Shown here: positions 1 through 64,000 of the stretch, one piece after another | Position numbering within the stretch: position 1 is the first letter of the stretch | Layout of the letters: every line of letters begins with the position of its first letter | Source: Curvularia clavata | Lineage: Eukaryota | DNA: 64,000 bases | NCBI GenBank assembly: GCA_023920165.1 | Contig: CP089275.1 | Coordinates: 1,984,001 to 2,048,000, forward strand | Direction of reading: 5' to 3' | Notes under the pieces: generated by a model | What the model saw: the letters and a program-made list of their open reading frames with translations, nothing else | What the model was told of the DNA's origin: nothing | The model's database searches: none | Made by a program: the position numbers and the translations under genes

Positions 1-1903
1 GCCAGCTAGCTCCGCCGCTCTACACACTACTTGTACAAGGCTGACTGGCTGGCTGGCTGTTGAGAGCCATGCGTCCATTGTGTCGCGTTACCTGTCGACG
101 TGATCCCTTGCCGTTTCGCCTAGCACCGGCCCAATCAACAGGTTCGCCAAAGGTCAGGAAATGTGATGTGACCATGACTGACCCGGCCATTGATTCAGGC
201 TTGCTGTGGCGTCTCTTTCACGGTTCCGCTGGCGAAGAATATCGGGCCATGACTGAGTGCCACGCGGGGGTTCGCAATAGCATTGCTACCACTACCAGCA
301 AGTTGGGCACCTGGCAGTTCGAAACTGGAGATTTACATTGCCGATCTGAGCGCCATGCTCGGCTCCTTTCCACTGGCTAGATGCGCACGGCTATCCCTTT
401 TGTCTCAAATCAGAAAGCCGTATAGGGACTTGACTACATGGGGAGTCTTCGTAGGGATTAAGTGAGCCTGCACATTCATGCAACTAACTGCCTTGTCCAT
501 CACCGACGCCATTCATAGCCACCTTTCTCAACAAGACAGAGAAACTGCAGTAGCGTGGAGGTAAGATTCGATCATGGTCTCAAGATGGAGTCTCTGATTG
601 CAGGCTGAAACCTAACGGCATCGCGCCGGGTAGTTGGCCGCCATCGCGCGTCTACTTGCTCAGACCGCAGCCTGGACGCCGCTTTCTTGCTCGAGGCCTC
701 GCCCGTGCGGGCCAGGTCTTCCTCGCCACACAGCAGAGCCTGAAACTCGAGCACACTTGCGGGGTGTATATACTGCTCCCCGATTCCTGCTATCGACCGA
801 AGGCGGCGCTTTTGCCGGAGGCGGGCGTGTCGTAGTTGCTCGGCGACTGCACTTCTCATCCACTAGTGCACCTCCACGCACCGTCACATATCATCTTCCT
901 CCTCCACTGTCATCACTGTTACACAGCTGCCTTGGCTCTGGCTGTCCATTCTCGGATCGTCATTTCGCTTTGACCTGCTCGGACATTGGCCGTCCTCACG
1001 GGACGCATGTAACGGAACGTTGGAACTGTCACCGCAGCCAATCGAGTCACGCCATCAAGTGCAGGGCGGGACGACTCGTGTACCAGGGAACCCCTGATGT
1101 GGGCGGTGCGTGCCTGCAGGGACACTTGTGCACGCTAGTGGGAAGGCCTGCATAAGCTCGCGGGCTCCGAGGTCGAAACAAATTTGACAGGCACAGATGG
1201 GGTTTGATTGAGTCTGTGATCTTCATTTGCTCCTTTGGTACCGGTCCCGTCTCCCCCAGAGGACTGTGCGGAGTTGTGTCTGCATTCCCGGACCCGGCTC
1301 GATGCATTGACGGCTAGTGCATGCGATGCTCAAGTTGTGCCTCGCCCCTCCCACTGACCCTCGTCCCCATTCTTCTTACGCGCCGTGCAGTTGATTACAC
1401 GGTTTCTCTTTGTCGTTTGTTCTGCTGCGCGCTGCCTGACTGTCCTTCTTCTTACTCTTAAAAGCGATTTGCTCTACGTCACTTTTCCCTCTCTTCTTGT
1501 TCTGTTAAAATTGCTCCTCGTCGCCGACTCCTTCCTAACGTAATACTTTCCAACGCCGCATACAACAATTGCAGAATTGCTCGCGCTTCTTGCCACCGTC
1601 AGAGCGACCAGCAGCAGGTCGTATCACAGAAAGTTCAACCGGTATGTCAACAGCAGTGTTGTCAGCATGCTATGTCGTGGATCTCTGCAGATCTCCCCAC
1701 CTTTGAAGATCATGTTGTATTGGTTTAGCAAGACACTTCCATCGTCCTGGATGGCTGACACTATACTCGTACCATCATGTTCGCATTCTGACGAGAACAC
1801 AGGCATGCGTTGAATCTTATCTACCCACAGCACCACTGGGTTGTGGTTCTGATCCCTCGACTAGACCACCATTCTTTTCCCCGATATATACGACCCAACC
1901 AAA

Positions 1904-4900
1904 ATGGCCGCAGAGTACTATTCAGATAATGAGGCTTTTGCCGCTAGCCGCTCCTTACCTACACCTGCCGGAACTCCATACGACTCGCTGTCAAGACGGA
2001 GCTCCCGTCACGAAACACCAGGCAGTGACATAACCAGTTCACCACCCCCCATGCCACCAGATCGAGGTTTTAGTTCAGACGATGCTGCTAACGATGAGAA
2101 CATCTCAATCCTGGATCCTCGTCGTTTCACTCCAACACTGCATGCAAACCTCGTTTCAGAGATCCTGAACCTCCGTCGGGAACTAGATTCCAAGCATAAA
2201 TTTATCGACGACTTGGAGGCCAACTTGCATACAACCCGTGCTGATAACGAATCGCTTACCAAACAGCTGGCATCATCCAACAAAGAGGGCAAGGTAGCGA
2301 AACGCCAGCTTCAGCACTTTGAGAATGAAACTTTGGCCGCTTTGGAGGAAATCGCAGGGGAGAGAGACAAGATGAAGGAAGCCAACGCTGATCTGAGACA
2401 AAAGCTTGCTGCAGCAGAAAAAAGGACGCGAAGTCAAGACGATGATTCGACCAAAGTGCACGACATGTGGGCTCGCGAAAAAGAGGAGTGGGCCGGGGAA
2501 AAGCGGATGTTGGAGCGACGGGTTCACGTATCGGAAACCCGACTGAAGATGCTGTTGGACGAAATCGCTATGCATGAACAGGCAAAAGAAGAAGCTGGTA
2601 TTGAGAGCGACGCGGAAGACTTGGCCGGTGATACCGGTGCGCCGGAGAGCGAACCCGGTAGTTTGCGCTCATCTCCGCAACGGAGACCATCTACTCGTAT
2701 TGGACGCCATTCAAGGGATCGAAGTAACAGCAGCTGGAAGAGCATTGGCCGGAACTATCGCGCTTCTCTAATGAGCGCTGACGGCTTCACCCGTGGAAAC
2801 GGTATGAGTCTCGCAGACGAACTCATATTTGACGAAGAAGATGAGGAATTGGAAGATTTGGAAATTGATTCCGATGATTTCACTGAACACGAAATGAGAG
2901 CGCGCAGGGCCCGCGAGTCACGGCAGTCGATGCTACCCGACGAAAAAGCAAAACGCATCCTGGGCCTGAGCACTCTGACGACGGTCGAGGATACGGAGCC
3001 TCAGAAATCATCCTACGAAACTGAACTGTCTTCAGTCACTCTACCGCGTCGTGACACTGTCTTGATCTTTCCACCATCTCGGCCTCTCTACGTTGACACT
3101 GGCGTTCAGCCAACTCCTCCATCTTCGCCTACCAAGCCCGTCATGGTGGAAGCGGCATCGCAGACTACTGAGCCTTCTCCTCAAATAAAGCTAAACGACA
3201 GTGCATCCACTGCTGCAGAGATTGAGGCCAACCAGAGTCGAAAGCGAGTTTCTGTCCCCATAAGCTCTAGTCCAGCATCCCATGTTAACTCTGAAACACA
3301 TAACATGAAATCGAGCTCGGTGCAGACCGTTGAGCCTCTAAGTCCGCCGCCAACCCCCAAGATCCCTGTGCCTTCAGAACAAGCACTCTTGCCACAAGCC
3401 GTCCACGCTGAGCTAGTCTCCACAGCAACCCAGACAGATCCTCCGATTCAGCCAGATGTTCCAACTGAGTTACCTAAGAGAGCCGCGCCGCCAGCTCCTA
3501 TTCCGATTCCTTCGATTGCTATACATGCTCCCACATCGGCACCTTCGTCACCAAAAGCTCCTATCCTTCCTCCGGGCACGAAGACCATCTCAACGCAAAC
3601 GACCGGTGACCTTGTAGCCCCAATGCAGTCAACAGGCATGCAGACTGAACCAATAAGGATTGATCAGAGACCTGTCAAACTGCCGCCACATCTCCTTCCA
3701 TCAGCTATTTCATCCAAGCCTGGAACACCAGTGGCAGACAAGGAGAAGGCTGCAGAGAAAGAATTTAGCCCTTCTACCTCCAACGCGCCTGAACAGCCCA
3801 CGACAAAAACACTGGCTCGCCAGAACCTTACGACTCGCCTCGAAGAAGCTGCAGATAGGGAAATTGAGAACCGTTATCCTGGGAATAATGACAATGGACC
3901 CCTGTCGTACAAGCTCGATACGGATATACTCAATCGCCCATTCCGTACAAGCAGTCTATTTGCTGGATTCGATGGCCCATCGTCTGACGAAGAGGAGGAA
4001 GAGGCCGAATTGAGCGACGGTGAGCCTAGGAGCCTCCAATACTCCGCAGCGATGCTCTCATCACGCAACGCGAAGAGCGGACGACCGGTGAACCCTCCGA
4101 CACCTGTACCAGAAGACAAGGAGGCCTCGTCAAACCCTAGACCGTCAGTTGATTCCATCAACAGTACGAACATGTCTTCGATACGTAGCTCGATGGAGAG
4201 ACCAGCCAAGATTGGCAAAGCGCAACGTATGGTGATCAGCCGCCAACCTAGCATCCGGCGATCTGCAATGATACAGAGTAGCACTGCTGTTCACTCCCGC
4301 ACTCGCAGCGGAAGTGTTGGTAGTCTAACATCAAGCAACCACCTGCCGAAACCGCCATTCCCGGTGCCTACTCGGTCCAGTTCGCGCAACAAACCACTGA
4401 GCAAGAGTGAGGGCTCTCAAAGTCCAACCCCCCGCAACAGTGGTTCGTATGCCGGACGCCGTCCGTATGGCGTAAAGCACCAAAGGAAAGACAGCATAAG
4501 GAAAGTGCGATCAGCAGCTCCTGTGACAAAGACTAGTCGCTCTCGCAGCAGGTCTCCGACACTTCCGGCTACTCCAAGCAACGACGATACTTACTCAATC
4601 CCACCACTCCCGAGCGACATCGTCAGTGCTAGTGGTTTCCGTCACCGCCACCAGCTTTCGAGCGCGACAGCAGCCACGAGTTATACAGGCAACGGCTCCG
4701 AGAATAGTGCTGCAAGTCAGAATAACGTTGTTGATGCAATTGCAGCAGCGATGATCGGAGAGTTCATGTGGAAATATGTCCGCAAGAGGAAACCCTTTGG
4801 TGGTCCTGAAACAGATATCAATCGCGCAGCAGAGGAAGCCTCTTTGACCACCCATGGTGTGAGACACAAACGGTGGGTTTGGATCTCGCCGTATGAGAGA

Positions 4901-5889
4901 GCCATTCTCTGGAGCAGTAAGCAGCCAACGACTGGATCGGCACTGATGGGGAAGAGCGGTCGCAAACGTGAGTCAATTTTCTTTTTTTGGACTTGCATGA
5001 AATTAACATGTCCCTAGTCATTATACAGTCTGTCCTCGACGTCACGGACAACTGCCCTCCCCCCAAGAATGAGACCGTCTTCAACCGCTCTATCCTCATC
5101 CTCACTCCTATGCGCGCTCTCAAGTTCACTACGACATCGCGTGAGCGACATTACCTGTGGTTGACTGCGCTTTCTTTCCTCGCCCGTTCAACTGCGCCCA
5201 TACCGGATGTCGGATCTTTACCACCTGTACCGCCGCCAGTTGAGGAAATTGACCGTCGTCCACAAGGCGCAACCCTTCGTCGTAGCCGTGTTCAAGATTC
5301 AGTGCGTCTTGCCAAAGGCCGGGTGAACCCAGTAATGGCACGCTACGCAATGCAGGAGGAACCTATGCCTAGTCTGCCTTCATTCCCCAGCCTCCAGGAG
5401 CCACTGGAGGAAGAGCCCGCCAGCCCGCCAGTCATCCGACGTGGTCCACAGCACGGCAGGAAGAGGAGCTCGACTGGACCAAGTGCTCCTCCTCCGAGCG
5501 TTCCATTTAGAAGTTTCTCTCACCAACATGTGCCATCGGTATACTCCAATGGATCGTCCGACATGTACAGTGCCGGCGTACCACCGTCTATACCATCAAC
5601 AGAATACAATCCCACGGGCGGTGCGATGAGCTCCCGGACTTCGGAGGCGAGCACTTCAACACGTCAACAGTTCTTCGACACTATGGGTACTGTCCGAATG
5701 GAAGCTTTCATTGACGATGCTCTTGGTGACCAAAAGCAATCGAGTGGTGGCGCCGCTCGAGCACAGTACATGCAGCACCGTCGTCGCCGCGGAAGCAGCC
5801 AATGGAGCACCAGCACCCGCGATCAATCTAGTCGTGGCGCCGGTCTTTTCGACTTCGACGTCGGTAACGATCCCTTCCGCAACTTCTAA
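1904..5889 (+). CDS. Num1/ApsA/Mcp5-like cortical protein (N-terminal coiled coil, C-terminal Mcp5-type PH domain), ~1311 aa, 2 coding exons
   Basis: ORFs 1904-5017 and 4987-5889 are joined in frame by a GTGAGT...CTAG intron at 4968-5017 (RK|LIIQSVLDV). The PH signature GEFMWKYVRKR...RHKRWVWISPYERAILWS...RALKFT..RERHYLWLTAL is typical of the Num1/Mcp5 PH family. Confidence 0.85.
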
Positions 5890-6865
5890 ACGAACTGCTT
5901 GCGCTTACGAATCGCTCACGTATGATGGGCATGCTTAACGGCCAATGTCTTCTCGCTGCCTTGCTTGTTTCTCGTCCTGGGATTAATCTCAACTTCTTAT
6001 TCGTGTCTCGAAAACATTTCTTTTTGAAGCTAGGTCTACGGCCCATACGACTCAACGTCACCAGCATCGAGTCAGAACATCCATGACTGGACATTTCATT
6101 TGCTTTCATCTCACTTTAAGCTCTTCACATTTCCATTTTGTCTGTATCATCATCATAGGGGGAATTGGACCAACAACGGCTATAGAAGCCGGTGCGCTCA
6201 CGCGCAACAAGCACACCACGTGTACATCTTACATTCTAATCATTCTTCCATAAGCTAGCATTGGCAGTTCCGCGCTGTTGATACCCAACTCAAAAGCCTG
6301 TTGCTACATACTATCCTTGCCTCTTTGGCTGACTTAACGGCAAAGCAATCTTTGCCCTTTTCTCTTTCTTCCTTTCATCCGCTCGATATCCACTTTGTTC
6401 CTTAAGCGTTGCATAGTCCTTCGACGGTGGCACACTAGCGGTTTTGCAGCAGTGCGAAAACAACTAGGGAGGTGGGGCCGCGATTCATAGGTTGATAGTC
6501 CACAGAAAGAATGAATGGTACATCAACCAGAAGAAAAAGCAATAGCCTTGGTTGCAGTGAAGAAAAAGAGAGGCTGGTCCTGCTGCCCAATGGTTTTCAT
6601 TGTTGGGTATATTGTATGTGTCAGTGGTAGATGGAAAATTATAATACTCTCGCCTGTTCTTGCCCGGTACCCATCGGCCTATCCCGGCATCGTTGAGTAA
6701 CTTTCTCACTCCACTTCCCATAGTTCCCCGAAATATCTGGACTGCGACACCACCGTCTTGATAAGATCTACCTACTTTCTTGCGATGATAAGGTCTAATT
6801 TATAGATGTATTGAAAGCAATTTGCCGTTTCTCCAACAATCACAACCAATCACGTCTCGTGAATC

Positions 6866-6952
6866 GGTTTTGTAGTGTAGCGGTTATCACTCCGGATTCT
6901 GATCATCATCAGGAGCATTCCGGCAACCCCGGTTCGATTCCGGGCAAGACCT
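6866..6952 (+). tRNA. tRNA-Gln(CTG) with a 15-nt intron (6903-6917)
   Basis: Acceptor stem GGTTTTG/CAAGACC, D arm GTGTAGCGGTTATCAC, anticodon stem CCGGA/TCCGG with CTG at 6899-6901, T loop GGTTCGATTCC. Confidence 0.95.
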
Positions 6953-7421
6953 CAAAATATTGATTTCTTTTGTCATTTTTCTTTTGCCCTACCTAACTGC
7001 GGCGAGAGCCGCGGAAGGAAGTTAAGAGAAAAGAAACTGTCACTGTACCACGCTCGTGGTACTGTGTGCTTTTTTTCGCTTTGCATTATCTGCAGATCCC
7101 ATGTGTGCAATTTTCCGGTACCTAGGACATGGTAGTGATAGCTGAAAAAACAAGTCATAACGTTGCATTTTACACGTGGACCTCCGAACCCTAAGAATTT
7201 CTTATTTCTTACATGTCATGATATGTAGTACAGTACGTGCACCACAGGGGTTGATTTTGCTAGTACAGCTGCTAAAGACCGAGACTCTACCCCTGTCTCC
7301 ACTTGCTAAGAAAAAAAATTGGTCTTCGGCCTAGCACCAATTAACCGACTTGACCACGACCACACAACCACTTCATCAGCAAAAAAGAACTGCTTACTGC
7401 CTGAGTAGCAGCTGTTCCAGT

Positions 7422-7507
7422 TGACTCAGCCGAGGTTTGAACTCGGGACCTTCAGTGTGCCTAACAGGGTGTTAGACTGACGTGATAACCAACTACACCA
7501 CCGAGCC
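7422..7507 (-). tRNA. tRNA-Val(AAC) copy 1 with a 12-nt intron
   Basis: The reverse complement reads GGCTCGGTGGTGTAGTTGGTTATCACGTCAGTCTAACA[CCCTGTTAGGCA]CACTGAAGGTCCCGAGTTCAAACCTCGGCTGAGTCA and folds as a cloverleaf with an AAC anticodon. Confidence 0.95.
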
Positions 7508-7799
7508 TGCTGTTTGTTGCTTTTGATGGAAGAAATCAGGTACTAGTGTCCTCATATCTCGAGGTAACTGCAGCAAAATTGGCATTGAGAAAAAAAAAGC
7601 ACACTCATTGTAACCGTGTACATTCATTCCCTGGACGGTTGCTGTGAACCGAATTCTAGATTGCAGTGGGTCAGGCACAACGGTAGCAGTAGCACCAGCT
7701 CTCGATGTAACGCCGAGGTCTTGCTATCCCAACCCACCAAAAAAAGAAGGAAAAATACACTTCTCTCTCCTAGAAAGAAGAGACGAAGCATGAATAAGC

Positions 7800-7885
7800 T
7801 GACTCAGCCGAGGTTTGAACTCGGGACCTTCAGTGCGCCTAACTGAATGTTAGACTGACGTGATAACCAACTACACCACCGAGCC
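7800..7885 (-). tRNA. tRNA-Val(AAC) copy 2 with a 12-nt intron
   Basis: Exons are identical to copy 1; the intron is TTCAGTTAGGCG. Confidence 0.95.
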
Positions 7886-8256
7886 ATGTTCAAGCTTTGC
7901 ATGAAGACAATCTGTCAGATAAGGCGCATAAATGACGAGTGAATTCCAATGGTGTTTCCATGCTGGAAAGCGTGTATTTTGGTTTTCTTGGGCGGTAGAT
8001 AGTCCTGTTGTTGGAATGGTGCGATGGAGCAACGGTTGACCCACTCTTGTAAAATTTCTCGCTTCTGCATAGCTACCATGGTGCAAATGGGTCGCCGTCT
8101 CAGGGCAACGTGGTTCCTAGGACGGTATCCAAGTGACAAAGTTCGTAGTTATGCACTTGCCGCGTCGCTGTGGCTAGAGATTTGGTAGTGCAACCGCATT
8201 TTCATTACTCACGAACAACACTGATATCCAGACCGAGCAACATAAATAGCCCTCTT

Positions 8257-10259
8257 CTACAACCTGCTTCCCGCTTTCCTTCTCTTCTCCTTCTCTTGAT
8301 CTCTCAACATTCGACGTAATATCTTGCCGGACGGCGATTTCGGAATCACGTCAATGAATTCGATTCCCCCACTGATCCACTTGTACCTCGCCTTGTGCTG
8401 TTCGACATATTTCTGAATGTCGCGGGCAAGAACGTGGTCACTCTCTTCAGCGCTGACTGAAGGCGACTTGACGACAAAGGCTTTTGGTACTTCTCCAGTC
8501 TTTTCATTTGGAATCTGGATCACAGCGCAATCGTAGACAGCAGGATGTGTCAGCAAATGCGCTTCGAGTTCTGCCGGCGCGACTTGGTGACCCTATATCG
8601 TGATCAGCAGGTGGCGCGAAAGAATTGCAAGTAGACTTACTTGGACCTTAATCAACTCCTTGATGCGGTCGACGATAAACAGATGCTCGTTGCCAGAAGG
8701 TGCTTTCCTGAAGACGGCCTCATCTCCAGTATGCATGTAGCCATCGCGGAACGTCTCCGCATTAGCCTTATCGTTGTTGAAGTATCCCAGAACAACCGAA
8801 GGCGACTTCACAATCAGCTCGCCCGGCTGGTCGTATTCGGTGATCTCAGTGCCCTCGGGAGTGACAATCTTGCACTCTATGCCTGGGAGCAGAGAGCCCG
8901 AGGAACCGAACCAGATGTCATCTGGTGACGATGAAGATACGACAGTACAAGTCTCCGTAAGGCCGTAGCCTTGGCGAAGCTTCCATGAGGGGTACATTTT
9001 CTGCAAATCCTCGGCAGTTTCTTTTCCCAAAGGTGCAGCACCTGTGAATATCGACCACACGGAGCTAAGATCATACTTATCAAGCAATGCCTTGTTCTTG
9101 GTCATCTGAATGATGATCGGGGGAACCTTGTTTGGTTAGTTGACTTTTCTTCCGATTGACGACATACTTACCAAGAAGAGCGAGTTGATCTTGTAGTCTT
9201 GTATCGCTTGCAGAGTCGATGCAAACTCGAACTTAGGCAGGACCACTATACCGTCACCACGGTAGACACCGGCATGACAGATGACAACCAGTGCGTAGAT
9301 GTGCGACATAGGCAATAGGCCCAGTACCATGTCAATATAGTCAGACTGATTTCGTACGTCTTTAATCATGTTGTCTCGGTACGGCTTTTCGAAAGCTCTG
9401 ATTTGCACTAGGGCGCATGAGACAAAATCGCATATTCGCAAGCGTTCTGGGTATCTTACTCGTATTGGCAATGACGTTTCTATGTGAAATCATGACTCCT
9501 TTCTGCGTATAGCTTAGTATGGGCGCATAAAGCGTTCAGAAATTGTTGCTTACCGGCAGACCAGAGGTACCACTGGAGTAGCAGAGGAACGCGCTCCTTC
9601 TAGCACCCTCGCCAGGGCTCCAATTTAATTGTGGCAAGCGATCAAGCTTTGCGCCTTCACGGATGAAATAGTCCACTGTTTTGAACTCCTTGGGCGTGCT
9701 TCTTCCTGCGAACTTTTCCGGAAGTTCAAGGAGATATATGCGGGTCTCGGGAATTCCAGACTTCTTTGCGGCTGTTCGCGCCGTTTCCAACAGTGTAACG
9801 CACGTGAAGAGGGCCTTTGCGCCCGAGTTCTTCAACTGGTATTCGAGCTCGGAGGCACTGTATGCGGCGTTGGCGGGCGTCTGGATGCCACCCAAGCGGT
9901 GCGTGGCCCATGCCAAAGGGATTGTGTCAATCTACCGAATGTAAGTATTATAATAGATAGATTGGGCATGTGATGCCTACCGTGTTTACAGAAAAGACAG
10001 CAATGACCTTATCCCATTCCGATCCCTCGTTTGGGTGGAAGCCAAGTTCCTTTGATAGACCTCGTGCAAGATAGTCGACGCGTTCTCGCACCTCCAAGCT
10101 TGAGTACGTCTTTCCCGTCAAGCCGCAAATGAAGGGATTGTATGAGTATCCAAGCGGATGGCGGCCGTAGTTCTCATCTAGCATGAAGTCGCAAATAGGG
10201 ACCGAGTCGGGCGGGTCCATGGGGAGCTTTGGCACCCATGATGGAGGATAAAAGGGCAT
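8257..10259 (-). CDS. Peroxisomal AMP-dependent acyl/aryl-CoA ligase (4-coumarate/phenylacetyl-CoA ligase-like), 6 exons
   Basis: Spliced ORFs give the P-loop YSSGTSGLPKG, QGYGLTET, HTGD, DRIKELIK and PKSPSGKILRR motifs. The protein ends -KAGSRL (PTS1). Five GT-AG introns, e.g. 9932-9980. Confidence 0.9.
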
Positions 10260-10843
10260 CTTCAGTCGTATCTACAAGCGTGTTAGCTACGCGTTAGGCT
10301 TTGGGGACATGCAGGGACTCGCCTATCGTTGAGCCTCCGTTTATGCAGGAAAGAATTGAATCACAAGCGTACGACTGTGAGGTTTTAAGTCGTTACCCCG
10401 ACTTCCGCAAATGACGTTAGTTCTTCTAAGGTCGTCTTGGTTCGGCGCCGATAGCGCGTCAGCGTCAGCCGCAATGGTGGAGAAACTGGGGTATGCCGAG
10501 GTCATGACCTAGACGGACTAGACCATCCGCGTCACCGGGGTTATCTCGGAGTCGTCTCAGCGGCAGATATCGGCGAATCTTATAAGACTCCATAGACATC
10601 ATAAAGGAGATCGGGATAGTTGCTTGGTGTAAGATCGGGTGGCACTCGCATAGTAGCTATGTGGGTGGTGTTGTTTCTGCTGCTATCAGATGGTAGGTAT
10701 GGATGGGAGTCATGTATACGGCTGACGCCGTCTTCTCACTTTCACCGTCGTCAGCAACCTTGACCAGCGCAAGCAAGAACGCTCAGCAAGTTTGGCAAAG
10801 CAAACAAAGCCCTTGTGGCTCGACTGAGATTCCTATTGTTCTC

Positions 10844-10853
10844 GTCACGTGAC
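10844..10853. promoter_or_regulatory. GTCACGTGAC palindrome (Cbf1/bHLH E-box-like) upstream of the AlkB-like gene
   Basis: Perfect 10-bp palindrome ~145 bp upstream of ATG 10998; the identical motif occurs at 45841. Confidence 0.45.
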
Positions 10854-10997
10854 ACCAATGCTCCTTCTTGCCCTTTGTTTGTGCACTTACGGCCAGTCCT
10901 AAATTTTCAATTCCTCCAGGTATCAAACTTCTGAAAATATCAACTCTTCAGGATTGTACTGCACCACTTACTTGCCACTAACTAAAATTATACCGCG

Positions 10998-13900
10998 ATG
11001 GTGCTACCCCACTGTGGCTTCGATAATGAATATGGTGGAGGACATGAGAGCGCAACCAACCAACTCACTTCCACTAACGAGGTAGGCAACACTGCAATGC
11101 ATTACGATCTTGGCAACTATGGCACATTATCTTCCCAACGACCTGAACGAAAAAGGAAGCGCCCACAAAGACTCTGTGATGAAATGCTTGTGTCCTCAAC
11201 CAAAAATCAAAAGAGGGCCCGGAGAAACCCAATAACTCGAAAGCCTTCAAAGAATACGAAACGAACATATCAGACATCCGCTCAATCCCAGAATGAGACC
11301 ATAACCAGTGAAATCGCTGGTTATTCAGACTATTCATCAGAACCTCAAGAAAACAAGTCCAAGATTGTCATTCTCCAGTTGCCACTGAATAGCCGTTTAC
11401 TCGAAACTTCACAACGCTCTTCAACTGATCAACACATGGATGGTGAATGTTCGAATGCTTTGTCATCCCCGCTTTCTTCACTGCATCCAAGTTCGGTCAG
11501 TTCTTTCCACAAAATTTAGTCGCTACCCAACTAACATAAGTAATAGATTAGCGCTGACGCTGCTCTTGCGCCGAATGAATACAGTCAGAATGCCCAGATA
11601 TTGTCACCACCAGTACCGGCATCTACACAGGATACTATGCTGACGAGCACCTCACAAGAAAACGCTTCAAATCAAATATGCGACGATAGGCCATGTAATG
11701 GTTCTAGTGTTCTGTCACCGGAACGTCGGATATCTCTGTCAACCCTTTTGAAGCATCGTCAGGGTCATTCCGCATATCCTACACCTACGTCGACCTGTTA
11801 TCACAACTCCATCGATATAAAAGAGCTAAATAAAGAGCATGAGGGGTATAAGGAGCATGGTTCAGAGAGTGAAAAGTCTTATCAGACACAGTCTACAGTA
11901 CTCCTATGTCCTGAGGAGTCTCAGTTCGGCTATGATCGCCGCAAAATCGATGAAAACTCGCAAGTGTCTATTGTTGAAACTGTGCCTACACAACCCAACA
12001 CTCGATCTGATCATGTTGAGAGCTGTTTGGAGTCTCAAAATGCAGCTGATCGGGTCAAGCCCTTCGAAAAGGATTCTTTGGCACCAACAAGAAGCAATTA
12101 CGCAGACTCCGAAGCGACGATAGAGTGTGAAGACACTTTGAACGTTTCAGTCAGTGATTCATCGCAACTGCCAGAATATCAACAGCTTCACACCATAGCA
12201 CAGCAACTCCTCGATCATCGCAACTTAGGCCCTAATAAACCAGTGCCGGTTGGTCGACCCGACGTGTGGGCTGAAGGTCGCCAAGAGCTATGTGAAACGC
12301 TACACTATTACCGGAGCTACCAAGGTGCCTGCTACGCTACCGGCGGCTTTGTGCGAGGGTTTATGTTCGATAAGATTGCCCACGATCGTGATTATGTGGA
12401 TGGCAATGTCATCATCTCACGAGCCGGAGGTGGGCTGATTAAAGACCGAGACTCTGGAGAGATGAGAGCAGGTAGAGACCAAGTGGAGGATTCGGCTGCT
12501 CTTGGTCTAAGAAACTGTATACTTCACCGTAATCCTGTGGTTATCATTGTTGGAATCGATAATCCACACATTCCCTCGAAACTACCGCACCAATACTGCG
12601 TACTGGACTATTTCAAGCCAACTCACATCTGGGTGGAAAAGAGCGGCACTAGTAAGATTGTGAGGTACCGTTTCGAGAAGCTCATCACAAAGAAACAGTC
12701 GTGGTGGCAGGCAGAGGATGGCCCTGAAGCTGTGGAGCTTGGATCGTTGCCAAAGCCTGTTGAGAGACTTTGTGGTGATTGTGGGGCACGCTCCCTGCAG
12801 GTATATCTCAATGGATGGATGTGCCTACAACCCGCATGTCGCTCCTTCTGGAAGATGATCATCTCAGCACCTGGTCTCAGGCACAGAACTTCTTTACAAG
12901 AACCGAAGGAGGCATCCCTCATGTATGACCCGCGCTTTCTCAAGCAGAAAACTTTATGGGAAAACGATGATCAAGAACACCCGCTTGTATCAAATGTTGC
13001 CGAACTCTCGAAGCCCTCTCTCCCTGGTGAAGACACCGCGGTCGCATTCTGGTCTGGAATGGTCTGTCCAAAGTGTGGGCGCTGCATCTCTCGCCTCCAC
13101 TGGACTCACTGGGAATGTCCTAATCTTACCTGCGACTATCAAAGGCGACCCCCTCATGCACTCATTTCTGCTCTTTCTCTTCGCGACCCCCTCTGGCCTG
13201 TAACGGACAGCTACACGCTGTCAAGAGATACACACTCGTCATCGATTGGCTTCAGTGTCAAATTCGCACACGGCTATCGCATCAACCGATATACCTTGCC
13301 CGGTATAGCAGGCTTCATATTCCACATGATCGCCAACAAAACAGTGCTTGAAGAGCCTGGTGGCCCAGACGCCATGTTTGAAGAGCTTCAACAGACAGAC
13401 ATTGGATTGCAGCGCCGTCCGTTACCCAACGGCCAGCTGAAAGGACCCAACTATTGCCGACAATTTCTCGTCAACTACGGCATGCCATACAAATTCATTG
13501 CCGCCACCCAATCCCACTCCTTCGAGGAAGCAGCACGCCCCATAACCAGCACACGCAGCCGCCTGAACTGGGCCGCCAGATACCTCTTGACGCACGAAGC
13601 AGACTTGAGCCTACAGACAACAAACCAAGAATGGAAAAGCAGAGAATTCAACGAAGTCCTCGCCCTAGGCTACTTTGAAGACCAAAAAATCAGCTATCAC
13701 GACGACGGCGAATTCGGCCTCGGGCCCACCATCGCAACGCTGAGCCTAGGAGCCCAAGGAACTATGCGTATTCGAATGAAAGCCCGGCATTACCATGGTA
13801 TTTCCTCCAGTGGGGGTCCTTACGATGACGCACCCCCAATCCCAGGATGTGAACACTACCCTGCTCGTCTTGCGCTGCAGCCCGCTCTCGACACATTGAA

Positions 13901-14198
13901 AAGCTCGGATTCAAAAGCGTATCATGCAAGGAGGAGAAAGATCCCTAAAGAACTTGGTTTGAACAGTCGTGGCCAGGCGAAAGATGCGCTCGTCATGCAG
14001 CTAGGCCATGGCGATATTGTCGTCATGCATGGTGTGGATATACAAAAGTACTATGAGCATTCGGTTGAGCATTCCGGCCGCTTAAGATTTGCACTCACGT
14101 GTCGGTATATTGATCCCGAGTCGCTGGGGCCAGAGGATAGACCGACGTATGAGGTCGGGCCTGATGTGGAGGGTTATGATGGGTCGCGGATTGCTTGA
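10998..14198 (+). CDS. Fungal AlkB-family 2OG-Fe(II) dioxygenase with a putative SRA/SAD-like domain and two Cys clusters, ~1049 aa
   Basis: A phase-0 intron at 11496-11546 (GTCAGT..CTAAC..TAG) joins ORFs 10998 and 11601. AlkB motifs: ISYHDDGE (HxD), IATLSLG, HGDIVVMHG..QKYYEHSV, RFALTCR. CGDC..CLQPAC and CPKC..CPNLTC clusters. Basic N-terminal RKRKRP motif. Confidence 0.8.
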
Positions 14199-14417
14199 GG
14201 AGACTTGTTTGTGGAGTTGTGGACATGTAAGATATGAGTCTTTCGTTGCTCTTTATGACAGTATTACGGATACGAAGGATGGTAAAATGCTGCAGTCTAT
14301 AGTCGTTTTTAGTGATATACAGAATTGAAAATTACTAGAATCAGAGCAGTGATAATATGACGGGTATTCAACTTTTTGCTTTCTTTTTTTCTGGTAATCA
14401 AAATTACGTCAAAAATC

Positions 14418-15764
14418 TTATATATCTTGCTTGTACTCCTTGTTGAAGGCCCTGCCAATGACCATTCTCCTAACCTCGCTCGTTCCAGCCCCAATCTCGT
14501 ACAGCTTGGCGTCCCTGAGTATCCGTCCCACGGGTACCTCATTCATATATCCCATGCCGCCCATCAATTGGATGGCGTCGGCTGCAACCTCACTCGCCCG
14601 CTCGGCAGCATACAAGATAGCACCGGCGCAGTCCTGAGTCTTGATATCTGGGCTAGCGTGCGACTCATCGACAGCTCGTGCAACACTGTAGGTGAAGGAC
14701 TGCGAGGCCCTGTACTTTGTGTACATGTCTGCTAGCTTACCTTGCACGAGCTGGTTGTGCGCAATTGGCTGGCCGAACTGCTTCCTCTGATGCGTGTACG
14801 GCAGGACGTTGTCAAGCGAGGCTTGCATGAGGCCCAGGGGACCGGCTGAGAGGACAAGCCGCTCGAGGTCCAGGCCTTCCATCAACACGCGGACACCACG
14901 GTTGACCTCGCCTAGCACATTCTCCTTAGGGACGAAGACGTTCTCGAAGACCAATTCGCCCGTGTTGGAACCGCGCATGCCGAGCTTGTCGAGTTTGTTG
15001 GCTACGCTGAAGCCCTTGGATGAGGTCTCAACGATGAAAGCTGTGATACCCTTGCTAGCTGCGTCGGGAACGGTTTTGGCGTAGACGACAATGACGTGTG
15101 CATCGGGTCCCTATACTCAGCGTCAGCAGCCTTTCTAAGCCATTTTTAGTGTGTTGCTAAAAGAGAAACATACGTTGGTAATCCACATTTTTGTGCCATT
15201 GAGCAAATACCCACCATCCACCTCTTTCGCCGTCATCTTCATGCTGACAACGTCACTTCCCGCACTGTGCTCGCTCATAGCCAAGGCTCCAATCTTCTCG
15301 CCGCTGATGAGCCCAGGTAGATATTTCTTCTTCTGCTCGGCGTTGCCATTCAGCATCAACTGGTTCACGCACAGCTGGCTATGCGCGGCATAACTCAGCC
15401 CAATGCTTCCGCTTGCTCTCGACAGTTCCTCCATGACGACGCAGTGTGCTTGGTATCCCATTCCTAGGCCGCCGAACTGCTCATCGGCGGTTATGCCCAG
15501 GAAGCCAGCCTCGCCAAACTTCTGCCACATTTCGTTGGGAAAGGCATTTTGGCGGTCAGTCTGTGCAGCAACCTCCTCTGGGATCTCACGGCGGGCAAAT
15601 TCGCGAACCGAGTCGCGGAGTTCGTCAAGGTCTGATTGTGTAGGTGGCGTGAAGTTCTGGGGGTGCTTTGTGGAGGCGTAGCGCTGGGTGGCTGTGATGA
15701 GGGTAGGACGAATGCGCGACTGGCGGATACTTCGGGCAAGTAAGCGGGGGGCAAGGGACGCCAT
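14418..15764 (-). CDS. ivdA: Mitochondrial isovaleryl-CoA dehydrogenase, 2 exons
   Basis: Arg-rich presequence [71 protein letters not shown]; intron 15111-15173. Confidence 0.92.
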
Positions 15765-16043
15765 TGTGTGTATCTTTGTTCTGGAGGAGGAGCAAGAGTT
15801 GAGACGAAAAGGCTGCATGAAAAAAAACAAAACACACAGCAAGAAAGTGGTAAGATGGTTGAACAAAGTATCTTCGGTTGGCGACGGCTCATGGGCCGAG
15901 GCACCTTCCTAAAGTGCGGAGAGTAGGTTGGATCTGGGGAAAGACATTGGCGTCATTCCGCGCCTTGGCTAAATACATGCAATGCCAGAAAGAAGTAATT
16001 CTAGATTTGATAGACAGATATTTGTCGCAGCCACGGAACGCCT

Positions 16044-16733
16044 TCAAAGCTCATCCACGCTCTTCATCGCCCTGCCATTACATTCGCCAACATCCAGCGC
16101 CACCAGGAATCTGCTCACAGCGTTGTATGCGGCAATGGTGGCCGTCAACTCTACAACCATGGTGTCCCCTAATGCCTGCTTCACCATATCGGCAACTTCG
16201 TCTTCCACTTGCACTCCGACTGTCATCTGATCTGTATATACCATAACTGCGTACTCTTCACTGCTGAACCCAGCAAGCCCCTCTTTCTTCACCATTCCAT
16301 GCTTGGTGACTGGTAGGTCCAGGAGAGATTGCAGCACTTCCTTGGAAACGCCAGCTTTGCGGGCAATGCCAGCATGAACATCCCATTCGTGCACGGCATG
16401 ATTGAGAACTGCCACTCGGCTGATTGCCAGCTCCTTGAGTGTGTCAGGGAGACTGGTCTTGGTGCGGATTGCGCCGATGAACGAGTTCCAGCCGTCTGCT
16501 ACGGCGGGGTTGTGCAGCAGCGCAAGATCGAGCGGAATGAGGGGGCGGGGCTTTCGTCGCTCAGCGATGCGCTCGTAGATTGGACGCGCTTCTTCGTTTG
16601 GGGGTTCGCTAGGGGCATATGGGACACGCATTTTGGAGGTGACAGATATGGTAAGGGTCCGTGAGTATATGGTGGAAAGGCGAGCACGTGGCAGAGGGCG
16701 TAGGAGGTTCAGCAGAAAGAAGGTCATTATCAT
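16044..16733 (-). CDS. Carboxymuconolactone decarboxylase/AhpD-like (CMD family) protein; alternative start at 16631
   Basis: Intronless ORF containing LDLALLHNP, LKELAISRVAVLNHAVHEWDVH and VELTATIAAYNAVSRFLVALDV, as in fungal CMD/AhpD-like proteins. Confidence 0.8.
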   Translation of the reverse strand: MIMTFFLLNLLRPLPRARLSTIYSRTLTISVTSKMRVPYAPSEPPNEEARPIYERIAERRKPRPLIPLDLALLHNPAVADGWNSFIGAIRTKTSLPDTLKELAISRVAVLNHAVHEWDVHAGIARKAGVSKEVLQSLLDLPVTKHGMVKKEGLAGFSSEEYAVMVYTDQMTVGVQVEDEVADMVKQALGDTMVVELTATIAAYNAVSRFLVALDVGECNGRAMKSVDEL

Positions 16734-16937
16734 AGCACAGGGGGCCGAGCGTGGATTTATAGCTAGCCATCAGAATGCACATGGCGGAGCTATGACGGAT
16801 ATGCTTTCCGGTGTTCGGGATTGTTGCACAAGTACTTTTAGCAATGGTTCCATTTTTGATTCATGTGTTGATGGCTATTTTCCATCTATTCCGCTAAAAT
16901 TAACATTGAGATATCAAACACAGCAAGAAAATGAAAT

Positions 16938-18016
16938 CTACAGCCTGCTCTGCTCGTCAAAAACGTTTGGTAGCCTGGGAATACCATCCAATCTGCTCGA
17001 CTTCTTGCCGGATGGGGCGAGTGTAACATTGTATGTCAGGTCAAGCTTGGCCTTAGGGTCTTTGCTGGGCTCAAAGTCGAGAAGCAAGTCGTCCTTGACA
17101 GCGAAGACAGTGTCGTTCTTGACGTATTGGTCGTCGCGGGGGTACAATTGTGTGATCAATGGCTTGTAGTTGTCCGCTGAAACCATGAGATGGATGTGGG
17201 CGGGACGGAATGGGTGGCGGTCAAGGACCTTGAAAAGCTGGCCAGCAGCACCTATCCGGTGGGTTAGCAAGATTCGCATATCAGTAAGAATTCATGATTC
17301 AATACATACCATCGGTGGGAAGCGAATATGCGGTAGGCTTGTAGCAATAGAACCAGTACTCGCCGTTCTCGTTTGTGGTAAACTTTCCTCTCAGGTTGTT
17401 TGGCTCCTGGTTCTCAGGGTCCTGGAAATCGTACTTTCCGTTCGCGCTCGCTTGCCAGATGTCGATGACGGCGCCGGGGATGCCCTTCTTGGTGTCAAGG
17501 TCAACGACCCTACCGTGCATAAGAGTAGTCTGGCCATCGGGGTGAGGGCTACGGATAATGGTGTCACCGAGCTCGCGGAATGGTGAGTGTGGCGACCAGA
17601 AGGGACCAAGAATTGTCGAGGAAGTAGGTGTCTCGCCAGACTCGTTGATGTGCTTGTGTGCAATCTCATCGACCAATCTGCAAATATGTTAGCAGCTTAC
17701 TCTGGCTAACCACCAGTTGCAATACTTACGACTCTACTCCGAGAACATCAGAGATACGGTGCGCCTCGTTTCTGGTGCTGGTGGTAGTCTTGCCAATCGA
17801 GTTGACAAATCGTACACCCTCGAACCACTCGTCGTTGGTCAACTCGACCTCACGAATGAAATCGTGGAGATGTCTGATCAGCTTGCCCATGACAAATCGT
17901 GTGCGTTCTGGGACATTGGGTCCAATGGCGTTGATGACAGCGTCAGTGAAGTTGGGATCGAAGCGGTGCCCAGTGTTCTCCTGAACTTCAGGCGCTTGCT
18001 GTGTGGTTCCAGACAT
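16938..18016 (-). CDS. prcA: Intradiol ring-cleavage dioxygenase, fungal protocatechuate 3,4-dioxygenase type, 3 exons, C-terminal SRL
   Basis: [82 protein letters not shown] (Fe ligands). Closely resembles Aspergillus PrcA as recalled, and sits next to cmcA and chdA. Confidence 0.85.
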
Positions 18017-18546
18017 TTTGGCTATGTGAAGATTGGTAATTGCAAGAAAAAATGAGAGGTATCAAGAAAGCCGCAGAGGACAGATGGATAGTGGATTGTA
18101 TTTCACGTTTGGGGCACGAGGGTCTTAAATAAATAGCATACTGGAATCGGCCGGCTACGTCCAACCGAGCCAGCGCCGTTTGAAATGGCCGTGTCTCTAG
18201 CCGCGTATCAGGCGATGAAGCCTTGTCAGAAGTAGTTACGGCATCCTAGAGCGGCTGTGAGACGGGCTGGAAAGATGAGGGGTGACAGTGCCGGGCTGTC
18301 CCACGGGGTTGGCGAATCAGCGCAAAGCTAAAGTGGAAGAAGTCTTAACCGCCTTTTATCCTCTACCGCTTGGCGCCGTCAGCACCACTGCCCCGCCTCG
18401 GGAGAGGCCCGGAGACTTGGTCATGCAACAAGATGGCGGGTAGGCAAAGTCGGAAGGTGGAAAACATTCTGCAACTCAATTTCCTCGTACTATCCAAACT
18501 GCGGGCGCAAGGGTTGCTGCTGTAGAAAGAACAAGAATATCCCAAC
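18017..18546. promoter_or_regulatory. Divergent prcA/cmcA promoter with CCTCGG (18396-18401) and several CGG triplets
   Basis: Head-to-head ATGs at 18016 and 18547; the motif is seen directly. Confidence 0.55.
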
Positions 18547-19798
18547 ATGGTCAAACACCACCTTATGATTGGCACGTGGACGCCGCCCGGTGTGATAATC
18601 ACGGTCGCGTTCGACGATGAGACATTGAAGCTGGAGCTGGTAAAGAAGACTGAGATTCCAGAGGATGAGCCGATCAGCTGGATGGCCTTTGACGTATGCG
18701 CGCAACTCACGAACCCTGGTGCCGACAGTGACTGATCAAGAGCACCACAGCATCAAAGGAAAAACATTTATGGCGCGTCCATGAAGAAATGGAGCTCGCA
18801 TGAAGTAAAGAGCCCGAGCGAAATTGTACACACAGGAAGCTTTCCATTGGGTGGACATCGTACGTCCCGTTCCCTCTTGTCCTATCTTTGTACTTTACTG
18901 ACACATCTCACAGCCAGAGCGAACGATGCTGACACAAAAACGCGCGCCATCTTTCTCCTTCCTGCGAAAAAGCCCCCATATGCCGTATACTGCAACCCGT
19001 TCTACGACTTTGCCGGCTATGGCAACCTCTTCTCGGTCAATGCCTCTGGACACATCAAGGAGAACATACAGAATTTCGAATACTGCGACAAGACTGCCAT
19101 CCATGGGATGGTGTTCGACCCATCAGAGACCTACCTCTATAGCGCAGACATGTGGGCGAACCGCGTGTGGTGTCACAAGAAGATCGACGACGAAGGAAGG
19201 GTAGAGACTGTGGGCTTCACCGAGGCGCCCGCTCCAAAGGATCATCCTAGATGGGTAGAGATGAATCCTACGGGCAACTATCTGTACGCTTTGATGGAAG
19301 GAGGCAATCGGTTGTGCGAGTATGTGATTGATCCGCAGACCAAGCTGCCCATCTACACTCACAAGGTGTTCCCCTTGATACCTCCTGGTAAGCCTTCTCT
19401 CAATTGTGTAATACATTCACGGCTAAACAGACATTACAGGCATTCCCAACGCAGACACAATGTACCGCTCAGACGTCTGTTTCCTGACCAAGTCCGGACA
19501 ATACCTCTTCGCAACCTCGCGGTCTAACTCGTTTGACCTCACCGGTTACATTGCCGCTTTCAAAGTCGCACCCTCAGGCGCCATTGAGCGACAGATTTGC
19601 CTCAACCCCACACCGACTTCTGGTGGACATTCCAATGCGGTTTCTCCATGTCCTTGGTCGGACGAGTGGCTTGCGCTTACGGATGACGAGAAGGGCGGAA
19701 TTGAGATATACAGATGGCAGGATGAGTTTCTTGCACGGGTTGCGAGACTGGAGATTGGAGAGAAGGGGTTCGGCATGAATGCGATATGGTACGACTAG
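18547..19798 (+). CDS. cmcA: 3-carboxy-cis,cis-muconate lactonizing enzyme (cyclase, beta-propeller), 4 exons
   Basis: MVKHHLMIGTWTPPG...EPISWMAFD, IHGMVFDPSETYLYSAD, DHPRWV, PTSGGHSNAVSPCPWSDEW, GFGMNAIWYD; very close to Neurospora CMLE as recalled. Confidence 0.93.
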
Positions 19799-20267
19799 TT
19801 CATGTTTAACCCAGCATGCAATCGAGAGGCCGATAGAATAGATAATAGAAATTCCACCTTTACTACATATAATCCTGCAAGCCTATGTCTAATTCCCTCA
19901 TCGTCATTGGCTCTCCCAGAGTCAAGCAAAATAAATCACGCACCCAGATTCTGTTTCTGCGGCGCCCGAGTTGCGCCCGAGAAAGTCAATGAGGGGTTCT
20001 AGCGGATTTATCTTCAGCCCCTCGCGCCCCGGAAAAATAGAGGGGCAGCCCTGAGCAGTGTTTCGCCCCCCGTCTAGCGGGGCAGCCGGCAAATGCTATC
20101 GGGGAAAAGCTCAAGCTTCTTGTTCTTCCCCAAGTTCCGTCATGGTGCCGCATCGCGGCATTGCAAGTTAGAGTAGACTAGTTGATGCTGAACCCGAATC
20201 TAACACTAAACTTCATACTTCTTTCTCTCTGCGCACCCGTGTCTCCATTGCTAATTGTGTCTTAAGC

Positions 20268-20292
20268 ACAACAACAACAACAACAACAACAA
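20268..20292 (+). repeat. (CAA)n microsatellite in the chdA 5' leader
   Basis: About 8 tandem CAA units directly visible. Confidence 0.8.
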
Positions 20293-20331
20293 TAGAACAT
20301 TGCCATCCCCACGTTAGTGAAGACAACAAGC

Positions 20332-22107
20332 ATGGCATCCAAATCAACAAGAGGCATCCTGTACGTAACCATGCAGCCCAAAGAGGGTCTGCCGGAAGCT
20401 CAATTCCACGACTGGTAAGGTTAACCCTCTCTCTTTTCGCACAGTCGCATCCTCGCATCCTCGAGGTCCCATCTAACCATCTCTCCCCCAAGGTACCAGA
20501 ACGAGCACGGTCCCAACCGGCTCCGCCTTCCCTTCTGTAACAACGGCTTCCGGTACCGCGCAGCGGATCTCGAGAATGCGGCAGGATCAAAGGACAAACC
20601 CGAGTGGATGGCCATCTACGACTTCGACGAGCTAGAATGGCTGACACGAGAGCCGTATTTGAAACTGCGCAGTGCACCGGTGCAGTCGCAGCGGGAGCGA
20701 GACACGATGAAGCAGATCTTTGTAGACAGACGGTCGTACGATTTGCTGGGTGAGTGGACGGGCAGCGACTTCAAGGACCTACAGAAGGTGGAAAACGAGG
20801 GCGAGAAGAACGTCATGGTCGCTGTGAGTTTCTCGCTGCAAGATGGTGCAGACAAGGAAGAAGAGCTGAAGAAGTGGTACGAAGAGGAGCATGTGCCGCT
20901 GCTGCAGAAAGTACCTGGTTGGAGACGGACAAGACGGTTCGTCACTTCGTATTTGGACCTCGAGAGCGGACACAAGACGGAAAAGGAGTATCTTGCGCTA
21001 CATGAGTATGCGCCGCAGAATGGACTCGGCGGACCGGAATTCAAGGCCGCTACGACAACGCAGTGGTGCGACAAGATATACAAGGACGTGGTCAAGGACC
21101 GTAAAAGGAGGGTGTACGAGCTCTACTATACCTTTGGCGCTGCTCAACGCGATCTGCAGAGTCTGGCAAGCAAAGATACATTTCTTGTGGAAACCACAGA
21201 GGGCCTGGTGAAAACGTACCCAGCACACACAACGCCGGAGCAACGGCCAGTCATCGAAAGCTTCGTCACCACAAAAGATGGCGTAAAGCTTCCCTACCGC
21301 CTCGAAGGCTCCAGTTCCCCAGACGCCCCGCTCCTCGTCCTCGCAAACAGCATCCTCGTCGACTATGGCATCTGGGACGACTTTGTCACCGAGTTCATCA
21401 AACTCACAAACAACAAGTACCGCATCTTGCGGTACAACACACGTGGACGCTCCACCCTGCCGCAAAACTCCGCAGCCCCGATCACCGTACACACACTCAC
21501 CGAGGATGTCATTGCGATTCTCGACGCCCTGCGCGCCAAAACAGCCTCCATCGTCGGTGTCTCCCTCGGCGGCGCAACAGCTCTCAACACCGGTCTCGAG
21601 CATCCAGACCGCATCTCTGCCTTCATAGGCTGCGACACGAACGCTTTTGCGCCCGCCAGCAATGCCAACGCATGGAACGAGCGGGTTCAAGTCGCCGAGA
21701 AAGAAGGCCTTACAACATCTTCTGGTGAGCCTATTGTAGGCGAGGACCTTGCAGAGGTGACGGTACGCCGCTGGTTTGTCAAGGAGTCGTATGAGGATCC
21801 CGAATTAGCCAAGAAGATTCAACGCGTGAAGGATATGGTGAAGACCAATTCGCTGCCGGGTTTCCGTGACTCGGTCAAGGCGCTGCATGAGTATGATATT
21901 CGGGGGAAGATGGCGGGGTATCAGGGCAAAGGGGCATTTTTGGTGGGTGCGGGAGATGGCGTGCTGCCGAAGACGATGAAGGAGAATATGGCGGATAAGC
22001 TTGGTAAGGGGGTAGAGCTCAAGGTAGTTGAAGGTGCTGGGCATTTGCCGATGGTGGAGAGGCCGCAGGAGGTTGCGCAGTTTGTTGCTAATTTCCTAGA
22101 GGGATGA
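20332..22107 (+). CDS. chdA: 3-carboxymuconolactone hydrolase/decarboxylase (EthD-like N-terminal domains + alpha/beta hydrolase of 3-oxoadipate enol-lactonase type), 2 exons
   Basis: Exon 1 MASKSTRGILYVTMQP..QFHDW, intron 20415-20492, then YQNEHGPNRLRLP. Second EthD-like motif WYEEEHVPLLQKVPGWRRTRRF; nucleophile elbow GVSLGG; GHLPMVE. Confidence 0.85.
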
Positions 22108-22323
22108 AATCTAGACTTGTGCAAGTAAGAAAAGGAAAGAAAGTGTGGTATCCTCGACACATAGGAAGTAAAGATATCAAGTCAAATACAAGGTCTGTAT
22201 GATATTAATACTACTACAATCATCTCAAAAACAAAAAAAAACACATTACTCAACGATATCCAAACAGAACCCAATTTCACAAAGACACCGAGACAACTAG
22301 AATCCTCTCAACCTATCCTCACC

Positions 22324-23008
22324 CTACCTATCTTCTCTCCCATCTGTCCAACTTGTACAATTCACACATCTCCTCGCCTTCTCACTAATATACTTTCTAC
22401 AAAACTTGCACTTGACCTGTTTCTTGACAATATTATCCCCACTACTCCTACTATAAACCAGCGCAATCACCCAAAGCGCCAGTGCAACCACCAGAAACCT
22501 AACCACCTTGTCTAAAAAGTGGCCGTACGCCAGCACCACAGCGCCGTCGTCGACAGCTTGACTTGGGGTATTGTAGCCATTGGAGATGGAGGAATTGTAA
22601 TTGGGACCGTGCTGTAAGACGGCGAACTTAGCGTCGAGGTTACGCGAGAGAAAGGGCAGCAGCGAGATAATGGGCAGGATGATGTCGGTGACGAGGGCGT
22701 TTGCGCAGGCGGTGAAAGATGCGGCGAGTCTGTGAGGGGGTGTGGTGGATGTGTTAGTATTCCCTGGTCAAGAGTGCAGGAGAGAGAGCAGGGCTTATGC
22801 CGTCATGAAGGATTGTCTGCATTGCTTTTCTGACCCCTGTATATAACGGAAGGAGGGGACCACTGTACATCAAGCCGACGGCTACTTCAAGGACGTTGTC
22901 ACGAAGCGCAAAGTTGCTGAAGCTGTCCCAGGCGCTGAGGGTCCGGCGCCGGATTCCTTGTTCGGCGTCGCGCAGAGTCTGCTGTGTGTTGTCGTCTAGG
23001 CGCGGCAT
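22324..23008 (-). CDS. mscL: Fungal MscL-like large-conductance mechanosensitive channel with a C-terminal CxxC..CxxC motif, 2 exons
   Basis: FSNFALRDNVLEVAVGLI|LAASFT..LVTDIILPII (MscL TM1 signature), YGHFLDKVVRF (TM2), KCKFC..RRCVNCTSW; intron 22730-22868. Confidence 0.85.
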
Positions 23009-24956
23009 GATGGCGTAAGAAGAGGGTGATGATGTTTGAGGTGGGATTGGTGCATGGGCAAGGAGAAGTAAGAGAAGGCTGGGGTAAGTTTGGGCATCCG
23101 ACGTCATTGTACAAACAACCATCCCGAACCAATCACGATGCTACCCATTCTGCCGGGTCTCCCCCACTACAGCGACTGACAACGCATACGAGAGGCCACA
23201 CTCGCATTGATCTCTAGCGCCTTGCAGTCGCAAAAAGAAAAACTGCCATCGCACGTCTTGGGCTCCCCTTTGCCGTGTATAAAGTCGGCTCGAGTTAACC
23301 CATTCGAAACCCGCAATAGCCGAGCGATTGCTGTTTTGCCTAATGCATCTAGAAGACCACTTTTTTTTCCACACAAATGTATGTAGATCTGTCCCCTCGA
23401 GCGTGGGTCCTCTTAGCTTGTCGCGATACGCCCGAGAGTAAAGTTTCCCAAACCTTCTTGCCCTGCGTCTTCCCTTAGACCTAAAGCAGGCGGTTGCCGC
23501 GCTACGCAAGTCATACAGACTATCTGCGCGCGATCGCATTTTTTGTAGATAGGGACACGATACACATACTGTATGTATGCCCATAGACACTCGTGCGCAG
23601 AAATCCGTCCTCTCTTGTTGCATATCAGCGCCACGTTTTGATAGTACGTCTTAGCCTGCGTTGCTGCATGCATTCCCTTGAAGAACATGCACTTTACCGT
23701 ACACGGTAAAACTCCACAATTCAGTCCGCTTTTTTTTTCCTCTCTTCCAACGAGCCTCACTCGTCACATAGCAGGTACACTATAAGATAGCACATGTACA
23801 TCTAGCAGGACGCGCACAGTGATATGAGGCGGACGGCGAAGTACGTACTCTGATGCCGCCATCGGAGTAGACTACCCCGCTACCATTCCAGCCTTGTCTT
23901 GGTTGGGAGAAAGCGGTTAGGTTTACCGACGCCGGCCCGCCCATCACCAAGGCCTTGTGATCACGCATTACCGCTCTGGGCAGGCCTAAGATGGCTCGCC
24001 TCAGAAGAAGGGTCAGAGGTGATAGGTAGAGGACGCAGGGTCTCCTCGGATGCATGGCCATGACAAGTGGTCAACTCAAAGCCAGGTCAAAAGGCGAAGG
24101 TCAGGGTCGATCCTGTATCTCTTCGCGTAAGGATGGGCGCGATAATCGTCCTTTGTGTGGATTTTTTTTTCAGCATGGATGCGATGTGATTGGGTGTTGA
24201 GATCTGCCATTATGCCGGTAGGTATCGCTGGGCAGCGGCAGTGTCGATTTGTAAATGCGCGGCCGGCGTGCTCTACTGGCTGGAGTACCTTGTTGCCAAT
24301 CGTGATCCGTGCTGTGCGTGTACGTGCGGTGCTGTTGTTGTAAGATTGTACAGAAGGGCGGTAAGCGCGCGACGAGGATTTTTTTCCGTGATGAATGGAG
24401 GGGTAGCGGAGTCCCGGAGGGCTGCGCCGTGAGGTCACGATACTTGGCGCTTGTTTAGCGTGCAGCACTAGTGGGGTCAGTGTGGTGGGGGTGATTCTTC
24501 GTCCAAACTATGAAGCCGTCAGGAGATGAATTTCAGATGGGGGTGGTGTGAGACGCCATGACGCGTCGAAGTGAAACGAAGGTGCTGGAAAGAGGGCACG
24601 GCTGGGGATGCTTGAGATGAGATGTGGATTGTTCTGCTCCTCTCTATCTGCTCATTAGATTCATTGCTGCCATGGCGCAATCTGATACTGTACTAAAGCA
24701 TATGTGTAAATGCTGACAATGTAAACGCCGCCCAATGCAAGTGGCCCAAAACGCAAACCCGTGGTATACCAAAGACGCCTACCATGCTGTGCGCATATGC
24801 GCAGGAAATCAAAAAACCACCAACACCGTACAATGCTAGATGAATAACAACACAAGGCCTCCACTTCCCCGTAGTGATAATGCTTGAAATGTTTTTGGGT
24901 GCAACTCCTGGTTCTCATGCATCCTTAGCACAGCCATGTGCCATGCCTTCCCTCCA

Positions 24957-25625
24957 TCATCTCGACATGTCGGTCACTGAGTCTGCCCTAGCTCTTGACT
25001 TTGACCTGGTCGATGACCTGCGGCGCTCGGCGCCATCCTTTGCTTTTCTGGTTTTTGCGCGACGAAGGACCGGGACCTCGTCTTCTTCTGATTCATCCAC
25101 AGTAAAGAGATCTGGACTGGGCTCTCGCCAAGAGTGGCGATGGCCGGATAGTGTGCGTGAGTAGCGGCGACGGTTCTGTTGCTTGCGGGCAGCAAGGTCC
25201 TGGGCACGACCTCGACCTAGGTCGGCAATGCTGGACCTAGGAGGGCTGAGCTGAGACACAACATGCGGGGTATCGTTGAGGCGCTCGTCATCAAGACCCA
25301 TGAAGGACTCCTCGTCCTCCTCGTAGATGGTTGGCACATGATAGACGTTGTGCAACTGGGCGTGGTTCTGCTTGACGTAGCGCGTCCACCTGTTGGCGAC
25401 GTTGGACCTGAACTTGGCCGTCTTTGCGGTGCGTGGGCCCTCGTCGGCGTCGATGCCCGCACTCAGAGACAGCTCATAGGGGTCCTCGGCGTCCGAGATG
25501 GGCGTGATGAAGTGGGCAAAAGGGTCCTCGTCAATGTCGGGGAGATGGCTTGACGAGTCGTCATCATTCTCAACCCAGGGCGGGAAGGAGTAGGCGCGGG
25601 GATTGGCGCGGAGATAGGAAGGCAT
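24957..25625 (-). CDS. Hypothetical protein, 222 aa
   Basis: Intronless ORF with coding-like GC3 and a good start context; motifs DIDEDPFAHFITP and RHSWREPSPDLFTVDE; no recognised domain. Confidence 0.7.
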   Translation of the reverse strand: MPSYLRANPRAYSFPPWVENDDDSSSHLPDIDEDPFAHFITPISDAEDPYELSLSAGIDADEGPRTAKTAKFRSNVANRWTRYVKQNHAQLHNVYHVPTIYEEDEESFMGLDDERLNDTPHVVSQLSPPRSSIADLGRGRAQDLAARKQQNRRRYSRTLSGHRHSWREPSPDLFTVDESEEDEVPVLRRAKTRKAKDGAERRRSSTRSKSRARADSVTDMSR

Positions 25626-26899
25626 GGCGGATATGGTATTCTTGATGGCGCGGAAGAGGCAGGCGAAGCGGACGGGTAGTGGGGGCTTTGAACTTTTTTC
25701 AACCTTGACTAAGGCAACGTGACAGAGAATCTTGTCCTCCCGGCTCCCTGCCGGTCGTTACAAAGCAGCGGGCGAGCACTCGTTGGTAGAGGGCTCAGGG
25801 CTGGGGAGAGCAAGAGCTTGTTCTTGTACTTGGGGCCAGGTGGGGTGGCACACGCAAGGTAATATATGCGTGACTCGGACGCACGTCTTGGGAAGAGTCA
25901 CAGGAAGGCTGAGCGGCAGTGGAGCCTGGAAGTGAGACAATGGTGGTGGTGATGGTGGTGGTGATGCCTGGGGGACTGCTGACTGGGAAGGGGGAAAGAG
26001 GTATTAGTATTGAATCCCCGTTGTATTTCCTCCGCAAGATTGCCGGGTGTTGATGGGCATGTTCTGGAGGAATCGTGGAGTACTTATGTTGACAGGGCGC
26101 TCAGTGGTGCCGCAAGAGTCGCCCTGCAGACGCAGTGCATATGCCTGGGTGGTGCATTAGCGTGGGTGTGGGTGAGAAGCTTAGTGCAGCGTGAACAGAA
26201 AAGGCAAGGATGCCAGGGCGTGGGTGAAAGAGTGACAGGTGGGATGCATGGCTGACGGGCCACATGAGATGGTTGGTGGCACACCATCGCGGTGAGGGAT
26301 GACCTGCAGCTCGCACGCGCGCATTGGCCACTCGATGTTGCGGACACGACGGCCGTTAATGCACCACTGTCGATCGCGATGCCGACGCCGACCCGCTACA
26401 GCTGCTGCTACGGCGCGACACTGCCCAGTGCGATCGTACACAATGTATACTCTCCCAGTGGGCCCACAGCACAAACCGACGCACTACAAAGTCACGATCC
26501 GGCGCTATCGGCGGGGCCTCTTCCCACACGATGCCATCACCATACTACACCACACACACACCAGATCCACTCAGCCTCACTCAACCTTGCCTGCTTCGGC
26601 CCTGCAACACACCCTCCTGGGCAAGCTGACTACTGCTCTGCTAACACCACGCGTCCTCCGTCCCCCTCCGCCAGCATGACGAGGCTGTCTGCGTGAACCT
26701 TCGTTCGGTGCCTGCAGCCGACGACACCACCACCACCACCCTCCTCCTCCTCCCATCACGCCGCCAGTCACGGCGCGCCCTGGCAATATTTCCTCCAAGC
26801 CATGGTGCTTCTGGTTTCAGCCAAGTGCATCCTTCAGCTGATGCGGCTCCAATACACCATGTCCACCACGCCCACCACTTGACCTCTTATTGTCATGAC

Positions 26900-28780
26900 G
26901 TTCGCCATACGCTCCCGGGTCCAAAGTAGCCGTTTACTAAGACGACGCCCATATGATACTGACATGCTGGGATAACGCGGCTCTCCCCTCCCTCAGCTCC
27001 ACTCCCAACCAACCAATCTTGGTACACATTTCTGTCTATTCCTGCATTTTTCTACCCACTCGGCCTCGTGCCGGCCTTACTTTTCTTAGGTTCCCTCGCG
27101 ACCTCACACCCATCTGCCCGCATGCAGCGCAATGGGGCCGTCGGGCACCTCACAAGTGCCAAACACTGACCACCACTACGTCACCACCAAACCTGTTCCT
27201 CTACACGATCCGACTGTTGCCATCAACTTTTTTTTCCTTCACGCCTACCCAGTCCATGCGTCGTCGTTAAACGCGCCAGACTAAATTGTGGCTCAATACA
27301 TAGTACTTGACTCAGCAATTCATCTCACGTATTCCCATGTCACCTGGACCCTGATACCGCCTGACGGGGGCGCGCCATCGCCTATTCCAGGAACTTTGAT
27401 TTTCAAGCCTTTCCACTCGCTTGCTTAGACGATCAAAGGAGGCCTGAAGATCTTACCGTCAGCTTTGCACTTTGAGCGCCTCTGCGGCCTCCCCGGCTCT
27501 GATGGCGTTGCGAAGCGGGCGAATCCCAGCTGTGGGCGGCTCGGCAGGTAGAATCGACAAGACACTAACCTCCTTTCAACAAAATGGCACGCGCGACAAT
27601 CACGGCTACACATGGATTGGTGTAGTTCAAATGTTAAACTTGATTGCGGCGCTGGGATTGGACCATGCCAAAAACAAAAACAAAGGCTCCGCTGAAAACA
27701 GCAGAGACAGGTAATCCCGATAGGGAAGCAGCCTTCTTCCTTGTTGCTTTTGTAATTGGCATATCTTTCCGCTGCTTACATTCGTGCCCTACACCAGCCT
27801 CCTCGAACAATCACATGTCGCTGCCACTGTCTCCGTTGCACGTCTTGCTACTTTTCAGGAGCCCCTGGTTACTACTTCGGGTGGACTATGCTTTTACAAA
27901 CCGTGACTTTTTGCTTTTGCACGCTAGACGTCTAGTTTACATGAATCGGCCGATTGATTCAAACGTCCATCTGCCGTCAGGCACAATCCAGCGGTATTGG
28001 CGGAGATTACGAACGCTAATCGCCCTCCTGTCCTTCAACACGCTTGAGGTAGCACATCTCCCAAAAACTTTCACCGCCCTACACCGCCCTTTGCGCGTCA
28101 AATTCACGATACGATCGTCGCCCCGCGTTCGGGAGCTAATCGTTGCTAGCCTATAATGGAGGGCAGGGTCTCCCAACCTTCCAGGCGGCTACTCGACGAC
28201 ATCAAAAACACCATGCCAGTGGGTCTGCTTACTTGTAATCCCTATTTCAAGTTTTTGGGAATAACTCGGACTAGTCTCCGCTCCATAGTGTGCGATCCGG
28301 CTCCTTTATGACATCTTGGCCTGCATTTGGTCGGAGCATCGTCATTGGTCGCATGTTTCTATGAGGCGCTCACCGCCGTGTGGTTATCACCACCAAACAC
28401 CGGCAGCAGATGCCGGACTCGACACACATGCCGACATACCCAGTCTCTTGCATCTTCGGGTACAATTCCCAACGACTATGCAGGAAGCAGCTCTGCGGGG
28501 TAGAGTGCATGATACTACTGTAACGAGTTCCTACTTCGGTAAAAGCGCAACAGAACAACTTGCAAGACAATTTTAGATCGTCGCTTCTACAATTCTCCGC
28601 GGATGCGCGCGCGTACTTACTGCCCGACTCTTTGACCAACACCTTGTGAGGACCTGATGGGGCTTTCACCGACTACGTCACTCTGCCCTTCGTCTGGGTC
28701 CCGCAATGCAGTTGGCGGCAAGCGCTCAGGCACCCGACTACTACCAGCTTCACTATCCTAACGAGGGTTTTTTTTCTTAC
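26900..28780 (+). ncRNA. Candidate large structured non-coding RNA
   Basis: No credible ORF; many nested complementary helices, G-U extensions that pair only on the + strand, and CTTCGG motifs (see findings). Boundaries are approximate. Confidence 0.45.
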
Positions 28781-29565
28781 ATCGTGAACAAGACAAACAC
28801 CATCACGCGCTAGCACCGAATGACATGCGTCAGAAAGTAGTTCCCGAACCACACGATCTGTTCCTCAACAATCGGAAACAAGACACTGACGATCGTGTAC
28901 GATCGGATGCTTGCCTCGCTTGTGCACATGGAGGTGTAGGTTGTCGCAGAAATTTTTTCTTCATGCCCAACCCGCCAACCAACGACGACTGCGGGGGGGG
29001 GCAAAGGAGATCAAGATCGAAGATGATGTCGCATGAAAAAAAGCAAGCAGTTGTTGTCGTTTGACCAAAACCTTTGCTTGGCGCATATATCAATATCGAC
29101 CATGGTGTCTCAGCGAAGGAAGTGCTTGAAGTGGTGGGGAGCCGTGATGGTTGAGCTAACACCACGGCATCTTTCTATCCATGTATAACACCAGAGCGTT
29201 AGTCTCTTACTTTGTGTGTGTGAGTGTGTATGGGTGTCACTCTTTCCCAACAAGGGGTAGAGCAAGCCAGCACAGAGTACGCGCGTACAGAACCACATAA
29301 CTGTTGAACATCTAGACTTTGCGCCTGTGTTTTGTGGTGTTTCTTTTTTCCCCTCAAGTTTCAGAAAAACGTTGATTATGACTATTCCAAATGGAAAATG
29401 CTCCATACACACACACACCATTTGACGCCAGATCTGCCATACCCTCCATCTTCCTACTCATCCCACCCACACCCCTCCTTCTCTGCTGTAGAACATTTTT
29501 AGTAAAACGCCGCGAACCATGGGTATATTCATCAGAAAGGCAACAAGGGGATAAGGGGGGGTTAG

Positions 29566-31771
29566 CTACGACGGAATGCCGATCTCATAGCCGAGCATGA
29601 CCTCTGTCGAGGCGCCTTCCCAGCCCCGAGTGCCACCTGTAGATATCAAAAAGTTGCACGCCGGGTCGAGGTAGAGTTGCGAAATGACGCCTGTACGGTG
29701 GCCTGGGACAATGAGGAACGGGGTCGCGGAGGCGCCGGTTTTGGTGCCGGACGTCTCGTCGTGCGTGAGATCATACAGACGGAGAATGTCGTAGGAGGCG
29801 CTATTGGTGAGTATTTCATTAGCACGTGTGTGAATACCTCTTGAAAATACGAACGACAAGGTGGACATGTGACAGCGCATAGCGGGTCTTCTGTTGTTTA
29901 AGAGGGGCTCATTCTTTGGACTTACCAAACGAGGTGTTTCCCATTGGGCATAGCACGCACGGCACTCACGGGACCACTGACACTCGGGAATCTGAATGTG
30001 CGTCTTGGTTCGCGCAGGCTCTTGTGGAGACTGTATTCGTCTACGGTGCCGTTTCTCCGGCCGGCATAGATGAAGTTGCCGTCAGGTGACCAGCACGTAT
30101 TCATGCACCATGGAGGCGTGTTGCGCGGCGGTGTTATACGTGCGACAGGGTTCGGCTGCCGCCTGTCCCAGATGCGCAGTATACCGTCGATAGAGGCATC
30201 GACAAAGGTTGTTTCGGATGAAGCTGGCTGTTCCGTCTGGTTGGCTGATGGGTTGGCAGGTTGCTCCGTGTCTTCGGCATGGGGTAGCCCGTTGGCGGTG
30301 CCATTTGCTTGTGAGTCGGCTACTCCGTTCGTATCTGGCTGAGTCTCAGTGGCTGTTGTAGAATCTTTTGCACCTTCACCGGCAGGCTCCTGAGGTTCCT
30401 GAACAGGGCCGCCTAGGTCCATCATGTCCAGGTCGGCATTGGCATCCTCATCTGCCTGCTGTATGCCGTTTGCTATGGCTCTTGAAAACTCGTCGTCGTC
30501 GTCCCCAAATGAAGGTAGAGTTGCTGATAAATTATTCTCCTGACCGCCATCTCCAAACAACGAGTCCTGGTCCTTGTCGCCAAACAGAGAGTCGTCTGGA
30601 GAGCCCTGGGCATCTTCAGTACCCTCCTCTTTCACTACGGGTTTCGTGTCGATGCCGTTGGGAATGCTTCCGCTGGCTCTAGGCCGGGCGGCATTGTTGG
30701 AAGAAAAGGTGCCATTCGCCAGGGGGAGAGTTTCAGTGTCCTGAGGTATAGGCACCGTAGACATTGGTCGCTGCTCGATCGCAGCGATTTGACTGCCGCT
30801 TGTTTCAAACTTCCTCTTGACTTGGCCAGTGTTTAGATCCCAGTCGTTGATGGTCTTGTCCCAGCTACCACTGAGTACCGACTTCTCATCTTGCGCTAGT
30901 GTCAAGACTGACACAGCCGAGGTGTGGTTCCTCAACGTGTGGATTCTGGTTCCTTCTTGATGTCGCACTGACTGCAGATTGATACCTCCCGAGTCCAGGC
31001 CTGAGAGCAGCCACAAAGCCTGGTGGTGCACTGCGAGTGAGTAGACTGGCGACAGAGTCTCAGCCCCGCCTGTATTGTCTTCATTTTCCCAGTACGACAG
31101 TAAGACACCTGCCTTTGTGACCGAGTCAACAAAAGGATGTCGTTGGGCGACTGTGAGAGCAAGCTTTCCGTTGGCGGTATCTACCCAGTTGAACTTCCGT
31201 ATATAACCATCTGTACCTCCAGTAAAGACCCATCGCATGTCGGGCGTTGCGGTAATCGCGTTTATGGAAGTACTGTGTGGCGCCGCAATCGTAGGAATAA
31301 TGTCGTAGACGGGCGCATTCAAAGCCTCTTGTCGCACGCTTGGTCGAAAAGGGAGATTGCCCAGTACACCCGTTGCTGCAGCAGCATGGGGACTCGGTGA
31401 TGTGAACGTCACCGCTGGATTGCCGTCTCCTTGCCCAGGGGTGCCGCGTGGACGCTGTGAAGGGCTGTCTGGCTCATCTTGGTCTTGTTCTTGGTCCTGG
31501 TCCTGGTCCTGGTCCTGATCTTGGTCCTGATCCTGGTCTTGATCTTGATCTTCGTCGTCATTGTCGTTGTCTCCTTCGGCGTCGTCGTCGTCGTTGTCAC
31601 CGTCATCTGCGTCGTCGGCATCTTCCTCCTCGTCTACGTCCATGGCATCATTGTCATCCTGCTCGTCCTCGTCCTCGGCGGAACCTACGCGAGCGGTCAG
31701 CGGGAGAGCTCTGGAAGGTGCTTGTGGGTGCAATTACTGGCGCCATTCTCGTAGTCATCCTCGTCGTTCAT
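29566..31771 (-). CDS. SPT8: SAGA subunit Spt8 (acidic N-terminus, WD40), 3 exons
   Basis: YDIIPTIAAPHSTSINA, GKLALTVAQRHPFVDSV, SPVYSLAVH, PPWCMNTCWSPDG..GRRNG, ASYDILRLYD, GTRGWEG; introns 31685-31737 and 29801-29925. Confidence 0.93.
31481..31555 (-). repeat. Coding hexamer repeat encoding (DQ)n in the Spt8 acidic N-terminus
   Basis: Tandem GACCAG/GATCAA-type units; the translation reads DQDQDQDQDQDQDQDQDQEQDQD. Confidence 0.85.
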
Positions 31772-32622
31772 TATGCGCCCATGAAATCAGGCCTTATTTA
31801 CTCTTGGTCAATCCGTAGACTGTGTTGTCGTCGCACATGCGATGCGCCCGACGTTCGCGTTGAGGGACATGGATGAGGCTCGGCCTCGCGCGTCATGTCG
31901 GGGAACGCGCGTGCGCCACACCATACTAGCCACACTCGACTCAAACAACAATCTCAAGTAGAATTGTGAGTTTTCATACTCAAAGAACTCGGGCAACATG
32001 TCCCTCCCTTGAGAAGTAGTCACTGCTCACTTAGGCAACTGCCTTGGTGCATGGTGCGCATCCACAGCCGATCCATGATAGAAGCTTGCTACATATACAT
32101 TATGACAAGTGTCTCCTGCGAACAATGGCTCTTCCATGATCGAGATGTTGCGAATATAGGAGAAACATAGAGTGCAGGCAGATCACGAAAGACAGAAGCA
32201 TGACTCAAGCCACTACAAAAGCTACACTGGTATATGGGTTAGAAATGACGCAACTGGGGCAATGCCACGGACATAGGCGGCCATTGCGATGGTGGGGAGG
32301 ACATGTGGCTTGGCCCATGCTCCAACCTCGCTGCTGAATCAGAAACGCCTTTGATACAACACAAGCCTCGAAATCTACATTCGCCGCGATAGAATACCTT
32401 GGGAGAGAGAGACAGCTGTCTTCTAGTCGTACCCCCTGCGCAACGCCGACTGTAATCGCAGCGATCGCATCATCTCCATCTCTATCTCCATACCTATTGC
32501 AGTAGCCTGGCCCCTCGCAACCTCTTAGGTCGCTATTACTGCTGCCTTCGCAGAGAAAATACGTGGTCACAACAACGTTACCTACTTAAAGCATTCACTC
32601 GATCCTCCCTCCGCCTACCAAA

Positions 32623-35345
32623 ATGTTCAACCGAGATAGAGTTCCTGGTCTTCCAGGAAGCTCTCCGCGACCTCCACAGCGCAACGACGGATACGGACAA
32701 CCACCGCCACCCCAACAACAGCCTCCGCGTGGCTACGATCCTAGAATGGGAGGAGGCTATGAGAACCGGCCAGCGCCAGGATATGGTGCGCCGCCACCTG
32801 GTGCCCAGCGTATGCCTGCAAGAGCGCCCCAGGGAGGTGGAGGCGGCGGACCTGCGAGACAATTGAGGCCCATCAAAAGCCCCGGAGGCAATGCATATGC
32901 CTTTGGTAACTTGTATGTACTCACTGGGCGCTCTCAAAACCACATCTTGTCCTATGAGTTTATGGATATACCATATCATATCGAGACTGTCCAATGTTGT
33001 AGTGTTAAACGATTCTAACAAATATGCAGGGTCGCGGTATCGCCTCAGGACTTCCAACCAAACCCTGATGGCTCCGACATCTACATTCTCCTGAACGGGA
33101 ACTTCGCTCTCTCTGCGCGACCTACGCAAGGCTGCCAACCAGGAGAAATTGGTCTTACCGACGCACAAAGAACATGGGCCGGAGTATCACTTGGCCCTCA
33201 GGAGGTCGTTATGGTAGAGCCATACGATCACTTTAGTCACAGCCAGGGAAAATCTTACCTAGGACAAGTCGAGGTCGAAGTCGGTTTTGCGGCTAGGAAA
33301 ACTACAGATACCCCATATGACCAGGATGAGCTGGCAACATTCTTCAAGAAGAGCTTCGAGAACCAAATTCTGGCCCCTGGTCAGCAGTTGCTCCTCGACG
33401 TCAAAAATATACCCCTCAGGATGAACGTACGGACAGTGCAGCTTGCAGACCTGTCCATGGAGAAGGAAGGGGGTGATATGCCCTCCATCACTGATCCGCG
33501 AGCCCGTGGCATCCTCACAAGACATACTCAGATTGACTTCTTCAAGGACGCCCGGTCAGATGTCAAGCTGAAAGCATCGGCAAGGCGGGCAGCAGCAAAT
33601 TCTATCATTCAGCCAGGATTCAAGTTTGAAGACATGGGCATTGGTGGTCTGGATACCGAATTTAGTGCCATCTTTCGAAGAGCTTTCGCTTCGCGCATCT
33701 TTCCTCCTGGTATCGTGGAGAGGTTGGGTATCAACCACGTTCGTGGTCTGCTCTTGTACGGTCCCCCTGGAACTGGCAAAACCCTCATGGCAAGACAAAT
33801 CGGAAAGATGCTCAATGCCCGTGAGCCCAAGGTCATCAACGGTCCAGAAGTACTGAACAAGTATGTCGGAGCGTCCGAGGAGAACATTCGAAAGATGTTC
33901 GCAGACGCCGAGAAAGAGCAGAAGGAAAAGGGTGACGAAAGTGGACTTCATATCATCATTTTCGACGAACTTGACGCCGTCTGTAAGCAAAGAGGATCTG
34001 GCAGCGGCGGCGGTACTGGTGTAGGCGACAGTGTCGTCAACCAGTTGCTGTCAAAGTTGGATGGTGTGGAGCAGCTGAACAACATCCTCCTCATTGGTAT
34101 GACGAACCGAATGGACATGATTGACGAGGCCCTTCTGCGTCCTGGTCGTCTTGAGGTGCATTTGGAAATCTCCCTACCAGATGAATCCGGTCGCGCCCAG
34201 ATTCTCAAGATCCATACAACGAAGATGCGAAAGAACAATGTCTTGGAATCAGATGTTGACGTTGAAGAGCTTGCGAAACTCACAAAGAACTTTTCAGGAG
34301 CCGAACTGAATGGTCTAGTCAAGGCAGCAACCTCATACGCTTTTGGTCGTCACCTTCAGGGTGGTACCACAGTCAAGGCGGATGTCGAGAACATGAGGGT
34401 CATGCGTCAGGACTTCATAACCGCACTTGACGATGTAAAGCCACTGTTTGGTGTTGCTGAAGAAGAGCTTGGCAAGCGATTGACACACGGCATTATCCAC
34501 TTTTCACCCTTTATCAGAGATATCTTGGAAGATGGACGTCTGTATATTAACCAGGTCAGGAAATCAGAGTCAACTCCACTGCTGTCTGTCCTTTTACATG
34601 GGCCACCTGGTTCTGGAAAGACAGCTTTGGCTGCCAAGATGGCAATGGATTCGGGCTACCCATTCATTAAGTTGATCTCAGCCGAAGACATGATTGGCTT
34701 CAGTGAGATGCAAAAGGTGCAGCAGCTCGACAAGACATTCCGGGATGCTTACAAGAGTCCGTTGAGTATTATCGTTATTGATTCCATCGAATTGCTGTTG
34801 GACTGGGTTCCGATTGGTCCGAGATTCAGTAACACTGTGTTGGCTGCATTGAAGGTGCTTCTCAAGAAGCAACCACCAAAGGTACGTGGTTCCCCATTTC
34901 ATCATAACAAAGTAGGCCCTATTGCTGGGCTGGGCTAGTGTAGCGTCGTAGGCGCTTAATTTTTGGAATAGAGCGGTGCGTTTGTCAGGGAATTGTATCA
35001 AGCTAACAAATTCAGGATCGCCGCCTACTGATCTTCGCGACAACCACCGCACGCTCGGTACTCACTCAGCTGGAGCTCTATTCCCGATTTAATGCCGAGA
35101 TTGCCGTACCCAATGTCAATACCCAGAACGAACTTGCGACTGTCCTGCGAGAATCTGGCGCCTTCTCGGATTTCGACCAGCAGCGCGCCATCGCCGAGAT
35201 TGAAGAGATTACCGGAAGCAGGGAAATCGGGGTGGGTATCAACAACATCCTCACAAGTATCGAGACCGCGAAGCAGGACCAGGACGTGCCTGGCCGCTTC
35301 GCCCGGCTCATGTCCAGTGCAATTGCAGCAAACAAGTCCCTGTAG
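32623..35345 (+). CDS. SEC18: Vesicle-fusion ATPase Sec18/NSF, 3 exons
   Basis: D1 GPPGTGKT, IIFDELDA, ALLRPGRLEV; D2 GPPGSGKT; introns 32913-33029 and 34882-35015. Confidence 0.96.
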
Positions 35346-37834
35346 TGTGGTTACAATGACATGTACAAAGCTAAGTAACATCTGCGGATGTTTCAGCTTC
35401 ATCCGTAACACATATTCTTGAGGTTATACATAGACACAAGATCTTTGTCTATTTAGTAGCTGTCGTAGACCATACTATACATAGTACTGATACTCTGGTC
35501 TCTGAACTCGACCTACATTCCACCACGACAATGGTAGCAAGAGTTTTGTAACAGTACTTGCTCATCTGCGTTAGTGAGTGTGAGAGGGGCTTTGAGTGCC
35601 GTTACCATATCGGAAGCTTGTGATGTTGTGTAGCATGACACTACTTGCACTTGTTCTTGTTTCCGTTCTCCCCCACCCCACAATGTCAGCCCGGTTGCTG
35701 TCAGGCCATTTTCCGATAACCTCACATGTGACAAGTTGTGCTTGCCCGGGGTTTGTTGGATGTATGCGTAGAGTGCTCGTCTTCTCTGTATATGCTCATC
35801 TTGGAACATTAGAAATTCTGCTCGTAGAAACTTAGACTATGGCTATTCTTGATTTTTCACGTCAGTAGAGATCAATCTCTCTCCAGAACACCTCATGGGC
35901 GGCAGTTTGTTTATTTGTATGCTTCACAAACCCCTCCAGTGGGGCGTACAAATAGGCGACACCCAAGGCTTACAACGGTGACGCACAGCCTGGTCATGTC
36001 ATGGACGACAGTGCCAAGGGGGCGAGCAAATATCTTATCATGTATAAATACCATAAGATTCTGTATTACATCATCAATCGATCATCTCTTGTGCTTGGGT
36101 GGGTTCCTAGCCGGCGCACTGGGTGGTACCAAGAATACCAAACATTAAACTATTAATGGGCCCATAGGGAAAATGCTGAGCTTCGAGACTGAGAAATGCT
36201 GAAGGGTTCACAGAGAAACCAATGACCCACTCAGCGTCACATACATGATAAAATGGGTTGCTACGCTAGGAGGGTGTCCACTCGAATCCGGACGGCTGCC
36301 GGAGCAATGGAAACGGAGGGACGATATACCTGGATTTTGCTTTTTTGCACATGACAAAGTGAAGATGAAGAACATGGCCCCTACAGAACAACAACCTTCT
36401 CCAAAAGCGACTGTCGCGCTTATGCAGGAACTCCTAGCTGGCCAAGCTACACTCCTTTTTTTTTGCGGCCCCAAAGAAAGAAAAGCAATAGGAAGAAGCA
36501 AAAAAGAGGAAAATTGGACATGACACAAGCTATGCCTGGGGATCTTATGTACATGGGGGAGAGAGCACGACATGTGGTATCATAGTGATCGGCATGGTGA
36601 AAAAAAGGATGAGGAGGGGGGATAGAGGTGGCGCTTCTCTCCGCTTGTTGTAAAAAAAAATGAATGTAAGATGTGCAGGGAGAGCGAATGCTTTTTTTTT
36701 TTAAGGAATAAGGATAAGGCTCGTCCCTAGGAAATGTAATGGTAGTTTAGGACATGATTGGTTAGTTATGTGTGGGGGAGGGGGAAGCGATTATTAATGT
36801 CTCCGACGTAGTACCCCGGATGACTGACGCTTGGATTTTCTTTTTCTTTTTTTCGTGTATGCATGAAAGGTGGGTCTATCGGTAAGGTGGGTTGGGGTGA
36901 TAGCACGAGTTGATGGTGCATATGTACGTGTACTATATGTATGCTTATGTGTGCTTGGCTGGGTGCCACACGTGGTTCACACCACTCGGGGAGTTTGACG
37001 ACTAGTCTACACCCTAATTTCCGATAAAGGTACACGAGAACCGCGTGTTTCAGCAGCTCACGCTACGACTGATGTGGAATTGTTTGTCATTTCACGTGCT
37101 TTTTCGGGTGCTCAGCACTATGAGAAAGGCTTTCCATATACATCACATGAGCCCTCACGTTAACAATGAAAGATTTTAGAATTCAAGAGGCCGTAGCAAG
37201 GAACATCCTCGTGACTAGTTAGCCCAATCCCAACCAAACACCCATTGTCATCATGACGCCAGTACAAAAGCAGCCAGATACCCAAGCCAAGACGAGGAAA
37301 TAAAACAAACGCTTTTCCGCCACCCAAAGACTGTCCTTCCAAGCTGGCACGATATTCTCCCGCCCTAGCGGAAGAGCCAGTCCCACCAGCAGGCCCTCTA
37401 CGCCTAGCGAATCGACCGACGTCAACGAGGCACGTCAGCTACCCGCCCGTTCCTGATCCAGATGCCATCTACAAGCCGCGATTCGTTCGCTAGCTACCAG
37501 CAAGCGCGAAGCACTTGCATCAAGCGGCGGGCCGAACCGCGTCACAGTTCCTGAAAAAGAAAAGCTGGCGTGTGGGACGCTAAAGCAGCGAGGCCGGCTG
37601 CCGAGGGTGGAGCAGAGTGGAGCAGATATCATAAACGACAGTTCCCAACGTCCAGCTCGCTTCTGAAATTCGAGTATTGTGAACAGGCGCTGGGGTTGGT
37701 AGAAGATAGGAAAACCGATAAGAGCCCAGGTAATCGTAAAGTGACTGAATGCCGCCCAAATGTTGAGAAAACCAAAACCGTGTGCTGGTGTCGTCTGTAA
37801 GCTATAAGGAGAATTTTGAGATAATCGAACCGGA

Positions 37835-38529
37835 CTAGAAATCCACTGGTGCTGGGTATCGGCTTTGAGCAGCGCGGAACTGCTCTGGGTATTTGCGTGC
37901 CGCTCGGTTGTTCAATGAACTGTCGTAGATGTTAATTCTCGGCACTTGAATTTTGCTGTTAACGTAAACCTACTCGACTCGCTTCTGGGTCCATTGCAAA
38001 TCCTTCTGCACCTCTTTTGCAGCCTTCATTCCGTCTGCAAAGTTCATGCGGGCACCAGCCAATCGTCGCTGAGCCAGTGCCTGTAACTCGAGAAGTTCGC
38101 GATGCTTAGCGTTTAGTTCACCGGATCTGCGCAGTGTCAGTTACACGACTCTAGTCGAACCCGGAAGATCCAAACTTGAAGCCCAGATGTCATGACTTAC
38201 GTCTGCGCTTGCTTTGCAACGCTGCGATCGAGGGGCAAGGGATCGAAAGAGCCATTCACACGGCGGCCCATGTAATCGAGGAGATCGACGCTGGCAGCGC
38301 CGCTGGTGGATTCATAATCGCTCGCACTGCCTGCGTAGTTGCTCGAGGTGGCTGATGGCTCGTACGACGGCACACCGGATGTTGTAACGCTGTCTGGAGC
38401 TTCGGGGGGTGATCCTGACACGCGTCCATAGCCATGCTGTTGGGCTGGGAAGAAAAAGCCTGGCTTCTGTGGCATGTTGATTGGGAAAGAGGACTGGGGA
38501 TAGTTGTAGAAGGAGTGCGAAGAGGCCAT
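37835..38529 (-). CDS. KXD1: KxDL-domain protein (BLOC-1/BORC subunit Kxd1-like), 3 exons
   Basis: PLDRSVAKQAQT|SGELNAKHRELLELQALAQRRL..AKEVQKDLQWTQKRVD|SLNNRAARKYPEQF after two GT-AG introns; TATAAAAA on the - strand near 38744-38751. Confidence 0.85.
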
Positions 38530-40861
38530 TTTGGATGATGCTCGGTTCGTTTGTAGGCTTGGATAGTGTGTAGAGGAATATGTTGGTGAAGTGTACAAGT
38601 GGTCAGATGGTGTCAGCGTTTGGTGAATGGGTCGAAGTGGGAAGCCAAGCCAGTAAGTTGGATGTAATGAAGCTGGAATGATATCTTCAGAAAAGTGAAT
38701 AGAGATTCAGAAAGAGAAGACAAAGATGCAGCACCAAGGCGGCTTTTTATACCTTTCCATTGCAGGCATGTTGGGAGCATCACAGTCAATGGGGCATGGC
38801 TTTGACCCCTTCATGCCGACACATGGCCGTAACCCCGCCGTCTCCGTGATAAAGCTGCATATGATAGCATCCACTGAGGGATGTTCCCGCTGGGGCCGGA
38901 TTGCAAAGCGTCATTTAGACTGGGCTGGATGGTGGCCCTTGGGCGTGGGCCGCAGCCGATCCCACGATACCTCGGAGCGATAGTGAAAGTTCCAGATGCC
39001 AATTGGCCCAGAGGAGAAACTAGTGAAAAGTGGCCTCAGCTCATGCCGGCACAAAAGCTTCGGGGAGCGAATTGGCGTGCAATGGCAAAAAGTTGCGATT
39101 CTGGATGCAATGCCGTCGATGACCGGCACCAGTGTATTGCTAAAGGCAGCGGGGCAGAGTAAGCGCAGCAGACGCGGACGCGGACGCCAGGTAAAAGCAG
39201 CGCCGGTGGAGAGGTGTACATGCATGGGTAGTCTGCCGGACGGGCATGCTAAGTGTTGTCAAGTTGATGCGTTGGCTCGACAGCTGCCAGCGCGTTGGAG
39301 CATGCAATCTCGAGCGGGACGCAGAGGATCAGACAGCGCATGACACCAGTGGCGGCAGCTACCCAACGGCGAGTGAGGAGACAGATGCGCAGGCGAGGAC
39401 GGAGGGCAATGGCACCAAGGCTTGTCTTGGACATATTTTTTCGGTCGTAGTCATGGTCGCGATCATGGAAGGTCGTGGAGAAGACATGCAGGACTAGCAT
39501 AGCCCCGCCGAACTAAACCGTCGGCCCCTCGCTGGCTTGCGGTGCGTCATGCTTGCGAGCAGCAACCCAACCAGGCCAAAGCGTCGTTGCTGCACAGCAC
39601 CCTTGGCACTCGCATGCCTGCGAGCTCACGGGTCCCGTCTTTACACTGCGTAACCTCACACGCACATCCCCCAGGCGTTCCCAGTCTGCCAGTCAATGGC
39701 ACCCTTATTACGGCAATAAGTGGCGGTGAAGGAATCCTACCTAGCTTGCCCACACCACTCTCCATGTGCATGGCATGCCCTTGTTCGTCCTACAAACCAA
39801 GCCTTCTCTTCTCACAAAAAGCGTTACATTGGCGCCCTAACGGCGCCGGGCAAGCCAATCCAACGGCACCACTGTCAACACTGCCCATGTGGGAGCTACC
39901 TTTGGGTTACCCTTGTACCCAACATCCGGTGTTTGCCTTATACGAAGACTACCCCGGATTCCCACCAAGTTGAGCCCGACTAGGCAACAAGTCGAGGTTA
40001 AATCTGGCTCTGGGTGGTTCCTAGCAAGGCGCACAGCACTTTCGACAGTTCCAAAGCGATACTATCTAGTCCATACTGCCATGTAATTGAGATATGCGTT
40101 TCACCACACTTGTGTCTAGGCGCAATGTGTTAATCACACACGTACAATCTGTTAAGATCCCGTAAGGTTCGGCGACTGCCTTGTCAAATCCCTGCATCTT
40201 CTGCCACTCCAGCTCTACCGTCCCTAGTCTCTGGGGGTACTAGTGCCAATCTTTTCCCGGTGGTGGTAACTCTGGCCTATCAGCGACCGACACTGATGGA
40301 GCAGGCAGCTGGTAATTGATTCAGAACACCGTGATATTCAAGCGAGAAATTGCCTGACAGGAACAGTGGCTCCATTCCGCCTCTTGGCATAAACACTTGC
40401 TCGTAGTATGAAGTCTGGTCATGACGTGCACGATCGAACAGACTGTACGCAGTCTTCATTGCTCCTACCCAATCTTTGAAAATTAGACACTACCATATGC
40501 ACCCATCCATGTCCTTTGTTCATTTTAGTGGTGGGTTCTGGTAGGTTACAGGACCTCTCCTGATATTCTGTACATGCTCACGTCTAGACCACCGGTCCCG
40601 GAAGGACTACTCTCATGACACTCGGAATCCTTCGTCCCTTGCATATCTGGTGATCCCAATACCTATCGTAGGGGCTTATCTATCGGTAAACCACGTGATT
40701 CCCACATGTTGGTGTGTGCGGGGCTACTTCGTGCACCATGTCGTTATTGGTTGCAAGGCCAGAGTAACTGTCTGAATATACCACATGGTGATCAATCTTC
40801 CGTTCTATGTATCGGCATTAATACTCATGAGCGTGTTTTCAAGTCCACTCAAAAGCTCACC

Positions 40862-41380
40862 TCATCCGCTGCTACTGTTCTTGAGGTTTGCCCAAGGATC
40901 TTCAATGAAGCTAGGTTGAAAATACGCAGTGTCCCCATGCTCGTTCTGAACACCATTTCGTAGCGCATTTAACTCCGCTCTGGAAATGGGAGACCCACCA
41001 AATGACACCATTTCTGTCATATTCTGATCCCTAGAAGCTGACGCATCAAAAGTATTACCAGTGCCAAGAGGAGTCTCCGCAAGGGTTTGACCACGAGCTA
41101 AGAAGCTGGCGAGACCTGAACCCGGTGCTTGGGTCTTCATCGACCCATTGTCTTGGGCATTTTTAGCTTGATCCACAAGGTTGGCATCAGAATCCTCGTG
41201 TTCATTTGCTTCTGAACTGGCAATCTTCTTCGTTCTGACTCCCAGTTGAGTCGAGTTGGCGCCACTTGCACCAGTTGCAGCTTTGGGTGAGTTTGTATGG
41301 TCGAATTTCCGCTTCTTGGTTCCCCCAAAGGAGGAAAACCCCATGGCCGCGGCTATGTCGATGTTTTCGTCTTCGTCCAT
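40862..41380 (-). CDS. Small protein with an N-terminal MGFSSFG motif and a C-terminal TTDN1/MPLKIP-like YFQPSFIEDPW motif, 172 aa
   Basis: Intronless ORF, divergent from the transporter gene; motifs read directly from the translation. Confidence 0.75.
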   Translation of the reverse strand: MDEDENIDIAAAMGFSSFGGTKKRKFDHTNSPKAATGASGANSTQLGVRTKKIASSEANEHEDSDANLVDQAKNAQDNGSMKTQAPGSGLASFLARGQTLAETPLGTGNTFDASASRDQNMTEMVSFGGSPISRAELNALRNGVQNEHGDTAYFQPSFIEDPWANLKNSSSG

Positions 41381-41816
41381 GGTAAAGCGTGCGTCGGCTG
41401 TCCTGGTTTTTGGCGGGACGGTTGGTTTACTAGAAGAGGAGAAAGTACAAAATGTCCCGAGAAGTTACATCCGACGACGCTAGTGACATCGGGGCCAATC
41501 GGAGCGTCCTTGTCTCCTACAGTGGGCCTCCTCTCTTTGCAGCTCTGGAAGGACATCCATGTGAGAAGCATGCTGGCACACTGTAGAGATCATGACATTA
41601 CTCACCATGTCACGCCATGGATGAAGAGTGTGCACAGATGTACCAAGAGCACCACGCGTGTTGGTCTGGCGGCCTTAGCGCCAGCGTCATCGCACCTGCG
41701 CATCGACAGGGTTCCTGACCACAACGTCCGCAGACACCTGCACAGCGCAAGTCTTGATGCTGGCTCAAGTCGTGTACTAGTCCCTCAGACGGACTCCCGA
41801 ATACGCCACGCTCAAC

Positions 41817-44800
41817 ATGGATGGCGATACCTCGCAGAGCCCGGCACAGCGCCGCGCTCTACGACCCAGCGTAAGTCGCGTCTTGAGGCCTTGCCTTGGA
41901 CGAGATGAGTAGCTCACCATCCACTACAGATGCGGTCGGCAACCATGATCCAGCCGAGAACTGGCGAACGCGTCAAGAGAGCCTTCACTTTACGCAGATC
42001 CCGACACCGCCGCACACGATCTTCCGAGATTCTACTGGCACCAGGCCAGTTCGAGAACGAGAGATACCGTGAGATGAGCAGGAGCGAGCTGCTCGGCGAA
42101 ATGCTCAAGTACAAATACCGAAAAATCTGTGCGTACGCAACGAGTCCAACCGGAATCGGCATACTGAAATGCTCGCTTGCCTACGTGCTCGGATCCTTGG
42201 CCACCTTTGTCCCAGTGATAGCTGCGCTGTTGGGTAGAAACGACGGCAAGCACATGGTCGCAACCATCACTGTGTACTTTCACCCGGCGCGATCAGCGGG
42301 TAGCATGCTCGAGGCTGTCATGCTCGCGTTTGCTGCTTTCCTCTATGCCACTGTCGTGTCCTTCTCGAGTATGGCCGTGTCTGCTTACTTTGGGAACAAC
42401 GACCTTTTAGTAGTTGGGCATGTCATAGTACTCATTGTCTTCTGTGGAGGCGGTCTTGGACTCGTCGGATGGACCAAACACAAACTTGGGAATCCCCTGG
42501 TTAACGTGGCGTGCTCGCTGACTTCCCTTGCCCTCATCACCATTTTGACTAAAGAGGGGGCTGTCCAGGCTGCTACATTTTCCTACGCCAAGATCTGGCA
42601 GGTGCTGAAGATGATCATCATGGGCTGTACTGCATCGACAGCCGTGTCTCTACTCGTAAAGCCAACGTCGGCGCGCAAGGAGTTCCGCGATAGCTTCATC
42701 AAAACCACCGATGCCATGGCAGAAATGTTGAATGGCATCGCTCTCAGCTTCCTCTCTGGCTCCGAACAAGACCTCAAGAGTGACTCGTATGTCAAAGCCT
42801 CAGATCGACTCCAGACAACCTTCAAAACACTAGTCAAGAATCTTGGAGAAGCAAAGTTTGAGCACTACGCATCGGGCACTGAAACAGAATTCAAAATCAA
42901 CGTTAAGCTGGTCAAATGCGTTGAGACGCTGATGCAGAGTTTGGGTGGATTGCGCAGTGCTGCTGAGACGCAATTCACGTTGCTTGCGCAGTCAGAGTCC
43001 GCGGGTGCAAGTCTTGAAACTATACCTACCAACGGAACGGTCACTTCTTCAATTTTTTCAGACCACGCTATTTCACAAAGTCCTCCTCAGTTGTTTTCTC
43101 CTACTCTGAGACACTCGGATAGACATGGTAGCGTTCTCGCCTGTATTGACGAATTGCCTGAAGGCTCTGCCGAAGCATCTGCGATTTGCTCGCCTGCTGA
43201 CTCCGACGACGAATCCAAACCGGCGAACCAAATCCTCGCCAGATCCATAAATCTCTCAAAATCGAACCTTACGCCTGCTGACATATTTTCGGTTTTCATA
43301 GCTCAGTTGGGTCCACCCATGGTAAGTCAGATGATTCAAATTCGCTGGCTCTACTGACCACAACAGAAATCGCTCGCATACACCTTACGTGAAGTCCTGT
43401 CTGAACTACCCTTTGGACCTGGCCCAGAGTATAACATGGCAATCAATGAGCACTTCCGTCACAGCCTCGTCGACGCCAAGGCTCTATTCTCGGAGGCGCG
43501 ACGAGACGCTCTTTCTGGTATATATGCAAATAAGATACCAACAAAGACCAGCTCGGCTGAAATTGCAGCCGACTTTGAAGAAGTCGCTGCAAGCTGCGGG
43601 CATTTCAGTTCGTCTTTGATCGACTTTGCTGAAGACATGGTAGGGTTCCTTGACATTCTTGAGGAGCTCAAGACCAACGTCAACCGCTATCCACGGCAGA
43701 GAACGTATAACTGGCTCAAGTTTTGGAAAAACCGACACAATAAGAGTAGTTCTGGTGACGATACGGATATGACGTATATGAACCGAGATGCCGACCTCGA
43801 AACAGTGGGAGGCTCGCGCGAAATTCACAACCCCATTTATCGAAAGTCGAATCGTGGAGATCCGTACAAGCCGGAGAACGAACAGCCGTTGTCTTATCGC
43901 ATATGGACATCGCTAGCCGTGTTTCGAAGAGACGATCTCAAATACGCAGTGAAAGTCGGTATTGGTGCAGTCCTCTGGGCTATGTGGTCCTTCATCCAAT
44001 CGACAAGGGCATTTTACAGCACATGGCGTGGCGAGTGGGGTCTATTGTCGTACATGCTGGTTTGCTCCATGACAATAGGCGCTTCCAACACTACAGGGTA
44101 TCAGCGATTCGCTGGTACCTGCCTTGGTGCTGTGCTGGCAATCGCTGCATGGATCGCCGCTGACGAACACGCTTTCCTTCTATGCTTTTTCGGTTGGATA
44201 ATCTCCCTGTTCTGTTTCTACATTATTGTTGGCAAGGGAAAGGGACCCATGGGTCGTTTTATCTTGTTGACCTACAACTTATCAGCACTTTACGCTTATT
44301 CTCTTTCCGTCAAGGACGAAGAAGATGACGATGATGAAGGCGGTATTTCACCTGAAATATGGGAAATTGTACTTCACCGGGTGGTTGCGGTTATGGTCGG
44401 TTGTCTTTGGGGTATCATCATAACAAGGATAATCTGGCCGATATCAGCACGTCGGAAACTCAAAAAAGGCACATCCTTGCTGTGGCTAAAGATGGGGTTG
44501 ATTTGGAAACGTGGGCCGCTCAAGACCGTCCTGGAATCTAACGAGCACACAAGCCGAACACACTCGTTCATGTCTGAGCGCGAAGAGCTTGAACTTCGGA
44601 GATATCTATCTCATTTAGAGGCGTTACGTGTAGCAGCCGCTGCCGAATTCGAGCTCAGAGGTCCCTTTCCGAACAAGAGCTTTCAAATCATCCTTGGGGC
44701 AACTAGTCATCTGCTGGATAGTTTCCACGCAATGAACGTCGTCATACTAAGAGAGTTGAAGGCGTCAGATGGCGAAAAGGAAGCCCTGAGATATACAAAG

Positions 44801-45214
44801 AAAGAATGGACCGAGCTGAGTTGGCGCATCAGTCATTTGTTCTCAGGCAAGTTCCATGCTTGGTGGAAATTCGGATCGAAGGCTAATAGATGACAGTCAT
44901 GGCTTCCTCCATGAAGCTAGCATACCCGCTGAATGACGTTCTCCCTAACATCGAGCACACACGTGATCGGTTGCTGGCAAAGGTCTTCGATTTCCGGCAG
45001 CAGGACGTGGGCAAGACGGTTGCCGCAGCCGAAGACTACGAGCTGCTATACGCCTATGGTGAGTCTTCTGAATCAGTGCTTGAAGTTCATCGTTATCATT
45101 AACACTATCACAGCATTGGTGACAGCCCAACTCGCGCATGATCTTAGTGTCATTGGACAAGAAATCGAGAAGCTCTATGGCGTTCTGAGCGAGGAGGATC
45201 TGAAGCTGCAGTGA
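41817..45214 (+). CDS. FUSC/aromatic acid exporter (ArAE_2)-family membrane protein, 5 exons including one GC-AG intron
   Basis: Exon 1 MDGDTSQSPAQRRALRPS (41817-41870); VYFHPARSAGSM, KYAVKVGIG, WRGEWGLLSYM..TIGASN, HRVVAV..IWPISARRKL; introns 41871-41929, 43322-43366, 44847-44896 (GCAAGT donor) and 45059-45113. Confidence 0.87.
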
Positions 45215-45840
45215 AACTTATTCATATGCTGCTGAATGAAAAGTTCTTTTCTTGCATGTTGTTAGGTACGTTCACCGTCACCGCGAGTAAGCTTGTACTG
45301 CGACTTGACACTGCAACGAGGTCCGTTAAAGTTAGCGCGCGATGATGTTAAAATGACTCATAATGTGACATATGTACACTGCACCTTGGTGTTTAGAGTT
45401 GAGGCTAATGAGTGCCATACACCAATCATTATAGAGAGCAAGTTGCTCTTTGCACGTGCTCGTGTGACGTTGAATTGATGACTGGAGATGTTAAGGCAAG
45501 GATATCGTTTGCCGTCAGCGATTCGCCATGTCAACGGTGGAAGAATTGCCAACGGTATTCGTGCCCTCACCTCATAGAAGCGTAATGCAATGCTGCCCTT
45601 CGGCGCAGTGCTTTGTCCTGACCCAATTAGAGCAATGTTAATTTATCGATATTTTTAGATTCCATGTCCATTGACGGGGTGTTGGTTGTGTGAAGAGAAT
45701 GCACGAGACTGTATGAATAAAACCATGTGAATTGCATGTGGGCGACTAGTATACTGAGCAGCACCATTACCACGTATCCGACCAGCCTCCGTATGGCGCA
45801 TCTGCTCATGCGTGGTTGTGGGGTGGGAAATTGGCTAGTC

Positions 45841-45850
45841 GTCACGTGAC
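45841..45850. promoter_or_regulatory. GTCACGTGAC palindrome upstream of RPL19
   Basis: Perfect 10-bp E-box palindrome ~115 bp upstream of the start codon. Confidence 0.5.
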
Positions 45851-45963
45851 TGTCTTGGCGCTCTAAGCGATCACGCACCTGGCGTTTTGGAAATTGTCTG
45901 CGCACCTTCCAGCTTCAACAACGGTAAGTCGACAACGGACCACGGACGACAACAACATCGAAA

Positions 45964-46897
45964 ATGTAAGGATTCCCGACTGCATACCCTCGAGCACTGC
46001 TTCGAAGAGCAAACCCGCACCCGCTACACACCTGGCACCTCGCAGTCGTGCCTCTGAGGCGCTCGAGGAGTGGCGAACCCCTCTTTCGACGACAGCCTGC
46101 TCCGTCACCACCATGCGCACAAATGATCAAAATACTGACATGGATTGCTTCACAGGGTCAACCTCCGCACTCAGAAGCGCCTCGCGGCCTCCGTGGTCGG
46201 TTGCGGCAAGCGCAAGATCTGGCTTGACCCCAACGAGGTCAGCGAAATCGCCAACGCCAACTCCCGCCAGACCGTCCGCAAGCTCGTTCAGGATGGCCTC
46301 ATCATCCGCAAGCCCGTCACCATGCACTCTCGTGCCCGCGCCCGGGAGCTGAACGCCGCCCGACGAATTGGCCGACACCGTGGTTTCGGTAAGAGGAAGG
46401 GTACCAAGGACGCTCGTATGCCAAGGTATGCAATCACCTTGCCTTTTTGACGCTGGACCTGGGGACGAGGAAGCGTCGTAGGATGTTCCCGGTAATGGAA
46501 ATTGTTCACTAACGCGGATGTGTGCAGCCAAATCGTCTGGATGCGCCGTCTCCGTGTCCTCCGCCGTCTCCTCGTCAAGTACCGCGCCGCCGGCAAGATC
46601 GACAAGCACCTCTACCACGAGCTCTACCTCCTCTCCAAGGGTAACACCTTCAAGCACAAGCGTGCTCTCGTTGAACACGTATGTTGTCCATGACATCATG
46701 ACTATGTCAATTCCCCCCGCTTCACGTTCGGTCACTAATGTGCATTGTAGATCCACAAGGCCAAGGCTGAGAAGGCCCGCGAGAGGCTCATTAAGGAGGA
46801 GATGGACGCCAAGCGTGCGAAGACCAAGGCGGCTCGCGAGAGGAGGCAGGAGCGTGTCCAGCAGAAGCGCCAGGCTCAGCTGGGCGACGAGGAGTAA
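45964..46897 (+). CDS. RPL19: 60S ribosomal protein eL19, 4 exons; start codon split AT|G by intron 45966-46155
   Basis: [28 protein letters not shown]...[28 protein letters not shown]...[22 protein letters not shown]. Confidence 0.97.
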
Positions 46898-47371
46898 AGA
46901 AGGGATGTCATGATGAACACCTGGCGTGGGTCTTTTCAAGGTTAAAGGAGGGCGTCATTCTCCTTTTTATCTGGGCATATGCGGTCATGTTTCATGTTAC
47001 GTCTGCGAAGGACTACTCTCTCCATGCATACTCGACCGACAAGGATGCCCCCATTCTGATTTTCGATGCTATGAGTGTACCAAAAATAAACAGGGATATG
47101 AGCATCGGCATTAGAAACCAGTAGTCAATCTTGGAGTTGGTCTGCTTTGATTTACGGAACATGTCTTGTGGCCTCTGTGACTATCTGGATCCCAACTATG
47201 TGCTCTAACAATCAGGCCGAGAAAGTAATCATCAGAAGATCCCTGAATTTCCACATACCCTTGTCACAATTAAGTATACGTGCCCATTTCCTACTGCAGG
47301 GTATACGAGAATCCCTAACGCCGAATATAAACGCCATGTCAACTCCCTAGCTCCCACGGGTCACCCTGCAT

Positions 47372-48936
47372 CTAGATCTGCGTAGTGTTAGCGTAGACCC
47401 TCGTGCCAACATGGATCAAACTACTCACCAATTTCAGGGCGCTTCTATGCACTCCCCGTGTAAAGTTGAGCATAGCTTTTGACTTGTTATTGCCTCTCTG
47501 CAGCCTCCTATAAGCCTCTTGTACATGACTTGGCTGTACTGGCTCTCTGGCTTCTTCGGGCGGATCAAACAGGCCCCTCTCTCTCTTCCGCTTGAGGCGG
47601 TTCTGCTCTCCGCCGTGGCTCTTTTTGTACAAGTCCTCTGCATCCTTGACCTTGAGCGCCTCCTCAGTGAGTGTCTGGACAATCTCAAAGGTAAGGAAAC
47701 CGAGGATATCGATGATATCGTCGGAAGGCTTGGAGTCTGTGATGAGGCCGAAACCAGCCCATTCCTTGAAGCGCTTGCCTTTGCGGTAGGTGAAGGACGC
47801 CTGGCGGCAGTCAGACCAGTGGACGTATTCCTCACGTGTCATGTTTTTCGTGCGCTCGTCTGCGTTTTTGAGGCGTTGGAGAGTGGCATAGTTCATTTCC
47901 TCTTCTTCCTCGTCCTCCACATCGTCTTTTTGGGGAGGGAACTCGGTGAAGAAGGATTGGACGTCCCAGACTAGGTCAACTTTGGCTCGCTTGGCTTTCT
48001 TTGAGGCATCGACGGGGGCGGCGCCAGGTCCGCCTGCGCCTACGACACCGGCTGCTATGTCTGCATCTCCGGCTCCTACGTCGGCGCCGGCGTCGCCACC
48101 TTTGTCGTCGGAGTCTTTGACGGAGCGGCGGACATCTTTCCATTGGAGGAAGTGGCGAAGACGGGAGATCTTAGCTCTATCATGGCGGATGAGCATGAAG
48201 AGGTCGTCGGTAGAGATAGACTTTGAGCCGCGGCGAGTTGCGAGGGCGGTGCATTCTCGTAACATGTGTTGTACTTGGTCTTGTACAATCGACTCGATTA
48301 AGGTAGTCGTTTCTGGGGATGGCTCGCCTGTCTCTCCGGAGACGAACATCATCTGTGGAACGGTCAGGTTGAGGATTACTTCAAGCGACGTAAGAATATA
48401 AGATGACGGGCTTGAAGAAGTCGGAGTGAAGCCATAGTATTGGCGTGTTACAAAGCAGGCGGGGATTTAGTTTTGAGTTGGGGAAGCAGGTAGGCGATAC
48501 CAGTGCCTTGCATGCTGTCGAATGGCTTTACTAGAAGCCCATATACAGATGTGCTAGGCGGACATGAGAGCGGAAGAATAATATGCCATGTGGATGCAGA
48601 TGAATGGAGGTGAGAATAAGGTAGCTTGTTGCTAGCGACCACATCTCTCTCCATGAGATATAAGGAACGAGTAGATTGGGTGAAGAAACGTTGGCAGAAG
48701 GGACAGCCGATATGCTGAAGATCCGTCTGCCTGTCGTGCTAGCAGGGAAAATCGTGGAAGACGTAAACAGAGTAGAGAACCATGCCATGTCCTCTGATAT
48801 ATAGTTCCTTCTCTTCTTTCATAACTCTCCATTGAACGAAAACAGTGAAGTAGACAGATGGCATGACTATAAAACGAGATGCACTAACCTGCTGGATCTC
48901 CGTCCGATACTTCGCCATCTTATCCTTGTCCGACAT
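47372..48936 (-). CDS. SPT3: SAGA subunit Spt3 (histone-fold, TAF13/TFIID-18kDa family), 3 exons
   Basis: [28 protein letters not shown]..., [50 protein letters not shown]; 536-nt first intron 48353-48888. Confidence 0.94.
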
Positions 48937-49249
48937 GATGCCCAAGTCTTTGCTTCGAAAGCTCTAAAAACCATAAAATACGTGTCGCAATATCGATACA
49001 GTTATTGAGTGCAGCAAGTAGGTTTTGGTTAGCGTTGTGTCTGTCGGTAGGCGTGAATGAAGGCCAGGTTGCCGACGCGGTCTGCGGTCTACTAGCGTGA
49101 TTCCAGAGGATGTTTGATGCGACAGCGCTAAGCCCAGACGGATTCAGCCCTATGAGCGAAATGGACCCCGCCAACTTTTTTGTGAATTTGGCGATATACC
49201 CCACCATCACGAATAATTAACCCGCCAAACGCGTCAATAATCGCCAAGC

Positions 49250-50219
49250 ATGCTGTACCTCGTGGGTCTCGGTCTGGCGGATGAGAAGGACATTACGGTC
49301 AAGGGTCTGGAGGTTGTGAAGAAGGCGGAGCGGGTCTACCTTGAGGCATACACGGCGGTGCTGCTGGTAGAGAAGGATGTGCTTGTGAGTGGAATATAGG
49401 GCTGGGATATCAGGTACTGTATATCTAATTGGCACGGCAGTAGGAGGCTTTCTATGGCCGCGAAGTCATAATTGCGGACCGTGAAATGGTCGAGTCTTCA
49501 AGCGACGACATTCTCAAAGACGCCGACAAAGTCGATGTCGCATTCCTCGTAGTAGGAGATCCATTTGGGTACAAATTACCCCCTTCAGCCATTGGAATCA
49601 TGTCTGACAGCACGATAGAGCAACCACGCACACCGATCTTGTCCTCCGTGCCCGCGAACTATCCATCCCGACACGGTCGATTCCTAACGCCAGTATCCTC
49701 ACCTCCATTGGCACCACCGGCCTGCAACTCTATAACTTTGGACAGACGGTTTCCATGGTCTTCTTCCTTGACAATTGGAAGCCAGCATCCTTCTATGACC
49801 GTATCAAAGAGAATGTCACTATTGGGCTACACACACTCGTGCTCCTAGATATCAAGGTCAAGGAACAAAGTTTGGAGAATATGGCAAGAGGACGCAAGAT
49901 CTACGAGCCACCCCGATACATGACAGTCGCTCAATGCGCTCAGCAAATGCTAGAGATCGAAGAGGATGTGAAGAGAGAGGGTGCGTACACAAGGGACAGC
50001 CTGGCTGTAGGTGTTGCAAGAGTCGGAGCAGAAGACCAGCAGATCGTTGCAGGTACATTGGCACAGCTTTGTGAGGCGGATCTGGGCAAGCCGCTGCATA
50101 GCCTGGTGCTGTTGGGCAAGCGAACACACGACCTCGAGAGAGATTTCCTCGAGGATTTCGCTGTAGACAAGGAGAAGTTCAAGGAGATTTGGAAGAGGGA
50201 CTATGAAGGGAAGGCATAA
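49250..50219 (+). CDS. DPH5: Diphthine methyl ester synthase, 3 exons
   Basis: [21 protein letters not shown]..., [57 protein letters not shown]; introns 49385-49443 and 49569-49618. Confidence 0.96.
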
Positions 50220-50575
50220 GAGCTACTAGCTGGTGTTGAATATGCACCATCGAGTGAATACACCAATATTTCGCTATATAGTACTGCTTTCAGGAAAATG
50301 AATCGTAAACAAGTAGACACCTACATCGATTCTTACAGCCTTGCAACCCTCTGTCTCGATAGCCTTTGCTATCATATAAATTCGACCCATACTTCTGTTC
50401 CTCCATCCCCTTGAACAGCTTTCGTTCTGTGGACTAGGTCCTTTACATACACTACTATCAAAGATACAGCTTCTTCTCAGCTACTGGAACATAATGCCTG
50501 TAGATCGAGGTGATGGTAGCGAGATATTTTGGCTAACCCTAGTAGGCATCGTGGTGGAGTGAAGGTAATATTCGC

Positions 50576-50583
50576 TGACGTCA
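50576..50583. promoter_or_regulatory. CRE palindrome TGACGTCA (ATF/CREB-type site) upstream of the GH15 gene
   Basis: Perfect 8-bp palindrome ~110 bp upstream of ATG 50691. Confidence 0.45.
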
Positions 50584-50690
50584 CACTTCATCACCATTGG
50601 TCGATCTCACAACAGTACCACGGCTGTATTACACTATCCCTCTACTAACACCCCTCCATTCCAAGAATCCGGCTGTTCCGGTCAAGCGGC

Positions 50691-52996
50691 ATGTCAAGGT
50701 CTAGCATCGACAAAACAGACCCCAGTTCGCCTGGTGGTAAGCTCCTCCAGGATATCATCAATACACATACGTCCCGCACGCCTTTATCTCTGGATAGATA
50801 TAGCGGTACCGAGCTTTACCGAGAACACAGCAACAAAGAAGAAAAGATGCAAGATCCCGAGAGCTATAGACCAGGCCTGCGCGGGTCAAGCTCGAGACGC
50901 ACAGCAAATGGGTACATGCCCATTGAAGATTATGGGTTGATTGGAAACATGCGGACTTGTGCGATGGTGGCTATTGATGGTGGAATCGACTACATGTGCT
51001 GGCCACACTTCGACTCGCCGTCTGTCTTTTGTCGGATCCTTGACAAAGAGAAAGGCGGCCATTTCACCATAGGGCCGACGAGCGACGACTTTTGTACTAC
51101 GAAGCAACAATATCTCCCCGCGAGCAACATTCTCCAGACGCGCTACTTGAAGGAGGAGGGCGTTATGAATGTTGTGGATTTCTTCCCAAGGCCAAATGAC
51201 AAAAACTGGGATGCTCGATTCCACGCCAATGTCATCGACAGTGAGCACACTGGAAATGTGCCTGAGCGTCCGGACCTGAAGAAGTGGCTCGTAAGGCGCG
51301 TAGAATGCATGCGGGGTTCTGTCGAGGTGAGCGTCCAGGTATTTCCTGCATTCAACTATGCCCAAGACAAGCATACCACCGAGATCGCCGACCTAGGCAA
51401 GACTTCGCAAAAACATGGTCCACAGCGCGTGACCTTCAAGTCCAAAGATTTGTCCCTGGAATTGAACGTAACCATCGACTGTGGTGAGGAGCCAGAGATA
51501 TCATGTCCATGGGTGGTCTTTGAGAAAATACCGGAGCCTCAGAACTTGGGCGATGGTGTCACGGCTACTTTCACTTTGACCGAGGGACAGGCTGTATCCT
51601 TCATTTTGCGTGATGCAGACGACCATGCACCAGACTTCATTGAAACCAATCAAGTTGTCGAGTTGCAGCAAAGCACTCACAAATACTGGGCTAGATGGAT
51701 CCAGCAAAGCAAGTATGCGGGCCGATGGGAAGAGGTCGTCACAAGGAGCTTGCTTCTCCTGAAAATGTTGACTTTTGAGCCGAGCGGCGCAATCGTTGCT
51801 GCACCGACGTTTTCTCTTCCTGAAGACTTTGGAGGTATGTTATTTCCAGGAAAGTGAAGTATGTACTGACCGAGTGTAGGCTCACGCAACTGGGACTATC
51901 GCTACTCATGGGTCCGAGATGCCTCTTTCACGATATACATATTCCTTCGTATGGGGTTCAGCAACGAAGCTGAAGCATATGTCAGCTATATCTTCCAGCG
52001 AGTCAAGGAGGCGAAAGCACGGCATGGAGCCCTTCCAATCATGTTTAGTATTCATGGGGCGAGCGACTTGCCGGAGCTTGAGCTTCCGCACTTGGAAGGT
52101 TATAGAGCGAGCCAGCCTGTCCGCATTGGAAACGGTGCAGCCTCACACATACAGCTCGACATCTATGGGGAATTGATGGATGGCATCTATCTTGTGAACA
52201 GGTTTGGGCGCCCAATTTCATACGATCAGTGGCTATCGGTGCGGGAGATTGCAGACTATGTCTGCACCATCTGGAAAGAGCCGGACATGTCCATCTGGGA
52301 AGTTCGTGGCATGAAGCAAAACTTTGTCTATAGCAAGATGATGCTTTGGGTCGCGCTTGACCGAGCATTGCGCCTTGCTGACAAGAGGAGTTTCCCATGC
52401 CCGCACCGAGCAGAGTGGTACCGAGTCCGCGACGAGATCTACGAGGAGATCATGGAGAAGGGCTACAACCCAAAGTTGGAGTGCTTTGTCCAGAGCTACG
52501 AGTCGTACGACATTCTGGACTCCGCCGTACTAATTGCGCCTCTAGTCTTTTTCATAGCGCCAACGGACCCTCGGTTCCTAAAGACGCTGGACCGTATACT
52601 CAAGCCCCCTGAGAAGGGCGGCTTGACTAGCACTGGCTTGGTTTTCAGGTACAACCACGCGCTTAGTGATGATGGCGTAGGGGGTCAGGAGGGGAGTTTC
52701 TCCATGTGTACTTTTTGGTTGGTTGAGGCACTCACGAGAGTAAGCACTTCAATCCCCTACCGCCGTTGTATATGTGTCTCTAACAATTACAGGCTGGTGC
52801 GTACGACGAAAGATATCTTTTGCGGGCTGTGGATATTTTTGAGAGCATGCTGAGTTTTGGAAATCATCTACACATCTTCTCCGAAGAGATTGCGCGCTCA
52901 GGGGAACAACTGGGCAACACTCCACAGGCGTTTAGCCATCTGGCATTGATTTCGGCGGCATTCAATTTGAATAAGACGTTGAGCAGCCGGCATTAA
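50691..52996 (+). CDS. Glycoside hydrolase family 15, intracellular trehalase/glucoamylase-like (bacterial-type architecture), 3 exons
   Basis: PIEDYGLIGNMRTCAMV..WPHFDSPSVF, GAIVAAPTFSLPE..G|SRNWDYRYSWVRD, QLDIYGE, PDMSIWEVRG, EGSFSMCTFW, GNTPQAFSH; no signal peptide evident. Confidence 0.9.
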
Positions 52997-53543
52997 TAGC
53001 ATGTGGTGTTGAGGATTGGCGGAAAGAATAGATAGAGTAAGGCTGGGAAGCAGTCAATGTGAAACAAAACGTGAGATGTTCTAGACGTCGACGCTAGCAT
53101 CAGCAACAGCCATGACAATGATCATCATTTAGTGCGTCATGGCATGCGGAGAGAGTGAGATTCATTGTCGCTAAACTAGGCCAGGCATTCCTGTCCGCCC
53201 TATGAGCGCGTGGCGCAAGCAGACTAGTAATTGCTCGCTCCCCTGAGGGTGACACGCACAGTGCGGCGGCGCATGGACTGGGCAATCTCTATCACCCCAT
53301 TGCCAAAAGCCTTGATAGCCTCGACCCTCCGGCACGTCGCTCCAACTCCTCGCCAACAGGCCATGATATAGCGCACACCTCATTTTCTTCATTTGTTCCC
53401 TACGACAGACACCTCCTCTTTCTCTTCCTCTTCCTATAGCCAATCCGCATCCGCACCATACCTAGACGTATATCACCGTCATCGCTCGTTCGTTCGCTCT
53501 ACCAACGCGTCGCATTCCGCGTGGCCAGCCCTCCTTCACCACC

Positions 53544-53861
53544 ATGTCACTCCCATGCGGCTCCTCAATCGCGCCGAGTCTTTCCACCATTGGCGAAAAT
53601 TGCGAGATGGCTGCACCACGCTCCCACGACCTACTGGTTCGTGACTTCGGCTGGCCCTCGGTTTCTCCACGCTACCACGGCGACCACACGCCTGAGAGCA
53701 ACCCTGACTGGGACCACAACCCGCTCGATTGCGAGAAGGCTAAGCAGGAGGCATTCGAGAAGATGGAAAGGAGCTACGCGTTGTACATGGCGAACATAGG
53801 GAAAAAGGTGCCTTCTAAGAAGAAGCCTTCTTGGTCGAGATTCTTACCTTGGGTGCGATAA
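53544..53861 (+). CDS. Small hypothetical protein, 105 aa
   Basis: ACCATG context after a CT-rich leader; coding-like composition; VRDFGWPSVSPRYHG motif. Confidence 0.55.
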   Translation: MSLPCGSSIAPSLSTIGENCEMAAPRSHDLLVRDFGWPSVSPRYHGDHTPESNPDWDHNPLDCEKAKQEAFEKMERSYALYMANIGKKVPSKKKPSWSRFLPWVR

Positions 53862-54544
53862 GAGGTGCGCCTATCCGCTACGACGTTAGGAGAGGAGAAC
53901 AGACGAGATGGATACCCGTTTGCGTAACTGTCGCAAACAAACTTCACAAGATACCCATTGTTACGTACGAAAGGAGAGTGTAAGACTGAACAGCCAGGTG
54001 GAGATGGAGACATAGGCGCGGTAAGGCAAGCCGCGCATTGCCCTCAGTGTGATCAAGGAAGGCGTGGGGCTGGAGCATCCTTCGGCGCATTTGGAAGTCG
54101 CATCTGATACCCTATTTTTTCTGTCATTTCCTATGTATTTTTGCAAAAGCGATGCGCCTCGTCTCGCTGTATTTTCGGCTTATTTTCATCTCCTTTGTAT
54201 ACCCCAATATAGATGTTTTTCTTTCTGTATTCATCTAATTCTAATGTGTTGCATGAACTATTCCCAGAATCGCTGTACCTCCTTGACTAGTATCGCGGGG
54301 TTCTTCTGGCCCTGCTCGGGAAATATCATCCAATCCACTGCCATGGAGCGGTAGACCATTCCCGGCAAGAACACAATATGATGGCTCCACTGCACGACGT
54401 GTCCAGTTTTCTCGGTGGATTCATATTACTCGTGTCTTCTGGATCCCTGCTGCCTGAGTAGTTTGCTTGTACATTTCTACTCTCTCGTCCTACCTGCCAT
54501 TCTCCTGTACACCCACTATCCCGTGTTTCAATCAGGTCTCCACC

Positions 54545-55758
54545 ATGGGCTCCATGCCAGAAAAGAAGACTATGCTGGCGCAGCAATACGATGCGTCAGA
54601 TAACAAGCTGCACCTCAACGAAGTGCCTATCCCACAGCCCCGCGAACATGAGCTCCTCGTCAAAATTCAGTGCGCATCCCTCTGTCACACTGATGTGATG
54701 CTTTTCGAGCCCAATGAACAAGGTCTTAAGCTCGGCAAGAGCCTTGTTACCATTGGCCATGAAGGCACTGGCAGAGTTGTTATGACTGGATCAGGAGAAG
54801 TAGCGAGGAAATTTAAAGAAAACGACCCAGTGGGCTTCATCTGCGCAGTCGACTGTTGTTTCGAGTGCCATTCCTGCAAGAACGTCCACAACTCCTGGTG
54901 TTCGACGGGCAAGACCAAGATGCAGGGATTTACTGCCGACGGCTATTTCGCGGAGTATGCTGTAGTAGATGCCCGGGAGGCGATAATACTGCCTGATAAC
55001 TGTTAGTCCATGTCCCCAACCAAAAGGAAAAATCAAATAGAGGGTGGAAAGGAGAAAGAAAAAGGCTGACTTGACTGTGACAGTGGATCCTAAAACATCA
55101 GCGCCTCTTTTCTGCGCCGGTGTAACCGCTTATCATGGAATCGCAGATTGCGAGTTGCCTGCCGGTTCCTGGATTGCAGTCATTGGCTGTGGTGGACTTG
55201 GCCATATGGGCATCCAGTATGCCAAAGCTATGGGCCATAAAGTTATCGGCGTCGATATTACAGATGCAGCTATAGAAGAAGCCAAGATCTGCGGTGCAGA
55301 CTACACATTCAACTCCATGACAGATCCAGATTACAAGAAGAAGATTGTTGAGCTCACAGGTGGAGGTGTCCATGCAGCAGTCAACTTCACGTCATCCAAA
55401 AAGTCATACGATGATTGCCCCGCGATAGTCAAGCCTGCTGAGGGTTTGATCATGGTGGTAGGAATCCCACAGAAGCCCCTGGAATTCAAGGGCCTAGACA
55501 TTGCACTGGGAAAGTATAGGATTAAGGGAGCGAGTAACGGAAGTAAGTCAAGTCGAAGTGCATGTTCTCTTTGAAAAGTACGACGGTGAAGCTGACAGAA
55601 ATCTAGCATGCTACAACATGGGGGAGGCCATTGAGTTTTCTGCGAAACACAACATCAAGCCACACATGACTGCATACAAACTGGAGGAGGTGCCCAAGAT
55701 GATTGAGTTGATGAACTCGCACCAGGCAAGGGGACGCATGGGTGTGGTCTTTGAATAA
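54545..55758 (+). CDS. Zinc-dependent alcohol dehydrogenase (MDR family), 3 exons
   Basis: LCHTD, GHEGTG, structural-Zn CFECHSC..WC, APLFCAGVT, GCGGLGHMGIQYAKAMG; two GT-AG introns (~55002-55083 and ~55542-55606). Confidence 0.92.
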
Positions 55759-56116
55759 TGGGAGAAGCCCGCAATTGCCAGAGGAAAAGGCTGTTGGAGT
55801 CTTCGTAAAATAATCCAAATAAATCTTGTTTCTTAACAAAATCGTACTGGCAACACCCTTTGTCTTTGTGCTCTGCTTGACTTAAGCTTTGCCAACCATG
55901 TGTCGCACGCAGGGTTACTATAGCAACACTAGACGTTCAGGGCAAGCGCGCTCTAGCGTGCATTTACACATGCGTGCCCCGCCGACCCTGAAACACATAC
56001 ACACTTCCAGCAACACAACGACACCAGGTAGGGGCCTTCGATTCTTCTGCCCGTAATTTTTTGATACCCAGCCTTTTCTCTTTTTCTTTGTGATACCCCA
56101 CCTCATAACCGGCACC

Positions 56117-59100
56117 ATGGGTTCCGACGACCTCATCGACTTCGAGGTTATTGAAAACCAGAAGGAAAACATCCAGTCACTCCCCAGCGGCCGCTCTGCC
56201 AAAGCCCTCGCCCAATTGTACACGCCGCCACTGACTTCCGCCGCTGGCCAAACACCGTCGCCCTCGCAAATGCAAGACGCAAATAGCGCGACTAGGCTGA
56301 AGTACGAAAAGGAGCTCATGGCCATTGACGACTCCGACGATCCCCTTGACGTTTACGACCGCTACGTCAAATGGACGCTCGATGCGTACCCCTCAGCTCA
56401 GAATACGCCTCAATCGCAGCTCTGTCCGCTGCTTGAGCGTGCGACCAAGGCCTTCCAGTCCTCGCCACAGTACAAGAACGATGCCCGCTATCTCAAGCTC
56501 TGGCTACACTACATCCATCTCTTCTCAGATGCGCCGCGCGAAACCTTTGCATACCTTGCCCGGCACCACATTGGCGAGGACCTTGCGCTATACTATGAAG
56601 AGTTTGCCGCTTGGCTCGAGTCTGCGGGCCGATTTGCGCAAGCGGAGGAAGTGTACAACATGGGTATTGATCGTGGGGCCCGCCCGACGGAGCGTTTGGT
56701 CCGCAAGTATGGCGAATTTCAGCACCGATGTGAGAGCCGGCCACAGCAAGTGGAGGAGCCTACGAGCCCTGCATTGCCCGCTGTCCGCCCAGCGCTAGCG
56801 ACGAAGATGGACCCATTTGCACTTGCATCACCAAGCGCCCCAGCACCACAAGCACAGGCTCAGCCCAAGCCTGCAGCAGGCACATCCAGATCTGGAAAAG
56901 CCAAGCTCGCCATTTTCTCGGACGGGGATGATGCAGCAAAGCCTGCTTCGACTGGCAGCACCGAAGGGTGGGACAGTATTGGATCGCTAGCGGATCGCAA
57001 GAAGGAAAACGCACAGGAGGCGCGGCCTTGGGCTGGTGAGACACTGAAAGTTGGAAAGAAGAACACGGGCGTTCCCAAGATGATGATTTTTAAGGATGAG
57101 GTGAGTTGAGCCGCCTCTGTCAGCCCCTTCACATATTTACGATCGCAGGACTAATTGGTGGGCGTTTGCCATTCATGTATTCAGAGCAAATCAAATATCA
57201 ATGACGAAAATGTCACCCCTCATCCGTTGCGTGAATACCAGCAAGCTGTCAACCCAAGGACAGGGCGACTCGAGGTTGTCTTTGTCGATCTAGAGAAGGT
57301 GTATCCTAACCATGAGGACCCAATGTCTGAAGAATACTCGTTTGAAGAATTGAGAGCTAAACACAGAGGATGGATGGATTACGACTGGGCTGCTATTCGA
57401 CGCGAAGAAGCCGAACAGGCAAAGAAGGAAGCTGAAGCAGCACTGGTCGCTGCACAACCCAAAGCCAAACCTGTGCCTTTAGCACCAAAGCAAGAACCTG
57501 AACAGTCTGCCAAGCCTCAAACAGTACCGCTGAAGGGAAGTATCGATGATGACATGGGCAACGACGAGAATGCACCACCCTCGCAGGCGGATGTGGACAA
57601 AGCGAAAGCAGCCAAGAAAGCTAGACGGGAAGAGCGTGCCAACAGGACTAGGAAAATCCAAGTCATGGAAACAAAGGAGATCCGCGGAGAGACGCAAACG
57701 AGTAAGTGGTGGTAAGTTACCTAGTCTATACTGCACTGACACCGGATAGTTCAAGCGAACCTAGACTCTCCAGCAAAGTCCAAGCCGCGACGGAAAAAAG
57801 CTGGTTCCGAGATGACCATGACCCTCCATACCAAGGAAGCCATGGACGAGATTTACGACATATTTAACGAGCCACTGAAGAACGCTGATGAGAATGTGGC
57901 CGAAGCCCAAAGTGGTGAGGAAAGTAGCGACGATGACGAAGACGACTATACAAGCGGAGCCGAGAGTGCAGGGACTGGCCGTATATCCTGTACTAACAGT
58001 GAATACGGCGACGAGACGACAGTTGGGGGAGACTTCACATTGGGCACTAGAGTACTGGATCCCGATAATGACGACGAGAGTGATGCAGACGATAGTGATG
58101 CAGGGAGTGTGTCTGAGTCGTCTGACTTTACTGAGATCAAACCGGGGCAGAAACCCGAAGAGAATGAGTCTGACGGCGAATCCGAGCATTCTGATCAATC
58201 CCAAGATGATTCATTTGATCAGGCATCGGATGCAGAAGAGCAGCCACAGGACGAGCAGGTTGTCACCCCGACGTCGCCTTCAGCACCTACATCCCTGCCT
58301 ACACGCTTTGTTCCTGTTCCACCTGAAGACTACAACCCGGCTATGCGGCCGTACAGAGACCCGGTTGTGGTTGCCAATAACCGATTGCCCTTTATGACAC
58401 CTATTGTCGAAAAGACTGAGTCGTCACTGGGAATTGCGACTGCTGTGGCACAGAAGGAGTACTATGCGACCAAAACGCCGTCAAGGTCGAAAGGTACGCC
58501 TGCCATCATGGAAGACGACGATGAGGAGGAAGATGAGACTTGCAGTAGCCCGTTCTCTGATATTTTCAGCCAAGTCATTGACGGGCCAGGCAAAGTTGCA
58601 AAGCTAGCTCTAACTGAGTCAAAACCAGTACCCAAAGAGCCTCTTGGCGAGCCCCAACGAAAACCGTTAGCCGCTAAGGAGCCTTCGAGTACGATGACCA
58701 AGCCCAGTGGCCCAATTATCAAGGATTCTCAGTGCAATCCAGTCGAGGCCAGTGTTCGCAACACCATTCTACAAGAGATTCAGCCTCCACTGGACAGCTA
58801 TGATGGTTATTGTGCAGACACCGAGGAAAGCTATGGAAAAGGCGCCGATATTCGCAAGTACACAAAATCAGTATCGAAATTGAACAAGGGTGCACACGAC
58901 AAGACAACGACCAGCCCGGGGCTGTGTCCTACCTTGCAATTTCCTGGCACCGATCGGACTTATGTTGTCAAACGTGAGCTTGGCAAAGGAGCGTTTGCTC
59001 CAGTGTATCTGGTAGAGAGCAAAGGGGTAGAAGATGATGAGGATCAAGAGAACAAGCCTTCACAGATGGGCAAAGGCGAGTATGGTCTGAAGCGTCAGTC

Positions 59101-59989
59101 TCTGGAGGCCATCAAAATGGAAGATCCACCAACACCGTGGGAGTTCTACATTATGCGGCAGGCCAAGCGCCGGCTGGGCGTATCGCGAGCAGCAGACTCG
59201 ATTGTTAACGCATACGAGATGCACGTCTTCAAGGATGAGTGCTATCTTGTTGAAGAGTATCGCGATCAAGGAACACTGCTGGACTTGGTCAACCATGCTC
59301 GCGCAGACAACGGTGCCATGGACGAGCAACTGGCCATGTTCTTTACTGTTGAATTGTTTCGCACAGTGGAAGCTCTTCACTCCAAGGGCGTGATACATGG
59401 CGATCTCAAGTCGGACAATGTTCTCGTCCGCTTCGATGCCCTGCAGAAAGACGAGCACTGGGACTCTGAGTACAAGCGCGATGGGCGTGACGGCTGGTCT
59501 GCCAAGGGCATTGCCCTGATTGACTTTGGCCGCGGCATCGACATGAAAGCTTTTAAGCCAGACGTGCAATTCATCGCGGACTGGCCCACCACTGAGGCTG
59601 ACTGCGCTGAGATGCGTGAACTGCGTCCTTGGACCTACCAAATCGATTACCATGGCCTTGCCGGCATTGTCCATAATCTTTTGTTTGGAAAGTATATCTC
59701 GACGGTTGCTGAGCGAAGTGCTACTCTTGGTGCGGGCGCGACCAAGACTTACAAGATCAAGGAGAACCTGAAGCGGTACTGGCAAACGGAGATCTGGCAC
59801 GAGTGTCTTGACTTGCTGCTGAACCCACTGATGCACCTGGAGGGCGAGGAGGGAGGGAGGCTGCCTGTGCTAAAAGGAATGAAGCAGGTGAGGGAGAAGA
59901 TGGAAGAGTATCTCGAGAACAATTGTGAGAAGGGCGTGGGGCTCAAGGTATTGGTTAGGCGGATGGAGGAAGCTGTGAAGCGGAGATGA
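56117..59989 (+). CDS. BUB1: Spindle checkpoint protein Bub1/Mad3 (unduplicated MadBub, SldA-like), 3 exons
   Basis: KEN box IENQKENIQ, TPR DDPLDVYDRYVKW, second KEN RKKEN, GLEBS EEYSFEELRA, kinase LGKGAFAPVY/IHGDLKSDN/LIDFGRGID; introns 57101-57184 and ~57702-57749. Confidence 0.95.
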
Positions 59990-60506
59990 AGGTTATGATT
60001 TCTACGTATGGATGACGTTGGGGATGATTTTGGAGTTTAGGATGCATCGGTTGGTGTTGGAGATTAGAACGGACGTGATACCTTTATGAGCAATGATTTA
60101 TGCGCTGTTTGGGACTGGCTACAGGAAACTTGCAATACTCTCAATTTTGGTACTTGGGGCGTTGTCTCGACATGATGTAAGTGCACCGCCACATGGTAAG
60201 GCGTTGCGTCCGTGCATTGCAGGTGGGTGCCTTGAGCTTGCGGGGAGCTTGTAGACCTCCGGTGTCTACGCTTGGTACTTTACAATTGTCCCGCTGCCGC
60301 TACCACTGCCTCTCTTAGCACGTATCCTACTTGCCTGGATCCAAGCCGGCAGCCGCAACTCTCTTGCTACAATAACAGGCAATATCCTGCACTCGAGTAG
60401 ATTCAAAGAGAAACAGAAGAAGAGAGCAACCATCCACCCCACATCATCGCCGCCCGCCGCCTCATCTGCTTGCTCGATCACAACACTAGTCGGCCCCAAC
60501 GCGACC

Positions 60507-62244
60507 ATGGCGGCCGAACTAAGCAGCTTACTGCTGTCGTTCCAGCCTGACAGTCCAGAGGTCGAGAAGAGGCGTGATTACGATTCCAAGGCACGCAGCT
60601 TTGTCGCGCAATTGTCCAACGTCTCAGCACCGCATTGGCTGAAAGGTGCGGACACACCACAAGATGTGTTTGCAGTGCGTATGCTTCCGAGTGCTTTGTT
60701 GAACTGTACTGACGGTTGTAGACACTAAATCCCGCCGTCAACACGATAGCATACGCTTTTGCCCTCCGCAACCGCATTGCACATCATGTCGAGAAGAAGA
60801 GCGTACCGGAGACGCTGCAGCCCGGAGGCGAGCTATGGAACCAGCTGGTGCTTTTCTTTGAGACTGCGGATCCTATACAACTGCGCTATGTGGGCAAAGA
60901 GTGGAAGAATCTGGTTGAGTACACAGAGGAGATTGCACGCACATGTGGATCAGTACGTTGAGTTTGGTACGCCTGATGCTGGGAGAAATGTGCTGACTTT
61001 TGATGCAGCCAAGCCTTGCTATTGCGCCGATACGATCAGCTATGAGTCGACTGGATCCCACTACTGGTACTTTTACATCGGTTCACGTCAGCTTCATGCA
61101 CTTGTGTATGGAGACACGATCGTACGCAGCCGCCGAGCCGATCCTGGACAACTACATCCACACGCTTCCGCCAAAGATTCCGAGTGCGGTTCGCGAGGGA
61201 CTGGAATACTCTGTGCCGTGTGCAGATGTTGCGAGCAGTGGAGAGTATATCCACCAGAACTCTGGCCATACAGATAGGGTTAGTTTGACGGATATCCAAG
61301 AGTATTATGTTTTGGGAGCCATGGCGTATCTGGGCCTGCGTCAGTTCAAAAAAGCGCAGCAATTTCTTGAGCACGTGCTCGTGGTTCCTTCGGCCAACAC
61401 AGCCAATGGTCTCATGTTGGAGGCGTACAAGAAGTGGGTATTACTGAATTGTCTAGTGCACGGACAGGTAGGTCATAGACAAGAGGTGAATGGCGTACAG
61501 AAAGCCGAAGCTCACGCAGACAGATGGGAGTTGTCCCGCGGACAAACAACGCCAGTGCCATGAAGAACATCAAGGCCGCATCGAGGGCGTACGAGGCGTT
61601 GGCGGAGGCTTACGAAGAGGTGGACAACATGTCCAAGCTGAAGGCGCAGGCGCAGGCGGGCAGTGGCATTTGGGCAGAGGTAAGATGGCAATGATGAAAC
61701 ATGGCTTGAAACTGTGGAGTATTGTTTTTTTTTGTGAAGCAGGGCTGACAAAAGCGTGCAGGACGGCAATGCAGGTCTTGTGGCGGAGCTCATCAACAGC
61801 CAGACGAGAACGTACGTGTCGCGGCTGTCACGGACATACTCTGCGCTGCCCGTATCGAATATTGCGAAGCAGCTGGGGAGCACGACGGAAGAGATGGCAC
61901 AGTACATTGATGGGCTGATCAAGGATGGGCAGCTGAACGCACGGTTGGAGGAGACGAAGCAGGCGGATGTAGGGGTGGTGTTACGTTTCTACCTGGATCC
62001 GAGACAGGGACCGTTGGGCAAGAGCGAGAAGGAGCAACAGCAGGCGTTGTTTGTGCAAACGCAACGCACAAACATGCTGGCGGAGCAGGTCAAGGACGCT
62101 GACTATCGGATGACGCTTACCAAGGAGTACATTGACAACCAGAAGCGAGTCAACAAGAGGCAAGGGAGCAACGGGGATGCCATGGACACTGCATGGGACG
62201 ATGGTCTGGACGCTGAGGAGGACATTATGGGAGATTTGCACTGA
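60507..62244 (+). CDS. CSN3: COP9 signalosome subunit 3 (PCI domain), 5 exons
   Basis: DPIQLRYVGKEW, RLDPTTGTFTSVH, EYYVLGAMAY, MLEAYKKWVL, DGNAGLV..RLSRTYSALPVSNIA; four GT-AG introns. Confidence 0.85.
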
Positions 62245-63235
62245 AGATGAAGTATGTATGCCGAGTGGGTGGGATGTCTGACATGGCTGTGGGTGATAAC
62301 GGTGCCGCATAAAAGTGGCTGACATGGGTGATGGATGTGGCCATGGGATACATGTACATGTCACATTGGCGGTATGGAGAGGTAGAAGAAGCAATCAAGC
62401 AGTGCAGCGGCCATGACGGCGTGGCAGCAAAGGCGCAGGAACGAGAGAGTGAGTGGTTGGTTGGTTGGCCGTGTTTACTTTTGGTGCGTGTGCTTTTCGT
62501 GTCAGACGCGGCATGTGGGGTCTCCGGGAAGGATTCGGAGCGGATGGGCAGCCGAGAGTGGACGAGAAAAAGGAGATGAGATGAGGTCAAAAGAAAAAGT
62601 GGAGGGCAAGGCCATGTGATGATTTGGCAATACGCGACTAGTACGACGACTACTTTGGACTACGGCTTGGAGTAGTCGGCGAGGGATTTACAGGGTCCAA
62701 GCGTGGGTGCGTGGGCGCCAGCGATGCAGAGGTGGACCGCGCCGCCATGGCCGGCAGGCACAGGCAGAGGGCAGCATAAAGAGGGGTAATAAGGACAGGG
62801 AAATGAAGACGACGAGGCGTGCGCAATGGCGAGTTTAGATGGGCTTTTGTGGCTAAGCACAGGCACTGGTTCGCCGTCGTGGGTGCGCGCTGGGCTGCTT
62901 TGGGGACGAGAACCCCTGACGGCCGCCAAGTGCCGACCGCCGACGCTCCGCATTCGTCGATGCTGCCCTGTTCTAGGGGTCCTGATGGCTGACGAGAGAC
63001 GCACCACCGCAACACGTCTTGGATTCCACATTCACTCACATTCCACATCCACACCTCTCTCTCTCCACACCACTACACTCCACCAACGCCCGCCTGCGCC
63101 CTCGTCCTCGCTCTCGCCCACCTGCACGCCCGCCGCCCTGAGCGCGTTCCTGCTTGGGCAACCATGCCTGCATCCGCTGTGCATTAACCGCTGGCTGGGC
63201 CTGAGACACGCCTCCTCCCGCCATATATCTCCAGC

Positions 63236-64000
63236 ATGAATACCCAGACCGAACCCCCCGCACCACCACCACCACCACCACCACCACCAAGGCCTGGACA
63301 AGGAGAAGGTCCCGCCGGCCCAGCTGGTCCAGACGACCTCCCCGCCCCATCGCAATCCCACCACCATCACCGCCGCCAGTCTTCCTCCGTCGGCGCCGTC
63401 AAGCGGTCAGCCTCACTCAAGGACGCCAATCCGAACCCCAACTCGTCGCCCAAACCCCACAAGCGGGCTACGCCGCCCCCTTCGGCCGCCAGACGTCGTT
63501 CGAGCGCGGCCAACGGCGCAGCAGACGGCATTGGGCCTCTGATCGACCACGAGGGGAAGCCGCTCCCCCAGCCCTACCACCCACATCACCAACACCACCA
63601 CCAACAACCAAGCTACTCGCGGAAGCTTAGCATCACGTCCATCACCGCCGCCCCCACTGCCAATGGCGCTGTACCACGCCCAGCCTCGCCCTCACGCATC
63701 CATTCCTCGCCGCCCGCCCGCTCCTCCAAGCTGCACGCTTCCGCTGCCCGCTCGCCTACCTCCAGTCCCCGCCGCTCCCGCACTCGCTCCCCTGTTCACG
63801 ACCCCCCACCCACACTGACTGCACCCCCAAAGCTGCCTTCGCTGCCCCCAATACTGCTGCCCTCGACCGTGTACGACCCAAACACCCCCACTACCAGCTC
63901 CACGGCAAACTCGCCATCTGCATCTAGCCTGTTTGCCCCGAACCTGCAGTCCGTGAATGCCCCGCGAGATTACTTCAACTCCAAGCCAACTCCGTCCCAG
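63236..64000 (+). CDS. 5'-partial ORF, Pro/Ser/His-rich low-complexity N-terminus of an unidentified protein (runs off the window)
   Basis: ATG at 63236 and no stop over 255 codons (MNTQTEPPAPPPPPPPPPRPG...APRDYFNSKPTPSQ); missing from the ORF track because it has no stop codon here. Confidence 0.7.
   Translation, partial: MNTQTEPPAPPPPPPPPPRPGQGEGPAGPAGPDDLPAPSQSHHHHRRQSSSVGAVKRSASLKDANPNPNSSPKPHKRATPPPSAARRRSSAANGAADGIGPLIDHEGKPLPQPYHPHHQHHHQQPSYSRKLSITSITAAPTANGAVPRPASPSRIHSSPPARSSKLHASAARSPTSSPRRSRTRSPVHDPPPTLTAPPKLPSLPPILLPSTVYDPNTPTTSSTANSPSASSLFAPNLQSVNAPRDYFNSKPTPSQ

Follow-up and report, generated by a model that had tools for sequence, protein, structure and literature searches.

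A spliced long non-coding RNA with conserved sequence islands between a small Pleosporales gene and SPT8 in Curvularia clavata

Results

Locus and transcription unit

The window analysed here is a 64,000-nucleotide stretch of Curvularia clavata contig CP089275.1, in which a small minus-strand gene (222 aa), which is Pleosporales-specific, is followed at some distance by SPT8. RNA contigs (X16 and X17) span about 26532-29241 between these two genes, a cover that comes from two runs of two studies with an uncovered gap on either side. They reveal a non-coding RNA (ncRNA) of ~2.7 kb on the plus strand. Its start and that of the divergent small gene lie ~0.5 kb apart; it loses one 56-nt GT-AG intron and stops ~230 nt before the point at which the convergent SPT8 transcript ends. 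The transcription unit comprises the following features:

26039..26531, no strand assigned: promoter gap shared by the divergent small gene and ncRNA; the small-gene transcript ends at ~26038
26532..28218, plus strand: exon 1 of the ncRNA, its 5' limit being the first contig base and not a mapped start
28219..28274, plus strand: 56-nt GT..AG intron, which fixes the strand; 28218 and 28275 are contiguous in an X16 contig
28275..29241, plus strand: exon 2 of the ncRNA, conserved to ~28775 and then continuing as an unconserved tail

Exon 1 is covered by X16 contigs at 26532-26765, 26755-27377, 27467-27951 and 28055-28218, and by X17 contigs at 26570-26798 and 26793-27294. For exon 2 there is one X16 contig (28275-29192) next to three X17 contigs (28341-28600, 28597-29048 and 29028-29241). 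By its behaviour X16 is an RNA library: adaptor ends are present and both SPT8 introns are removed. The transcript is assigned to the plus strand because of the GT..AG joint at 28218/28275, supported by a single contig from one run; intron orientation is the only strand evidence that the contigs give, and the transcript ends, being contig limits, are putative. Since the transcript is spliced, it is attributed to RNA polymerase II. The first-pass annotation of this DNA had postulated an unannotated plus-strand non-coding Pol II transcript in the gap, which the contigs across 26532-29241 and the GT..AG splice support. A branch point and acceptor that it placed near the 5' end (26641-26674) did not survive, as two RNA contigs cross this stretch colinearly.

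No RNA contig from any of four runs falls in 26040-26531, a region that is covered on both flanks. The small gene adjoins the ncRNA in relatives L004, L006, L007 and L009; in L009 the two are inverted together, as a unit, relative to SPT8.

Conservation in relatives

The window was aligned with five syntenic metagenome relatives that hold the whole interval (L002, L004, L005, L006 and L007), which together represent three effective lineages only (window/L004; L007/L006/L002; L005). As judged from this alignment, conservation is a mosaic of about a dozen near-invariant islands of 12-50 nt between fast-evolving, indel-rich spacers. Using blastn and nhmmer the islands are found in 5/5 relatives with the full interval and partly in L001, L003 and L009. 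Invariant columns make up 557 of 2244 (25%) in 26532-28775 against 21 of 695 (3%) in 28776-29470. The longest invariant runs of the ncRNA measure 15, 13, 12, 11 and 10 nt, compared to no more than 11 nt for the SPT8 exon, though the latter is 63% invariant overall; SPT8 coding DNA of the relatives is 76-82% identical only. The comparison supports the view that the ncRNA is under selection in these relatives. Seven more SPT8 loci with at least 3.5 kb of downstream flank (L010, L011, L013, L016 and L020-L022) contain no island detectable with blastn or nhmmer, so that the RNA is either restricted to a subgroup or non-syntenic there. The islands are:

b1, 26568..26579, plus strand: CACTCAGCCTCA, a 12-nt invariant run by the 5' end; nhmmer match in 5/5 syntenic relatives
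b2, 26673..26723, plus strand: ~50 nt, at most 92% identical; nhmmer match also in L009
b3, 26813..26858, plus strand: GGTTTCAGC ... TTCAGCTGATGCGGCTCCAATACACC; alignment, blastn and nhmmer
b4, 26952..26981, plus strand: includes CTGGGATAACGCGGC; alignment and nhmmer
b5, 27339..27366, plus strand: GTCACCTGGACCCTGATACCGCCTGACG; 93-97% identity in L002, L005 and L007
b6, 27869..27940, plus strand: two short helices as alternatives, 27869-73/27880-84 or 27881-88/27933-40
b7, 27944..27954, plus strand: palindromic AATCGGCCGAT; alignment and nhmmer
b8, 28068..28176, plus strand: CTTTCACCGCCCTACACCGCCCTTTG, then CGGGAGCTA, GCTAGCCTA and CAGGGTCTCCCAA; six relatives including L001
b9, 28206..28226, plus strand: AAACACCATGCCA|GTGGGTCT, spanning the 5' splice site
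b10, 28364..28376, plus strand: AGGCGCTCACCGC, a 13-nt invariant run; possible 4-bp hairpin 28365-68/28374-77
b11, 28602..28681, plus strand: GATGCGCGCGCGTACT and GGGCTTTCACCGACTACGTCAC, with a 15-nt invariant run at 28666-28680; seven relatives including L001 and L003

Within b8 the 10-nt unit CACCGCCCTA occurs twice, at 28072 and 28082, as a near-invariant direct repeat of 1.9 copies. The word CACCG is present in four same-strand copies, three of them as TCACCG and three as CACCGC, and all are kept. An imperfect hairpin is possible in b2 (15 pairs, 0 compensatory changes). The first b6 helix retains 5/5 pairs in 6/6 sequences and the second 8, 8, 7, 8, 5 and 8 of 8 pairs, with all changes one-sided in both. 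Altogether three short helices are kept via G-U-compatible, one-sided changes, and two-sided pair changes are absent from the helices tested; the short hairpins of the islands are unproven candidates. An apparent likeness between two islands and words of ribosomal RNA was discarded, as by our estimate chance alone would produce about a dozen matches of 8 nt.

Several island words (TGACTCA/TGACTAA, CCAAT/ATTGG, TGACG and CAGCTG) resemble bZIP, CCAAT and E-box transcription factor sites, and part of the island conservation could for this reason act on the DNA level. Extended to all islands, this would make them factor sites of an unusually long control region, for example for the small gene, and the RNA a by-product of divergent transcription. 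Consistent with such a role, the promoter region common to both genes is strongly conserved (80.6% identity with L005 in 26062-26376), the RNA and the small gene remain linked in L009, and consensus RNA structure is nearly absent. Invariant runs of 12-15 nt within 25-50-nt blocks, however, exceed typical factor sites and are found up to 2.2 kb from the promoter, and the repeated motif lies on one strand throughout. Splice-site letters and intron length are also kept: in 6/6 aligned sequences the intron equivalent measures 56-69 nt, starts with GTGGG(T/G) and ends with AG. Finally, typical divergent promoter transcripts are unstable, whereas the present transcript is long and spliced. We give this explanation limited credence.

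RNA structure

A different reading was put forward by the first-pass annotation, which regarded 26590-28780 as a large, highly structured RNP-scaffold RNA with many nested long-range helices. All of its quoted words and positions are correct (29/29), but the number of complementary words matches that of shuffled sequence and of SPT8 coding DNA. Perfect complementary 7-mers in 26590-28780 amount to 137, whereas 100 dinucleotide shuffles give 126.9 +/- 13.6 and reach 137 in 24 cases; 9-mers amount to 11 against 7.2 (reached in 16/100). There is one complementary 12-mer where 0.1 is expected (6/100 shuffles), and an SPT8 coding control of equal length also has one. The 12-bp helix itself has its 3' arm within the spliced-out intron and keeps 4/12 pairs in L005.

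Folding results point in the same direction. The RNAfold minimum-energy structure contains 19 of the 86 pairs that were proposed as nested helices in 27340-28010, and z-scores of the three thirds on the plus strand are +1.15, -2.23 and -1.60 (20 shuffles each). The central third (27340-28010) does favour a scaffold to some extent, with z = -2.23 on the plus strand (1/20 shuffles as good) against -1.07 on the minus strand. In 150-nt windows the mean z-score is -0.24 (plus) and -0.06 (minus), next to -0.22 for the SPT8 plus strand, and for 1.1-kb halves (energies without shuffles) the minus strand folds lower than the plus strand. The CTTCGG words, which had been interpreted as tetraloops, are no signal either: four lie on the plus strand of the region, the whole window has 32 on both strands against 32.4 expected, and 0/4 copies are present in all relatives.

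The proposed pairs were also evaluated across the six aligned sequences. For the 113 pairs, 58.4% are paired including the window and ~48% without it; shifting the partner by 1-3 columns as a control gives 32-41.5%. A structure drawn from one of the aligned sequences exceeds such shifted controls by construction. In the most distant relatives pairing is near random, and 0-3 pairs are left in helices h1, h2a, h3a, h3f, h4b, h4e and h6. When 75 sliding windows of the alignment were folded as a consensus, most gave energies of ~0 (mean z -0.39 on plus, -0.21 on minus). Stacks of at least five columns paired in 6/6 sequences (all against all) number 51 on the plus and 107 on the minus strand, counts that are dominated by the invariant islands and base composition and hence uninformative. 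A long-range pair between GACCCTG at 27347 and CAGGGTC at 28164 was considered and found unconvincing (7, 7, 5, 5, 4 and 5 of 7 pairs). Taken together, a nested scaffold appears improbable; the case shows that complementary-word lists made from raw sequence can lead, on mistaken grounds, to an RNA that does exist.

Coding potential

The statement that no credible ORF is present was upheld. In the spliced transcript the longest ATG-ORF is 163 aa and preceded by 15 upstream ATGs, Pfam has no family for any of the four longest ORFs, and stops break all ORFs in the nearest relative (L004), with different longest ORFs in each relative. A conserved reading frame is absent from the ncRNA. A missed gene, with small exons or in the form of a micropeptide encoded by the 6-codon frame that the first AUG opens (26677, in b2), is very improbable: that frame is present in 5/6 sequences and 163 aa is rather long for random sequence, but L005 lacks the AUG and has a 2-nt insertion within the frame, every longer ORF is broken in L004, the RNA contigs show one intron only, and the islands have sharp edges and, by eye, no apparent 3-nt periodicity.

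Known RNA families and telomerase RNA

Searching with Rfam 15 covariance models, which include RNase P/MRP, snRNA, snoRNA, SRP and telomerase families, gave no hit at E<=1 within 24000-32000, one chance hit (E=6) in 26450-29300 and, for relatives L005, L006 and L002, one hit (E=6.2) outside the homologous region. Across the whole window a tRNA alone reaches the gathering score. This agrees with the earlier remark that RNase P/MRP and snRNA signatures are missing, as Rfam has no such match. With regard to a box C/D or H/ACA snoRNA host or polycistron, no snoRNA family was matched in 24000-32000 or 26450-29300; UGAUGA-like and CUGA words were noted upon by-eye inspection of the islands, not in conserved, correctly spaced pairs.

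The size of the transcript raises the question of telomerase RNA, which measures 2425 nt in M. graminicola according to PMC3592445. The same source describes the P6.1 hairpin of the three-way junction as highly conserved, with a 4-bp stem and a 5-nt NUNGN loop. [quoted passage not shown] In Pezizomycotina telomerase RNA the template is complementary to ~1.5 repeats of the TTAGGG telomere, with 9 nt in the case of N. crassa, and is adjoined by a pseudoknot that contains a U-rich triple helix.

The ncRNA would thus fit as a non-coding polymerase II transcript of suitable size whose 3' part contains a conserved intron, and its near-invariant 1.9-copy direct repeat might be seen as an unusual template, e.g. 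tandem CACCGCCCTA/CACCGCCCTT. The specific features speak against it. As had been pointed out before, a TTAGGG template is missing: the plus strand of 26376-29576 holds 0 CCCTAA-permutation 7-mers, hence no complementary word of at least 7 nt, and none is conserved in the relatives, where isolated 8-mers complementary to the telomere repeat (L004, L005) lie at non-homologous, unconserved places. TTAGGG telomeres are documented for a Pleosporales genome in PMC8146201. The tandem CACCGCCCTA unit was rejected as an exotic template, since its two copies differ from each other in L006, which a template with alignment region would not tolerate; moreover, this b8 repeat is just ~130 nt 5' of the splice site. 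Two P6.1-type hairpins (4 bp and NUNGN loop) occur in 26530-28800, at 27061 and 27872, in 2/6 and 1/6 sequences, and none is conserved. The ATA(A/C)GT 5' splice site does not occur in the window or in L004, L006 or L007, single unaligned copies are present in L005 and L002, and the intron is an ordinary GT-AG intron seen fully spliced. Rfam is without any match. Elsewhere in the window, CTAACCCTA 9-mers at +50533 and -61283 are at chance level, the former site being without telomerase-like features. Identity of this transcript as telomerase RNA is largely refuted and, for the fungus's own telomerase RNA to reside here, the odds are minimal.

Discussion

Given these observations we favour, with a probability of roughly 0.55, a conserved Pol II long ncRNA that acts via short sequence modules and not via a large fold. 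Short, mostly unpaired modules would carry the function of the RNA, including the four same-strand CACCG copies and the conserved splice-site context. Sequence-specific RNA-binding proteins or pairing partners may attach to such modules, and a few short hairpins would suffice for this. A single large rigid scaffold would not be involved, and the putative target would be the adjacent small gene or would lie in trans.

It is conceivable, albeit doubtful, that the transcript is an undescribed trans-acting RNP RNA of Pleosporales. The islands would then serve a conserved cellular machine as modules for docking or pairing (the tandem CACCGCCCTA, TCACCG/CACCGC and the GAGGC(G/T)CTCACCG pair), and the intron could aid maturation, as in fungal telomerase RNA.

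For the preferred reading, a long ncRNA acting through short modules, the islands that are more invariant than the adjacent coding exon, the conserved intron and the repeated motif provide mutable targets in a search for protein or RNA partners. Pleosporales include many plant-associated species with good genetics. To our knowledge, few fungal lncRNAs show sequence conservation beyond species or genus.

Comparison with known systems

Telomerase RNA of filamentous ascomycetes (Qi et al. 2012, PMC3592445; Kannan et al. 2015, PMC4299874) is similar in being a non-coding Pol II transcript of the 2-kb class, with short conserved islands amid fast-evolving sequence and a conserved intron in the 3' part. 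The present RNA differs in that it is without TTAGGG template, conserved P6/P6.1 junction and AUA(A/C)GU, while its canonical intron is fully spliced and conservation extends into exon 2.

A second likeness concerns lncRNAs that serve as motif platforms, for instance mammalian NORAD or the meiRNA of fission yeast, in which protein-binding motifs are clustered. As in these, function would rest on repeated short motifs and modular islands, with poorly conserved spacers. Here, however, the binding partner is putative and TCACCG/CACCGC is present in 3-4 copies only; this repeated word matches no motif known to us.

Lastly, divergent promoter-associated or regulatory ncRNAs of fungi share the bidirectional promoter and the linkage to a partner gene, which is maintained here through the rearrangement in L009. 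At 2.7 kb the present transcript is far longer than those; it is also spliced, and its sequence conservation extends over 2.2 kb.

Transcript and neighbouring genes

Contigs of two public sequencing runs, X16 and the metatranscriptome X17, cover the candidate, in the gap between SPT8 and the small minus-strand gene, from 26532/26570 to 29192/29241 (contig mapping, four runs). The run type of X16 is labelled '?', and the run behaves as RNA: its contigs carry terminal adaptor sequences and lack the two SPT8 introns. In one X16 contig position 28218 is joined to 28275, skipping 56 nt with GT..AG ends, and this joint places the RNA on the + strand. The first-pass annotation of a + strand transcript in the gap is thereby borne out, with contigs covering 26532-29241; they tell nothing of the ends or the level of the RNA, nor of its strand except via intron orientation. 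Intron equivalents in all six aligned sequences measure 56-69 nt, start with GTGGG(T/G) and end with AG. The 5' branch and acceptor proposed at 26641-26674 have to be given up, as two contigs run colinearly across them.

The spliced sequence offers little to a protein-coding reading. Its longest ATG-ORF counts 163 aa with 15 ATGs upstream, and Pfam has no family for any of the four longest ORFs of the candidate. These ORFs are not kept: all have stops in the related metagenome locus L004, and the longest ORF is a different one in each relative. The earlier remark that the gap holds no credible ORF therefore stands.

On either side lie protein-coding genes, SPT8 being confirmed by PF23798 (E 7.9e-109).

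Neighbouring gene features
29801-29925 and 31683-31735, - strand: SPT8 introns, removed in the RNA contigs (CT..AC on the + strand)
24615-26038, - strand: small gene, ORF 24960-25625, 222 aa

SPT8 also carries an acidic D/Q/E-rich repeat (31472-31608). The 222-aa product of the small gene has no Pfam family and 205 homologues; the named ones among the 120 listed are all Pleosporales 'hypothetical protein', which makes the first-pass placement of the sequence in the Pleosporales reasonable. In each of the four runs the contigs of this gene stop at 26036-26039, and 26040-26531 yields zero contigs. Within that untranscribed promoter gap, 26062-26376 is 80.6% identical in L005, more than the coding DNA of the small gene in other relatives (70-73%).

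Conservation in relatives

A search with the SPT8 exon retrieved 30 metagenome loci. Five (L002, L004-L007) carry the whole interval in synteny, L001 and L003 its 3' part, and L009 the small gene together with the conserved island b2. In L009, a more distant relative, the small gene and the RNA start (b2) are inverted as one unit relative to SPT8, 4 kb away.

Inversion in L009
16007-18128 versus 9841-11833, opposite orientation: the stored locus stops 50 nt past b2

Roughly the first 100 nt of L004 (1-110, + strand) duplicate, in inverted orientation, the b11 region of the same contig (near L004 9620-9720); this terminal copy probably arose by fold-back during assembly and would be an artefact. 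The last SPT8 exon (29575-29802) still aligns at 71-80% identity in L010-L021, loci whose remaining downstream sequence is unrelated.

Conservation of the candidate in the six-sequence alignment is a mosaic. Invariant columns number 557 of 2244 in 26532-28775, against 21 of 695 in 28776-29470, and the longest invariant runs are 15, 13, 12, 11 and 10 nt. Across the same six sequences 63% of the SPT8 exon is invariant, yet no invariant run in it exceeds 11 nt; identity to the four more distant relatives is 42-44% for the RNA versus 76-78% for SPT8. Each of about a dozen islands (b1-b11) is detected by nhmmer in all relatives covering it, and none in seven other loci with at least 3.5 kb of downstream flank. 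Within invariant runs TCACCG and CACCGC each occur three times, all on the same strand; GAGGC(G/T)CTCACCG is present as a pair (in b10 and b11), and the tandem unit CACCGCCCTA/CACCGCCCTT of b8 is near-invariant.

RNA structure

The candidate had been proposed as a highly structured RNA with nested helices. All 29 quoted words are present at the positions given for them, but complementary word pairs match dinucleotide shuffles in number across 26590-28780: 137 7-mer pairs versus 126.9 +/- 13.6, 36 8-mer pairs versus 30.7, 11 9-mer pairs versus 7.2, and one 12-mer pair versus 0.1 expected (6 of 100 shuffles reach one). An equal-length SPT8 coding control gives similar counts, one 12-mer included. 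The 12-bp helix (arms at 28059 and 28249) loses its 3' arm (28249-28260) to the spliced-out 56-nt intron.

Folding energies lend the structure no support. By thirds, the + strand scores z = +1.15 (19/20 shuffles as good), -2.23 (1/20) and -1.60 (1/20), the middle third on the - strand -1.07; 150-nt windows average -0.24 (+) and -0.06 (-), compared with -0.22 on the SPT8 + strand. G-U pairs had been taken to point to the + strand; in both 1.1-kb halves the - strand reaches the lower energy, so G-U pairing gives the + strand no thermodynamic advantage. The minimum-energy fold of 27340-28010 has 19 of the 86 proposed pairs. CTTCGG hexamers are at chance level: the window holds 32 against 32.4 expected, and the four local copies are unconserved. 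Among about 200 windows the strongest local z, -4.12 with 40 shuffles, belongs to the 150-nt window 27625-27774 (-), which is not conserved in the alignment. Rfam covariance models give no match at E<=1 in 24000-32000 and a single chance match (E=6) for the candidate at E<=10. Across all 64 kb of the window, only an 87-nt tRNA (6866-6952, + strand, 52 bits) reaches an Rfam gathering score; its length suggests an intron.

Mapped onto the six-sequence alignment, the 17 proposed helices (113 pairs) pair in 58.4% of cells including the window itself and about 48% without it, versus 32-41.5% with the partner shifted by 1-3 columns; a structure derived from one aligned sequence beats slid controls for that reason alone. 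Single helices drop to 0-3 pairs in distant relatives, and helix h6 lacks any counterpart. RNAalifold consensus energies are near zero almost throughout 75 sliding windows (mean z -0.39 on the + and -0.21 on the - strand; 9 and 8 windows below -2). Little conserved structure is left. A hairpin-like fold in b2 has 15 pairs, 0 compensatory, with a positive covariation term. Other local candidates are listed below.

Candidate local structures
27869-73/27880-84, + strand: short helix in b6, 5/5 pairs in all six sequences
27881-88/27933-40, + strand: alternative b6 helix, excluding the former; 8, 8, 7, 8, 5 and 8 of 8 pairs kept
b10, + strand: 4-bp hairpin

Variation in the b2, b6 and b10 pairings consists exclusively of one-sided, G-U-compatible changes, which fits a + strand RNA, short of proof. 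Three effective lineages give the alignment little power to detect covariation.

Interpretation

The locus is most likely a conserved, spliced lncRNA of RNA polymerase II, divergent from a Pleosporales-specific small gene, in which selection most likely acts on short stretches of sequence and not on a large fold. Because TCACCG and CACCGC recur on one strand inside invariant runs, and GAGGC(G/T)CTCACCG as a pair, the sequence suggests that these motifs may be binding sites for a sequence-specific partner. The main rival is that a long control region is conserved as DNA and the RNA is by-product transcription; the conserved splice signals, the length of the invariant runs and the fact that the motif keeps to one orientation argue weakly against this. 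Our literature search, with subscription journals and genome annotations outside its scope, found no paper on this RNA, which is not proof of novelty.

Telomerase RNA is a far poorer explanation, which we consider excluded but for a very slight residual chance. Telomerase RNAs of filamentous ascomycetes have a TTAGGG-type template, 9 nt long in N. crassa, and a template-pseudoknot core (PMC3592445, PMC4993307, PMC4299874), a three-way junction whose P6.1 hairpin combines a 4-bp stem and an NUNGN loop (PMC3592445), a 3' end made via the spliceosome (PMC4993307), in Aspergillus at AUA(A/C)GU (PMC4299874), and sizes up to 2425 nt (PMC3592445); TTAGGG telomeres are described in a Pleosporales genome (PMC8146201). 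As already noted in the first-pass annotation, a TTAGGG template is missing: the + strand of the interval contains no CCCTAA-series 7-mer, and the relatives conserve none. The b8 tandem unit resembles a template, and was rejected as one since the two copies are not identical in L006 and telomeres made from it would not be TTAGGG. Elsewhere in the window, two telomere-template-like CTAACCCTA 9-mers occur at 50533 (+), in ordinary-looking sequence, and 61283 (-), with about 3 expected by chance. The two P6.1-type hairpins of the candidate are kept in 2/6 and 1/6 sequences. The candidate therefore differs from these telomerase RNAs in having neither template, conserved P6.1 nor the non-canonical AUA(A/C)GU splice site, and we rate it as belonging among the conserved fungal long non-coding RNAs.
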